DNA of 64,000 nucleotides from Spizellomyces punctatus DAOM BR117 (lineage: Eukaryota), in the NCBI GenBank assembly GCA_000182565.2, contig KQ257452.1. One strand, written 5' to 3'. How positions within the stretch are numbered: the stretch's first letter is position 1; the number at the start of each line of letters is the position of its first letter. Positions 1 to 64,000 of the stretch are shown one piece after another. Position numbers and translations under genes: made by a program. The notes beneath the pieces were generated by a model. The model made no database searches. It was not told where the DNA came from and saw nothing but the letters and a program-made list of their open reading frames with translations.

Positions 1-709
1 TGACTGCTTCTGGCTCATTTCTCCACATTTCTCCAATAATGACTGAGATATCCTTGTTGTTTGCGCCTGCGTGTTTCGCGAGGACCTCGTGCTGCTTTTC
101 CATGCGATCTGGTACACATCAATATGATAAGTAAGCGCGCATTCAGACGAATGCGTTTCAATACTTACACGTCATAAAGGAGTTTGCTGGGCGTGGTATT
201 CGTTTAGGAGCAGCAGGCTTGGGATTTGTGGACACAAGGTATGATGGAAAGCCATATTGTGTTGTCGGAAATGAGGTTACGGGGTGGGGTGCAGAAGGGA
301 CCATTACGGGGGTATACCCTTCCGGCACCAAAACGAGCTGCTGTCCGGCAGTACTGTATACGTGCCGTGCGGGTAAGACTTGAGGTGCTCCCGGCTGGGG
401 TACGAGAGGTCCTGGCTGTTGATACATTTGCATTGTGGGTAGCGTTTGCATCGGCGCTATGGACGCTGGGGCACCACCCGCCATATGACGCTGCACTTGT
501 GCCATCATCATTGGGTCGTTTATAGAGTACCCCGTCATTGGTGGAGTCTGCTGGTATACTACTGCAGGCGTTGGCTGAAGAGCGGGTTCAGAAGATCGCA
601 AGTAAGAATATGTGTTTGGGATGGTCACGAACGGCATAACTGCTCCGGCTGACCAAAATCGAAGGCGACTGTGGGAGATGGGTGTGTAATCAATTCGGTA
701 ATCTCGCAC
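1..709 (-). CDS. MATA-type HMG-box transcription factor (3' part runs off the window; 5' end uncertain)
   Basis: ORF 158-709 ends KRIPRPANSFMT. An intron (GTAAGT..CAG, about 109-168) joins it to YRMEKQHEVLAKHAGANNKDISVIIGEMWRNEPEAV, a typical HMG-box helix 1-2. The N-terminus is Pro/Gln-rich. A possible extra upstream exon lies near 777-880. Confidence 0.85.
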
Positions 710-2228
710 GCCAATGAGCAGTAATTAATTGAAAGGAGACAGGGAAGGAGTATGTGTTTAATCTGGTAAAATCTTACTGCGCTGCACTGCGCACGGCGTG
801 TCCGTCTTGCGTACTATGGAGCACGTCTCCTTTAATGCATCAAAGGCATTAACGGGGCTATGTCTTGCTTTTATGTTCATACCAGCGGATGTCTCACGCA
901 ATTGGTACTGATGGCATGGTAAACATTGTGATTTAGGGTAGGGGTCGGAAGACAACTGGGACAGCTGCTGCGCGGCGGAACTACCGAGGGCGCACTTACC
1001 TAATCACACTATTGTTCTGGAGCCACGGCCGTGTTCTGATACCTGGGTCTCCCAGCTGTCCCGAAAGCCGCAGTTGCGTCTGGGGAACTATGGTGCCCGT
1101 AACCGGAAACGTCAGTCGTTCCCCACGAGGAATATGCTGCTATACAAGTGATGGGCGTTGTCATCTCCTTGCATGCTTCTACCAAGAAATCGGAACCAAC
1201 GAGACTGAACACGAGGGATGTTTATGCCCTTCAATTGAATTGTGCTAGAAGAATGGTTCCAAAGGGGTCTTCAGGCGTCAACTCTGCAAAGGCAAAGAGG
1301 GTTCCGTTTGTCATTCACGAAAAAACCGGAGAGCGGGACGATTATGCTTTTTGAGCTGCAAAGTTCGATATCAAGGACTTAAGGACCACTTTGTTTTAAT
1401 GAACTGAAGGAGATCCAAAGACCTGGAATTCTTGTTCTACTTGTCGCTGTCGTGTTGGATAATCATATTAATCATATTCGCATTGGCCCCAGGGTCCAGG
1501 TTTCTGAACGTTCGGAGACGTCATGCATTCAGGCCGAGACATACTGACTGAAATTGGAAGCACCGGAGTTCATCCGGTTGGCGGTGTTTAACCCTGATAA
1601 GCAGTCGCTAATGCTTACGTGCATATCACCTAAAACGTATCAACGCGCAATACGGAACGCGATGGTAGCTTTCTCCTAAATCAGACAAGCAGGTCCAGCA
1701 CAAGGGTCACATATCTAGCTAGTTTGACAGACTTGTATCAGATATGCACATCTTGTCGCACCATTCATCCAAAATATAAAACCATTAGGCACAAATAAAT
1801 TAAGAAAAAAAAAGACATCAGGTCTACTGTCGGGGAAATGGATGTTTTCCGACAGTGGAGGAAGGCAGTGATTTGACATCCACGGCTATATCTGCTGGTA
1901 AGTCTTGACAAAAGACGAGATAAATTCCGAAAGTGGGAATGAGGTATAAAAGAAAGTGACAATACCAGTTTTGCCTGGGGGATATATCGCTTGCAATGAG
2001 ATGGTGAAAATAATTCAGACGCGCATCATAATATCAAATATCGCCCAAGTTGAAATCTTTCAGATCTAGCTTGCAATCCAATGTAAGACGTCGTGATAGA
2101 AGAGTATATTAGTCAGTGGGTGACCGTAATACCCGACAGGCAAAAAGGAAAATGCATCTTTATTTGAAGTCCGATCATAATCCTTCTTCGAGGAATATCT
2201 TGTCCTCATGCTTCGTGAGCACTGACAA

Positions 2229-5200
2229 GTGCAGGATATTCCCAGCATGGCCGAAGCTTCCCTTGCCGACAGAGGTCGTATGCAATCCATGACGTTTGCT
2301 CATAGTACGAATCAATCGACGGGTCCATTGAATAAACGAAGCCTTAGCTTGCCTTCCTTAAAATTGGGCAACGATGGTGGTCCAAAGGCAGGGACGAACA
2401 CATTACGTGTTTTGAAGACGAGAGGATGGGTTCCACTTATGATAGCAGCTTTGGAAGGGGAGGCGCCCAAAAAATCTGGGTCGGAGCCCACGCCAGGGCG
2501 ACTGGCTCAAAGCACTTATCCAGAGAGCGAGCTCTTATCAACCGGACACAGTCAACAAAACCTACCTAGCAAACGGCCTCCAGGTCGATCGAAGGTTACA
2601 GAATACGGTGCAGCTTTTTCAGCTAGGATTCCAGAAGTAAACAGCCCGGAAGATAGGTCAGCTGGAACTAAGGAATCTTCAAGGAAATCTAATTATGAGG
2701 CATCCACGAAGTACAGTTCATCGGCTCTGCAAAATCGATCTTCGCCGAGGGCATTTCAAGCTGCAGGTGAGCGATCCATGAACACCAGAGTCAGATCGGC
2801 ATCCTATTCGCAAGAAACCAGAAGCCAGCAGACGAGAGATTTTAATTCGGCACATTCGACGTCCCAAGCATCAGATATTAATTTTGGACAAGATGCAAAG
2901 AGTTTGGCAGATGCGATATCAAGAGGCGATGCGGGCAATACTCCTCAGCACGCAGCAATGATCGTTTCAGCTGCCAATCATCTCTTGGAAGCTGCAAACA
3001 AAGAGATACAGAGTAATAACGACCCACGATATCAAGCTGAGATGAAAAGATTGATAACTGAAGTTAAGCAAAGTAAGACAATTCGTTCAGGTTAGCATGG
3101 CAGATTGCCCAATTTAGTGATATATCCTGCAGTTCTTCCCGAGTTTCGTTCAAAGGCCTGGATATCGCTAGGATCGGGCAATGCACCTCCCTTAGAGACT
3201 GCTATGGAGGTCCTTGGTATACTTAATACAGTGACATCCAGGCTCACAGATCTTGGGAACTTCATGAAACACAATCCTAGTCAAAATCCTGCGAAGGATG
3301 TACGGCCTTCTTACGGCCAAGTGAATGAGTCTGTGTTGGATACTCGACGAAATTTGAAGCCAGAATCGCTTCATTTATCAGTATGTATGGCTTTCCTAAC
3401 TAGATTGGAATCTTGCAGCTGATTTATGGAATTGCTTATAGTCGCAGGAAAGCCAAGAAGCTACCCCGAATTTGAGTGCCAAAGGGCCGATAAAGCCCCA
3501 CTACCAATCATCTGAGATGCTGCATAAATTCTCAATCGCAAATCCCCCCAAATCAAGCTCCACGAAGGAGGAAGATTCACTGCACATGAGAAGATTATCT
3601 GAAATGGACAATAACGAATCGCCGTATGTATCTGCTCCTGAAATCCCGTTAGTAGACGAAACCTTGCAGGCGACAACGGTGGAAGCTGCAACGATGTTTG
3701 CAAAGCCTGAAAATAGATCCCAAAATCCGAAGCAGGTACGCGATGAGACTGTATATGCTCCTCTGGCAGGAATTTTAAGTTGTTTATCTAGGCAAGTTTA
3801 CCACCTACTACCTCCTCGGAATCTTCTTTTGCCAGCAAGAAACATGCCGTTTCTCCACTACAAGAAGCCACCACAAGAAATCCACTCCAGCAGGGCAACC
3901 CGAGCACCAGAAGGTCACATGCAAGACAACCTTCCGATGTCATGCAAGATATTCCAATAACTAAGAACTACCAACCTTGGATAAGAGAACCGACAGACAA
4001 GACACCCGGTTCTGCACACCAAAGTATCGCTTCCGGAAATACTGGAGTAGCTACAGATGTAGATAACGCTTGGGTTGAGGAAGTGCAACCCTTGCAAGAT
4101 TCTCTTGTATGGCGACCACAGACTGGATCGCTACCTAGCGATGGCGCGGTCGAAACCGGTGAGTTTTCAATGACGGGAAACACGAGTCCAGCAGAGAACA
4201 TCGGTGTGAACTCGCAGAATCAGCAAGTTCTAGTGAGGAACAGATTTCATTCCCCTCTGGATGAACCTTCAAGTATCGAAACCGAACCATTGATGGATGC
4301 TGGATTGCGACTACGGTCGCAAAGAAGGTTGGAATATAATAGCATCCTTCCTGATGCATCTACCAGCATTCAAACTGCGGGCATTGGGCAGATTCAACCA
4401 GATAGGGCCGCTCCATTCGACTCTCAAACTTCAACAAGCAACGCACATATAAAAATGAAGTCTCAAGCAGAAGCAGCACCATTAATTCCGTACAACCGTA
4501 CCTCCAAAGTATCCGGCGCGGCAATAGCTGGGACAGACACCGTTGCAGAAGCTATTGGAAAAATTCCCAACCCACCTGTTAACAGCGGACCTATTTTTGT
4601 GGTCAACTGGGCTCCGGGAGGAGACCTCCCATCCGCACAAGATGTGTCCGCGGAACAGGGAACAGTCGCAATTCGCCCCCAGCAGCATGTAGCAAAATTA
4701 GCAGCAGAGCAGTCAGAATTGGTAAAGCCATCAAAAGCCAAGCATATCACGGAGGATTTCGGTACAACACCGGCTGCAGAGTCTAGTCTGGCAGGCGGAG
4801 AGGTAGTTCCACAGGCAGCCGTGTCAGGAGGGAGCAATACCGTTATCGTAAAAAACAACCCTGTGGATGCCCAAGCACCAGTGGTTCAGCAGAATTTGCA
4901 TTCTCAACAGCAAAATGAAACAGAAGGTGAATCGGCTACCGTTGAAGTTTACGATGTTTATGGCACTCGAAAACGACTTCGATTTTGTCCCTGGATATCT
5001 TGGCGAAGCGACGGTGGTGGGGGAAGCCGAAGGCGAAATCGCAGCGGACCTTGTGCGGCCTGCTGCTCCTGCAGAACCCTTTGTAAGGGAGTGTGTGGAA
5101 CATTGTTATTAGGGTTCTTGGTCCTGCTTTTCTTGACGAATCTAGTGATTCTGAACGTCTCCGTGGTTCGAGATACCATTAATATGAAGAGCGCCCTGGC

Positions 5201-8200
5201 GAATATCGTTATTCCACCGGATGGTGGATCTACAACTATCCGGACCTCGTCCACCACCACCCGAAGCTCTTCTGCCGCGGTCTCAATTACATTATCAAGT
5301 ATGTTACCCAGCGATATTCCAATTATCAGCGCGCACCTATCAGAGAGCACGACCATTTCTTCCACCAGTTCCCTTACTAGTTCCATGTCTTGGACCTCGT
5401 CGAACATAATTTTGAGCACTTCTTCTATTTCTTCGCCGTTGAGTCTTACAGAAACCGCTTCCACGTCGCTCTCTGGAAGCCAGTCATCAACCTGGAGTGC
5501 AGTGGCAAGCACAAGCACAACTTCGAGTACTACCTTATCAAGTTTTTCGCAGTCAAGCTCGAATGTGGTAGCCAGCTCAAGCTTGTTGTCAACCTTCGAC
5601 TCATCTACAAGTATGCTGAGCGCCACGACATCACAGAGTGCCTCTGACTTTTCAACCAGTCCATCCTCTTCCGGTTCAACTCAACAGTCAACTATGTCAT
5701 CAAGTCAATCTCTGGCTTCTGAAATATCCAGCGTATCTACGTCTACGTCTGGGTTGACAACACCTTCCACATCATCCAGTGCAATTCAGACGTCGTACAC
5801 GGGGTGGAGCCAAACATCAAGTAGCATGCCGCTTCCGAGCTCGAGTGTGTCGTCATCTCAAACTGCGGGCGGATCATCCACCTCTAGCAGTGCGTCCGCT
5901 AGCGGATCGTTACCCCCCACGTCAAGCTTTAGTATGTCCTCAAGCGATGTCTCCTCGAGTACCACAACGATGTCCAGTAGTACTTCCAATTATGTCCTCA
6001 GCTCCAGCATAATGTCGTCGTACAGTGAGGCAAGCATGACATCCAGCAGCTCAATAACTGACTCCATAACCGTCACACGAATATCAAGCAGTGAAACAGC
6101 TAGCTCAAGCGAATCATTCAGTAGTAGCGTGCCTACCTCTACTGATATATTGAGCTACACACAGACATCTAGCGCTTCTCAGACGCCGCGAAATAGTGTC
6201 ACCGAGACGCCTACCCCCACGCCCACTTCGAGCGAGGTAGTCAGCTCTGAATCCGTATCCGGGACAGTAACCTCCAGCACCACGTCTAGCCTATCATCAA
6301 CTCAAGCACCTACCTCCAGCGCGACATTTAATTTGACATCGCAAGCATCTATCTCTACGGAATATCCAACTGAATCTTCAACTGGAGTAAGTATAGTGAG
6401 CGAAACACTGACCTCGAGTGACGTGGCTTCCTCAACCACGACCTCGATATCGAGCGAAAGGTCTTCCTCGTCACGCGGAGCGTCAACATCAAGCATGGAG
6501 TCTTCGTCAGCAAGCACACAGTCTTCCTCATCGAGTGTAGCGCCTACTTCAAGCATAGAGACGTCGTCAGCAAGCGTAATCTCTTCCTCATCAAGTGTAG
6601 CACCAACATCAAGCACAGCGCCGTCATCAGCAAGCGTAATCACTTCCTCATCAAGCGTAGCACCAACATCAAGCCTAGCGCCGACATCAAGCATAGAGTC
6701 TTCCTCATCGAGTGCCGTGCCGACATCAAGTATAGGGACTTCTTCATCGACCGTGGAGCCTTCGTCATCAAGCCTAGCGCCGACATCAAGCATAGAGTCT
6801 TCCTCATCGAGTGCCGTGCCGACATCAAGTATAGGGACTTCTTCATCGACTGTGGGACCTTCGTCATCAAGCGTAACGCCGACATCAAGTGTAGAGCCTT
6901 TGTCAGCAAGCGTAGAGTCTTCCTCATCAAGTGTAACACCAACATCAAGCATAGAATCGTCATCAGCAAGCATAGTGTCTTCCTCATCAAGTGTAACGCC
7001 AACTTCAAGCATCGAGCCCTCTTCATCAACCATGGAGCCTTCGTCATCAAGCGTAACGCCTACATCAAGCATAGAGCCGTCGTCAGCAACCGTGGAGTCC
7101 TCATCCAGCGTAGAGCCTACCTCGAGCGTCCAGCTTACATCGATGCAAGAATCGTCATCGTCATCTCTGCTTCAAACACCGACGTCGAGTATGGAACCTA
7201 CATCGAGCGAAGAGTCTTCGTCATCAAGCGATATGCCCACCTCAAGTATAGAGCCTACCTCGAGCGAGCAGCCTTCATCATCAAGCGATACGCCCACCTC
7301 AAGCGTGAGCGTAGAGCCTACCACAAGCATAGAAATCTCATCATCAAGCGGAACACCGACGTCGAGCATGCAATTCACGTCAAGCGAGGAGTCTTCCTCG
7401 TCAAGTGAGGCGCCGACATCAAGCGCTGCATCCACGTCGAGCGAGACCTCAATTTCATCAAGCGAAGGAGTATCTTCTACCGAATTCAGCCAAACGCTTT
7501 CCTCAAGCACACTAAGCGAGACACCAACATCGAGTGAATCAGCTACCGTAACCTCCAGTGAAAACTATAGTTCCAGCGCTCAATCATCATCAGCGTCGCC
7601 CACTCCAACAGCTTCACCTTTACTTCGTATCTGGCCGTATCAAAGCAAGCAAATCGGCGACCCATTAGATGCAACGGAACTGTCCCAGCGGGCGTCGTGC
7701 GAGAACGCACGGACATCGGCTACCACTCCGAATGATTTCCTCACCAACTCTTGCGGCGGCTGTCTTCAGGACATTGGAATTTTGACGGCAGAAGTCCTCA
7801 ACTTCTGTGTTATGGGTCTTTTCAACCAGGACAGTGGGCCTTTCACAGGCTGGATGTCAACCACGAATGTCTGCCAAGGATGGGACCTCACAGGCGGTGG
7901 AATTGCCCACATTACCTGTAGTGGTCCAAATGTTACCGGGCTGTAAGTGTTATAGTTTACATGACGATCTATCCATTTTTCTGTGGAAAAATGGGGGCCA
8001 TGATGACTTGACCACCCTAATTTCCTTTGCAGATCGATTACAAGTGACTTAGTGAACGGGATGCCTTCATATATGGGCAAGCTTCTATCGCTTGAGACGC
8101 TGTAAGTGAACAAAAAAGCATGTATTTTTGCGACTACAGTACATTGAGGATCTTACAAGTGAAGTTCACGATGTGTAGGGAAGTCAGCAGGTTAGGAAAT

Positions 8201-8950
8201 GTCGACTCGTCTGCTCCGTTTGCCGCGGAATTTTGGCAATTGCCCCATTTACAAGATGTGTATGTTTTGTGGCAGTCAGGTTTGCACATCAAGTACTCTT
8301 TCTGAAATTCACCCACTTGCGTTTTGTATCCAGAACCATTAGCGAAGGTATCTGGGACATCACCTTCCCAGCAAACGTCACTTCTTTAAAGAGACTGTTA
8401 GTAGTTTTTGAAGACAGTGTCACTAGCTATTATATTACTAACAAAGTATGTTGCCTCTCCGTCACAGTGTTATCAGAAACATGGATATCGTAACATCATC
8501 TCTACAAAACTTGGCTACCGCGCCATTGGAGAGAATGTAAGTCGTTCGGCCCCGGGTCACCGAAAAGGACAAAATAATTAACAACCACCCTTTCACAACA
8601 GTACCTTCATTGTGGTGGATCTAAGCGGACTCGGAACGATACCGTCTTGGATTGGTGGCAGTCAGACTTGGTCCCAAACTCTCCAGTCCCTGCAATTCGA
8701 GTACACTGGATTGGGAGGTGCAATTCCAACGAACCTGCAAAATCTTGCCTCGCTGACGGTTATGTAAGACTTCATTGCTTTTAGAGTTCCAGTCAACCAG
8801 GCCTGATGATTTGCTTTTTGTAGCTCACTCGCACACAACTCCCTTACGGGATCTATTCCTGCACCAGTCTGCAGCTTAAGTCTGTCAGTCTGCGACATGA
8901 GATCTAACCCAAGCTTGGTCAGAGGAACGTGCGCAAAATGTCTAGATTGA
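2229..8950 (+). CDS. ~2,000-aa type II single-pass membrane protein: long disordered N-terminus, Cys-rich juxtamembrane segment, TM helix, Ser/Thr mucin stalk, C-terminal LRR domain
   Basis: ORFs 2229, 3105, 3472 and 3942 join in frame through introns 3091-3132, 3381-3441 and ~3736-3790. The basic/Cys segment RRRNRSGPCAACCSCRTLCKGVC precedes the hydrophobic TLLLGFLVLLFLTNLVILNV, followed by ~800 aa of S/T-rich sequence. Six small exons (8033-8950) encode LRRs, e.g. LQSLQFEYTGLGGAIPTNLQNLASL and SLAHNSLTGSIP. Stop TGA at 8948-8950. The true start may lie upstream (CAG acceptor at ~2234). Confidence 0.8.
6480..7430 (+). repeat. Intragenic coding tandem repeats of the mucin stalk (~60-nt units plus a near-identical 99-nt duplication)
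   Basis: Recurrent SSSV(A/T)PTSS(I/V)E motifs. CATCAAGCCTAGCGCCGACATCAAGCATAGAGTC... occurs at ~6667 and ~6766 (99-nt period). Confidence 0.9.
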
Positions 8951-9018
8951 TGCCTTTTCTCGTCTTAATCAATTAAATGACAAAAAAAAAAATTAAATAT
9001 CCGGATGAGGCTCTCCAA

Positions 9019-9801
9019 TTAAATATCGTGGAAATCATGTATGGAGTGCCTGGCCCGTAAGCCTTTGGCGTTGATGAGCAGCCATTCCTTCAAATCATTC
9101 TTCACGCTCGTGTTCCGTGATCCAGACTTTTTCGTGATCGCCGATGACCCAGGCAAGGACTGCGGGTAAATGTATGGCACCAGGAGCGGCATTTGCATGT
9201 TTTCTGTAAGGAGAATGAGCTATATGATAGAATCGTTGGTTGAAAGAAAAGGTATGAGCTGAAGGAGCAACATCAAGATTATAGCACACAGTCTTTACAT
9301 GAACATAGAGGAAACCTGATCGCATCGGATATGTGATGGCTTCAGACACCATGATCTGAAAACGACCGGGATGAATTAGTCGCAAATCTGCCAAGACATG
9401 TAGTAAACAATATCCGTGCCTGTTTGATTCGCTTCTCGAGGTCAAATCCGGTATCGATCTCAACTCGGTTGATGAGAAGTGGAGGGTTATGGTCTTCTTG
9501 CCTCACGATTCCATAGTTCTTGACCTAACACCCAGTCCGTCAAGTTCGACCACAAACTAATCTGAAAGCATTTTCTACCGGCAGAATTAATGGCTGGACA
9601 CCTGCTAATTTCAGGCGAGCCTGGCAAGACTTGTTGGATATAATTCTTCAGGTGGTGACCACTGCGTGAACGTACTGCTTCTTCTTTCACCCGCTCCTGG
9701 AGCCACGCTTTTGCCTCCACATCCAACTCAATGTCATCGTCCTGGACACTATTCTCTCCTTCGTCCAACAAAGTATGGACTCTGCTGTTGTGATCTGCCA
9801 T
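9019..9801 (-). CDS. Hypothetical small multi-exon protein
   Basis: ATG at 9801 gives MADHNSRVHTLLDEGE...AWLQERVKEEAVRSRS. Downstream intron-like segments lead to a last exon reading ENMQMPLLVPYIYP...LKEWLLINAKGLRARHSIHDFHDI*. Splice choices are ambiguous. Confidence 0.45.
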
Positions 9802-9973
9802 AGGTTCTTGCTGTATCACTGTCTCATCGCGATTGGGGCTTATGGCTACAGCCACGTGATACGATCGGGTAAACTTACAAGCATCGCAATGTCAAGTTAT
9901 AAAGCTCCCCATCTCAGTGACATCCCTCGCTTGTAAAACCCTCCCAGCTCTGAAGTATCGTACCTCATTCACT

Positions 9974-11280
9974 ATGAGTGCTCCTGATTTGTCTCTCAAG
10001 ACCCTATTTGATGTCAAGGGCAAAGTTGCTCTGGTTACCGGTGGTGGAACAGGAATTGGCAAGAGTGAGTTGTATTAAAATCGGTGCCTTTATACAGCGT
10101 ATTCTCGCTTACAGTTGTTTATTTATACCGCTCTATAGTGATTGCCGCTGCGTTGGTACAAAATGGTGCAAGAGGTGAGCTGCAAATTTGTCAGGCTGTG
10201 GTGTGGTCTGCATTGGTCTAATATGTTGTATAGTGTACATTGCGTCGCGAAAGAAGCAAGTTGTGGATGAGACCGCAAAAGAACTCACTGAAATGGGCCC
10301 GGGTGAATGCATTGCACTCGTAGCGGACCTGGGTACCAAAGCGCAGGCGCATGCTCTTGCGGACCAAATCAAGCAACGCGAGTCAAAACTGCATATTCTG
10401 GTCAATAATGCCGGTATGGCTTGGGGCAGTAATTTGGAGGACTTTGACGAAAAGAACGGATGGGATAGGTTAATGGCTTTAAACGTGAAAAGTGTCTTTT
10501 ATGTAACTACTGCGTAAGTATACATTGGATCCCGGACAGTTGGCGTTTTGGTAATCAACACTCAAATACACCCTTCTAGGTTACTGCCACTTCTTGAGAA
10601 GGGATCTGATGGCAACTTGAGTCCTGCCAGAGTGATCAACATCAGGTGACTGATTGTGACTGATTCATCGTGTATTTTACGTGGTGTAACCTAAAGATTC
10701 TGCCAACCTTCAGCTCTGTCGCTGGCACGGCGGGTTCAGCAGAAGACAAGTTGTCTGCACCAGGCAATGGCACATGGTCTTGTACGTAATGCAGATCCGC
10801 CTGTTCAGTTGAAAGCTAGCTTTGAAGCTAATGATTTTACCTAGATGCTACATCGAAGGCGGCGGTGAATCACTTGACTCGTGTTCTGGCACTCCCTCTA
10901 GCCCGGTATGCGACAGAATCTGTTTTTTACGTTGTGATTTCATTATCCTGATTGACAACAACAGCCGAAACATCCTTGTGAATGCGATTGCTCCGGGGGT
11001 GTTCCCTTCCCGTATGACGAAATTCGGTATTGAGCATGGAATCAGCACTATGGAGAAGCAACAACCTCTCGGTAGGTGGCTGTTCTATTCCGAAAAAGCA
11101 TGCAAAATAATATCCAACTCAACCCTTAATTGATCGTTTGCAGGCCGTATTGGCACAACCGAAGATATGGCTGGATTGGCACTCTTCTTATGCAGTCGTT
11201 CTTCGGCGCATATTACCGGTACCGTCATTCCTATCGATGGTGGGGCGACTATCTCCCTCAATGCCTACGCTAAGTTGTAA
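9974..11280 (+). CDS. Classical short-chain dehydrogenase/reductase (RhlG/gluconate 5-dehydrogenase-like)
   Basis: LFDVKGKVALVTGGGTGIG (TGxxxGxG), ILVNNAG, catalytic YATSKAAV, VNAIAPGVFPSRMT and IPIDGG motifs across spliced exons. C-terminal AKL could be a PTS1. Confidence 0.93.
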
Positions 11281-11562
11281 AAATATAAACCTGGGAATTG
11301 ATGTGCGCATGGATTCTAGAGTTAGTATGGCGATTTTGCCGGAGTTGGGCTATTGATGTCTGAGCCCTAACTATGAAGAAGCACAAGTGTTACCGCTGGG
11401 GACTGTCCATACACCCTTATTTTGGCCAAAAGCAGCATCTTTGTTGAGAAGTTACCATGAAATTATTTCAGTTCCTTTTTTCCAGTTAACTCGTTCCATA
11501 AAAATCATTCTCATTCTGTCAGTCGCCACACATGCTGACGCTCACTCACAAGAAGGCTTAGT

Positions 11563-11985
11563 CGCGTGTCAGGTTACCAGACCACGTGAGGCCGCTGATC
11601 GGCCTTGAACTTCTACGAGATGGTCAACCACGGAGTTCATGTGGATATTCCGCTACATTGACTTCGTAATTTTTTGAACATGCATTACCAGATTCTCGTG
11701 AACAAAGAGCGTGGGCTTCCAGTTCGAAGTACACGTAGAAACTTCGCGTAATTATGGATCACATTTCCTGTGGTTAAGATGATCCAAAAACAGGTTGTCA
11801 TTCTCGGATATGCCCAGAGAGACAGTCCTTTTCCAGTCTCACTGTATACCTCGAGTGCAACGTGTACTCTCGGTGGATTCCTCCGGCTCCGCCTACTAAT
11901 GTGTCTTGTCCTATTTTCGGCCTTTGGGGTGGTGCGCGTAAGCGGGTGTTACGGGCCGATCGCGCGTTTTGTCCGATCCCCGCGC
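11563..11985. promoter_or_regulatory. Cluster of CGCG-core (MCB/SCB/E2F-like) motifs upstream of the Whi5/Nrm1-like gene
   Basis: CGCGT at ~11563, 11745, 11935 and 11963 (including TTCGCGTA and CGCGCGTTTT), plus CGCGC at 11981, all within ~530 bp of ATG 12090. Confidence 0.45.
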
Positions 11986-12089
11986 ACCGGTATTCAAAAT
12001 ACCGCATCAACGCCAGCGAATCTTTCGTACTAATACTCATTTTACTTTTTGCACGTTCTTCTCTTATTTCTCTCTATCTTAAATCTTAA

Positions 12090-13989
12090 ATGGAAGCGGT
12101 CGCGGAAGTGCCTTTGGTTACCCCTTTTGGGGCCAATATATCCAAGGAGGTGGGCGATCTGGTCCAATTATGAATAAGCATCTTGATTATCGCCTAGCAT
12201 CTAACATCTTGACTGTCTTTATTATAACTGCCGTCCTGACTCTTAATGGAATCTATGCCAGCATGCGCATACATCATTCGCGCCCCATACCACTTCGTTT
12301 ACTTGTTCCGCCCCTCACTCTACGACCATCTTGCAATCACAAGCTGCTAGTGAGTCTACGTGGACCCAAAGATCTCTTCAGGAAGCAATAATTCAACTTC
12401 CCACAAGTTCGAAAAACGTGTTGGAGGATGCGGATCTGGAACTTGGTGGAGAGCTAAGCGTAGCGGACATAGATGCAATGTTGGATACAGACCCTCGCGG
12501 TCACAATGTTCGCAAAGAGAGCAGACATCTGGGCAAACTTGACTGTGAATCACTGTCCCACTGTCAAAGTCCGGCGGCGAACATCCCACCGCATCATGGG
12601 CCAGAAAGCTCTTGCATGAGCGGCAGTGTAGATGACCCTATGCAAATGTCCGATGAGCCAGCTGCGATCGACGGTGTTGTGTCATCACCATCGTGTGAGA
12701 AAACAGAGGAATGGGCAGAACCTAAGCATTCCGTACAAAGCGAGGAAGGTAGCCCTGAACCCATCAAATTGATTCCACAAGCTGCGACGGAATGCCCGCC
12801 ACGGCCAAGGCGGTCAATGAGTATCGAAAATTTAGTGGCTGAGCGTTTATCTCAGAATCACAGTACATCAAGCTCTCCAGCTTTGCCATCAAGTCCAGAC
12901 CAGCAGGATGGCGTGAGATGTCAGAGTCAGTGCCAAGATCCCTCTACCAATTTCTCCCTCTCTAGAGCCAGGGATCGGCTGGCAGTGGAACGAGTCCTAA
13001 AGAAAGCACCATATCAAAAGGTAGGAGTCATCATCATCTTTACCCCTTAAAATCGACATATTTCATGCTAACCACTGCTTCAGTATCTGCATCAAATTGA
13101 AATTCGTCTGAAGTACGCAATATTTAAAGTGCAGAATGGATGGGAGAAGAAGTCCTTAGCGGAAGTAAAGAACGACTATGTGGATACATGCAGCGTTACG
13201 CCAGGACATAGGAACAGTATAGCGATGATGCAATCATGCAAGAGGCTGTTACCAGATTTTGGTATGCTGCCATTGTACTATTCTGATTGGCGGTTACGTT
13301 ACTAAATCGCTATGTGTATAGAGCATAATTGTGACACACGTTCCGCCAAAAAGAAAGTACCTGCCATCAGAGAAGCCAGACTAGGCAGAACCAACGGTGG
13401 GCTGACAGGAAACCGTCCGAACGACACGGAAGTAACCAATGCGGCCTTGGCCCTTCAATCCCTAAGCAGAGCGGGTACACCACCAGACGTCCCGAAGAAA
13501 GCCCTATCCCCCTGTGCGTCGCGAGCTGTCAAACGAAAACGTGCGGAGGACAGAAAAGCTGCCCAAACCAATCCGCCTGCGGGGCAGTTAGGCATGTCTG
13601 GTATGGCATCGCAATATTTATCAACTGGACTTCAACAAATACAGCAGCAAACCGATTTAGCAAAACGTGCGATACCTTTGTTCACAACGGAATCACAATC
13701 AAAGACTTCCTCAGCACCTGCCACATTTTATGTTCCTCCCTTGCCCTATGCATATACCATTCCTTCGACATCACGCCCATCTTCCGTCAATAGCAATTTT
13801 CCACAACCATTACCAATTTCATTGCGGTCCCAATCCACCAATGACCAGAAACAAAATTCGACTGTCGCTGCTTGGTATGCTTTAGCGCGAGCGAATCAGT
13901 CTGGCGATGTTTCTGGGGGTTTGGGAAAATGCATTGGACCACGGCGACGAAGAGGGAAGCATACGAGCCCCACTCAAAAACTGCCGTAA
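12090..13989 (+). CDS. Whi5/Nrm1-family G1/S transcriptional repressor-like protein
   Basis: Exon 13084-13261, which is missing from the ORF track, encodes YLHQIEIRLKYAIFKVQNGWEKKSLAEVK, matching the Whi5/Nrm1 GTB motif (L..RL.YA..KVQNGW....L.E). The rest is disordered, SP/TP-rich, with AALALQSLS and basic NLS-like stretches. Introns ~12150-12262, 13021-13083 and 13262-13321 keep the frame. Confidence 0.75.
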
Positions 13990-14766
13990 GATTACGATTT
14001 CAATAATATACTCTTGATTTTCAGAATGATATGTTTAAATTTCAAGTATGTTGTGTCGTCATGATGTTCCACCAACTCTCTACGGAGGGTTTCTTGCACC
14101 AGTTATGTGGAACGTATTTTCAAGATGAAATAGTGGTGCGATTTATTTCCCAAGCAAACTGCTTCTTCCTAAGACAAATGCTCGGCTGCAACAGAATGTG
14201 ATCCGCAATACCTACCTTAACCTCCAGAGTCATCGCGAATATTACAGTGTAATGGTAAACGTTGTGCATGCAAATGTTGGAACGGATAAATATTGCTTTC
14301 TCACGCAATCCATACATATACTGTTAGCTGTTACCACACCGTCTTCGAGACATATTCCGAAACCCAAACAACGGCCATGAAGCCTATTAATGACCAAGCG
14401 TGTGCGGATTACCGTTTTGCATGTCAGACAAAAATGGCTACCGGTCTAAGGCAAATGCTCTTAGGAAAGAATTGCTTTGAGTCCCATACTGACGAGCAGG
14501 TCGTCCCCGTAAGGCGTTCAACGGAAATACTAGACGTTGAATTATTCGTTGTATTATGTAATCTAGGATGTTCGAAAGATTCGGACTTTGTCCCTCCATC
14601 CATCCAACCCAGAACCAGATCGCATACACTGTCCCTGCCTTTCCTACGTTTTCCGACAACGCAATTGCTCACCAAATCGCTAGCAATACTGCCTCGTATC
14701 GGATCGTCGTGAAGTAACCATAACCTGCTCGCAGGTATTCGGCCCAATTATCTCAACGGGGTCACA

Positions 14767-17700
14767 ATGGAGACCGTACGCGCCTTCGTAGAGGCAATGG
14801 AAGGCACAAGTAGGTGAAGTGCCGTGTGAAGAGCATACAGGCGAGAACTTTCTATTTTCAGGATATAGTGAGCTAATACCGTTCTATACCAGACATAGAT
14901 CGGAAACTGCAAACTTTAGAGGAGCTTCTCCAAGAGTTTTCGACCATCAGTGTTGCATCCATAGAGGTGAGTGTACTGTACGTGCCCTTTTATAGTCCGA
15001 ATTCGTGCTGTCCACTGTCGAATGTGTTGCTCACATATGAAATATTGATTCGGAAGCCCGACTTGTATGAGAATTTCCTGGATGCGGTTGTGCGTTGCAT
15101 AAAGTCCCCCCAGCTGAAATTGTGTCAACAAGCTCTCAGCTTCCTGCCCGTCCTGTCGGTGTCGACAGATGCTCGTTCTCATAATTCCGCTTCACATTTG
15201 AGAACTATAGTTGTCTTTGCAGCCCCGGTCGTTGTCGAAAGGCTTGCAGATGGCAAAGAGAAAATAAGAGAACTTGCGCAAGCAGCGATTATTGAACTCT
15301 ATCGGATTGTTTGCCGTAGTGTCGCTCATAGCGCGAGCAAAGATTCCAATAAAGAAGGCGGACCGTACGCACAGATGCTGATATTTTTAGACCGAGAAAT
15401 GAAGACAAATGGATTTGGCCACAAAACTCCACGCGGACGAGAACAGGTCATTTCGCTTGCTGAAGTGCCAAATTCCAAAGAATTAGCCCACTTAAAAATA
15501 TATCATAGGCGGTCATATGGTTGGTCCAGTGCGTTCGAGCGGTGCCAGAATTTCCCGTAAAGCAGTATATTCCTCTGCTTGTGAGACTACTGGAGGATTC
15601 GAATGAAAGTGTCAGAAACACAAGCAAGGAGGCCGTAATCGCCGTGTATAAGTATGTATACATTGGCATCCGATGAGGTTCTCTATCTGATTATCTAACG
15701 TAGATTTAAACTGCTGCTACAGTAACACGACCATAAAAGCCATGCGAACCGACATAAAAAAAGAGCTCGTCAAAAATAAAATACGTCAATCGATTGTGGA
15801 TCATATCTTAGCCAACTTTATCGACGGACAGGCCGAGAGTCCCGCAGACACCGTCCCTGATCGGTCAGAGTCGACTTTGTCCGGAACCACCTCTGCCGCA
15901 CTAGGAAACGGGGCTCCAAGACGGGAAACAGGAGCGGTGTCCCCACCAAATAATCTCGCGGGGGGAACATCCGCACCTGATCCCGATCCGATAAATGTAC
16001 CTGATGCTACAGTTTTTGACAAGCATGTTATTACAATATTAATTCCCTATCTTGTAACGCTAGATCGGGTCCAGCAAAGAACTGGAGATGGAGATATCTG
16101 CAATCTGTGTTCTTTTCGAGGGCAAGGAGACTGAGGAAAACTGGAAAGCTCGGGAGGATGCATTGCAGCGCTTGCGCGGCATTTGCCGCGGCACCGCGCG
16201 TCACATTGATGGCTTCATCAATTACATACGACCAGCCACGGAACCAATCACACGAACGGTTTGTTTCAATTGATTCGTTCGGATTACTTCGGAAACGTCA
16301 TCCTCATACAGGTGTTCCATTTGAATATAGATGCACAGTTTGCGTACTGCTTTAGTGATGACGACTTGCACCACCGTAGTCGATATGGTAAACATCCTGG
16401 GCTGCCAGCTAGATCCATTGGTTGACGCGTTCATAGTCAACTTGCTCAAGTTGAGCGGGCAAGCGAAGAAGGTCGTTGCAACCGCAAGTATAAGCGCTAT
16501 CCAGATCCTTCTCCAACGAACTTCGTATCAGCTTAAATTTGTCCAATATTTCCAAATGGCGCTTAGTGATAAGAGTGCAGGTACCCGGAGTGCCGCTGCC
16601 CTCTTTATTAAAACTGTTGTAGAAGTGATGGGATCTTCTGACACCGGCCGGTCGACATTGGAGACAAGCGGTGGACTCGACATTGTAGAGAAAGGCTTGA
16701 AAAAGGGCTTGGCGGATGCAAATGGGCCCGTGCGCCAAACTTGCCGTGAGACGTTTAGCAATTTTCAGAGCGCCTGGCCAGAGCGAGCGGAAATGTGAGC
16801 ATACTTGCCCTCTTTGCGCTAAGGATCAAGGAGCTTGCAGCTGACTTGCAATTTTAGTTTGTTCGATACACTCGATGCCGCCACCCGCAAAGCTATCTCT
16901 CGGGCGAAGTTGTCCTCTGCCCCTGCCAAGATCCGCCCATCGATACGGGCTGTTGCCGCAACTCGATCGGCATTTTCAAACCCAGCCAATGACTCACCCG
17001 CACTTTCGGAAGGAACCGTAGAAGGGATCAACTTCGCTATTGAACCACAGGAGTCTGATCCATTACCAAATGGCCTCAGTTTGGAGGATGGGATTCATTC
17101 TGTCGGGGAACTGCGCGCCGCCACGCCCAAAACTGAAGATCCACAAGACAACAGAGGTATTATTCTGCAGCAACTAATGCATGAGAATGTGGATGAGCAA
17201 GTTCGGGGCTATTGTGCATTAGCAACGCTAGCTCGTCAACATAGCGAACGCGGCATCTCTCTCGAGATGGAGCCCGAGTTCAATCTGGCCATACGCTCAG
17301 CGATTGGACATCTTTTGGAGAAGGGCTCTGAGGACATATCGAGTACGCTGCTGGATGCGGAGTATTTGGCCCCTTTGATAGACAGTAGAATCATTGCGAT
17401 CTCTGAACTGCTCATTCCGATTCTGGCCTCTGCTGGCAGTGGAAATCCAGGGCGCCAGAGTGCGGGCCGGGGAGCCCTTGAATTTGTCAAGGGCAGGTTG
17501 GGTTTTGTGGCCCTCTTGGATATGGTTGTACGGTTCTTGACGAAACCTTCAGAAGCAGATCCATGTCCAGGTGGAGCACAAACGCAGCGTTTAGCCCGAT
17601 GGGGTGCTGCAGAATGGATAGAAAGCACCAATATCGGTACAGAACCGATTCATGGAGAAGTTGCTGCCTACTTTGCGGATCCTAGCAACTGTCAATTACT

Positions 17701-19560
17701 CTTTCATGGTCTTGTCAATCAAATCTCGCACCCGGGAGGCGACGATCGGCGGCTGCTACGGCTGCTACGTCTCGTTCAACAATCACGACCGGACCAGTTC
17801 GCCCACCTGTTAAGCACCTGCGATGACGAAATTACGGAACGTATACAGGAAGAGCTAGGTGTGAAGCGTACGTTGTTAACTTCAAAAGACAGAATCAGTA
17901 GAGGGCCGCCAGCTCTGCTCGGAGTCCATGATCAGTTTGGAGACGGTGAACCCAGTGAAGGCATAACAGTGGAGGACTTGAGCCGAATTGAAGCAGGCGA
18001 AGGCGCAACATTACTGGACATGACGGACATGACATTTGACACGTCATTGATGCTGCAAGGCCATGTCCGCAACTTAATGGATGTAGGTGTCCGCTTTGAT
18101 AGATATAGCAACCGTTTATTAACTGTCCATATTATTTGACTCCAGGAGACAATGCCATATGGCATGGCAGACATGAGCAGTGCTCAAGCCAGCTTTGCGG
18201 TACATCGAGCAGGTGAGACAGCCCTGGTCTGGGCAGTCCAGCAGTCACAGCAAGGAGGTGGATCAGAGGCATGCGAGCAGATGGACATAGCGGTGCCACA
18301 GTCTGCAGACAGTAGTCCCAGGGAATCTGCTAAGCGAAAGGGATCCGAGGGGCCCTCGGCAGGACTGGTAGGGATCAAGCGGGAGCGACGGTCTTCTACC
18401 GAGACAACGCCTTTAAAACCCGGCGCAACACATATGGGTACCAAGTTTGATGGTAGGTAGACAGTCTTGTGCTCCACGGAGGTTGTCATTTTGATAATCG
18501 ACATTTAACGGCTACCAGTATTTTCGGCGGGTACGCCAACGCCAATGCAACTCTCCAAGATAGATAGGGCACGAGAGATTCCAACTTTACTCGACGCAAT
18601 CTCCAAAGGCACTGCAGAGGACACCGTCTGGCGCCGGCTTTACCGGATATGTGACGGCTCTGCAGCACCGGGTGATGATTTTGACGAAGAGGAATATTGG
18701 AACCAATGGTTCGCAGAAACATTGGCTGTACTGCTCAGCTTTTTGCGACGAGGGGGCCAGGTTCGTTGATGCGTGCACAAATTTAATATTCCAGGATTGA
18801 TCATTTATGCTATGGCTTAGAACAAAATGGAACAAGAAACATGCCTATTGCTGTTGACGAGGATGATAGAGAGACTCAGCCAGTATTTTATTGGTCATGA
18901 AGCCGAGCTTCTAATGGTATTACTCCAAGCCAGGAGCGATGGAACAGAGCTGGTGCGTTGCGATGCTTTCCGCCGGGTGATACCGTCTTTTAATATTTCA
19001 GCCTAAAAGGTTTCTGGAAGCGCGACAAATGCATTGTCAATCATGGCAGAAAAACTGGATGGAAGAGCGTGTCTCGACGCATTGCTGAAAATGCTCTATG
19101 AATGGGATATGGCACGTGAACGTCAGCGAAAGATGCTCTCCGTGAGCTCGCGTCTATACTCGGGGCGCTCAAAGACGCTGACTGTCGAATCACTGCCCTC
19201 TTACGAGCCTACCCCGGCTGAGTCGGGTTTAGAGATTTTAGGCACGTTTCTATCAAAAGTCGATGGCGCAGATGTGGAGGAAGACGCTCTCTGGCGCATT
19301 GGAGATATTGGTGCCATGGTAAGGACTCGACATCGCTAGTTAATGCTCTGCTCAAATCATTCCTCATTCGTGCGTCTCCTTAGTACATGAGTTGCCAGGT
19401 CACCGAAACCCGGAGGTTGGCCACTTTATGTCTGGTCGACGTCTATTCGATAGTAGGGGACCGTGTGTGGCAATATCTGGGCAAATTGTCAAAACAACAG
19501 CGAAAACTGTTACAAGTCATTATTGACCGACAACTGCACCGCAAACCCAGTATTTCATAA
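14767..19560 (+). CDS. STU1: CLASP/Stu1 microtubule-associated HEAT/TOG-like protein
   Basis: Motifs VERLADGKEKIRELA, FEGKETEENWKAREDALQRLR, SLRTALVMTTC and KKGLADANGPVRQTCRETF, plus a CLASP-like C-terminus (RRLATLCLVDVYSIVGDRVWQYLGKLSKQQRKLL). Multi-exon. Confidence 0.88.
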
Positions 19561-20070
19561 TTATAGAAAAAGTATGTAGGGTGTACGTAAGGTGATGGGA
19601 CGAGATTAACCCTTGTTTATTGTCCTGCAAGAGGGCATTTGTACATAATATCTGCATTATTTTGATCTGTTTCCATGTGCAGTGCACTGTTGGCTCACAT
19701 ACAACGAGGATCTTATCCCAAAATCGTCATCGATTTGCGCAAGCGTCTACTTTCTCTTTCCCATGTCCGCGCGTGTAGGGTGTTGTCAGCTGTCCTCACA
19801 TGAGCACAGGAGAAGACTTGGGTAAGATGACTGAAAGTCCATCTATAGGCTGGTCGCTTGCGGAACAAATATAGAGTTCAAAGACTCGCGAGGGACAGAT
19901 TCCTTTCAGTTCTTAGCAGCTCTCATGGTAGGAAGCCGCAGGTGGGATGGTCAGACGCTGGGTTGCGATTTACGGCCAGCATTCACTCTCGCTACAGCCG
20001 CAACGGAGATGTTCAACACCATTAGTCTAGTCCCCGAACAACCAAACGATTGCATCTTAAGCGTACCTTA

Positions 20071-23000
20071 TCACTTTCCGCCGGTAACCTTTGCAGATCG
20101 GCCGTACCCGCCCCGTGCACCGCCAGTTCCTTCATAACTTCCTCCTGTTCCACGAGTGCTGACGAAGCCACGACCTCGGCCACCGCTCCCACGATACAAA
20201 CCTCCACGGTGTGCACTACTGCTCATGATGACTGTATGAGGGCGGCCGTTCCAGATGGTGTTCTCTTCAACCGCTTCAACAACCCGAGCAGGTGAGTTGG
20301 ACTTGATGAACCAAAGTCATCCAATAGCAAGAAACCAACCTCGCTTTGCATTTTCACGTTCCCTTTCTTCATAGTTCAATACTAATTGTTTCAAATGTTG
20401 TTTTTCCTCTTGCTCTGCTTCCTGCTTGCTCCTTGTACTAATGACAAATGAGCTGTCGGCGGGAAGAGCCATAGTCTTCACCTACAAGGACAGATTAATA
20501 CATCCAGGTGGCCTATACATAAGGATACGCCATGGAGGATACAAAACACACCTGCTGTTTGTTGCCCTTCTTTGTCAAGAGTGTAAATGCCACCTGTCCG
20601 TTCCCAGCCTCCTCCTGACCTTCCGCTGTGTTCCCGGACTTTATGCGCACAGGAACAGGCGCATCGAAAGTTGATTTTCGATCGTTTCTGCGAGTATCTA
20701 TGCTTTCCTGCATCATTCGACTGAACTGCTGCTCAAAGTCTTCGTCCGCTTCTTCATCGAGCTCATGCTGAACGTGCACCACAACAGTATCTTCATACAT
20801 CTCTCCCTCCTCCTCCTCGTCGTCCTCATCGTCCCTGTCCTCAACATGATCATCATCATCTTCCCCGGTGGCGTTATTACGACGCACCGCTTCATCGTCG
20901 TCATCCTCGTCTTCATCGTCATCTTCCTCGCTCTCCTCTCCTCCCGGTACGTCACCACCAATGCCATTTTGCTCTGCCTGCATCTGCTCTACGGCTAAGC
21001 GATTGACTTCAGCTACCGCTTCCTCATAACTCTGCATCAATTTCAAATTCGGCCGCAGTTGCTCGAATGTTTCGGAAATCATAAAATCCACATCCATGGC
21101 AGGAGGTGGCTTCGTTTGGATGTACATCTGCGACGAATTAGTATATCACCCAATGCGCGATGGAATCTTGAGCGCTTACTTGTAGATAAGCGAGGAACGC
21201 ATCTAGACGTTTCGCGTATGTGCCACGATCAAAGCACTGTCCACAAGTGTCCAAAAGAGTGCAACACAACCGCACACGGAAGAAATCGTGCTGAGCATCC
21301 AGCGGTATCCCCACACCGTAGCGAGGAAGGTTGTTTTCTTAAAGTGTTGAATCGTGTAAGTTAAGATTTACCTTTGCATGATTCAGGCAGCCCAATTCTT
21401 CATTACCATGGCCAAACGAAACAATCAAGAACAATGTGTCAAATATCACCGGGCTTTCCACCATCCGATAGTTATATAATTCTCCAAGGTACTTAACAAC
21501 GGCGATGCGGCGCTGATTGTGCGTGAAGATGTTTTGCTCCAAACCAATTCGCACCTCTTCCAATGTGCTGTCGACAACCGCAACGCCGAATTCGGGATGA
21601 TGGCGAGTCAGCTCACATGCAATGTAGGCTACCATATGGAGATGCGAGAATTTGATCTTCCAGATTTTACAAAATGTTCGCGTGATTATTTGGCGCACTT
21701 TTGGATCCTCCCAGTTCAACTTGCGAAGTTGTTTTGATATTTTATCAACCGTTTTCTTGGTCAGATCGGAAAATATTAATTTCCTGACGTACAGTTCCAA
21801 CGGTGGGCGAGCTTTGGCTACAACAGGTGGTCGGTCGGGCGGATTGCACTGTAGATAAATTGCAACGGTAAGCAAGAAAAAAATGCAGTGATAGCTGAAT
21901 CAATGAATGCGCAACTTATTACTACCTGGTAGAAGGCATTTTCAATCATCAATGCCTGCCGGTTGTCAATGTTTTTGACATTCTTTTTCCGCATAAGAAT
22001 GTCGAGCTAGTGGCGCCATTAACGGGTTACAGTTTATCCTAGATGCAGCATATGTCATCGTCACTTACATAATTGGAGGTCCTAGTACTGGTTTCAGGAG
22101 ACTTGTAAAGGAAGCGCCCGCATGTCTCAAGTAGGGTACATAGCAGTTCCACATTGTGATGCTTGAAATCATCTAAAAGTACTTTTATACAGTGGAACAC
22201 GATATGAAGGGGCGTTACTTTGAACTTTGTCAGTTCGCCAATAAATCGGATGTTCTACAAAACGAAACAATGAGATTAATATAATATAAATATCCGGAGC
22301 GAATAAGACTTTCAGCTAACCTTGATTTTCTCCTCGATGAACACTTGCTCTTTTCTCTTCTGATGGCCATGAAAGGACCTTTCCAGCTAGTAACCGATAA
22401 GCCAAGAGAGTCATTGCAAAATGCAGATGTCAATCCCACTAACCGCATCGACAATGCCAGCTCCAATATCAGGCATATAGGGATTCAACGTTGCAATGAG
22501 ACGTGAATAATAAGGCAGTAAATCCAGTCGCTGCCTAGGAACCGCTAGCAACGTCTTGACCAACTTTTTGCGCGTGCTTTTTGAGTTTAAAAATGCAATG
22601 TCGATGGCAAGTTGGTCAATCGTGTCTCGGTTCAGAGCATTTGGTAATCGATTCAGTAGCGTCTCGAGCGCAGCTTGTGCAGTAGACGAGACGTTCTGAT
22701 TCTTCTCATCCTCATCCTCATCGGCCTCCAGTATGTCCTCTTCCTCCTCCCCTGTCTCATCGCTTGGACTCTCCTCCATCTGAAGAGCATCGTCCTTTTC
22801 ATCGTCCTTGGTATCCGCAGATCGCACGTCTTCCCGACTCTGATCAGCCACCTCATCCGGGGCACCTTCGAGACCTTTGCTTCCTTCATCCAGAGTATCT
22901 TCAGCTTTCTCCTTCTTCTCACCAAGGAAAATCGCTGGCACATGGTTTTTCAGATCTATCAGGTTTTCGTAGAACGCCTTTGCATCGTCATCCTCCCACA

Positions 23001-24528
23001 CACTATGAGTCTCCTATCGTAGAGTTATTGACTCCCAGCTCCTGATATGTTCCATGAACTTATTACGTACCTTATCCTCCTTGTCTGGAGCATTTCCAGT
23101 GATCCCAATTCCAATCCGGGTCATTCCTTCATCTTCGGGGAGATCTGGCATCTCTTGCTCCAAATATTCAGCTAAGGTCTGTGTGCCGCTGAGAAGTTTT
23201 TCGTAGGCTTTCAATCCCTTTTCATATCGCTCCTGGCGATCCTCGCTAATTTCACCTCGAGCAATGTAATGTTCATGATTATTCTTCTCCACTTTTCGGA
23301 TATGCTACAGGCCGACGATGAGTATTGAACGAATGATGCACTTTCGTATGTTCGGCGCATAGGGAAGCAATACCTTATGATCCCGGATCAAGTGACGCTC
23401 AAGGGTTGTATAGTATTCAAGCAAAGTCGCCCTGACTGCTTCTTGCACCTCTTTCGGCACGAAGCTCTGGCGCTAGGGCAGCAACAGTGAGCCATGTGCA
23501 CTTCGAGCACGCAAAGTCGATGCTTCGAAGACAAACCTGCTTTGTAGCTACAGATTCGGTTGACGACAAGGCTTCGTCCTCATCTCCAGTGGTAGCAGGG
23601 TCAGCAGCCACGCTGTCACTGCGATTCCGGCCCTTCTTGGGCAGAACTCCAAGGAACTGATCACCATAGTGCTTGACAAAAGCAACAGCAAGCGATAGGT
23701 TGGCATGCTGCTCCTTATCCGAGGAAAGCTGTACCTTGCAGCTTAGTTTTCGCCTCCTTTGCGTGCCGGACGGACTTCAAATGTAAATACGTACCATATC
23801 TTTAAGTATTACTGAAATTAATCCATCCTTCTGATTGGGTGGATCTTTCGCCACACCGACCAGATAGAGTTCCACAAGAAATCTGAGCATGCTTCGCTGC
23901 TTCCCGATCCTTGCAGATTCTTCTTTTTCTCTCTGGTCTGGTGCCATGCCATACAGCGGTGGCGGAGGACCAAGTTGTTTCACTATCATGGGCACAAGCT
24001 GCGAAGAGAAGTCGGCAAATCTCTGGTGCAGTAGGGAGCTTATCTCAACTGCTGCCCAAACATCGGCGGAGGATTTGAACTTTGCTTCGGAGAGCGCCGA
24101 GACAATCTCTGAAAGATACTTCTCAAGCTTCAGTGATAGTAGTTCCTTCGAAAGCGATGGGAGTTGCTCATGAGTGAGGCTAACTCGGAGCTTCCGAACA
24201 AACGAAGTATTCTTCTTAATTGAGCCATCGAGATTCTTCAAGGTTGATAGATCTTGGAACGAATAATTGGTAAAGCAAGTCACTTAACATGGGTAATAGG
24301 TCATTCCTCACCAGGTCTGCTTATGTAGGCGTCTAAATTCTTCTTTCTAATTTCTTTCTTGTGCTCATATCGGATGAGTGCCTCGTCATCGGCTGCGGAC
24401 AGCTTCAGCGGATGCTGTGCAGAAACCAGGCAGGAAATTTGACGATTAGCTCGGCCAGCTCAACCCAGGACAGTTACAGGTAGATTGAATCATAATCATT
24501 CAACACGTACATCTTGTGACGCTTGCAT
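20071..24528 (-). CDS. UPF2: Nonsense-mediated decay factor Upf2/Nmd2 (three MIF4G domains, acidic region, Upf1-binding region)
   Basis: LKNLDGSIKKNTSFVRKL, WEDDDAKAFYENLIDL, RLDLLPYYSRLIATL, NQRRIAVVKYLGELYNYRM, an acidic tract, FTLLTKKGNKQQ and an RGG-rich last exon. Stop at 20071-20073. Confidence 0.95.
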
Positions 24529-24893
24529 GAACCGCGGAAAGTGACGGGCGAGATTTGCAAAATGTCGAGTTGGAAGGAGGCCAAACTGGTCAGCTACTCG
24601 CGCGGGGCACAGTCATGTTATGAATGTGATGGCAATAAGAAATGTCACACACAGTGCACTTGGACGGATCGAACCTATTGGGTCTGGCGACAGCGAACCC
24701 CTATCTACTACGTACTTGGCCTACTTACACATGCGATAATTAGCCAGAATCCTACTTTTATCTCATATGTTGCAACAATAAATGTGCTGTATTCAAATAG
24801 TGATATTCATATCCTCCAACATACTATGATCTTGGCTGCATTCCTCCAGATTATAAAACTGCAAATACCAAAAGCGCTACAATCACATCGAAA

Positions 24894-26483
24894 TCAAACA
24901 TCCATAAAGGCAGGAAACCCCACACTTTCACCTCCACCACCAGAAGAGATTTCCAGTATATCATTCCATAGCATCACAGCACCACCTAACCCCTCAAATA
25001 ATGACCAAGGGTGATCTGGTACCTTCAGAACATGACGCCTCGTCAGGTCCTCCCACTGCAGTATGAACTCTGCAAACTTCACCGCCCGATGCCAATATAG
25101 CCTCTCATTAGTTAGGAGATAGAGATGGAGGAAGACATATGCATTCCCGCTAGCAATTGGTGCAAGAATCAAGTTGAGGCTGAACCATGAGCGCTAGTCA
25201 CGCCCGATGCATACCTTATGCCATGACAAAGGCCCACTCCTTTGCGCAACAATCCTAGGAATAGGTTGAAAATATTGCCAGTAAGTATCACATAAATGTC
25301 AGCGCCGAAACGGAAGCAATTAAACCTTTCTCCCATACAACATCTGCGGCCAGTTTTGCCGCATCCAAGAACAGCTGATCACGAAAGACCTCGTATGCGC
25401 GGCAAAGACAGAGTGCGGCTCCCGGTGGTCCATGACACCTGAAAATGATAAAGAAACCAGGCATAACGACCCCATCCATGCGGCTGACGTTCTGTCAGTA
25501 ATATCCTACCAATGGACCAGTTCCTTTCCTTCTCTCTCCTCGTCCAACGCCACTGGCCAACCGCCCTGCCTCTTTATCACTTCGCTAGCAACCCACTCTA
25601 GAGTCTCCTTCACACCCTGCAGATCCACACAAACGCCTTCAACCTGACTAGCACGCAAGAGCATACATAGGATGCCGACCACGCCATGCGCGGCGCCTAG
25701 GTAGTATTTATTGTGCCACGACCAGACATATGGACGTCGGGATTCGCATGTTGAGAGAATGGTATTGACTGTTTGGGTGAGAAGATGCGCTAGTGGGAAG
25801 GTTGATGGCAGTATACGGTGGTGGGAGAGGAAGAGGAGTCCATAGAGGTAGCCTTGGCGGTTTTCGTTCAGGATGCCACTCTGAGGGCCAGATGCACTGC
25901 ATGAGCCTCTGTCTCCTCACCTGCACGACCGTACAGAACCTCATTCCACTCCCGAGGATTAGAAATGGCCTCTTTTCCACATAGTTCAATCTCCTGTAAA
26001 GCCCTCTTTTGCAGGTCTGGGACGAGCAGAGCGCTGACCGCCCAAAGACCTGCATCGACGGAAAAAATGGTCAGCCATACCCGTGCTTGGTACAATGAAA
26101 CATTACCACAACTAGACAAGTTTTTCAAATAGGGGTCTATAACACGGGGTAACAGAGAGTCACCTATGCTGCCTACCTGCCTCTCCACAGATAAACCCGA
26201 CGTGGTGCCCGGATGTCATATTGGTAGTCATTTCAACCAATCTATCCGCCAGCTCATTGGACCTACTATTGCCAACCTTCCACAGTACAAGAGCAGCTCC
26301 ACATAATCCGGTGTAGACATCAGCTTTGTTGACGTCAGAAGCCAAATAATGGGCGTGGATGTGAGCTGCACCTGTGGCGATTGTTTGCTGAAAAGCTTGT
26401 TTTTGGTTAGATGTCAAACCCTGGTCATTAGACAATTGAAGATCCTCATGAAGGTACGGATTTGAAATATAGCGACTGGGCAT
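24894..26483 (-). CDS. LanC-like protein (eukaryotic LanCL1/2 family)
   Basis: MPSRYISNPY start, DVYTGLCG, EVLYGRAG, WHNKYYLGAAHG, QWCHGPPG, GLCHGISGNAYVF (Zn-ligand Cys/Cys/His) and PDHPWSLFEGLGG. Confidence 0.92.
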
Positions 26484-27058
26484 CACAACGTCGATCACTT
26501 CAAAGTCGTTTACGTGTTGCCCTATCCTCATTACCGATGCTTACCCATGCATATCACGTGCAGAAAACGATATTGGCCGGGGATGCAAGCCTGAGCGACA
26601 CTGAGTGCGTTCTCATCCCTACACTTAGATCTAATTGGACATAAATGTCACGGTTGGTCAACAGGGTAACTAGCACCCACCACCATGCAAGGGAAATCTG
26701 TCTACTAGTGCCCACCACCATGATAGTTCTAGAATGTTGCGCTACTAGTAAACCAGAATTGTATATCTTAATGCCAATGTCAATTACAAGTTCACCCGGT
26801 TGCAATGCAACAGCTAAATACATTTGTACTTTCCCACACACTATGTCAGGGAAGAATGTCCCCCATTACCCAGTGTAGAGACGAGAATCGGTTAGACGCG
26901 ATATACTTTACGGTGGGAACGAAACGCTGTATTATATTTACATCCAAGATACCAAGGGTTAAGCCTAATTGATCCAAGTTTGCCATAAGGTTTGCACAGG
27001 GTTATCAAGCCTTGCAACTTGAAAAGGCTGGTAGTCGTTCGAACAGAACGGTTGTATA

Positions 27059-29335
27059 TCACGGTAACAGCGCAGATACGACAACTTCCCGAAACCGACT
27101 GAACATGAGAGCAGTTAGACGGAATCTATACGTATACGTATTCCTGCGACGCTTTCACCTTAGTATAGTCCGCAGATCTTTCCTGAGGAACGCAGTCCAA
27201 TGAGTTACACAGTAACCATTATAAACAAGAGCAAGGGACCTACTTGGTCAAATTCTCCCGGAATACAATTTCCTCAACGTGATACTTTCCCGAAAAGTAC
27301 GGTGCTAATCTGACACCCGATACAATGTCAGCTCCAATCCCCCATAACTTGTATCTGACATTCACCAACTCACCGAAGAAACAAGGATCCAATGGCCGGC
27401 GGATGCTCATAAGCCAACTTATTTATCCATTCGCGTTCCACTTCCGTTGCTCGCGCCGGATCAGGAATGAATACGGCTGGTGGCCCTGGAGCCTCGGCCT
27501 CTCCTCCCATCACTGTTTTACCGCAGATATGTTCTGGTATCATCAGATCTGCAAGTATTGCCGGTTAACTGAATCAGGTCACAGAAATGTCGTAACGCTC
27601 GGTAGAAGAATGATACGCACAGATATACATGTGCAATTGTGTCACCAAATTGTATCGAAGTAGAAAAGTCAGTACCTCAAGGTACAGGGTTCTGAATTCC
27701 TTCTGAGGGATTATGGCGGAGTACGGACGGGGGATGGAAAGATCAGAAAGAATGGTCGGGAGATCCAATTGTGGAAATCTGCTATTGAAATCCTGCACAA
27801 GGCGTGGCAAGCTATAAGATCAGGTGTTAGTTGGACAGATGAGTACTTGTCTCATGAACGAAGGCAAACTCACAGATCTAGCTCAGCGCCTTGTGAAACA
27901 ACATAAACGTTGCGTATGCTAATCACGTCAATGATTTTGGCTTTCTGCCAATGAACCAGGTGAGCGGCCAAACGATACAGTTGGGACAAGGAGCAGTCAA
28001 GAGTGGTTTGGAGTTCTTCGAAACTGGATATTAGAGAGGGAGATAGGATTAAAATAAAAGCATTTAGGCCGAACATGTTCCCAAAAGAAAAATGACCATT
28101 GTGTTGGGGTAACAATCTGGATCAACTCCACGAGCAGAGGCGAAGGATCCAGGGGAAGCGCTTTGAGAATCTCTTCTGGATCGTATAAAAGTAATAATGC
28201 ATGGTAGGGCCGAAGAATCGGACTGCCGGTATCCTCTGACCCAAAAGCATACTTAGGTCTTGCTAGTGTCGTCGATTCTGTTAGTGCCAGTGGTCTGCTT
28301 ACACGATCTGGAATGTGCAAGGAGAGATCGACAGAAGAGTTCACGACAACATGCGCCACAGAGTCGTTTGTTATTGAGTTGTAGATGTGCGCTAGACATC
28401 GCGCCAATGTACTTTCGGCCAGCACCTGGTCCATGACGTCGCTCAATCGAACTCGCTCTTTGAACGCAACTGCATTGGTATAACGGAATGACGCTACGGC
28501 GAGGTGAGAATATAACCTTACCTAGAGACTTTACTTGCGCCTCGTCCTTGATGGATAGAATCAATTCGGCTTCCTTTCGAATGTAACCTCTTTTGAGTTG
28601 TTCATACTTTAGGGCAGCCGTGATTTTTGATATCACATGTTTGTACATTGTATCCACTTGGCATTGCCCGCGGTCAGGCTGCATCGCAAAGACAAGGTTG
28701 AACATGGACAGCTGATGGGCGGAGGCAATGTTCACAGGAGAATTAGCAGATTTGAGAAAGGGATCTGATGAGGATCGGTCAGACAACGACGGTGTGATCG
28801 TCACTCCAGGAGCAACGGATTCCTGCAAATTGGTTGATGTGGGCGCTGCGGCTCCCATGTGTGCCGCTAAACGTTTCTTTTGAATCATGCGCGCAAATCG
28901 ATGGCCCGTGCCTGGGCGGTCAGCGTGCAAGAGTGTCGGGTGGCCGATAAAAGTGACATCGTCTACTGTGAGCTGGAATTGCCTATCACACAATGCCACC
29001 TTTGGGGAAAGAATATCAGACAAAAAATGTGTGTCAAATCCAAGAAACTTTTCAGCGTCTGGACGCAAGCAAGCCTTGGCCCTTTCGAGATCGGCGGTGC
29101 TTGGTCTTTGGGAGATTCCTTCACGCAGAGTATCACGCCCAGCGCCATCTCTCACTTCAGGTACTTCATTTGGCTGTCCCACGGAGGACCCTGGTAGGTT
29201 TCGAGGCAAGCGCGATCTCTGCTCGTCTCGAGATGTGCCGCGAACTCGCTTAGGATCGCTAGGATAGCTGAATACCAATTGGTGTCCACGGCTGGAATAG
29301 CATATAAGAAGAATGCCAAGGACTGATGAGCTCAT
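27059..29335 (-). CDS. NPR3: GATOR1/SEACIT subunit Npr3/NPRL3
   Basis: LLICYSSRGHQLVFSYP, LSDILSPKVALCDRQFQLTVDDVTFIGHP, ALKYEQLKRGYI, LRPYHALLLL, RLAAHLVHWQKAKIIDVI and YFSGKYHVEEIVFREN. Confidence 0.92.
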
Positions 29336-29956
29336 AGCGTTATAAGCAAAGCACGCGGCTTGCCGCCAACCTGCTGGGCGGCGTAACCGACAATGGTGAG
29401 GCCGTGGCGCTCAGCGAGATGTGCAAAGATGTCGAGCGAGATGACGACTGTTTGAGTTCACGTGACCTGACAAAGTCGCCATGCTTGCAGTAAAAACGCT
29501 GTGCCCCGCGATGGGACAATTCCATCGACAAAAAGGCGGAAGGGCTTCTGACGCTTTACAAAGTGGGCTTGCAGCTCAAAAAGCAGAAATGGTGATGTCG
29601 TAGCATTCACAGTTGTCGTCACCTTTTCGCACCATCAACTACTTATACTGCTTGCTGAAAGGGTTTTATTGTGGGGCTTTTTTATTACAATCTCATCAGC
29701 ACTTTTTAGATGAGATATCCCTGCCTGTATAAACGCGCCTGTATCCCTCTTATCTTTTTGGGCACAGTCTCCCACTAGGAAAAATTCAGATCAAAAGGAC
29801 GCATTGGAAAGAAAAATAAATAAATACATGTAGACAGGCTAACGCCAAGTTCACCGCAAGCAATGCGCTCATATTCGCTATTGTTCTCGCAACATAGTTT
29901 GAGACGTTGATGGGATTGGCTACACAGAGTCTCTTGCAAAAGTCCGTGGACAAAAT

Positions 29957-32900
29957 ATGACTGACCCCGGCGAGATTCATTCCAAACGCCAAGGTCACTC
30001 GCGTTCCAGCTCATCCTCTTCTGGTTCGTCTTCCAACTCCTCGGCATCTGCTCGAGGTGGTACACCAGCAAGCCTCCCTATTCCCACGCCGACAATCCCC
30101 ACTCCCACACAGGCAGAGCACCCGATAACAGCGAGACTCCGACGAACTGGATCCGGTCGTGGGAGAACCCAAATTGCAAGGTCTTACTATTCGACGAGGT
30201 CAGACGAAAGCTGTGAGTATGCGAGACTTGTACCCGTTGCTTGTCATTCCCAGGGCCGTGAACTAATTACTCTTCCCAGGTTACTCCATTGACGAACCGT
30301 CCTTGACACTTTCCGCTGCACAAGTACGCCAGCAAACGCTTTCATGGACATATCGCGAACTGAAATTAGGTTCAACCCCACTCGAAGCTGCCAGGCGGAG
30401 GTCCACCCGTCCTCCATTTCCTAACGTCCTCCGTGAGGGTCCATCTGCCCCCGAGGACAGTACTAGTGACGCTACCGGGGGCGCGGGACAAGCGTCATCA
30501 GCAGATCCGCGAGCAGGAAAGGATATGTTTGACTCTTTACTGCAGCAGAAAACGGAGGGTTTTGCTAGGAAGCGCCAAGTGTCTCAGTTGAGCGCGCTCC
30601 GGCAGCTTGCGCTATCAATAGAGCAACAGACAGCGGCAGATGATGCTGAAGATAATGTTGAAACGTCTACGGAACAAACACCTTTGCTGGCAGCCAAGTC
30701 TGCGCGTCCTGTTGAGGACACCGAGATGCCCGATGTGAGCAGGCCTTTCAGAGCGGCCATCCAGGTAGAGGAAGGCTTCGCAAAACCTAATGGCGTACGT
30801 GGAACTTTTGGAAACGATGATGTGTGGGAGGACAGGGCCAGTGCAGAGGTCATGGACGAAGCCTACTCTAGCGGGCGAAAATCGTACGGCGGACAGTGTT
30901 GGGATAATTGTTTCCACGAAATGGTGCGGAGCCTCAAGCAATTTGAGATGCGAGATCTCCTTACGTGGAGCGGTTGGATTATGGCTGCGTTACCGGCTGT
31001 CGTTCTTGCTCTGATTCTCAATCTCTTGGATGCTGTAAGTGACTTTGAATGGAGAAGGCTCTCTGCCAAGTACTGAAATGACTAATTACTTCAGATGTCG
31101 TACGGAATCATCATCTTCCCGTCGTCTGATGAACATATGCCAGATACCGCCATTCAAGCTGGTATCTCCATGTTCTTAACTAGGTGAATCAACTGCGACC
31201 CGTTGGATTTTCTGGACGTCTCGCTAAAAAAAAAATTAAATATCGCAGCACTCTCATCTCACAATTAGTATACACCCTTGGTGGCTCCGCCTTCAAGGGA
31301 GCAGTGGGCAGTATGGTGGGTTCGTCGCCGTAAAATAAAGTCAGTTGAATGTGAGGTAACATGCTGTTATCGTACAGATGATTGAGGTCATGCCGTTTTT
31401 GCATATTATGTGTCGTACAGTGGAAGAGCACATGAACGGTGCTGACAGCAAGGCTATTTTGGCCACCATTATGGTCGCCTATGCAATGAGTACCCTTATG
31501 ACTGGGATCGTATTCTTCCTATTGGGGGCCTTCAAACTGGGAAACTTGATTCAAGTACGTTGCTATTATCCTCGTTGCCAATGTCCTTGCATAACCATTT
31601 GTTTCTCTCTTTCTAGTTTTTCCCGCGCCATATCTTGGTCGGATGCATTGGTATGCAATATGTCCACATGTCCATACTTGTACCACCTGGAGCTAATGGC
31701 ATCGATCGATTCTAGGTGGTATTGGACTTTTCCTGATCCTGACGGGAATAGAAGTGACCACCGGCATACCAAACGAGTACTCGCTAGAATGGATTCGCAA
31801 CATCTTTACACCTTCCGCTCTAATGTTGTGGGGCTCCAGTCTGGGACTTGCCGTGTGTTTGAAGATTATGCAGCGTCGTATTCATCACCCACTATTTGTG
31901 CCAATGTTTTATGTCGCTGTGCCCGTCGTCTTTTTTATCATTGTGCTGGTTGCACGAATCCCGATGGACGAGCTTCGCCGAAGCGGCTGGCTGTTCCCAA
32001 TGCCAGAGGGTGAACCAGCTCCGTTTTACGAGTTCTGGACGTACTATGATTTCGGCAAGGTCGATTGGACTGCACTACCTGGTGCGTTGTTGATCTGGAC
32101 TCTAATAATACCATGCTCTGCTAACCTGCATGCTTCTTTTGTAGCGACAATTCCCACGCAGCTGGCCCTTACGTTCTTTGGCATACTCCATGTGCCCATA
32201 AATGGTTAGAGTCGGCGACAGCTGTTAAACCCTTGGTGCATGTTCCTAACGTAGCTTTAGTCCCAGCTCTTGCCGTGTCTACTCATCAAGATGTGGACCT
32301 GAACAGGGAGCTGATAGGACATGGCATCAGTAATTTTGTGTCGGGACTCTTTGGAGCCACACAGGTAACTAACAATTTAGCTCGACATCTACCGATCTAC
32401 CGCTGCTTATGCAATTCATTCTCGTAGAACTACCTAGTGTACTCCAATTCTATTCTGTACATACGATCGGGCGGGGCCTCCATTACAGGTGGTCTGCTTT
32501 TAGCCCTGGGTACAGCGCTGGTCTGGATAGCCGGTGGCAAAGTCGTTGCCTTTGTGCCAACGATCGTCGTGGGCGCGTAAGTGAAGTTCGTTTCATAGAA
32601 GATCGAATGATACAGACTCGCTAAGTTTTCTCGTTATTAGGTTGATCTTCCATCTTGGCATTGACTTACTCAAGGAAAGCGTTGTGGATACTTGGAACAC
32701 TGGGATTCACACCTTAGAGTATTTGACAATTTTATCCATTGTCACCATCATGGGTATGAGCATGCATTGTCAATGACCTGCTGGCAATTCTGTTGAACGC
32801 GAGGATATTTTGCCGGTTTATTAGGTGTCGTGGGGTTTACCGAAGGAATCGTGGCCGGTGTAATCCTCGCCTGCACGTTCTTTGGTATGTCCATTGAATT

Positions 32901-34373
32901 GAACTGACGGAAGTAGGAATGTCTAATCCAGGTCTTGCCATAGTGGTGATGTATGCTCGAAAATCCGTGATACGTGCCGTATATACTGGTTCGCAATTAC
33001 GCTCGACCGTCCATCGATTGTACCGACAGCAATGTTTCCTTGATCAAGTTGGAGACCAGATCCATTGTATCAAGTTGCAAGGGTTAGTTATACCTAGTGA
33101 ATATGTCATATTGTACTCTTTGACTGACGGCCCTTCTCTACATTTTCGTTTAGTTTTATGTTCTTTGGTACAATCAATCAACGTGAGTTGCTCTACGCTT
33201 GAAGTTCTTGTATATGGGAATCTAACCTCGTCTCACTCTCAGTGGACGTCTATATGCAAAATGTTCTCAATGAAAATCCGCGGATCCGGTACATTGTCCT
33301 TGACTTCTCTCTCATTTACGGCATCGACTATTCGGCTTTGGAAAGCTTCCATCGCATCAAGCGGATGTTGCGAGAGCGCAACACAGGTCTTGTTTTTGCT
33401 GGGTTGGCCACTGTTGGACGAACACTTGCGCAATCCGGGATTTTTGAGCATGAAGAGGAGCAGGATGCTCTGAATGTGCATAACTTTGGGAATCTGAACG
33501 AGGCTCTGGAGTGGTGTGAGAACCAGTTGCTGGTGACGTATTACGTCAAACAAGCGTCGAGGAGTAGTAGCGCTGCATCTTTGGGTAGGAACAAGAGTTT
33601 AATGTCGACACAATCTGGTCATTCACACTCACATTCATGCAGAAATACCTCGGCATACAGTTCCACCAGCTTTGAATGACTCTGGTTCCGTCTTTGGCAT
33701 ATCTCATTTAACGCCACGACAGCAGGAGGTGCATAAGGCTGCCTCCAAGATTTTGAAAGGTCAGGACCCTGATCCCCTTTGCTGATAAGTGCCTCTAATA
33801 TTAATGCTGTACAAGTAGAAGACCCATTGCCTCCTCGCCCTGAACGCGAGGGTTTCCTTCCTGTGGCAATTCTCCTGCAAGCCTTCTCGGAAAACGCAGA
33901 GTATGATGCAGAACTATTGCACTTTTGTGAAGGACGCTTTCAACGAGTTACTGTGGCGAAAGGCACGATACTTTGGTTCCCCGGAGAGGAGGCGAAGGAT
34001 TTGTATGTCATTGAGGAAGGGGAGCTAGCCCTGTTAATTGTGGAGCATCATAGATCAGGACAGCAAATGAAGGTGGTTGAGACGTTGTTACCAGGGACAA
34101 TGGTGAGTCAAAGATACACTTGTCTTTCAAGGAGAATTCATTAAATTAACATATGTACAGGTTGGGGAGCTCGAAATGTTTACTAGTCGTCCACGAACCT
34201 GCCGTCTAGTGGCCAATGATGATTCCGTGCTGTGGAGACTGTCTAAAGAAACATTCGAACGCATGTCAGAGGAGAATCCCCAGCTCATGCTCAAGTTTGT
34301 GACAAAGATTGCCTTGTCTTTTGATGCCGTTAGGTTTTACAACACCGTGTACCATTGGGGTCAGTTGAAATAG
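29957..34373 (+). CDS. VSB1: SulP/SLC26-family transporter with STAS and C-terminal cNMP-binding-like domain (yeast Vsb1/YGR125W-like)
   Basis: LPAVVLALILNLLDA, GSMMIEVMPFLH, FFPRHILVGCIGGIG, ALTFFGILHVPINVPAL, STAS segment IKLQGFMFFGTI...YIVLDFS, LNEALEWCEN, and a cNMP-like domain LYVIEEGEL...GTMVGELEMF. Confidence 0.88.
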
Positions 34374-34639
34374 AGGGTCAGATTGTGCTGTTGTAGGGGC
34401 ATATAAGCATCTGGTGGGGGGCTGAACGTACTGTAAGGCACGATGTACTTGTATTATATAGCATGTGTATAGCATAGCCCACATTCAAAAGGATTGCACG
34501 AGATGATTACGTAGCGTTTGTCGCGCCCTGCGATCATGGGTCTTGGGTGCATTTGCGTTATACGTTTTTGTCAGAATTCAATCCCCAGTTCTTTCAATAC
34601 CAACCCAGCGCGCAAACTAGCTGACAGCAAGTCAGAACC

Positions 34640-36340
34640 ATGTCGTCGTCAAGTCTTCCTATTGCTGTACCTCCTACTGTAGCAGGCACCGCGCCCGGTA
34701 TCTCCCAAAGCACAAGTACCAACAGTGCCGACCCCACCAGCGCCAGTAGCACCCTACCTTCCTCTAACGCCAGCGTTCCCCGTGCCCCTTGTCCGCCGAG
34801 TGTCCAACGAGAATGGTCGGATATTGATACAGACGATGGATGCCATGACCCTCTTGAAGCTCACTTGATGGTTACGGCTGAAAAACATTGGGGGACCACG
34901 CAAAAGTATAAAACAGAAGAGGAGGCTTATGGGAGAAAGTAGCATTCGGCCATCAACAGTGGCATTGTCTGGTACGATAAGGTCTCTAGCCTACGGATGG
35001 AGCAGTCGATATTTTATAGGTAGCTGGCATTTTTTGCTCTTGGCATCTTTTATGCACGACCGAGAGGGAATGGTTTGAATTGTATTATTGATGTTTTGAA
35101 CGACAGAATCGGCTGCTGTTATGGATATGCATCGTTTTCTCGTCTTTAAATTTGTATTGCTTGATGTGCGATATCTGTGGGGTAAGCAGGTGCAATCCGG
35201 GCGTGACTCATCATCCCCGCTCCAAGTCGACGAATGTCCCCATCTCCGTCTACATTCTTCCCTGACCTCACATGGGACAGTGCTCCTTATGCTCCTCCTT
35301 GGCTCGCATCGTTTCACGTAGTCCGCTTTGCATACTTTCTCTTAGGTGCGAACCTTGCCCCTTATATCTTGTTTAGAGCGTTCGCGTGCGGCAGATTGGG
35401 GTGGGAGCATCATGGTGAGCTAGCTTTGAAGTATAGTAAACGTTCAGAGACAGCTGCTCATTTCATATATTAAATAGAAAAGTTTCCTGCAACCCATTAT
35501 CGGGATCTTGTTCTGGTGATTGGATATGCTTTCCCATTGTTTGTCCTTGGCAACTACTCTGACACACTGAAGTGAGCAAGGCATATTTAACTCGAGTTTC
35601 CTTCACATGCCGTTCGTCTCTTACTGTTTGAAGTAACGTCAGCTTCCTCCTTTTTCAGCTGGATAACTCTCACCCTGCCCAACGTATCAATCTTCCTATA
35701 TGCCTGGATTGCGGAACACCCATCACTTCGCCACAGTTTCGCAACGGTTCGAAACTGGCCTAAATTCATGTGGGCTACGGTGCTCGGTGCCGTTACAACT
35801 ATCCTGGCCTTTGCTGCCTACCATATCTATCTGTCTTACGATCTGCGGGTACCGCGTGATATGTTTGAAGCCCAAGGTGGTCTCACAGGATCAGCTGTGA
35901 CTGGTAGCATTCTCGGATGGTATGTCTTGGCGGTCATTGCAATTCCATTGGGTCTCCTGTTAGCGGCTGCCCTGACAGCATGGTGTCAGAACGGTGGGTG
36001 GGGCATGGTTGGATTGATCGTGCAGAAAATGAGGGGCGTTTGCAGGCAAGTCGCGGGAAAGCAAACAGGAAAGCCGCCTGCCCATCCACCAGTCGAAGGA
36101 CCAGACACATCTGTTACGGATATAGTTCAGGGCATGACCGCAGAGCAACCTAATGGTATTCAGTCGCAGTCTGCATGGCCTCGAACCGTTTTCCACCCTC
36201 ATCACTGGGCTATATTTTATTTTCTTGCGTTCTTCACGCGCTTCAAGGATCCAGTATCCCAAGCGGCTGCCGGTATTCTCATGGGGATTTACATGCATGG
36301 AGTAGCCGCGTATGGATATCATGACTTACTAGAAACGTGA
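34640..36340 (+). CDS. Hypothetical multi-pass membrane protein (5' structure unresolved; confident part 35234-36340)
   Basis: Spliced exons 35234-35414, ~35478-35571 and ~35659-36340 are in frame, with several TM helices and the motif FHPHHWAIFYFLAFFTRF...GIYMHGVAAYG. I could not join the upstream 100-aa ORF (34640-34942) in frame. Confidence 0.6.
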
Positions 36341-36400
36341 CGGACGTTCAAAAATGTTAATTTGCATTATGTTTGCGTATGTACAGTGAATGTATTTGGC

Positions 36401-37758
36401 TCACTTAAATATGTTAGAGAACATTCTTCTTTCCTTTTCACGATGAGCTCTAAGCTTTGTTTCTAGCAATTGCTCCTCTTTTCGGAGCTCGGTAAATTCA
36501 GGTCCTGCCTTTGCATAGTTGCCCGCTTCTAGTATGTTCCTCAATTTTTCGAAATCATGTTGCGCAAGGTCAAGGTCCCTCCCTATCTGCAAAAAAGCTT
36601 GTCCTCGCCGAAATAGCGCCTTGACATTGGTAGGATCCTGCTTGAGGACTTCGGTGCACTGCGGTATTACCGATTCGGGATCCCCCAGTTTGAGTTTGCA
36701 GGCAGCATAGTTTAGTCTGCATGCCTGCATCAAAGCATTGAGAGTGTCAAGATTGATTTCATTGTCGACCTCAGACTTGGTATCTTCCGTTTGACTGTCA
36801 GACTCAAGGTCTGCTGATTGCCGAGATTTCTTTCCATCAGCCACCTGTGCTCTTTGCATGTCCATCACCGTCGAACTCATTGATACGCTTTCCAGTAGTG
36901 CAAGCGCTCGCGTGTACTTCTCCAATGCTTGTGGGTATCTTCCTTCCTTGTAGAGCTTGCCACCCTCCTCCTTCCGTATTGGCGCTTCACGGTACTTATC
37001 GATGGTTTCCATCTCCCACGGTTCTCGGACATACGAGTCGGGAGACTGCACGTCGACGAGCTCAATTTCAAACTCGAGTGGAACATTGTACAGCTCCGCA
37101 AGGTCGCTTTGCGACTCCATCTCCTGATGGAGAGCATGAGCGCAGCATCCGTGTACTCTGGATGTGGGTAGACCTTGCTTCGCCTTGTTCCGGTTTTCCC
37201 TCTCTTGCTTCAAGACCTTGGCCAGTTGTACATAACCCTAGAGTGAATCGTTAAACAGCCAGCACAATGCATCCTTAAGACATTGGACCATGAACTCACT
37301 TCACAATACTCTGGCATGCAAAGAAATCTTGACCGTTCGCCCACAGTCATTGTTTTCACACACATTTCCATGGCTTTGACTGAAAAACTGAATCCAATCC
37401 GAAGCTCAAAAGGCCTCTCTGGATCATCTTCGCGTGAATCCCCGACTTTTTTCCGTTTCGGTTGAGGGAACTCTCTGTTTGCACTCACTTCAACATCCTT
37501 TGTTGCGGTACGGGTGTGGGAGCAGCATGGTCCATTTCCATGTGTGTGGCCCGACTTTGCACTATGGTCATGTCCGGAACCTTGAGGTGAAGATTCCTTC
37601 ATAGGTTTCCCATAAGTGTAGACTTGATAGTGGAAGCGGGCATTTGCCCCGCGAACCCACTGCGGTCTCGGCTTTGTCTTATCGCCGTCTCGTAGAAGGA
37701 TTTTTAGGATACCTCCGTCTGGCGTGACTTTGTCCATTTTGGACATTGGATCTTCCAT
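36401..37758 (-). CDS. AIP/AIPL1-like co-chaperone (FKBP-like domain plus three TPRs)
   Basis: GDSRE..RPFELRIG..MCVKTMTVGERSRF, HGCCAH, PLEFEIELVDVQSPDSYVREPWEM..KEEGGKLYKEG, LNYAACKLK, NVKALFRRGQA and a C-terminal MFSNIF. One intron (~37242-37299). Confidence 0.85.
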
Positions 37759-38368
37759 GGCGACGAATATGAGACTGGTGGACGGAGAGTGATGGCGATG
37801 ATAGTTTGAAAGAAACAAGGTCCTGGTATCAGCGCGTCAAAAGATGATAATTGGACGCAAAATAGTGTGGGCTCTAGAGCTGGATAACAGTCATCTCGAC
37901 AGTGTTTCGGAGATCTAGCTGGCTCTTCTTCTTACTACTGCCACTGTACAAAGTCGGAATAAGCTTACGCTACTTGCGCGACAGCGTCGACTTCGCGGAT
38001 TCTGTACAACACGGCTTACGCAACACTCCTATGCTCATTACATGACTAGACAAGTGGGACAGTTTACACACATGCCATCTTTCTTCCTTTATTTGTATTC
38101 GGCGGCCAAGCAATCAGGTTGAGGACACGCTATCACTATTTCAAATATCGACCAAAGTAGAGCCGAGTAATACAAAAGAGGGTGAAAGCAGCTCAAAATC
38201 AGGCCAGCCGTTGAACCCGTCTAAAATTTAAGAGAGGATTTCAGCAGAACTGATCTTCCTCTTGTCGCTTTCGACCGATGTCACTCGGCCGAGTTATTAT
38301 CCTTACTCAAGAGTTGCGGCAAAGAATCAAGGTTGGGACCAGGAGAAGGCGCTTTATATATGGTTCTA

Positions 38369-38382
38369 GTTGCCATGGCTAC
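38369..38382. promoter_or_regulatory. X-box (RFX-binding)-like palindrome in the AIP/ATG13 divergent intergenic region
   Basis: GTTGCCATGGCTAC, one mismatch to GTTGCCATGGCAAC. Confidence 0.4.
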
Positions 38383-38694
38383 GATGGAGAATTCTGGTCA
38401 CCTGATGTGGTGAACACCTGGCTTACACTCGTTGGGTGTCAGAGCACAGCTCTCCAGTTTCCCATTCTTGTCCATAATGAGCGCGCTCACCAGGTAGATG
38501 GTTCCGACATTTCTTATGCAGCTGGTTTACCTCTCGTGTCGAGCCCGAACTACCCCCTCCATCGGTCTAGTGCCGTCGGAGAAGTCAATATTCGAGTGTT
38601 TGTGGTCTCCGTCGTCCACAGCGTCGTGATATCTCTCACTGCAGGGCCCGTTGGCTTCCCTTGTTTACGTTCAGTGGATAGGAGAATTTGAAAA

Positions 38695-41600
38695 ATGCGT
38701 CACGGCTCCCCACCTGTTCGAGGCTCCTCGCCCATGGTGGCTGCGTCAACGGCGTCACTGTCCTCTTCAGCTGGGGCGCAGGCAAACTTTTCAAGCTCAA
38801 GCCGTATGGGAAGCACGGGACGGGCGGAGCAGATTATTCAAAACGTGTATTCAAAAGTGGCTCAAGTCATTGTTCAGGCGCGCGCTACTGAACACGCTCG
38901 AAGATCTTTGTCGTCGGGCAGAAAGCTGAACAAATGGGTAAGAACATCCACGCCATCTTGTGCTAGATGGGCTACATGTGTCTAATCACGATTCGATTGT
39001 TTAAATCATAGTTCAATTTGGAAACTTTGGATATTGAAAGTCTAAAGGAAGAACTGAAATATTGGCGGGCGCATGCCATAACGTCGCCACAACCTCCTCC
39101 ACTCATCATCGACATATTCCTGGATCTATCAGCATTGACAGCAAGTCAAGTTTTGATGCTTCGTGACGAACTCACTCAACGCCGTCAGCGGATTGGACAC
39201 GAGCATCTGCAAGCGGTAGATCCATCTACCGGCATTTCTGGGCGCCACAAATCGGTGCTTTTGGAATCGTGGCAGTTGACGTTGTCGTAAGTTTATTACG
39301 TCAAGCTTCAATACGCAACAGATTACTGATACTGTGATCGTCTCTTCAGACATCCAATAGCGTCACAGGCACCTGAGCTCCCCGTGGTCTATAAAAAGTC
39401 TGTTGCTCTGTTCCGCTCATTGTATAGCTATGTTCGGCTTCTGCCGGCATATCGATTGTATAGAAAGCTGCGAAGGCAAAAGGATGGGAATCTGGGCATC
39501 GGCTACAGACTGTCAACCTCACGGGTAATGCCAGTTGATGAGGCAGGGCTTGGTAAGTACTATCACAGGATATCGAAGTGCATTGCTTTCCTGTATGTTC
39601 ATTACTGGCCTTGCAGATCAACTCCACAGTAGCGGCGACATGCGACGGGGCCTTTCAGAGTACAACTTTGGATCCATAGATACCCCATTTGGGTGAGTAC
39701 ACCGCCGCCGTCGCTGTACGGCGAAAACCCAAGACCTCCACGCTTACGGTGTCATATCTTACAGTATTCCGCTCTTCATTTTATTTCAGAGTGTTTAGTC
39801 TTCACGTTAATTACCGGTTGGAATGCGACTTTTCCGTTGAGGATCCCGAGGCGGTGTTGGGCACCCGCCTTGGAGATATGGACGAGCACTACTTTTCTCC
39901 CCGATCGTTGGACCGAGCCCGTGATATTGGAAGTGGACCTTTGTTATTACAGCAAGCTCGCCGCAGCAGTTCTTCATCGAGTCGTCGCGGGGTTATTCAT
40001 CAGAATGATGACATGACTAGAACAAGTTCTGCTGGTTCGTTGCCGCGGCGGACGAGTCGTTATGGATCACAAACGTCGGTGCACTCACAGGACGGATTTC
40101 ATACTGGGAGAGATTATGGTAGGGGAGGCGTCCCTCCAGTCAATATTCCGCCGGGATCATTACCGACTCGTGTAGGACATCGCCATTCGTATTCGACAGC
40201 GTCAACTTCATCGTCACCGGGAGTTTTCCAGTTCCAAAGGACAGGGACTCCCTCTCCTTCTTCCCATCACTCATCCAGCCAGCAACATCTGATGGATCGC
40301 AGACAGTCATGGCAAGTATCACCGGCTTCTAACCCATCTGTGGCCGCGTTCACTCCCCCATCTGCTGCGTTCAGCATGGGAGGTCGTCAGGATTTTGAGA
40401 ATGCTCGCTTTAATGAACCGCCACCGTTTTCGGCAAACACGGATGTTGCGGAACCCCAGGTGGTACCAGAGATTCTCACGGCTGATGTAATTCCGTTTAC
40501 CTCTCATAGTCCGCCGTTTGATATGCAGTTATCTAACAAGGTAGGTTTGGACTCAGCAAGCCATTTTTGCATGTGAATCGCTTCTCATACGTTTTGCAGA
40601 CTCATGCGAAATCCGTACTTGCCCATCGTGCCAGCTTCTCTGTTTCGCGTTCAGCATCACCGGTATCCACGGATCTGGCGCGTCGTCCATCCGTAACTTT
40701 CCCGACCGCTTCTGTCCCCTTCAAAGCCGATATTTCGCATTCACCGCCTTCCTTTTTTACTCCTAACTCTTCATCACTCGGCCGTCCGCTCCCGGCCGGA
40801 TATAAGCTTTCTCCTCCGCCGTTGGCAAACTTGGTGAGTGTGTACCGGAGCGCAGAATTGGGCTGCGCCCTTTAACTTACTACTACTGCCAAATCTTGCA
40901 AGAGTTCTGGGAGTGGGTCCAGTGCAATGGAACTCGGTGAATTCTTCCGGACGCTTGAACTCGGTCGGCGCTCTCTGAGAATCTCCGATACGCCAAGCGG
41001 TGAGGGTACCGCTTACGGAGTAGACAACTGCGGTCCTGGAGGGCATGAAGGATCAATTATGAATGCGGCCGATTCTTCTTTAGCCAGACTATCCAGAACA
41101 AAGGTGGTTATTTGTTGTTCAGTGTATTGCAGACATTCGGCGAGAGGAGTAGCTAATCTTCTTTCCTAATCTCAAGCTGGTACTGGCTCGGTATCGAGAG
41201 TTAAATGAACTTAATGCGGCCTTTTCGAATTCTCTTTCAGAATTCATTGCATCCGAAGAACTTGACGGTCCGTCGGAGATGGGCGAATCACATCCGCAGG
41301 CAGTAGTCGAAACCATCTCACCGAGCAATGCAGATCCCACGGATCTTGTACTATCTCCTCGGCCATTGGATGCCATAGAGGATTCAAGAAGATTGGAACA
41401 ACATGACGACGCGGAATATCCCGTTCTGGACACAGAAAGCTTCGCGTTTGATGAGGCCATCGATCGCCCTCGTGTAGGACGAGCAAATTATCCAAATTCC
41501 TTGCCTAATCACCTTCAGCCCGTTTCTCACCAACACCACCTTGATCCCACAAGTAGCACACCGATTGCGATGCCTCGAGACCACTTGTCTGGCGGGAGCC

Positions 41601-41995
41601 CTTTTATGAGGAGAGAGCACAATGATTCGCACGGAGCTGCGCATTTGCGACGGCGGTCGGTCGCCACCCTCCTTCCCGACCACGATCTTGATAAACACCC
41701 AGGTCGTCCTCCGGATCGGATGTCTCCCGATCCTCCGATCGCGTCTCCGACACCGAGAACTCGGGATTGGATCCATTCAACTGAATCGTCGCATCATGTC
41801 TCTCGACCCAGTATGCATTTATCACCGGGTTGGTCAGGAGGGCAGCGGGATCCTGCATTCCCTTATGGGATGATACAGCAGGAGTTGACCTCAACTCGCC
41901 TTTCTAATCCCAGTCATGAATCTAGTGAGGAGGACGAGGAGTTACTGTTTAACATGAGCGGATTAGATCTATGTGATAGTAGGGAGTGTATGTAA
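38695..41995 (+). CDS. ATG13: Autophagy protein Atg13 (N-terminal HORMA domain, disordered C-terminus)
   Basis: EQIIQNVYSKVAQVIVQAR, NKWFNLE, PLIIDIFLD, VLLESWQL, ELPVVYKKSVALFRSLYSYVRLLPAYRL, TPFGVFSLHVNYRLECDF and a C-terminal DEELLFNMS. Confidence 0.93.
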
Positions 41996-42097
41996 ATTCA
42001 GGAGATTACCGGGTGGGTGATGGGAAATCTAATAAAGTGTATATATCCTGCAATACATGACTATGTACAAATGGATGCCAAGTTTCCAAAAATTAAG

Positions 42098-42681
42098 CTA
42101 TTGCGTTGATGCGCTCTTCTTTTTCTTTTTCTTTTTCCCAATCTTTTCTCTGTCCAAGTATGAAGATAGCACATCCCGTGGCTTCTTGATGGCTTTGGAA
42201 GATGTTGCGAGTCTATGTAAAAGCTCCTCCTCGTCATCTCCAACTATTACAAACGAAAACCAGTGAGCATGATAAACTCGGAACGAGCGCGAGGCAACGA
42301 AGCCAACCTTTTTGCTCCACTGGTTTACGTTTTTCCGAGCCTTCCAACCTCGAGTCTGCTTCCCCTCTTCCGTTCGGGTCCAAGCTCACGGCACCATTCG
42401 ATCCTACATTGCCCACCAACTTTCTTTTCAGTTGAGCCTGACGTTTAGAGGCGGCAGGATCGCCCGAATATAGTGCTGTTACACTGTAGTAAAGGAATAG
42501 AATTAAGTACATGGCTTTGGGGACCGCTGCATCGTCACGAGTGATATCACCTCGTCTTTACGGAAGGTTGTTTCTCCCTTTCAGAAGGTGATGGTTTAGG
42601 AAGCCAGCTAGAAACCAACTGGCGTACAAGACCAACTGATACTTCAGCTTTTGCTCTAATGTCCTCTACATTTTCGTCCAT
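42098..42681 (-). CDS. Small basic protein, DUF3245-like (three exons; only partly in the ORF track)
   Basis: MDENVEDIRAKAEVSVGLVRQLVSSWLPKP...QLKRKLVG...DVLSSYLDREKIGKKKKKKKSASTQ*, assembled through two canonical GT-AG introns. The family label is from motif recall. Confidence 0.65.
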
Positions 42682-43463
42682 AATGAATTGGGAGGTAGAT
42701 CATGCATTGTTTCCGTTTTCTCGACGATAGTGTAATCTGAGATTAGCCACGTGAGCTGCGCCACTTGAGGAATAACAAGATATCGTCAAACGATGCAGAT
42801 ATTATATCCAATGAATCATTCCTTCCCAGAACACGAATTTTGGTATGCTTTAGTTATTACCATGGTCATATAAGTAGCTAGTTACTATCCAATAAAGTAT
42901 TGCTAATCTAACGAGCTATTTCGAGGTGTCATCGTATACGACTGTTTTAGTCGGATAACGCCAATGTCAGAGCGTCCAAACAGATCAGACAAGTCTGCGC
43001 CATGCAGTTGATGCACCACCTCACGGGGCATTCGGTAGCGGAATTATGTTTGGAAAGAATGGCAGGGGTGCAGAGCTATCAGTGATTATTTTTGTTACTG
43101 GAAGGATAGTGGGTTGCAAAAACATTATAAGGAGTATCTTGTAGCACTATCTATGGATTGAACATCATCAAGCCCGTAGCACGACATTTCTAGGGGCTAT
43201 AGCGGTATGCGTAGACCAGATCTGCGGTTTGGTGAAGCCGTTAGCGTAAGCTAGTTGGATCACATATAGTAGTGTAACTAGCGTATTGCCAACAAAAAGA
43301 AAAGCGAATGTTAAAAGTTATGTGCTATATTCGGCAGTAGCCAGGAATCATCAGTGATATGAGAAGTGTTACCAATCTCGATCGTAATAACTCCGACGCG
43401 TCATTAGATCGGTTATTACTAGCAGAACAAGTGCTCAACAAGTGGTAGAAACGAGAAAGGGCA

Positions 43464-45305
43464 ATGACATTGCAAGTCTCTGACTACCTGGACAGTTATC
43501 TTCAGCTGTGTAATGAGCGAGATGTGTTCGTAATTGGATCGTTCAGGAAGGTTTGTAGCTGGCCAGTTAATTTCGAGTCCGGTATTCTACAATATCAAAC
43601 TTTCTTACCACTTTTTGTTCCATGCACTTTTCTCCTATATTCCCAGTCTCTGCAAGGTGCGGTAGAAGGCGGGTAGGTCTTACGGCATTATATAGGAAAT
43701 TTGTTATGGTCCTACTGACGCTCAATGTTGGCTTGCAGTCCAGTCCCAGAAACATTCAAACTTAACGGAAATCAACCTGACTTGTCAAATGCCCGTCTAA
43801 AGGACTCTTATATCGATATAATTTTGAGTCCTTTATCACGTTCTGGGGCATTTCTACGGGAGTTGGATTTAAGTTGTAATGAGATTGGCGATGTGGGCGC
43901 AGGGGTACTAGCCGCTTTCCTAAAGGTACATCTTAGCTCCAGGTTGACGAACAGTTTTGTTTTTGTTAATGTATTCTGACTATTTAGTTCACCAGGACGA
44001 TATGTCACTAGAGGTACTCGATCTGCATTCAAACAATATTGGTTCCAACGGTGTGACAGCTTTAGCAAGAGCATTGCATGTCAATGATAAATTGAATGTT
44101 CTGGATTTGAGCGACAATGTGGCTGGGAACGAGGGAGGAATGGAGCTGGCAAATATGTTGCAGGTTTGATACTGGACGAGATTTGAGGTGCTTTTGACTA
44201 ACGGGTTTCCTAACCGTCTCGTGAAATGACAGATAAATTCCACTCTAACACACCTACACTTGCGCAACACGTTCCTTACGGCTACTCCGCTGGTAGCGCT
44301 AGCAACTGTCCTCCGGAACAACACCACTCTCATCAGATTGGATATCTCAAATAACCACCATTACACAACCAATCTAACACAGTCACTCTCAAACGATGTC
44401 ATGATGCATATGACCAGGATGCTTGCGCTGAACTATACTTTGAGGGAGATTGCATTGGCGAAGATGGGAGTGACGGACTGGCAGGTTATGGAATATTGGG
44501 CTCGAGCTCTAAAGACGAATCTACGGATTGAAATGGTTGATCTGAGCTGGTGAGTGACTTGTCTACCATGTGATTTCGGTCCTGAACTAGACACGATTTC
44601 TGCCATGCTCTATGCAGTAATCGCATTTCACGGGACGGAGGAGTATCAATATGCAGATCATTGTATAATCACCCATCACTCGGCACACTCAAGTTGAGCC
44701 GGTGTTCAATTCAGGATGAGGGAGCAGAGGCTGTTAGCCAAATGCTGCAGAATAACTTTGGGCTTCAAAGGTTGGTCCATATCTGGATGTATCACAGGCA
44801 GCGTTGCAACCAAAGGCTTATTTTCTGCATTAAATATCAACTAGTTTGCATTTGGACTACAATGCCATAACAGGAAAAGGGCTCGTCGCCATCGCTCAAG
44901 CGTTCACAAAGAACTTCTCTCTTAAACAGATCAAATTATGGGGCAACAAGTGGGATGTGGAAGCTTGCGAGGTCGGCATATCAATTACGAACTGACAGTT
45001 TCGCGCTACTTTGCTGACACTTGATCAATTTGCAGGCTTGGGCAAAACTCGTGGGTGGACCTGTTGCAAACATTGCATACGGTGATGATCTGAGCGGGAC
45101 CATTGTTGAAGCGAATCAAATGTTTCCTCGCGATGGCCGAAGAACTGTCAGTGTGCGGGCGCTCTCAGCCAAAGAGAAGGGAGCAGGCAATGTGCAACCA
45201 CGGAATTACGATGACCCTAGAGTCAACCGAAGATTCAAAGAGTCGGAGATAGACGTAGTATTCTATGCAGTTGAGGGTGTATTAAGTGTTGCTAGAAGAG
45301 ATTGA
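43464..45305 (+). CDS. RNI-type leucine-rich repeat protein, LRRC34-like
   Basis: Repeats such as LRELDLSCNEIGDVGAGVLA, LEVLDLHSNNIGSNGVTALA and LDLSDNVAGNEGGMELANML. The N-terminal FKLNGN..RL, the IKLWGNKWDVEACEAW segment and the C-terminal DVVFYAVEG resemble metazoan LRRC34. Confidence 0.8.
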
Positions 45306-45868
45306 TTGCAGGTGCAGCTGGTAACGAGTCCATCCTGATTGAAGGCGTTTAATGTTAGCTTTGTGGCCCTTCCTTCATAGCTTCGAAAGCCAATCATTGT
45401 CCCGAAAATTATCCGCTACGTCAGCTGCTACAATGCCCCGCATAACATGCCAGCACTTGTCCAGTTTGACAAAACATAAACATCGCGGTCTGTTAACAGT
45501 CATCGGTCAACAAGGCTGACCAGATCGCCAAACTTTGGCGGGCTGAAGCAGCCGCTAATATTGGAGCCAAGGATATCGGTGCAAGCTGGGTATAAAACAA
45601 AGGTCACAACCAAGGCTGTGCAGTCACAAAAGGGAAAGAAACACATACAGGGATCGCGGTGAGGTGAGCGGGGATATATGTCGATCGCGGGGCGGAGGGA
45701 AGATAGGAAAAGCCGGCTGGCGTATTTATGGCAGCAGGTTCTTGTCGGAAGGCAAATGACGTGCAAGAGGACCGGGCGACCCGGATACAGCGTGAGAATC
45801 GTGGCGGCATCGTAAAGTTAGGTAGACCAGTTGAACTACAGAACTCAATCGCTGTTTGATTTCAACCC

Positions 45869-45882
45869 GTTGCCGTGGCAAC
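45869..45882. promoter_or_regulatory. X-box-like palindrome ~95 bp upstream of the rhodanese gene
   Basis: GTTGCCGTGGCAAC, one mismatch to the RFX consensus. Confidence 0.45.
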
Positions 45883-45975
45883 TGCATTGACGGCTGCCTG
45901 AAGGCTGGTCGGAACAGTCAACATCCTTCCATCAACCGGGAGGATCCCTTGATTGCGTCGTCCACCTTTTTCACC

Positions 45976-46920
45976 ATGTTGTCTGCAACTCGAACCGTTC
46001 TTGCTCGCCGGCTTATGGTAGAGTAGCGTGAAAGTGGGCTTTTGTGTCTTTCAATCATTACTGACGCTCCAACCTTCCTTTTGGTCACCCAATGCAGACC
46101 CGTGCTCCTGCGTGTTCCCGTGCCTTCTCTCAGGTATATTCCTCTCGATTCCAGCACACACAGTAGATGGACTACTTTGCCAAACTTTGGAGCATATCAG
46201 TGACTTGTTCATGCCTTGCAGACCCCCGCTTCCCTTGGCCTCTTCAGCGACTACGTTAAAACCCTCAAGACCAATGTCAAGGAGATTACCTCCGAGCAAC
46301 TGAACGCAAAGCTCACAAAGGATCCTGTCAATGGCCCACCACCTACGGTACATGTTCTTGACGTCCGGTAAGTGTCGACTTGGGTAGACAATGCGCGTTC
46401 GTACGCGACCTTGCTAGACGCTCACCGCGTTTTCTTCACAGCGAGACATATGAATGGAATGAAGAGCACCTTCCTTTTGCTGTGTACACGGGAAGAGGAT
46501 GCCTGGAACGGGATATTGTAAGTACTGGTCTTCTTTTATCTATTTATGGGGCATTTTGTATGGGGAATGGTTGGCAATTAGGCAGGTCCCTCTGCCGATG
46601 ACAGCCATCATATCAAGTTCCAGAAATCGATGCGGCTGTGCTTGATAGACGAGCTGTCGTCCACCTCCAGCGCTAGTTATACCTGCGACTTACGATGATG
46701 GTTGTGACTTTTCTAGGAGGGCCTCATTCCGGATCAGTTTGACGAAATTATCCTCTACTGCGCTGGAGGAAACCGGTCGATTGTTGCTGCCGACTCGCTT
46801 CAAAAGATGGGCTACAAGAATGTGTACAGCTTGGCTGGTGGCATTGGTGGATGGAAAAAGGACGGATATCAAATTGTGCAAAACTTCAAGACCTACTCTG
46901 ATCAAGTGAAGGGATACTAG
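45976..46920 (+). CDS. Single-domain rhodanese/sulfurtransferase, probably mitochondrial
   Basis: Arg-rich presequence MLSATRTVLARRL, then VLDVRETYEWNEEHLPFA, GRGCLERDIE, the active loop ILYCAGGNRS and VYSLAGGIGGW. Multi-exon and poorly represented in the ORF track. Confidence 0.9.
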
Positions 46921-47234
46921 GCCAGAGCTGTGCGCATGTCATCGTAGTTTAGACTACAAAATAAATATATATCGCATCTAGATGCCATACAAATGTGTTT
47001 TATGTTGATCAATATGCATTGGCCCTGGGGGCAAAAAGGCCAAATGGACGAAAGTTTCTGATTGGGGGGCACAGCCATGATCAATATCACACTTTTCACG
47101 TGTTTACGTGGTCTGCGATGCAGTGTGTCAAACAAGTGTCCTTTCCAAAAGGTGTGTGTGCTGCGAAACCCTGGGGCTGGCGGTGAGCGGTTGGGGGTTA
47201 ACCAACCAAGATACCAAATACAGCAGCAAGCGAG

Positions 47235-49395
47235 ATGCCAATGCTCAATCCGGCAGCGAACGGTGCTGAGGGCACAGAACGGCAGCGGAGGAAGAAGACA
47301 TCAAAGAGCTTGCTGGATTTCTCACTGCATTTGGACGAGAATCGAACAATTTTCACCCCTGGGCAGAAGGTTGAGGGTCATTTACTCGTGTCCTTCTCCA
47401 TACCCTCCGAGGTCAAACTCCTTCGCATTCGATTTACTGGTGTCGTTCAGACTCAACTTTACAAATCCGACAACAGGTAACTCTCACTACGTGCTTGACT
47501 TTATTACACGCAATCTCATTCTCCCTCTAGTAGCTTGACAAGTCAGAATACCTCGACAGTCACACTATTTAAAGAAATTCAGACGTTCTGTGGTAGCGCT
47601 GTGCCTGGGGAAATACCAGAGGTTATCCCTGCTGGGGAGCACCGTTTTCCTTTTGCTTTTAGAGTCCCGCCGACTCAATTGCCGGCATCGTTTGAGGTAA
47701 GTAGTGGGTTGACTATCGCTATTGGTACATGAATCTAAGCGATCTGATGATCCAGGGACCATATGGTCGGGTCAAATATGAAGTTGCGGCAGGTGAGAAG
47801 TGAAAAGACATTCATCGTTAATCGCATGAATTAATCCTTGTCCGTGTGCGCAGTATTGGTTCGGCCGCACCATATGAACAAATTGACGTATCTCAACCTG
47901 ACGATTCCCTCGACTATGGATGCCACTGACCTCGATTTGATGCAAAGTGCAACCGCTACTGCGGAAGGTCCAGTGGGGTTTTGGTGGTGGCGGTCAGGGC
48001 ACTTGGAAGTGAACGTGAGCACTCCCAAATCGGGTTATGCGTCGGGTATGGAACTCGCAGCCAAAATACCAATATATAAATCAATGTTGATTGTGATCCT
48101 TTTTGCAGAGGAGGTTGTTCCAGTCAAAGTGGAAATCACGAATCACTCTGGAAGTGGTACAATTCTAAAGGAAGTGTATCTGAAGCAGCGTGCGACGTAC
48201 AAGACGTTCAATGAGTAAGTAGCATACCGTTAGTCATGCTACAATGGAGACTGACAGCGTGTTTAGGACACGAGGACCGAAAACGGAGCGCATTCACCGT
48301 CTCGCATTTACGGAGCATTACCCTAGTACGACCCGGAGAGTCAGTCGAGTCATAAATTTTCCCATTCCGTCTACCAATATCATGTCCCCATCCATCAATA
48401 CGACGATCCTTGACGTCACACATTTGTTGATTGTGAAAGTCTTGAGTAAAGCCAAGTTTAGTAAACCGATAAAAGTGGAGCTTCCCATTGTGATAGCGGG
48501 ATTTCCTGCTGTGTATTTTGACAATAACTTGACAAGGATGAGTGTGGACACCTTACCCCCTTATGAGCAATCTGAGACTGTGGGGAGACGGCGGAGTAGC
48601 ACTGTGTCACGACTCAGTCGGGACTTTATCCGTGGTCGGCGTTCACGATCCACTACACGAGAGCGAAGCAGGAGCCGAACCCGAACCTGGAGCATAGGGC
48701 GGAGGGGAAGTAGACACAGTGGCTCCAGCCAAGTTGGAGCGGACTGGGAACCGGTCGATGGGGTTGCGCCGGACCTTCCTCCTGTACCCGAACTGCCGGC
48801 GCACCTTCGAAGAACTGTCGTTGGGCTGCCCACAACAACCGACACGTTTGTATCTCTCCCGGTCACTCGGGCACGCGGTTCAACCATAAATGCAGAACAA
48901 GCCGCAGGGACATCGATGCCAGGTGGGGATACCGAGACGTGTGGCACGACCCCCGTCAATGGCCTATCGATGGCAAGACAGATGGAGCGGCACTCACGGA
49001 GGGCCTCTGTGGTCCTCACGACGGGTAATCATGGGATTGAAGGTGAATTTGGCAGTATTGGAACAAGAGTGCAGGAAGATGCTGTGGAAAGTACCCAAGG
49101 GGCTTCAATAGATGGGAAAGAGATTGCTGGCAATCAGGACGAAGCAACAGATCAGCCTTTGGAAAGTGCTTTGGAAAGCACAGCAGGTTCTGCTACGCAA
49201 GTGTCCAGCGTTAATGTTGAGCAAGACGGTGCAACGCACAGCGATTTAGAACCAGAGTCGGACGTTACGACTGTAGACGAAACCAAGAATGATGACACAC
49301 ATACATTTGAGCAAGCAAGGGAAGGACATGATGAGAACCCGTTGGTTGCGCTACGAAACAAGGATTCGGCAATTATCTTGGAAAACTCTTTGTAA
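47235..49395 (+). CDS. Alpha-arrestin (arrestin N and C domains, PY motif, disordered tail)
   Basis: IFTPGQKVEG, GEHRFPFAFRVP..LPASFEGPYGRVKYEV, PKSGYA..EVVPVKVEITNHS, PSINTTILDVTH and LPPYE. Confidence 0.88.
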
Positions 49396-49752
49396 AATAC
49401 TTTTTGGTTTTTGATTTTGATTTATTTGGGATGATTTTTATGTTTTTTACATGTTTTTTGAAGAATAGTCATCAGTTATATATGTTTGGATGATGTAAAG
49501 TAGATCGAGTGTATAGTATATAGTCCTGGAAGAAAAAAGTATTTTTATATCGAGTCTGGTTGTTTATCTTTTTTCATAGTGTTTTTATTGATCTTCTAAT
49601 TTCTGCCACGTAGTGTGCGATTTTGGACGATGACGATTATATGAGTCATCCCACCCATCAACGCATTCAAAAAGCTTGGCACTCAAGCGGTACTTGCATC
49701 AAAACCACCATCAAAAACCCATCCCATTGTTTATTTTTTTTTTCTAAACATC

Positions 49753-50619
49753 ATGTCGCTATTCAATCAGCTAGTATACTACATGCTCCTCACTGAGCTG
49801 ACATTTTACCTGTTAACACTCATTCCTTTGAGTTTCATCCCAATACCAACGTACGTGGCATCCCCACATTTCCTTACACACATGTTTCTAACATATGTTC
49901 CAAACAACAGCCGCAAAAGAATCATGAACAGCATCTCAACCCTCGCAAGAAAAGATCCAATTGTATGGACAGCACGGGTGATATTCCTTGTAATGGCACT
50001 CGTGTTTTGGGATACGGTGACGAGGTTGTATCGTATGGAGACTGAGGTGCATCCTAAAGAGGAGGGACATCATTCGCATTTGGATCCGATGGGTATGCAA
50101 GGTTTGGACATTTTGTGTTGTTTTTGGGGTGGGATTGTGATGGGGAGCTGATTTATTTTTTGTGTGTGTGTGTAGCGGATTTACAGCAAAAGGCTCGTCG
50201 TGTATGTTGAGATTTTTTGTAAAAGATTTTTTGGGATAACGATGGGGTACTAACATGTCATTACAGTTTTATACGCAACGAAACTTGTACTTGTCCCTCT
50301 TTGCCATTTTTATGATCCTGTACGTACATGCCATTCGGGTTTATTCGATTGATTCATCTCAACGCGATTCTTACCCTTGTGTGTTTTTTTTAGCGTCGAT
50401 TATCGTCGCGTCAAGGACCTCTACCTCCAACTCGTATACCAAGAAGAAATTGTCGATTTAAAAAAAAAGATTCGGATGGTGTCGGGGCAGGTTGAGACGT
50501 TGACGCATGCTGCTGCTGCTGTTGATGGAGAAAAATTGGAAAAGGTGATTAGTAAGGAAGAAGTGGATGGTGGTGGGGTGCGGAAGAGGGGGGTGGTGGT
50601 GGCTGATGCGAGTGAGTAA
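49753..50619 (+). CDS. BAP29/BAP31 (Yet1/Yet3)-family ER membrane protein
   Basis: MSLFNQLVYYMLLTE, three TM helices, FYTQRNLYL and a short coiled coil. Includes a ~26-nt microexon (~50176-50201). Confidence 0.85.
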
Positions 50620-51120
50620 ACGGCGGGTTTGGATTTTGTAGGAGAGAGAGGGGAGGGCTGGTTTATGATGATGCGAGGATGTGGTCGTGGTTTTTAGGAG
50701 TTTTGGGTCGAGATTTTCTTCTGCTGTTTTTGCATATTGGGGTAATATGATTTTGTTTTGGACTGTTGCTGCACTTTCTTTTTCAACCACGCCATGTTTT
50801 GTTTAAACTACGTTTGCACTCAAGTTTAAAGTGTGGTATAGACCGAGTATTGATAAAATTCGACATCATCACCCATATTTGTTCATGGCATGATGAAATT
50901 CTTGCAGGGTGTGCAAGTGACATTCCATCGTTTTACGGATACGCCAAAAAAAAGGGGGATTTGTGCAGTGGTATTCTGTATCTCAGGCTGGATTTTTCCT
51001 TGTTCTCTCAAGTTGGTTTTTTCAAATACCAATAGGATATAAAAGTCCATGTTTTCGTAAAATTGCTCTAGTATTCTATTAACAAAACCCACACACACAA
51101 AACACACGATCAAACTCCAC

Positions 51121-53316
51121 TTAGTCATCCAAAAACCCCATACCACCTTTCAACCCCCCCAAAAGCACCTCCCCCTTCTCCACCTCCCCTATTTCCCGAT
51201 ACATCCCAACAAGCCCAAAAAGCGTCTCATCCAAAACAACAACACCCTCACTCTGCATCTCCAAAAAAATCCATTCAGCAAGTTCATATTCCCCAAATGC
51301 TATATGATTCGCAATAGCCGCTCCAAAAGCCCTTGACAAGAACAGTGGGTGCAAAGAGAGGCGTCGTAGGTCTTTAATGTAATATTGGATCGTTTCGGTC
51401 GGGTAGAGATGGACGTAGAGGTCGTATACGACTTTAAGGGATCCAATATCAGGGAGAACGTCATGGGAAAGAAGAGTTTGAAGGACATCTAACGCAGAAT
51501 ATCGATCCCTCGTTCGAGCATAATACCGTAAAAGCGGTGTAACAACAATACTATTCGGCGTAAACTCTTTTGCAAGTTGAGTTAAATGGTTAATCGCCAA
51601 ATGAGGGGCATTGAGACGACATAATGCGGAGATAATGGTTGAATAGGCTACAAGGAGGGGTGGGTGGCGATGAAAGGGGGATCGAGAAGTTTTGACGAGT
51701 TTAGGATGGGTCCGAGAAGATGGGTCAAGTGTTAATCGCCGTAAAAGACGTAACGCAGTCTGCATATCACCCGATTTGGTAAAAGCGTGAATAAGGGTAC
51801 TCGTCAATACCGGGTCAATAAATTCAGAATGTTTGTTGGCCCATTCGGCGATCGACAGGGCTTTGGTATAATTTTTTGTGCGGATGCAGGCGTCGACGAG
51901 CATGCTGAGTATCACGGGGTCGGGTGTACCGTTTTTGGAGTCTAGGAGTTGGGTGTAGAGGGTTTGGGCTTGCTCGGTTTGACCCGTACGGATTAGGCTG
52001 TTGATCCATGTTGTCCGGAAATGACCCAATTTGTCCTTGTATCCCAATGATTGGTATTCTTGGATAATATCCAGTGCGGAGGAGAGGTTGTTTTGTTTCA
52101 TGTAGGCGGCGAGACAGCTGTTGAGGAGCTTGGGTGTTGGTACGAGGTTTTTGGAACGGAGGTCTTTGAGGAGGGTTTCGGCTGCTGGAAGATTGCCGAG
52201 TCGAAAGTGGGCTTCAATGAGGGATGTGTAGGCGTATACGGTGGGTATCACGTTGAGGGATGCGAGAGAGGACATGTGTCGTTCGGCGGCAAGGATATTG
52301 TCTTGGAAAACGTATGCTTCAATCAATGCGCCGTGAATGTCGGGGGTTTGGGGTACACCCCGTGCCGTCATATCATGAAAATAGGTTTGTAGCTGATCAT
52401 GAGTACCATGTCGACCCACAGCAATTAATACTTGTCGATACATTTCTTCACTGGGTACCTCCCCACTCGCAACATACGTCTCAAAAGCACTCTCCACCGC
52501 ACTCACGTCTCCCAATTGTCCAAAGGCTTTGATCTTTTGCGCAACCGCCCAGGCCGGTAACGGTCCTTCCCGCTCCACATCCTCAAGAATCCGCAACGCC
52601 TCTTTGGGTCCATACCGATACAAACACGCATCCACCAACATTTCATTCAATTTGGGCAAAAGTAACCCCCGCTCCTTGAATCCAGTGTACAGTCGTACCA
52701 GCCCTTCTAGCTTCGATGCAGATCCTACACGTTGTATAGCCAAGACCAACATGTCTACATCCGGTATCATGTCCGATCCCAGCATGGCGTCCACCCATTC
52801 GAGGGCTTTGGTATCTGAAAACGTTGACCCGGCATGCTCGACGAGTAATTTGTAGTCTTGGATACTCCATGGACTACCGTGTGTCCAGAGGGCTTTGAGG
52901 ACGTGTCGGATGGTGCGAGAGATTTCTTTGGTGATGGGGGCGGATTGGAGGAGGGTGAGAAAGTCCCGTAGGGTGGACGTATCAAGAGCCGTCTTACTCG
53001 CCTCGACTTGCTCAATCCCCTCGCGCTCGTAAAGAGACGAAAAATGCACACAAGCCACAGAAACATTTCCTTCCTTTACAGCCGTCCGAAAAAGCATTGC
53101 ATGATCCTCCCCGTCTCTCTTTCTGTCGCTTGTCACATTGCTTCGTACGTCGATCCTCTCCATGTCGTGCAGTGTGTTATCCTTGACTCCATTCAACGAT
53201 CTATGATTGTCCCCAGCAACCGCCAACCCCCTCCTCCCCCACAAAACTCTTGAACAAGAACCCACCACCCGTAACCTACCCCTCAACACTCTCGTCACCC
53301 CAATGACAAGGCGCAT
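51121..53316 (-). CDS. Pentatricopeptide-repeat protein, probably mitochondrial, intronless
   Basis: 733-aa ORF with an Arg-rich presequence and PPR motifs (PTVYAYTSLIEAHFRLGNLPAAETLL, STLIHAFTKSGDMQTAL, AYSTIISALCR). First ATG at 53316. Confidence 0.9.
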   Translation of the reverse strand: MRLVIGVTRVLRGRLRVVGSCSRVLWGRRGLAVAGDNHRSLNGVKDNTLHDMERIDVRSNVTSDRKRDGEDHAMLFRTAVKEGNVSVACVHFSSLYEREGIEQVEASKTALDTSTLRDFLTLLQSAPITKEISRTIRHVLKALWTHGSPWSIQDYKLLVEHAGSTFSDTKALEWVDAMLGSDMIPDVDMLVLAIQRVGSASKLEGLVRLYTGFKERGLLLPKLNEMLVDACLYRYGPKEALRILEDVEREGPLPAWAVAQKIKAFGQLGDVSAVESAFETYVASGEVPSEEMYRQVLIAVGRHGTHDQLQTYFHDMTARGVPQTPDIHGALIEAYVFQDNILAAERHMSSLASLNVIPTVYAYTSLIEAHFRLGNLPAAETLLKDLRSKNLVPTPKLLNSCLAAYMKQNNLSSALDIIQEYQSLGYKDKLGHFRTTWINSLIRTGQTEQAQTLYTQLLDSKNGTPDPVILSMLVDACIRTKNYTKALSIAEWANKHSEFIDPVLTSTLIHAFTKSGDMQTALRLLRRLTLDPSSRTHPKLVKTSRSPFHRHPPLLVAYSTIISALCRLNAPHLAINHLTQLAKEFTPNSIVVTPLLRYYARTRDRYSALDVLQTLLSHDVLPDIGSLKVVYDLYVHLYPTETIQYYIKDLRRLSLHPLFLSRAFGAAIANHIAFGEYELAEWIFLEMQSEGVVVLDETLFGLVGMYREIGEVEKGEVLLGGLKGGMGFLDD

Positions 53317-53496
53317 TATCACTGTTATTTTTGACTGCGACTGTTAACCCAGGTGTCGTGGGATCTTGCATGTCGACGTTACCATACCAACAGCGCACGG
53401 AAGATGAGATAATCACGATCACGGTAGCGTAAGCCGATGTGACAGGGAGCATGTTGACAGCAGAGGAGGTTCTTCATTTGCAGAGTACTTGTCACC

Positions 53497-53765
53497 AATA
53501 AAGTGGCCATAAACTTTATGTGTTTGTGCAGTGTCGGATAGGAATGCTCACAATAGAGTTCCCTGTTGCATGTAAACGCCTCGAGAAACAAAAAGTTGAA
53601 CATATTTGGCTGCAATTGAGGGCAATCGGTCGAGATTTTTTATTGTTATTGTCGCGGTGAGGTTCCTCACAAACAAAGTGGTCATGACTTGCATGTGTTT
53701 GTGTAGTGTTGAGTAGGAATGCACACATAGAGTCGCTGCCTGCACGTTAAAACTCCTCAGCAAAC
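53497..53765. repeat. Imperfect ~90-bp direct repeat pair
   Basis: AATAAAGTGGCCATAAACTTTATGTGTTTGTGCAGTGTCGGATAGGAATGCTCAC... (~53497) versus AACAAAGTGGTCATGACTTGCATGTGTTTGTGTAGTGTTGAGTAGGAATGCACAC... (~53672). Confidence 0.8.
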
Positions 53766-53880
53766 GCATCAAATATCAAAAAAAATCCCACACATCGACA
53801 ATATACATTCCAAAATATCCAAAAAAAATATTAAAATATAAACAACTAAAAAAAATCCAATGCTTGCTCCAAACAAGCTA

Positions 53881-56863
53881 TCACACCCCAATCCCACAAA
53901 CAACAAACGCAAGCCACTCACACATCTCCCTCAGACCCGCACTTCCAACCCCCCCAAAATGTCCTTGCCCAGTAACACGCACCAAAACATTTATTCCAAC
54001 CTCCCGCATCTTGGCAACCCACTTTAACGGCTCATAAAAGCCTACACGCGCGTCTTTTAATCCCGTCGTGACAAATACTTTGATCTTCGACTTGGGGACA
54101 TTGTAATAAGGCGAGTAGTCCATCATGGCATGAAAGATGTTGATATTGTTTGGATTGCCCCATTCGTAGTACTCGTATGGGACCCATGGCATGGTGGGAT
54201 CAATCATATCGCCAACGGGGTCCACAAAGGGGACTTGAGTGACGACGAGTTGGACGAGACCGTTGAAACCTGATGAAGACACGGCGGAGCCTGTGATGAG
54301 GCCACCTGCACTTCGACCATAGAGTCCGATATGGCCTGGTAAGGCGACTCCCAGGGAAATAAGACCGGAAATGCAATCACGGACGTCAGAGAATGTGAGG
54401 TTTTTCGTAGTGTATTTGGCAGAGGTGTACCATTCTGCACCCAGGTCGGCGTCTCCACGGGGATGGCAAATCGCATAGGATATGTTGCGACGGAGGAGTG
54501 AAAAGAGGTGGGGAGACCATGTCGGGTCCTGGAATCCTCCGTAGGCGCCATAGGCACTCACGAGGATGGGTGTTGGGTTGCTTGTGGGTGGGGTGAGGAG
54601 GGAGATGGGGATAAACGTATTTGGTGTACGGGTGGACGGCACCCAGACGCGGCGTTCCGAAAAGGGTACGGAAACCGTCTTGTGCGTCATGCGTCTTGTG
54701 TCTGCGGTACCAAGGTGATGAACATATGACGCATGCGGAACCGTAAACGAGGAATTGGAAAAGAGGAGACAGGAACTGTTGAATTCTGTATAGAGCCGCT
54801 GGTCCATGTCTGTGTTAGTCCCAGGGAACAAAGAGTAGGTTTCCAGTGTAGGAGGGACCGGACGCGTCATGGATTGGGATACTAGATCGATGGTGACGAC
54901 TTGACGCAACCCGCGGACACGCACCCACGCGACCAGATGCAAGGAGAGGAGATCCATACGTTCAATGTATTGGGCATCCGAGGCAGGGAGGACGGGTTCG
55001 GGGGGTTTGTCGGAGAAGAGGGCCGAGATGGACATGTTGGAGGCGAGGGCTTGAGCTGTGGGGAGGCGGTGGATGGCATAGTTGGGTGCAAGGGCGTTGG
55101 TGAGAATGTAGAAATGGGCATGAGCGTGGTCGATGGTGTAGTGGATGGCGAGAGAGCGGTGGAAGAGGGGGGTGGCGATTGTAGAGTTGATGAGACGGAT
55201 TTCAGACGTGACCTGACCAGTGACCTGAAAGTAACAAAAGGCGCCGCCGTGAGTGGTGGACCCACGCAATATTTTGTCCAGTAAAACTCAAGAGTCAAAT
55301 GTGTGCCCACAAAGACAATACGCAACGTGTGTCTGTGTGTGTGTGTCTGTGTGTGTATGGGCAAGTTACGACCCATTATGACATGACGCACTGCGGGCAC
55401 CCACTCGGTACACGACAAGTGGTCATTCGAAACCTCTTTTCCACGACACGCACCTTGACAAACACAAAAAGACCATCACTGGTGGCATCCACAGCCGTCG
55501 TCAGACTCGGATCCTCTTCAACATACACCCACTCTGGTTCACCCCGTTCATCCCTCTTGTCTTGCTTTGGGCACGCACGAGCACACGCTCTCAACACCCA
55601 CCGCGGAATCCCCCACTGAGGATCCACGGCATTATAATACAAGTAATGCGCGCCGCGGTCCACGGCCCATCGCGCAGAATCATATGAAGGCCATCCGCCC
55701 CACATCTTGCCTGTTTTTGTGTCACGAATGTAGAGGGCGTAGGTTTCGGAGCCTGTTGTGTCATAGGAAAAGGCAATGAGGGAGGGATCGCGGGGGTTGA
55801 CTTCAAAGATGCCCGGAGAAAAGTAGGTTGTGTTTGGAGGGAGGATGGTGTTGTAGTCCAGGACCGTTTCTACAAAAGAGGCGAAACGATATGCAAACGA
55901 ACATTAGTGAGTGCATAAGTCTGTGCAACGAACGACAGTGAGTACAACGAGCACAACGACAGTTAACAGTGCGCTGACTCTTGCACTCGCCATCATTCTT
56001 CACCCTCTCCCTCCATGCGACTATGTGCTATCCACTCGCCGTAGCCACGACGAGCGTTAGCGAGTCGTGGTCCATCTCCATCCCAACCCCTCATCCCACA
56101 CTCTCTGCTATATCTCCATGACGAGCGTCAGCGAGTCTAGTCCCCAGCCCTGACCCTCAGTACTGCACAGTTCACCCAAGGAACTAGAAGAAAACCAAAG
56201 ATAGCAGCGCCATCCTGTAGACCACCACCGAGCGCCAACCTGAACGCTAACCAACCCACGAACCCTAACCCTAATCAAACTCCAACCCGAGTCCTAACCC
56301 TAAACGCTAACCCGAACCCGATGCGCTAACGAACCCTAACACTCACTCCAAACCCTAACCCCAAACCTAGCCTGAAAACACTCACCCTCGGGACCCAAAT
56401 CCAATGTGCAAAAACATGCTGTCTCATTAAAGCGCAATCTCCGAAATGTGGCGGGATAAGGGGCAGTGGAGCGAGTGTAGTAGAGATAGCCTCCCTCTTG
56501 CCAATACTGTGATACTGCCAACATGTCACATTCTGACTTTGCATAGAGATTGGCCCCCTCGAGTTCCTTCTGAATCTCGCCTTGTAGCCCTCTCTGCCCT
56601 CTTAGAGATGCGTCCGTGTACGAGTTTTCTTGCTCAATGTAAGAATAAACGTCTGGGTCCTGTGTGTTGCGTAGCCATGCATAATTGTCCTGTATGCGTG
56701 TGCCATGCAAATAAAAGTCAAAAGGTATGCGTTTGGGAGTGGGAATAATAGAGTAGTGAGATGGACTAGAAGAAGAGAGAGAGTAGAATGACCAAGTCAA
56801 GGACAAGAGAATAAAAACGAGTGTAATAAAGGGATAAAAAGAGCGAGTCGATTTGAAGAGCAT
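53881..56863 (-). CDS. S9A prolyl oligopeptidase / oligopeptidase B-like peptidase with N-terminal signal anchor
   Basis: HGTRIQDNYAWLR..IEQENSYT, AYGAYG, HPRGDADLGAEWY, nucleophile GRSAGG, YYEWGNP, DARVGFYEPLKWVAKMR and GHFG. Introns 55870-56385 and 55225-55453. Confidence 0.92.
56240..56372 (-). repeat. Degenerate telomere-like (TTAGGG/CCCTAA) array inside an intron
   Basis: Five exact CCCTAA copies (56263, 56269, 56298, 56334, 56353) interspersed with CGCTAA, CCCGAA and CCCAAA variants. Confidence 0.7.
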
Positions 56864-56978
56864 GTGTGCAAGTGTTCCCATTTCCCAATGCCCGAATGCC
56901 CAATTCCCAATGCAAACGAGACAAGAGTGTGTGTGAATGTGTGAATAACACGTGATATGATCGTGATGACATAATAAT

Positions 56979-56981
<3 letters not shown>

Positions 56982-57016
<35 letters not shown>

Positions 57017-57364
57017 GAGAAAGTAAAGAGAGAATATAAGAAAGAAAAAGAATAAAATGCATGTGGAAATGAGAATAAAAAGAGCAATGAGAGTATCAAA
57101 TGCGATAGATATGAGAATAGAAATAATAAATACTAAATAATTCATAGAGTAGAAATGATTTCATTTAATAGTCTCTCTCTCTCTCATTTATGATAGATAG
57201 ATATATAATAGAGTGTGAATGAGAGAATTCAATAGAGATAGAGATTTCACACCATTACTTGTTGTTTTCTCTCTCTCTCTCTCTCTCTGTCTGCCAACTA
57301 GACGCTTATTCTCTCTCTCTCTTGTGTGTGTGTGTGTGTGTGAATCTCCCATTATAAACAGCTA

Positions 57365-57398
<34 letters not shown>
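56982..57398. repeat. Microsatellite cluster: (TG)n and (CT)n
   Basis: (TG)n at ~56982-57012 and ~57323-57342; (CT)n at ~57172, 57268 and 57368-57398. Lies in the divergent intergenic region between the peptidase and the zinc-knuckle gene. Confidence 0.95.
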
Positions 57399-57401
<3 letters not shown>

Positions 57402-57532
57402 GTGGGAATATTTCATTCGTGTGTGTGGGAATATTTTTGACAGCTTCTGTTTTTCACGTGTTTCTTATTAGACTCTTGTTCCCACGCTTCTTTCTTCTTG
57501 CTTTTTACTTTTCATCCCATCGTTCTCTTGTT

Positions 57533-59683
57533 ATGATGAGTTGGGATACTCCTTCTACTAGTATCGATCAGGGCTGGAATATGGATTCTATGGATGATCA
57601 ACCCACAGTGGATACACGCATGGATACAGATACTGTGGGTGCAGAGGGTTGGAAGAACGAGTCTCGCTCTTTTGACGACACTCCCATGCAAGGTATTTTT
57701 TTATTGTTTGTGTGTTTTCAGTTTCTTTCTGCTGACTATTATCAAGGAGAGACTTGCCACAATTGTGGAGCAGAGGGGCACAAGGCAAGGGACTGCACAG
57801 AGCCTCGCAAACCACGCCAAGGAGAGACTTGTCGCAACTGTGGAGATCCTACTCACTATGCCAAAGACTGTCCTCTGCCCAAAAAGCCAAAGGAAGGAAC
57901 GGGCTGCATGACGTGTGGATCCTCGGACCATTACGCCCGTGATTGTCCAGAGAGGACACGCGAGCGCACCCGTGCTTCCGACGAGGAATTGATTGCCCTC
58001 TGGGAATCCTTTATTACGGCTGATGATGATGGGGAATTTGATGAGATTAGAAGGATTCTCTTGGCCATTATGGACAAGGATCCCGATGAAACGTGGCCTG
58101 GTCTCGAGAAGAGGCTGCGTAATTCTGGCTGCAAGCAAGTATCCCTTGCACTCATTGACCATGTTCCAATACGCTTACACACTTGACAGAACGCATGTGG
58201 TGGCAGAACCTCGCATGTTGCCCCCCAACAAGGAACTCGCTGATAACCAGGGTCACGGCAACAAGCGGTAATTCAATATCTTGTTGCCATTTTTAACCCG
58301 CCTTTTACTAATCTCCTTTGACTTTAGCTACGAGATTACATTCATTAGGAACCCCCGCGTTCTCAAATTCAAGCTCAAGGACGACGATGCAAAGACGGCC
58401 AATGCTGAACGGCTCAAGGACGCGGGCACCATTCGCGAACGGTTCAAAGTGAATGGCAAATTCGAGTTGCCCGACTGGCAGATGGAGGGTCTGACGGCCA
58501 CTCAGAGAAACATTGCCAATAATGCCTGTCTTTGTTGCGGCAAGTCTTTTTTTTCAAATTCACCACGCCCAGTCACGTACATGCTCTGATTTAATCAACG
58601 CAGGTTCCACTGAGCACAGGACCAAAGAATGTAGCGAGGAACGTGAGCGGCCCAAAGTCGGCATTTGCTTCAAGGTAACTCTTGGTTGCAAAAATGTGTT
58701 GAGCAACTATTGACATTTGTCATGTACAGTGCGGCGAGTCTGGACATCATTTCCGTACATGCCCCAATCCCGATCGTACGTGCTTGTCTCGATCCATGCA
58801 CTCTAGAGTCCTAGACACTAATGCATTCTTGTCCATTTTCATGACTTGCACACACACACACACACAGCGGCACGTATGAATACGGGGTGCCGTCGTTGTG
58901 GCAAAGAAGGTCACAGGGTATGCATGCATGTTATTTGATACTTTTAGGTCGTGCAGTCATCTCAACTGACGGATAACAGGCATCCGATTGTCCCGAGCCC
59001 GACACCAGGACGTAGGTAGCAATCCATTATTGAACTTGCAGCAATTTTAACATTTCGTTTTCTTGCAGCATAACGTGCAGGCGCTGTGAAAAAGAAGGTG
59101 GGTCAACATGAAACGCAAACTCGATCCATGGCAATGCTGACGCCAGTGTGTTTGATTTTCTAGGGCACAAGGCGAGCGAATGTCCTGAACCCGACACTCG
59201 TACCTGCAACAATTGCGGTGAGCCCGGCCACAAGCAAGCAGAGTGCACCGAGCCCCGCAAACCTCGCGGCGGAGGTAGTGCCTGCTACAAGTATGTGACC
59301 TTTTCCATGTCCTATTCAACTCTGTACTGACGCGTGGGGGTGGATAGTTGTCAACAGGAAGGTCATTTATCCAAGGACTGCACTGAGCCGAGGAGGGAAC
59401 GCAGGCCAATGAAGTGCCACAAGTGTCACCAAGAAGGTATTTCACGGTAGACGCCAGCATCCACACGGTATGGCTTTTTCTGACGCTTTTGATAGGCCAC
59501 AAGGCTGCGGATTGCACTGAATCTGGTGGCGACTATTCCAACGACGGCTATTCTGGCGGGTACGGAAACAATTCGACCGGTGACAATGATGTTACCATGC
59601 AAGATTCCGCTTCGAGTGCCGCCGCGTTTGATAGCAACTGGAACCCCCAAGAAGAAACGCCCCAAGTCGGGGGAGGCTGGTAA
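57533..59683 (+). CDS. Multi-CCHC zinc-knuckle nucleic-acid-binding protein (CnjB-like)
   Basis: Ten CX2CX4HX4C knuckles once spliced (e.g. CHNCGAEGHKARDC, CNNCGEPGHKQAEC) flank a central domain PDETWPGLEKRLR...DNQGHGNKRYEITF. Gly/Trp-containing low-complexity ends. Confidence 0.88.
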
Positions 59684-59963
59684 AGAAGCAGACATTTTGA
59701 AAACAGCGATACCCACTGGTGTTTGTTTGTCGTGCGTTGGTCATGATGACAAGGCTTTGCGAATGTGATTTAAAAAAATTGTGTAAAATGTTGCGAGAGA
59801 TGCTGTCAAAATAAAAATGGAATTGCGAAATGAAAATCCAGAACCCCCAAACCCCGATCGCCACGCCACATGCGCCACATTGACGCAAGCTAGTAGACAA
59901 GGCGCGTGTCTACTAGTAATAGTTTTGGTTCAGCAACGATTGAGCGACTTATTGAATTCAAAT

Positions 59964-61511
59964 ATGGCCGATGCACAAGAAACCATCAAGCAATTTACGG
60001 GGATCACTGGGTGCACAGAGGATCAAGGTGTGTGTGTGGGTTGTGCTGTTGTTCAAGACTTTAGTAAGCTTACCAAGTACGTTCCCTTGTCTTGTAGCCA
60101 AATTCTTTTTGGAAGCCAATGGATGGGATCTAGAGGTACTGCAACCCGCTCCACATTGATTCTATTACTGCGTCTCGTGCTCATACATACTGTCTAGTCT
60201 GCCACGAGCAGCTACTTTGAAGATTCCTCTGAACCGGGCACATCCACCCGTCCATCTGGACCCACCAGCGCAACACCGCACACTGAACCCGCACCACCTT
60301 CATCATCATCATCATCATCGTCTCGACCCACCCGCGACACACGCGTCAAAACGTTTCGAGACCTCATGGAAGGACAAGCAGCAAGTGATAGCGAAGAAGA
60401 GGATCAAACTTTTTTTGCGGGTGGTGAAAAATCGTAATGTTATTCGTCATTTGAATTTTTACTTTTATGCACATGTTTGACTGGTATTGTTTTTTTGTTA
60501 GGGGGTTGATGATGCAGGGTGGACCCAAGAGTGATCAGCTTGTTAAAAAGATTTTGGATAAAGCTGCCAAGTATGTTTTTTTCTTGTATTAGGTTTTGGA
60601 TCTGTGCGAAAGATATTAAAATGTGTTGAATGTTTTAGATCTGGACCAGCCCCTGAAGAATTTAAAAAGAATGAAAAAAAGACGTTTGTCGGCGCTGGTA
60701 ATGTTCTTAGTTCCTGTTTTTTTCAAAATGGTTTTTGTTTATGGTTTTATATAGGATACCGGTTGGGATCCGAGGATGAACCCGTTGGTCCATCTACACC
60801 GGCCGTTCAACCCTCTGCGCGGACAGCACCCGAACCCGTACGTTCCCTCCAAACCCTTGTAAAGAAAATTTGACTAAATATTTTATCAAAAGGTTGAACG
60901 TCATTTAACGTTTTGGCGAAACGGGTTTAGTATTGATGATGGGCCGTTACGGGGGTACGATGACCCCGAATCTCAAGAATTTTTACGAGCCATTAATAGC
61001 GGGTACGGTATCCAACACCCATCTTGCACACACATCACTCTTTTAATTCCCTTTTTTTAGACGTGCACCCACCCACCTCCTCAATGTCGCCTACGACCAA
61101 CCCGTCGAAGTCAAAGTCACGCGAAACCTTGAACAAGATTACATCCCACCCCCCAAGAAACCCGTAGCAGCATTTTCAGGAAGCGGACAACGATTAGGTG
61201 GTGTGACGAGTACCCTCCCCGGGTCCTTCCCCCCATCCCAATCAAGTACAACAAACACGACGTTGGAAATCAACCCATCTCTCCCGACCACGACCCTCCA
61301 ACTCCGTCTTCCAGATGGTACACGTCTCCCCATTCAATTGAATACGGTGCATACACTTGGGGATGTCCGGAGGGTTCTTGGGAGTCGACCTGATGTCAGT
61401 GCGAGGCCTTTTGGGTTTTTTTCGAGTTTTCCGACAAAAGAGTTGAAAGAGGATGTGTCTGTTGAGGAGGCGGGGGTTTTGGGGGCTGTTGTTGTTGTTA
61501 GGTGGATTTAA
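59964..61511 (+). CDS. SHP1: Cdc48/p97 cofactor Shp1/p47 (UBA-SEP-UBX)
   Basis: [20 protein letters not shown] (UBA-like), [37 protein letters not shown] (SEP), FSGSGQRLG and [18 protein letters not shown] (UBX). Confidence 0.95.
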
Positions 61512-62578
61512 GAATTGTGGGTTTTGTTGATGTACATGTTGCAAATAATACATATATTCTTTTGCAAACAAGATGTCTGTATGGCAATGCGCCCATTATG
61601 CGATTTGATATACAGTGCATAGTGTAGAGGTGACATAAAAACTGGCACTAGCTACTACACCAGGGAATAAACCGGCGACAACCGGTTCGGAAAAGCTAAG
61701 CTACTAATAGGCAATTATACACGCAATACGTAACCGTTGGTTCTAACCGGATAATTGCCCACCACCACACGCGGTCCCTACTAGGCCTTGATCTGGAACT
61801 CTTGATGGCATTGAAGCCAGAGTCTTCGCAAGAGAGTTGATATCGTCTGGGAGACTCGCAAGCCAGAGGATGTTCAGTGACAAGGCTTGGAGACTATACA
61901 TGCATGTTAGTGACAGAATAACATGAAAAGAGATGATGCCATTGGTACATACCAACCAAGCTCAACTAATGTGGCAGCATAATAGTAGTTTTTGTTATCG
62001 GGATCCGATTGGTTGCCACTGGTTCTGGTCACGGTTGCTGTCGGGCGGTCGAGGTCCTCGACACCACCACATCGGCGTTCTCATGGTTGACCGAGTCGCG
62101 ATGAGGTTGTGTGGGTCGCTATGAGGTTGCAATGTGGGTCGTAATGAGCGTTGCGCAGATGCTTCGAGTCGAGGATGGGTAAAGAGGAAAGAGGGAAAAG
62201 GCCCCCCTTTTATAAACCTTCGGCATGCGCCTCACCGCAGTTTAAAAAACAAAACATTACAATACATGCTTCACCGTTTTGAGTGATAGATGGGGGTGCT
62301 GATTATGCGATATGATTAACCGGATTATCCGGATAATAATGGGTCTTAGTGCCATTTTCAATCACCTCCACACTATGTTTGTAATGTAAGGAGTGTATCT
62401 TTGTCGTCGTCGTTGGGTATACTCTATTGAAACAAAACACAAAATGTTTTTTTCCAAACCCCAAAATACAAAAAAAAATACTTTTTCTACTAAAACAACA
62501 ACAACACCTATATAATATATTCAAAAACAAAAAAATAAAACTATACAAACTATATAAAAAAAAAAAAACTCGTCTTCT

Positions 62579-64000
62579 TTACATACCTACAAGCCTCTTT
62601 AAACCCCTCCACCTCCGTTTCTTCATCATACTATCCAAACGAGGGGGCGGGATAAACACCCTCGATTTAGGGGTACCGTTAGAGTTTGTGGGGTGAATAG
62701 AGTAGGGTTGGGTGGGTGTGATGGGTTCCAAAAGCAAAGTGTCGTGAGTGGATTCATTGGAATGGGTATTCAGTGCGTTGCAAGAGGACTTGCATGCAGA
62801 GGACATTTCCAACACACGTTCACCATCTTGAACCACACGTTGAGTGGTGGAATCTCCACTCCGAATTTTTCCATACGTCCTCCTCGAGCTTTGAACAGGC
62901 CTTAAAACCGCCCGTTGAGAATCCAATGACGGCCGCTCAAGTCGATCAATCGTCGTAGAGTACTCAATTAACGCTGTCGTCTTGTCTTTTGGATGCGGGT
63001 CTTCTTGGATCGTAAGCGAACGTCGTGTCCCCGCAAAACTTGAAGTTTTCGCAGGTCGAGGAGAGTAAGTCGTGTTGAGTTTATCATCCCAACGTACAAT
63101 CTCCTCACTCTTTGATTTACGTAACGTGGCTCTCTGTAACTCAAAACAAGGTTCACGGAGTCGGTTGACGCCTAATGTGTAGTTGAGTAAAATGGCGTTC
63201 AAGAGGGCTTCGTTGCCTGAATTTGAGAGTTGGCGTGTGAGGGACGGGAGGGAGGATACCCTAATCTCCTATCCAAAAAAAAAAAAAAAAAAACGTAAAT
63301 ACACTTATCATCCAAAAAAAAAACAATAAAAGACAGTACCTGACTCCACTCCCTCTTCCACTCCTCCAGATCCGAAACCCTCCTTCCCTGCTCTCTAAAC
63401 CCATCCGTCGACACCACACTCTGGAAATTCAACCACTCGTCAATAGTAGGTGTGGTTGGGCGGTCGGGACGTGGACTGGCGGGTGGTGTCACAGGAGTCT
63501 GAATCGGTGGACTGAGAATGGGGGGAAGGTCCAGTGGATGGAACATGGCGCCGAAACCGTTTGTGGTGGAGAGTGAGGAATGGGTTAGTGAGGCTGTGGA
63601 GGGGTAGGATCGGGAAGAGCGGGTTGAGGAGGAGGATACTGGGCGGGAAGTCCTATAATAAACAACATTGTAAATATCATTTCAAAGGATGTTTTATTGG
63701 TACACGTTCAGAGGTAAAAACTTACCGTCTCGTTTTCCGTTCCAACGTATCATTCAACTTTTCCGGCTGGAACGCATACGGATCATTCGCCAACTCCAAC
63801 GGCGGGGTCGGGAACTGATCGACCAACCTCCGAATCCCCTCATTCGTAACCCCCTCCGACCCCGACGCTGACGCAGATCCAGATTGAACAGACTGCACAT
63901 CATCACTTAAGGACGCATGTGCACTTGACGGCGATTTCCGGGAAGGAGAAGCAAGTTCCAATGAATCCCGGGCGTTTTTGATGGCATGGGGATTCACAAC
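62579..64000 (-). CDS. Hypothetical Pro/Ser-rich protein, 3' part (start outside the window)
   Basis: ORFs 63722-63997, 63199-63546 and 62579-63202 are separated by GT-AG introns (~63653-63725, ~63270-63339). No recognisable domain. Confidence 0.6.

What the first reader, a model, noticed from the sequence alone, without database searches (positions are those of the whole stretch)
2229..8950. Giant inverted (type II) mucin-stalk LRR receptor-like protein with a plant-type LRR cap
Seen: ~900 aa of largely disordered sequence with no obvious signal peptide in the part I can assemble, then a basic Cys-rich segment (RRRNRSGPCAACCSCRTLCKGVC) directly before one TM helix. After it come ~800 aa of Ser/Thr stalk, a Cys-containing cap (WMSTTNVCQGW...ITCSGPNVTGL) and about seven LRRs ending in LGGAIP and NSLTGSIP. 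Known: the C.W...C...V..L cap and LxxNxLxGxIP are hallmarks of plant extracellular LRR receptors; fungal signalling mucins (Msb2, Hkr1, Wsc1) are type I and lack LRRs. Inference: N-in/C-out topology (positive-inside rule), possible palmitoylation, and an LRR head held above the cell surface on a glycosylated stalk. This is a candidate host, substrate or self-recognition sensor of a class I do not know to be characterised in fungi.
Basis: partly seen in the sequence, partly recalled or inferred. Interest (0 to 1): 0.75.

Follow-up and report, generated by a model that had tools for sequence, protein, structure and literature searches.

The report
Chytrid membrane protein: mucin stalk, LRR head
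A soil chytrid fungus appears to encode one very large membrane protein that holds a plant-like leucine-rich-repeat binding head outside the cell on a long sugar-coated stalk. Public annotation splits the gene in two, and this design has not been described in fungi.

Summary
The window is Spizellomyces punctatus DAOM BR117. A 10-exon + strand model runs from ATG 2247 to TGA 8948-8950 and gives 2029 aa. Its parts are 891 aa without a signal peptide, a basic and Cys-rich juxtamembrane cluster, one TM helix (892-915), an ~810-aa Ser/Thr stalk, a 6-Cys cap, about 7 LRRs and a 4-Cys C-cap.

NCBI splits it into SPPG_01988 (1284 aa) and SPPG_01990 (493 aa). Three results favour one gene:
- Exon 4 is one open frame, 3792-7942.
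- The S. 'palustris' model reads 83 aa past the annotated stop.
- The Phlyctochytrium arcticum relative is a single protein with the same order of parts.

RNA confirmed only the last intron, so transcript continuity is unproven.

The head is an LRR solenoid closest to plant LRR-kinase ectodomains. It passes no Pfam cut-off and gives no LRRNT_2 hit. N-in/C-out topology is inferred, not shown.

A cytoplasmic four-helix bundle resembling FAT, vinculin and talin bundles is a new but weak lead.

Verdict: new variant of a known kind; function untested.

The parts
2247..3072 (+). Exon 1, from start codon ATG 2247 (residues 1-276, ends in phase 1). In-frame TGA at 2223-2225 upstream.
   Evidence: Identical to the N-terminus of SPPG_01988 (P0152) and 97% identical over the first 40 aa to S. 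'palustris' P0153.
3133..3380 (+). Exon 2 (residues 276-358), after the 60-nt intron 3073-3132.
   Evidence: The junction is reproduced in P0152.
3442..3735 (+). Exon 3 (residues 359-456), after the 61-nt intron 3381-3441.
   Evidence: The junction is reproduced in P0152.
3792..7942 (+). Exon 4 (residues 457-1840), after the 56-nt intron 3736-3791. One uninterrupted frame holding the pre-TM region, TM helix, whole stalk and Cys cap.
   Evidence: ORF 3792-7946, 1384 codons.
2871..3272 (+). Cytoplasmic four-helix bundle (residues 209-322; coding sequence interrupted by intron 3073-3132).
   Evidence: AF2 model: mean pLDDT 66.9, four long helices. VIA-align: vinculin Z 13.7, alpha-catenin M 13.4, p130Cas 12.6, FAK/Pyk2 FAT 10.2-10.8. 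Atlas GIT1_C clusters score 0.77-0.82. No Pfam hit. A lead only.
4548..5096 (+). Conserved pre-TM block (residues 709-891). It ends in the basic, Cys-rich juxtamembrane cluster (residues 867-891 = 5022-5096).
   Evidence: The blastp segment 709-928, which includes the TM helix, is 33% identical over 233 columns to P. arcticum P0041, E 5e-12. Alignment A1. Charge and Cys counts.
5097..5168 (+). The single transmembrane helix (residues 892-915).
   Evidence: The only hydrophobic window above KD 1.5 in 2029 aa. Conserved in P0041 and P0153.
5202..7634 (+). Ser/Thr-rich stalk (residues 927-1737; 43% Ser, 16% Thr, no Cys). It spans the gap between the two public gene models (6267-7031).
   Evidence: Colinear with P0153 to residue 1364.
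6453..7350 (+). Tandem repeats inside the stalk (periods 60, 99, 57, 21, 18 nt).
   Evidence: all 11 rows have periods divisible by 3. No independent DNA contig bridged 6666-6914 (table 8).
7635..7942 (+). Cap region before the LRRs (residues 1738-1840): a helical part with 4 Cys, then the W..C..W...C..V motif with 2 Cys.
   Evidence: Part of the 41%-identical head segment shared with P0041, where the four Cys of the helical part and one motif Cys are invariant across all three sequences of A2. PEPR1 cap-end alignment. Model helices have pLDDT about 57-64.
8033..8101 (+). Exon 5, LRR 1.
   Evidence: Matches P0001.
8179..8259 (+). Exon 6, LRR 2.
   Evidence: Matches P0001.
8334..8396 (+). Exon 7, LRR 3.
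   Evidence: Matches P0001.
8468..8536 (+). Exon 8, LRR 4.
   Evidence: Matches P0001.
8602..8763 (+). Exon 9, LRRs 5 and 6.
   Evidence: Weak LRR_1 hit.
8824..8950 (+). Exon 10: LRR 7, the 4-Cys C-terminal cap and stop codon TGA 8948-8950.
   Evidence: Intron 8764-8823 is confirmed by 5 RNA reads (table 5).
8992..9002 (+). Probable 3' end of the + strand transcript.
   Evidence: 6 of 12 + strand molecules end at 9002, and there is a loose A-rich tail at 8992. A genomic A-run lies just upstream, so internal priming is not excluded.

Best explanation
Window 2247-8950 (+) is one 10-exon gene of Spizellomyces punctatus. It encodes a 2029-aa single-pass membrane glycoprotein in type II orientation, N-terminus in the cytoplasm and C-terminus outside.

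Proposed working:
- The lone hydrophobic helix (892-915) acts as a signal-anchor.
- The 891-aa N-terminal region stays cytoplasmic. A run of Cys next to the helix probably holds it at the membrane through S-acylation.
- About 810 aa of Ser/Thr-rich chain are O-glycosylated into a stiff rod. At roughly 0.25 nm per residue (a recalled figure) this is on the order of 200 nm, long enough to cross the chitin wall of cyst or sporangium.
- At its tip the rod presents a disulfide-capped head of about 7 LRRs that binds a ligand still unknown, on a substrate, another cell or in solution.
- Binding or pulling on the head is passed to the cytoplasmic side. There the conserved juxtamembrane block and a four-helix bundle would recruit partners.

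I read it as a surface adhesion or sensing receptor.

Shown here: the sequence architecture, its conservation in two more chytrid species, the LRR nature of the head and the last intron.

Inferred: one transcript, the topology, acylation, glycosylation, wall-spanning and any signalling.
For: Gene unity:
- Exon 4 is a single 1384-codon frame. It contains both the end of SPPG_01988 and the start of SPPG_01990.
- SPPG_01988 leaves the frame only through a 53-nt GTAACC..CCAG 'intron', shorter than the nine others (56-90 nt) and with a donor unlike theirs.
- The S. 'palustris' model P0153 reads through that spot. It stays colinear to residue 1364, with 80.8% identity over 1370 columns.
- P. arcticum KAI9106049.1 (P0041, 1219 aa) is one protein with the same order of parts. 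Its pre-TM/TM block is 33% identical (E 5e-12) and its head 41% identical over 263 columns (E 1e-48).

Topology:
- No hydrophobic N-terminus.
- An in-frame stop lies 8 codons upstream.
- None of 37 possible upstream ATG-exon/splice combinations encodes a hydrophobic stretch; the highest 10-aa KD is 1.41.
- The 25-aa flanks carry +6/0 on the N side and +3/-2 on the C side.
- All 10 Cys after the helix lie in the two LRR caps.

Head:
- phmmer gave 25,626 hits at E <= 1e-3 and 245 at E <= 1e-30. The five named among the ten I looked up are LRR proteins or the chytrid relative.
- 13 of 13 PDB sequence hits are plant LRR receptor-kinase ectodomains.
- The AF2 model shows 9 strands spaced 21-30 aa.
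- VIA-align gave MIK2 Z 14.7 (rmsd 4.0, 192 aligned) and PXY Z 14.3. Of the 50 rows, 49 are proteins I recognise as LRR proteins.

RNA:
- Intron 8764-8823 has 5 spliced reads.
Against: RNA does not show continuity. In the one RNA run (about 6% of it read, 60-nt reads, strongly 3'-biased), + strand depth is 0 in four of the six bins from 6378 to 8003. It is at most 0.46 anywhere upstream of 8546 within the gene.

Seven + strand molecules all end at 6231, about 100 nt before the annotated SPPG_01988 stop. This could mark a real shorter transcript.

The public annotation of this genome has two proteins.

No independent DNA contig bridges 6666-6914 in the repeats, so repeat number, and in principle the frame, rest on the reference assembly alone.

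The head model is of low confidence (mean pLDDT 56.9, three sequences). No Pfam LRR family reaches its cut-off and LRRNT_2 is not hit.

The four-helix bundle is absent from the P. arcticum model, which has only about 100 aa before the conserved block. Its fold matches lie in the range that helical bundles reach by geometry alone.

Relatives were found in only three species. No topology predictor, glycosylation evidence or localisation evidence was available.
Confidence: 0.62

Rival explanations
1. The public annotation is right and there are two (or three) separate genes. SPPG_01988 would give a TM protein with a short Ser/Thr stub that ends after a 53-nt intron. SPPG_01990 would give a soluble Ser-rich LRR protein starting at the internal Met at 7032.
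For: NCBI models P0152 and P0001. Seven + strand RNA molecules end at 6231, near the annotated end of SPPG_01988, and no + reads lie in 6378-7461.
Against: The frame is open from 3792 to 7942, so the split needs an atypical 53-nt intron. The 18 residues encoded across that 'intron' are identical in S. 'palustris', whose model reads on. SPPG_01990 alone would have no signal peptide or TM yet carries 10 Cys in LRR caps. P. arcticum has everything in one protein. RNA depth is too low for absence to mean anything.
Confidence: 0.17
2. One gene and the same topology, but not a signalling receptor. It would be a structural adhesin or wall-tethering glycoprotein in the manner of plant LRR-extensins, and the long cytoplasmic part would serve only trafficking or anchoring.
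For: There is no kinase, TIR or other catalytic domain anywhere. The best Foldseek match of the head is an entry I recall as a plant LRX complex (6qxp, E 7.6e-4). The stalk dominates the protein.
Against: An 891-aa cytoplasmic region with a block conserved between genera and a folded helical domain is more than an anchor needs. This rival differs from the main reading only in what follows binding.
Confidence: 0.15
3. Opposite topology: the Ser/Thr region and LRRs are cytoplasmic and the N-terminal 891 aa are outside.
For: No topology predictor was run. Some LRR proteins are cytoplasmic, and SDS22 and SHOC2 are among the fold matches.
Against: No signal peptide is present to export 891 aa. The charge bias points the other way. 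Paired Cys occur only in the LRR caps, and the N-terminal 854 aa have none. The sequence neighbours of the head are extracellular plant ectodomains.
Confidence: 0.04

Closest known systems
Plant LRR receptor kinases and receptor-like proteins (ectodomains of PEPR1, MIK2, PXY, ERL1, PSKR1)
   Same: Extracellular LRR solenoid with Cys-bearing caps at both ends. The last repeats are of the LxxNxLxGxIP type. These are the only PDB sequence hits (13 of 13) and the top structural matches.
   Different: The plant proteins are type I with a signal peptide, have 20 or more LRRs next to the membrane, and carry a kinase or a short tail inside. Here there are about 7 LRRs at the C-terminus, an 810-aa stalk, reversed orientation and no kinase. 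LRRNT_2 is not detected.
Fungal signalling mucins and wall-stress sensors (Msb2, Hkr1, Wsc1, Mid2; properties recalled, not tested here)
   Same: Single-pass membrane protein whose outer part is a long Ser/Thr-rich, presumably O-mannosylated rod.
   Different: Those are type I, have a short C-terminal cytoplasmic tail and have no LRR head. This protein is reversed and has an 891-aa cytoplasmic part.
Plant LRR-extensins (LRX; identity of PDB 6qxp recalled)
   Same: An LRR head joined to a long, heavily glycosylated stalk. Best Foldseek match of the head model (E 7.6e-4, TM 0.35).
   Different: LRX proteins are secreted, have the LRR at the N-terminus, have a Hyp-rich extensin stalk fixed in the wall and have no TM helix.
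Fungal secreted plant-like LRR proteins (sLRR, ZtLRR; bioRxiv 10.1101/2025.08.22.671746, passages and section 18 read)
   Same: Plant-like LRR domains in fungi, including one chytrid example (Globomyces pollinis-pini).
   Different: Those are small soluble effectors made of one LRR domain. Homology to this head was not tested because no sequence was available here.
Teneurins (animal type II receptors; recalled)
   Same: Type II orientation with a large N-terminal cytoplasmic domain and a large C-terminal ectodomain.
   Different: Unrelated domains. This is an analogy of layout only.
FAT, GIT1_C, vinculin, alpha-catenin and talin-rod four-helix bundles
   Same: Residues 209-322 model as an up-down four-helix bundle. 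It superposes on these at Z 10.2-13.7 and rmsd 2.0-3.2. The Atlas's nearest clusters carry GIT1_C.
   Different: No Pfam hit at E <= 1. No PDB sequence hit better than E 0.26. Foldseek's best is E 0.11. Sequence identity is 6-14%.

Membership tests
Leucine-rich repeat superfamily | Tandem LxxLxLxxN-type repeats detectable by sequence | tested here: met
   phmmer: 245 proteins at E <= 1e-30. 13 of 13 PDB hits are LRR ectodomains. Seven repeats of 21-30 aa were read directly.
Leucine-rich repeat superfamily | A Pfam LRR family at or above its gathering score | tested here: not met
   LRR_14 22.3 bits against a cut-off of 40, LRR_1 19.1 against 20.6, LRR_4 19.2 against 27, LRR_R13L1-DRL21 16.7 against 27, LRR_8 15.3 against 27.
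Leucine-rich repeat superfamily | Curved solenoid fold | tested here: inconclusive
   The model has mean pLDDT of only 56.9. Even so, all listed Foldseek matches and 49 of 50 VIA rows are proteins I recognise as LRR proteins, the best at Z 14.7.
Plant-type LRR N-terminal cap (Pfam LRRNT_2) | Match to the LRRNT_2 profile | tested here: not met
   No LRRNT_2 row at E <= 10 for P0001 or P0002. Only motif-level alignment to the end of the PEPR1 cap, and superposition on the N-terminal parts of MIK2, PXY and ERL1.
LRR receptor kinase | Cytoplasmic protein kinase domain | tested here: not met
   No Pfam family at all on P0152 or on the exon pieces.
Fungal signalling mucin (Msb2/Hkr1 type) | Long Ser/Thr-rich extracellular region plus one TM helix | tested here: met
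   Stalk 927-1737 with 59% Ser+Thr, and a single helix at 892-915.
Fungal signalling mucin (Msb2/Hkr1 type) | N-terminal signal peptide, type I orientation, short C-terminal tail | tested here: not met
   No hydrophobic N-terminus or upstream exon. The stalk lies C-terminal to the helix.
Type II (signal-anchor) membrane protein | No cleavable signal peptide, one internal TM helix, more positive charge on the N-terminal flank | tested here: met
   This is a sequence criterion only.
Type II (signal-anchor) membrane protein | C-terminus experimentally outside the cell | not testable with these tools
   Needs tagging or protease protection.
FAT / GIT1_C four-helix bundle | Match to the GIT1_C or FAT profile | tested here: not met
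   No Pfam hit on P0152 at E <= 1. Atlas scores of 0.77-0.82 fall below the tool's 0.9 lead threshold.
FAT / GIT1_C four-helix bundle | Four-helix up-down bundle fold | tested here: inconclusive
   pLDDT 66.9. Z 10.2-13.7 to FAT, vinculin, catenin and talin bundles, in the range common for helical bundles.
FAT / GIT1_C four-helix bundle | Binding of LD motifs or other adhesion-scaffold partners | not testable with these tools

The most novel reading that the evidence does not exclude
This protein is the missing membrane anchor of the chytrid adhesion machinery. [quoted passage not shown] On this reading the LRR head grips the substrate from the tip of a wall-spanning mucin rod. The cytoplasmic FAT/vinculin-like four-helix bundle couples it to those scaffold proteins and to actin. 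That would make it a non-integrin, type II, LRR-based adhesion receptor.
Probability: 0.1. Interest if true: 0.85.

Novelty: new variant of a known kind. Interest (0 to 1): 0.55.

Why it matters
A survey of 101 eukaryotic genomes concluded that LRR-plus-one-TM receptors are almost absent from Fungi, with five left after curation, one of them in a chytrid (PMC2939053, passages read). A protein like this one would be missed by such a survey for two reasons. Its LRRs fall below Pfam cut-offs, and its public gene model separates the TM helix from the LRRs.

If the merged model holds, chytrids have a cell-surface LRR protein of unusual build: reversed orientation, a mucin rod and a very large cytoplasmic part.

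Three consequences follow. It gives a concrete candidate for how wall-bearing zoosporic fungi touch or sense substrates. It shows that two public gene models in a reference chytrid genome probably need merging. It also offers a testable candidate for the integrin-less adhesion problem in early fungi.

Tried and rejected
- Whole-genome paralogue search: no genome is held for this window.
- First word-based search with the cap among proteins of 760-2421 aa: no hit. The annotated proteins are shorter.
- RNA holders: no holder listed as RNA. One raw-read RNA run with the same species label was laid and gave very low depth. X1-X3 are low-coverage DNA contigs that include the introns.
- Metagenome scan with the head alignment: 87 pattern matches and 1 tblastn-confirmed locus (L001). 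On inspection this is a small, terminally redundant, virus-like contig sharing an 8-residue word by chance, so I rejected it.
- Pfam on all N-terminal pieces, P0152, P0153 and P0041: nothing meaningful.
- PDB sequence search with the bundle: best E 0.26, alkyl hydroperoxide reductase, rejected.
- Foldseek with the bundle: nothing at E <= 0.001.
- tRNA scan of 1-12000, looking for what might carry the locus tag between the two models: none. What SPPG_01989 is remains unknown to me.
- The - strand ORF 6302-7171 inside the stalk: only a sub-threshold Pfam hit. I treat it as a by-product of the Ser-codon repeats.
- Bacterial origin of the head by transfer was considered, because the top phmmer rows are giant bacterial LRR proteins. 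Those scores are sums over 10-41 repeat matches to the two or three plant-like repeats. The head is also split by six phase-2 introns. I do not favour transfer, but I did not test it with a tree.
Full report
**Identity of the window.** A search with the 114-aa cap region returned a 100% match to 'uncharacterized protein SPPG_01990 [Spizellomyces punctatus DAOM BR117]' (P0001, 493 aa). It also returned an 88% match to a 210-aa fragment from Spizellomyces sp. 'palustris' (P0002). The window is therefore chytrid nuclear DNA. Neighbouring frames carry eukaryotic families: NPR3, PPR, prolyl oligopeptidase and zf-CCHC, plus weak INTS1 and CEP104 hits.

**The observation.**
- Stop-to-stop frames on the + strand are 2226-3095, 3096-3422, 3442-3960 and a 1384-codon frame 3792-7946.
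- Reading the DNA and scanning splice signals gives nine GT..AG introns of 56-90 nt.
- The resulting model has exons 2247-3072, 3133-3380, 3442-3735, 3792-7942, 8033-8101, 8179-8259, 8334-8396, 8468-8536, 8602-8763 and 8824-8950.
- It is 6090 nt long, has a single terminal stop and encodes 2029 aa.
- P0001 is exactly its last 493 residues.
- The first 1281 of the 1284 residues of SPPG_01988 (P0152) are exactly its first 1281 residues, across all three 5' introns. So none of my splice junctions is mine alone.
- All six introns in the LRR part are phase 2 and fall at the same point of successive repeats. Each exon holds one LRR, except exon 9, which holds two.

**Anatomy.**
- Residues 1-891: no hydrophobic stretch, and no Cys before residue 855.
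- Residues 867-891: 6 Arg/Lys, 0 Asp/Glu, 6 Cys.
- Residues 892-915: the only hydrophobic segment in the protein (KD 2.57).
- Residues 927-1737: 43% Ser, 16% Thr, no Cys, with tandem repeats whose periods in all 11 rows are multiples of 3.
- Residues 1738-1840: a cap region with 6 Cys.
- After that, seven repeats of 21-30 aa, the last two fitting LxxNxLxGxIP, then a 4-Cys tail.
- From base composition, the 469 non-repetitive codons before the helix would stay open by chance with P about 8e-11.

**One gene or two?** The public annotation splits the long exon.
- SPPG_01988 leaves the frame at 6267 through a 53-nt GTAACC..CCAG intron and stops three codons later, at 6329-6331.
- SPPG_01990 starts at an internal Met at 7032.
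- The 255 codons between them belong to neither model.

Against the split:
- The frame is open throughout.
- The 53-nt intron is shorter than all nine others, and its donor is unlike theirs.
- The S. 'palustris' model P0153 reads straight through it. It stays colinear with my model to residue 1364, at 80.8% identity over 1370 columns, until its contig ends.
- Phlyctochytrium arcticum KAI9106049.1 (P0041, 1219 aa) is annotated as one protein with the same order: non-hydrophobic N-terminus, conserved pre-TM block, Cys/basic cluster, TM helix, about 650 aa of Ser/Thr, then cap and LRRs. NCBI taxonomy places this species in Chytridiales.
- Against my model, P0041's head is 41% identical over 263 columns (E 1e-48). 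Its pre-TM/TM block is 33% identical over 233 columns (E 5e-12).

For the split, or at least not against it:
- The RNA run gave 321 laid reads of 60 nt from about 6% of the run, with a steep 3' bias.
- Only the 8763>8824 junction reached the reporting threshold (5 reads).
- Within the gene, + strand depth upstream of 8546 never exceeds 0.46 and is 0 in most bins.
- Seven + strand molecules all end at 6231, close to the annotated end of SPPG_01988.
- The three other runs are low-coverage DNA. Their contigs leave 3454-4440 and 6666-6914 uncovered, so the repeat core is not independently bridged.

I put one gene at roughly four to one over the split.

**Topology.**
- The annotated N-terminus is shared by both Spizellomyces models and is not hydrophobic.
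- An in-frame TGA lies 8 codons upstream.
- I tried every ATG, GT donor and AG acceptor combination in 1500-2246 that stays in frame. That gave 37 combinations, and none encodes a signal-peptide-like stretch (maximum 10-aa KD 1.41).
- The upstream + strand transcript appears to end at 1822 (12 of 14 molecules). That leaves about 425 nt for a promoter and 5' UTR.
- The charge bias (+6/0 against +3/-2 over 25 aa), and Cys confined to the LRR caps on the C-terminal side, fit N-in/C-out.
- No topology predictor was available, so this remains an inference.

**The head.**
- Pfam finds five LRR families, all below their cut-offs, and no LRRNT_2.
- An exhaustive phmmer search with residues 1733-2029 gave 25,626 hits at E <= 1e-3.
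- Of the 150 hits listed, 148 are giant proteins matched in 10-41 separate stretches, mostly to query positions 200-285, the plant-like repeats. Only P0002 and P0041 match in one long stretch.
- I looked up ten hits. P0041 is the chytrid protein. Four are LRR, Ig-like or T9SS-sorted proteins of Gracilimonas, Aquimarina (two) and Draconibacterium. Five carry no name.
- A profile of the three chytrid heads hits 13 PDB sequences, all plant LRR receptor-kinase ectodomains (PEPR1 at E 4e-8, MIK2, BRL2, TMK3, SRF6, PSKR1). The '...ITC...V..L' end of the cap aligns to the end of PEPR1's own N-terminal cap.
- The AF2 model from three sequences is of low confidence (mean pLDDT 56.9, with 65-84 in the middle repeats). 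It still shows 9 strands at LRR spacing.
- Foldseek lists only LRR proteins, the best being 6qxp at E 7.6e-4 and TM 0.35.
- VIA-align puts the N-terminal parts of MIK2 (Z 14.7, rmsd 4.0, 192 aligned), PXY (Z 14.3) and ERL1 (Z 13.5) on top. Of the 50 rows, 49 are proteins I recognise as LRR proteins. I did not check the identity of the remaining one, 6zxd_k.

So the head is an LRR domain of the plant-like class. Membership of the LRRNT_2 cap family was tested and not met.

**The cytoplasmic side.**
- Identity between the two Spizellomyces species is fairly even, 0.68-0.97 per 40 aa, with peaks at 1-40, 201-240, 721-760 and 841-920.
- The ESM Atlas's nearest clusters carry GIT1_C, both for residues 1-460 (score 0.77) and for 200-345 (0.80-0.82). 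By the tool's own calibration these scores are leads only.
- Residues 209-358 model with mean pLDDT 66.9 as four long helices.
- Foldseek finds nothing at E <= 0.001; its best is talin R3 at E 0.11.
- VIA-align against 48,161 chains ranks sponge vinculin (Z 13.7), alpha-catenin M domains (13.4, 13.3), vinculin tail (13.1), p130Cas (12.6), talin rod domains, TLNRD1, and Pyk2 and FAK FAT (10.8, 10.2) at the top.
- The tool warns that helical bundles reach about Z 13 by geometry alone.
- Pfam and PDB sequence searches are negative.
- The P. arcticum model has no such region.
- I report this bundle as a new, weak lead.

**Comparison with the literature.**
- Soanes and Talbot (PMC2939053; passages read) defined LRR receptors as Pfam-LRR plus one TM helix. 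They found five credible fungal cases, one in Batrachochytrium dendrobatidis. S. punctatus does not occur in that text.
- A 2025 preprint (10.1101/2025.08.22.671746; passages and section 18 read) describes small secreted plant-like LRR proteins across fungi, including one chytrid.
- A 2026 paper (PMC13618815; passages read) reports LRR-RLK orthogroups shared among chytrids.
- Calkins and Youssef (PMC5042518; passages read) state that early-diverging fungal lineages (S. punctatus is among the genomes they compare) lack integrin but keep the focal-adhesion scaffold proteins. They raise the idea of an unidentified integrin substitute.
- Daskalov 2023 (PMC10197012; passages read) mentions LRRs only in NLRs.
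- Searches for the three locus tags, for Chytridiomycota + mucin + leucine-rich, and for type II + LRR + early-diverging fungi + transmembrane found nothing.
- Supplementary tables of these papers were not opened. Table S3 and S4 of PMC2939053 may name the B. dendrobatidis protein, which could be a relative.

**Verdict.** The most likely account is a type II, single-pass, mucin-stalked LRR surface protein of chytrids acting in adhesion or sensing. It is mis-split in the public annotation. It is a new variant built from known modules. Function, topology and transcript unity still need bench work.

Noticed in passing
window 7943-8823: All six introns of the LRR region are phase 2 and interrupt the same position of successive repeats. 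The result is one LRR per exon (69, 81, 63, 69 nt), with two in the 162-nt exon. This argues for an old eukaryotic exon-repeat structure and against recent transfer from bacteria.
   Followed up: partly
window 6267-6331: The public model SPPG_01988 ends through a 53-nt GTAACC..CCAG intron that shifts the frame into a stop. The S. 'palustris' model reads through the same place, with 18 of 18 identical residues across it.
   Followed up: yes
window 6231: Seven + strand RNA molecules all end at 6231 (depth beside them 7). No A-run follows and no GT donor is present. This could be a transcript end, copies of one fragment, or clipped reads.
   Followed up: no
window 3668-3938: RNA reads whose first mate lies on the - strand reach depth 3.19 here, with none on +. 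In this library the first mate seems to read the sense strand, judging by the two spliced junctions. That suggests an antisense transcript over the exon 3/exon 4 junction.
   Followed up: no
window 8802-9362: A convergent - strand gene has an intron at 9220-9298 (CT..AC, 4 reads) and a weak Peptidase_C15 hit at 9098-9502. Its transcripts run to about 8802, so they overlap the last exon and 3' UTR of the LRR gene.
   Followed up: partly
window 6302-7171 (- strand): A 289-codon Asp/Glu/Gly-rich open frame lies antisense to the stalk repeats. It is probably a by-product of Ser-codon repeats and may be what separates the two public models.
   Followed up: partly
P0002 (S. 'palustris', 210 aa), C-terminal about 35 aa: The tail of this public model matches a read-through of the last intron in a wrong frame. 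In S. punctatus, RNA reads confirm that this intron is spliced.
   Followed up: partly
L001 1-2521: This metagenome contig was pulled in by an 8-residue word. It is terminally redundant and AT-rich (38% GC), and it encodes an Arg-rich N-terminus typical of small circular DNA virus capsids. It is unrelated to the finding.
   Followed up: partly
window 10179-10514: A short-chain dehydrogenase exon (adh_short, E 2.3e-17) lies downstream on the + strand.
   Followed up: no
window 14877-15557: Weak, sub-threshold hits to the Integrator subunit 1 R4 domain and a CEP104-like TOG domain.
   Followed up: no
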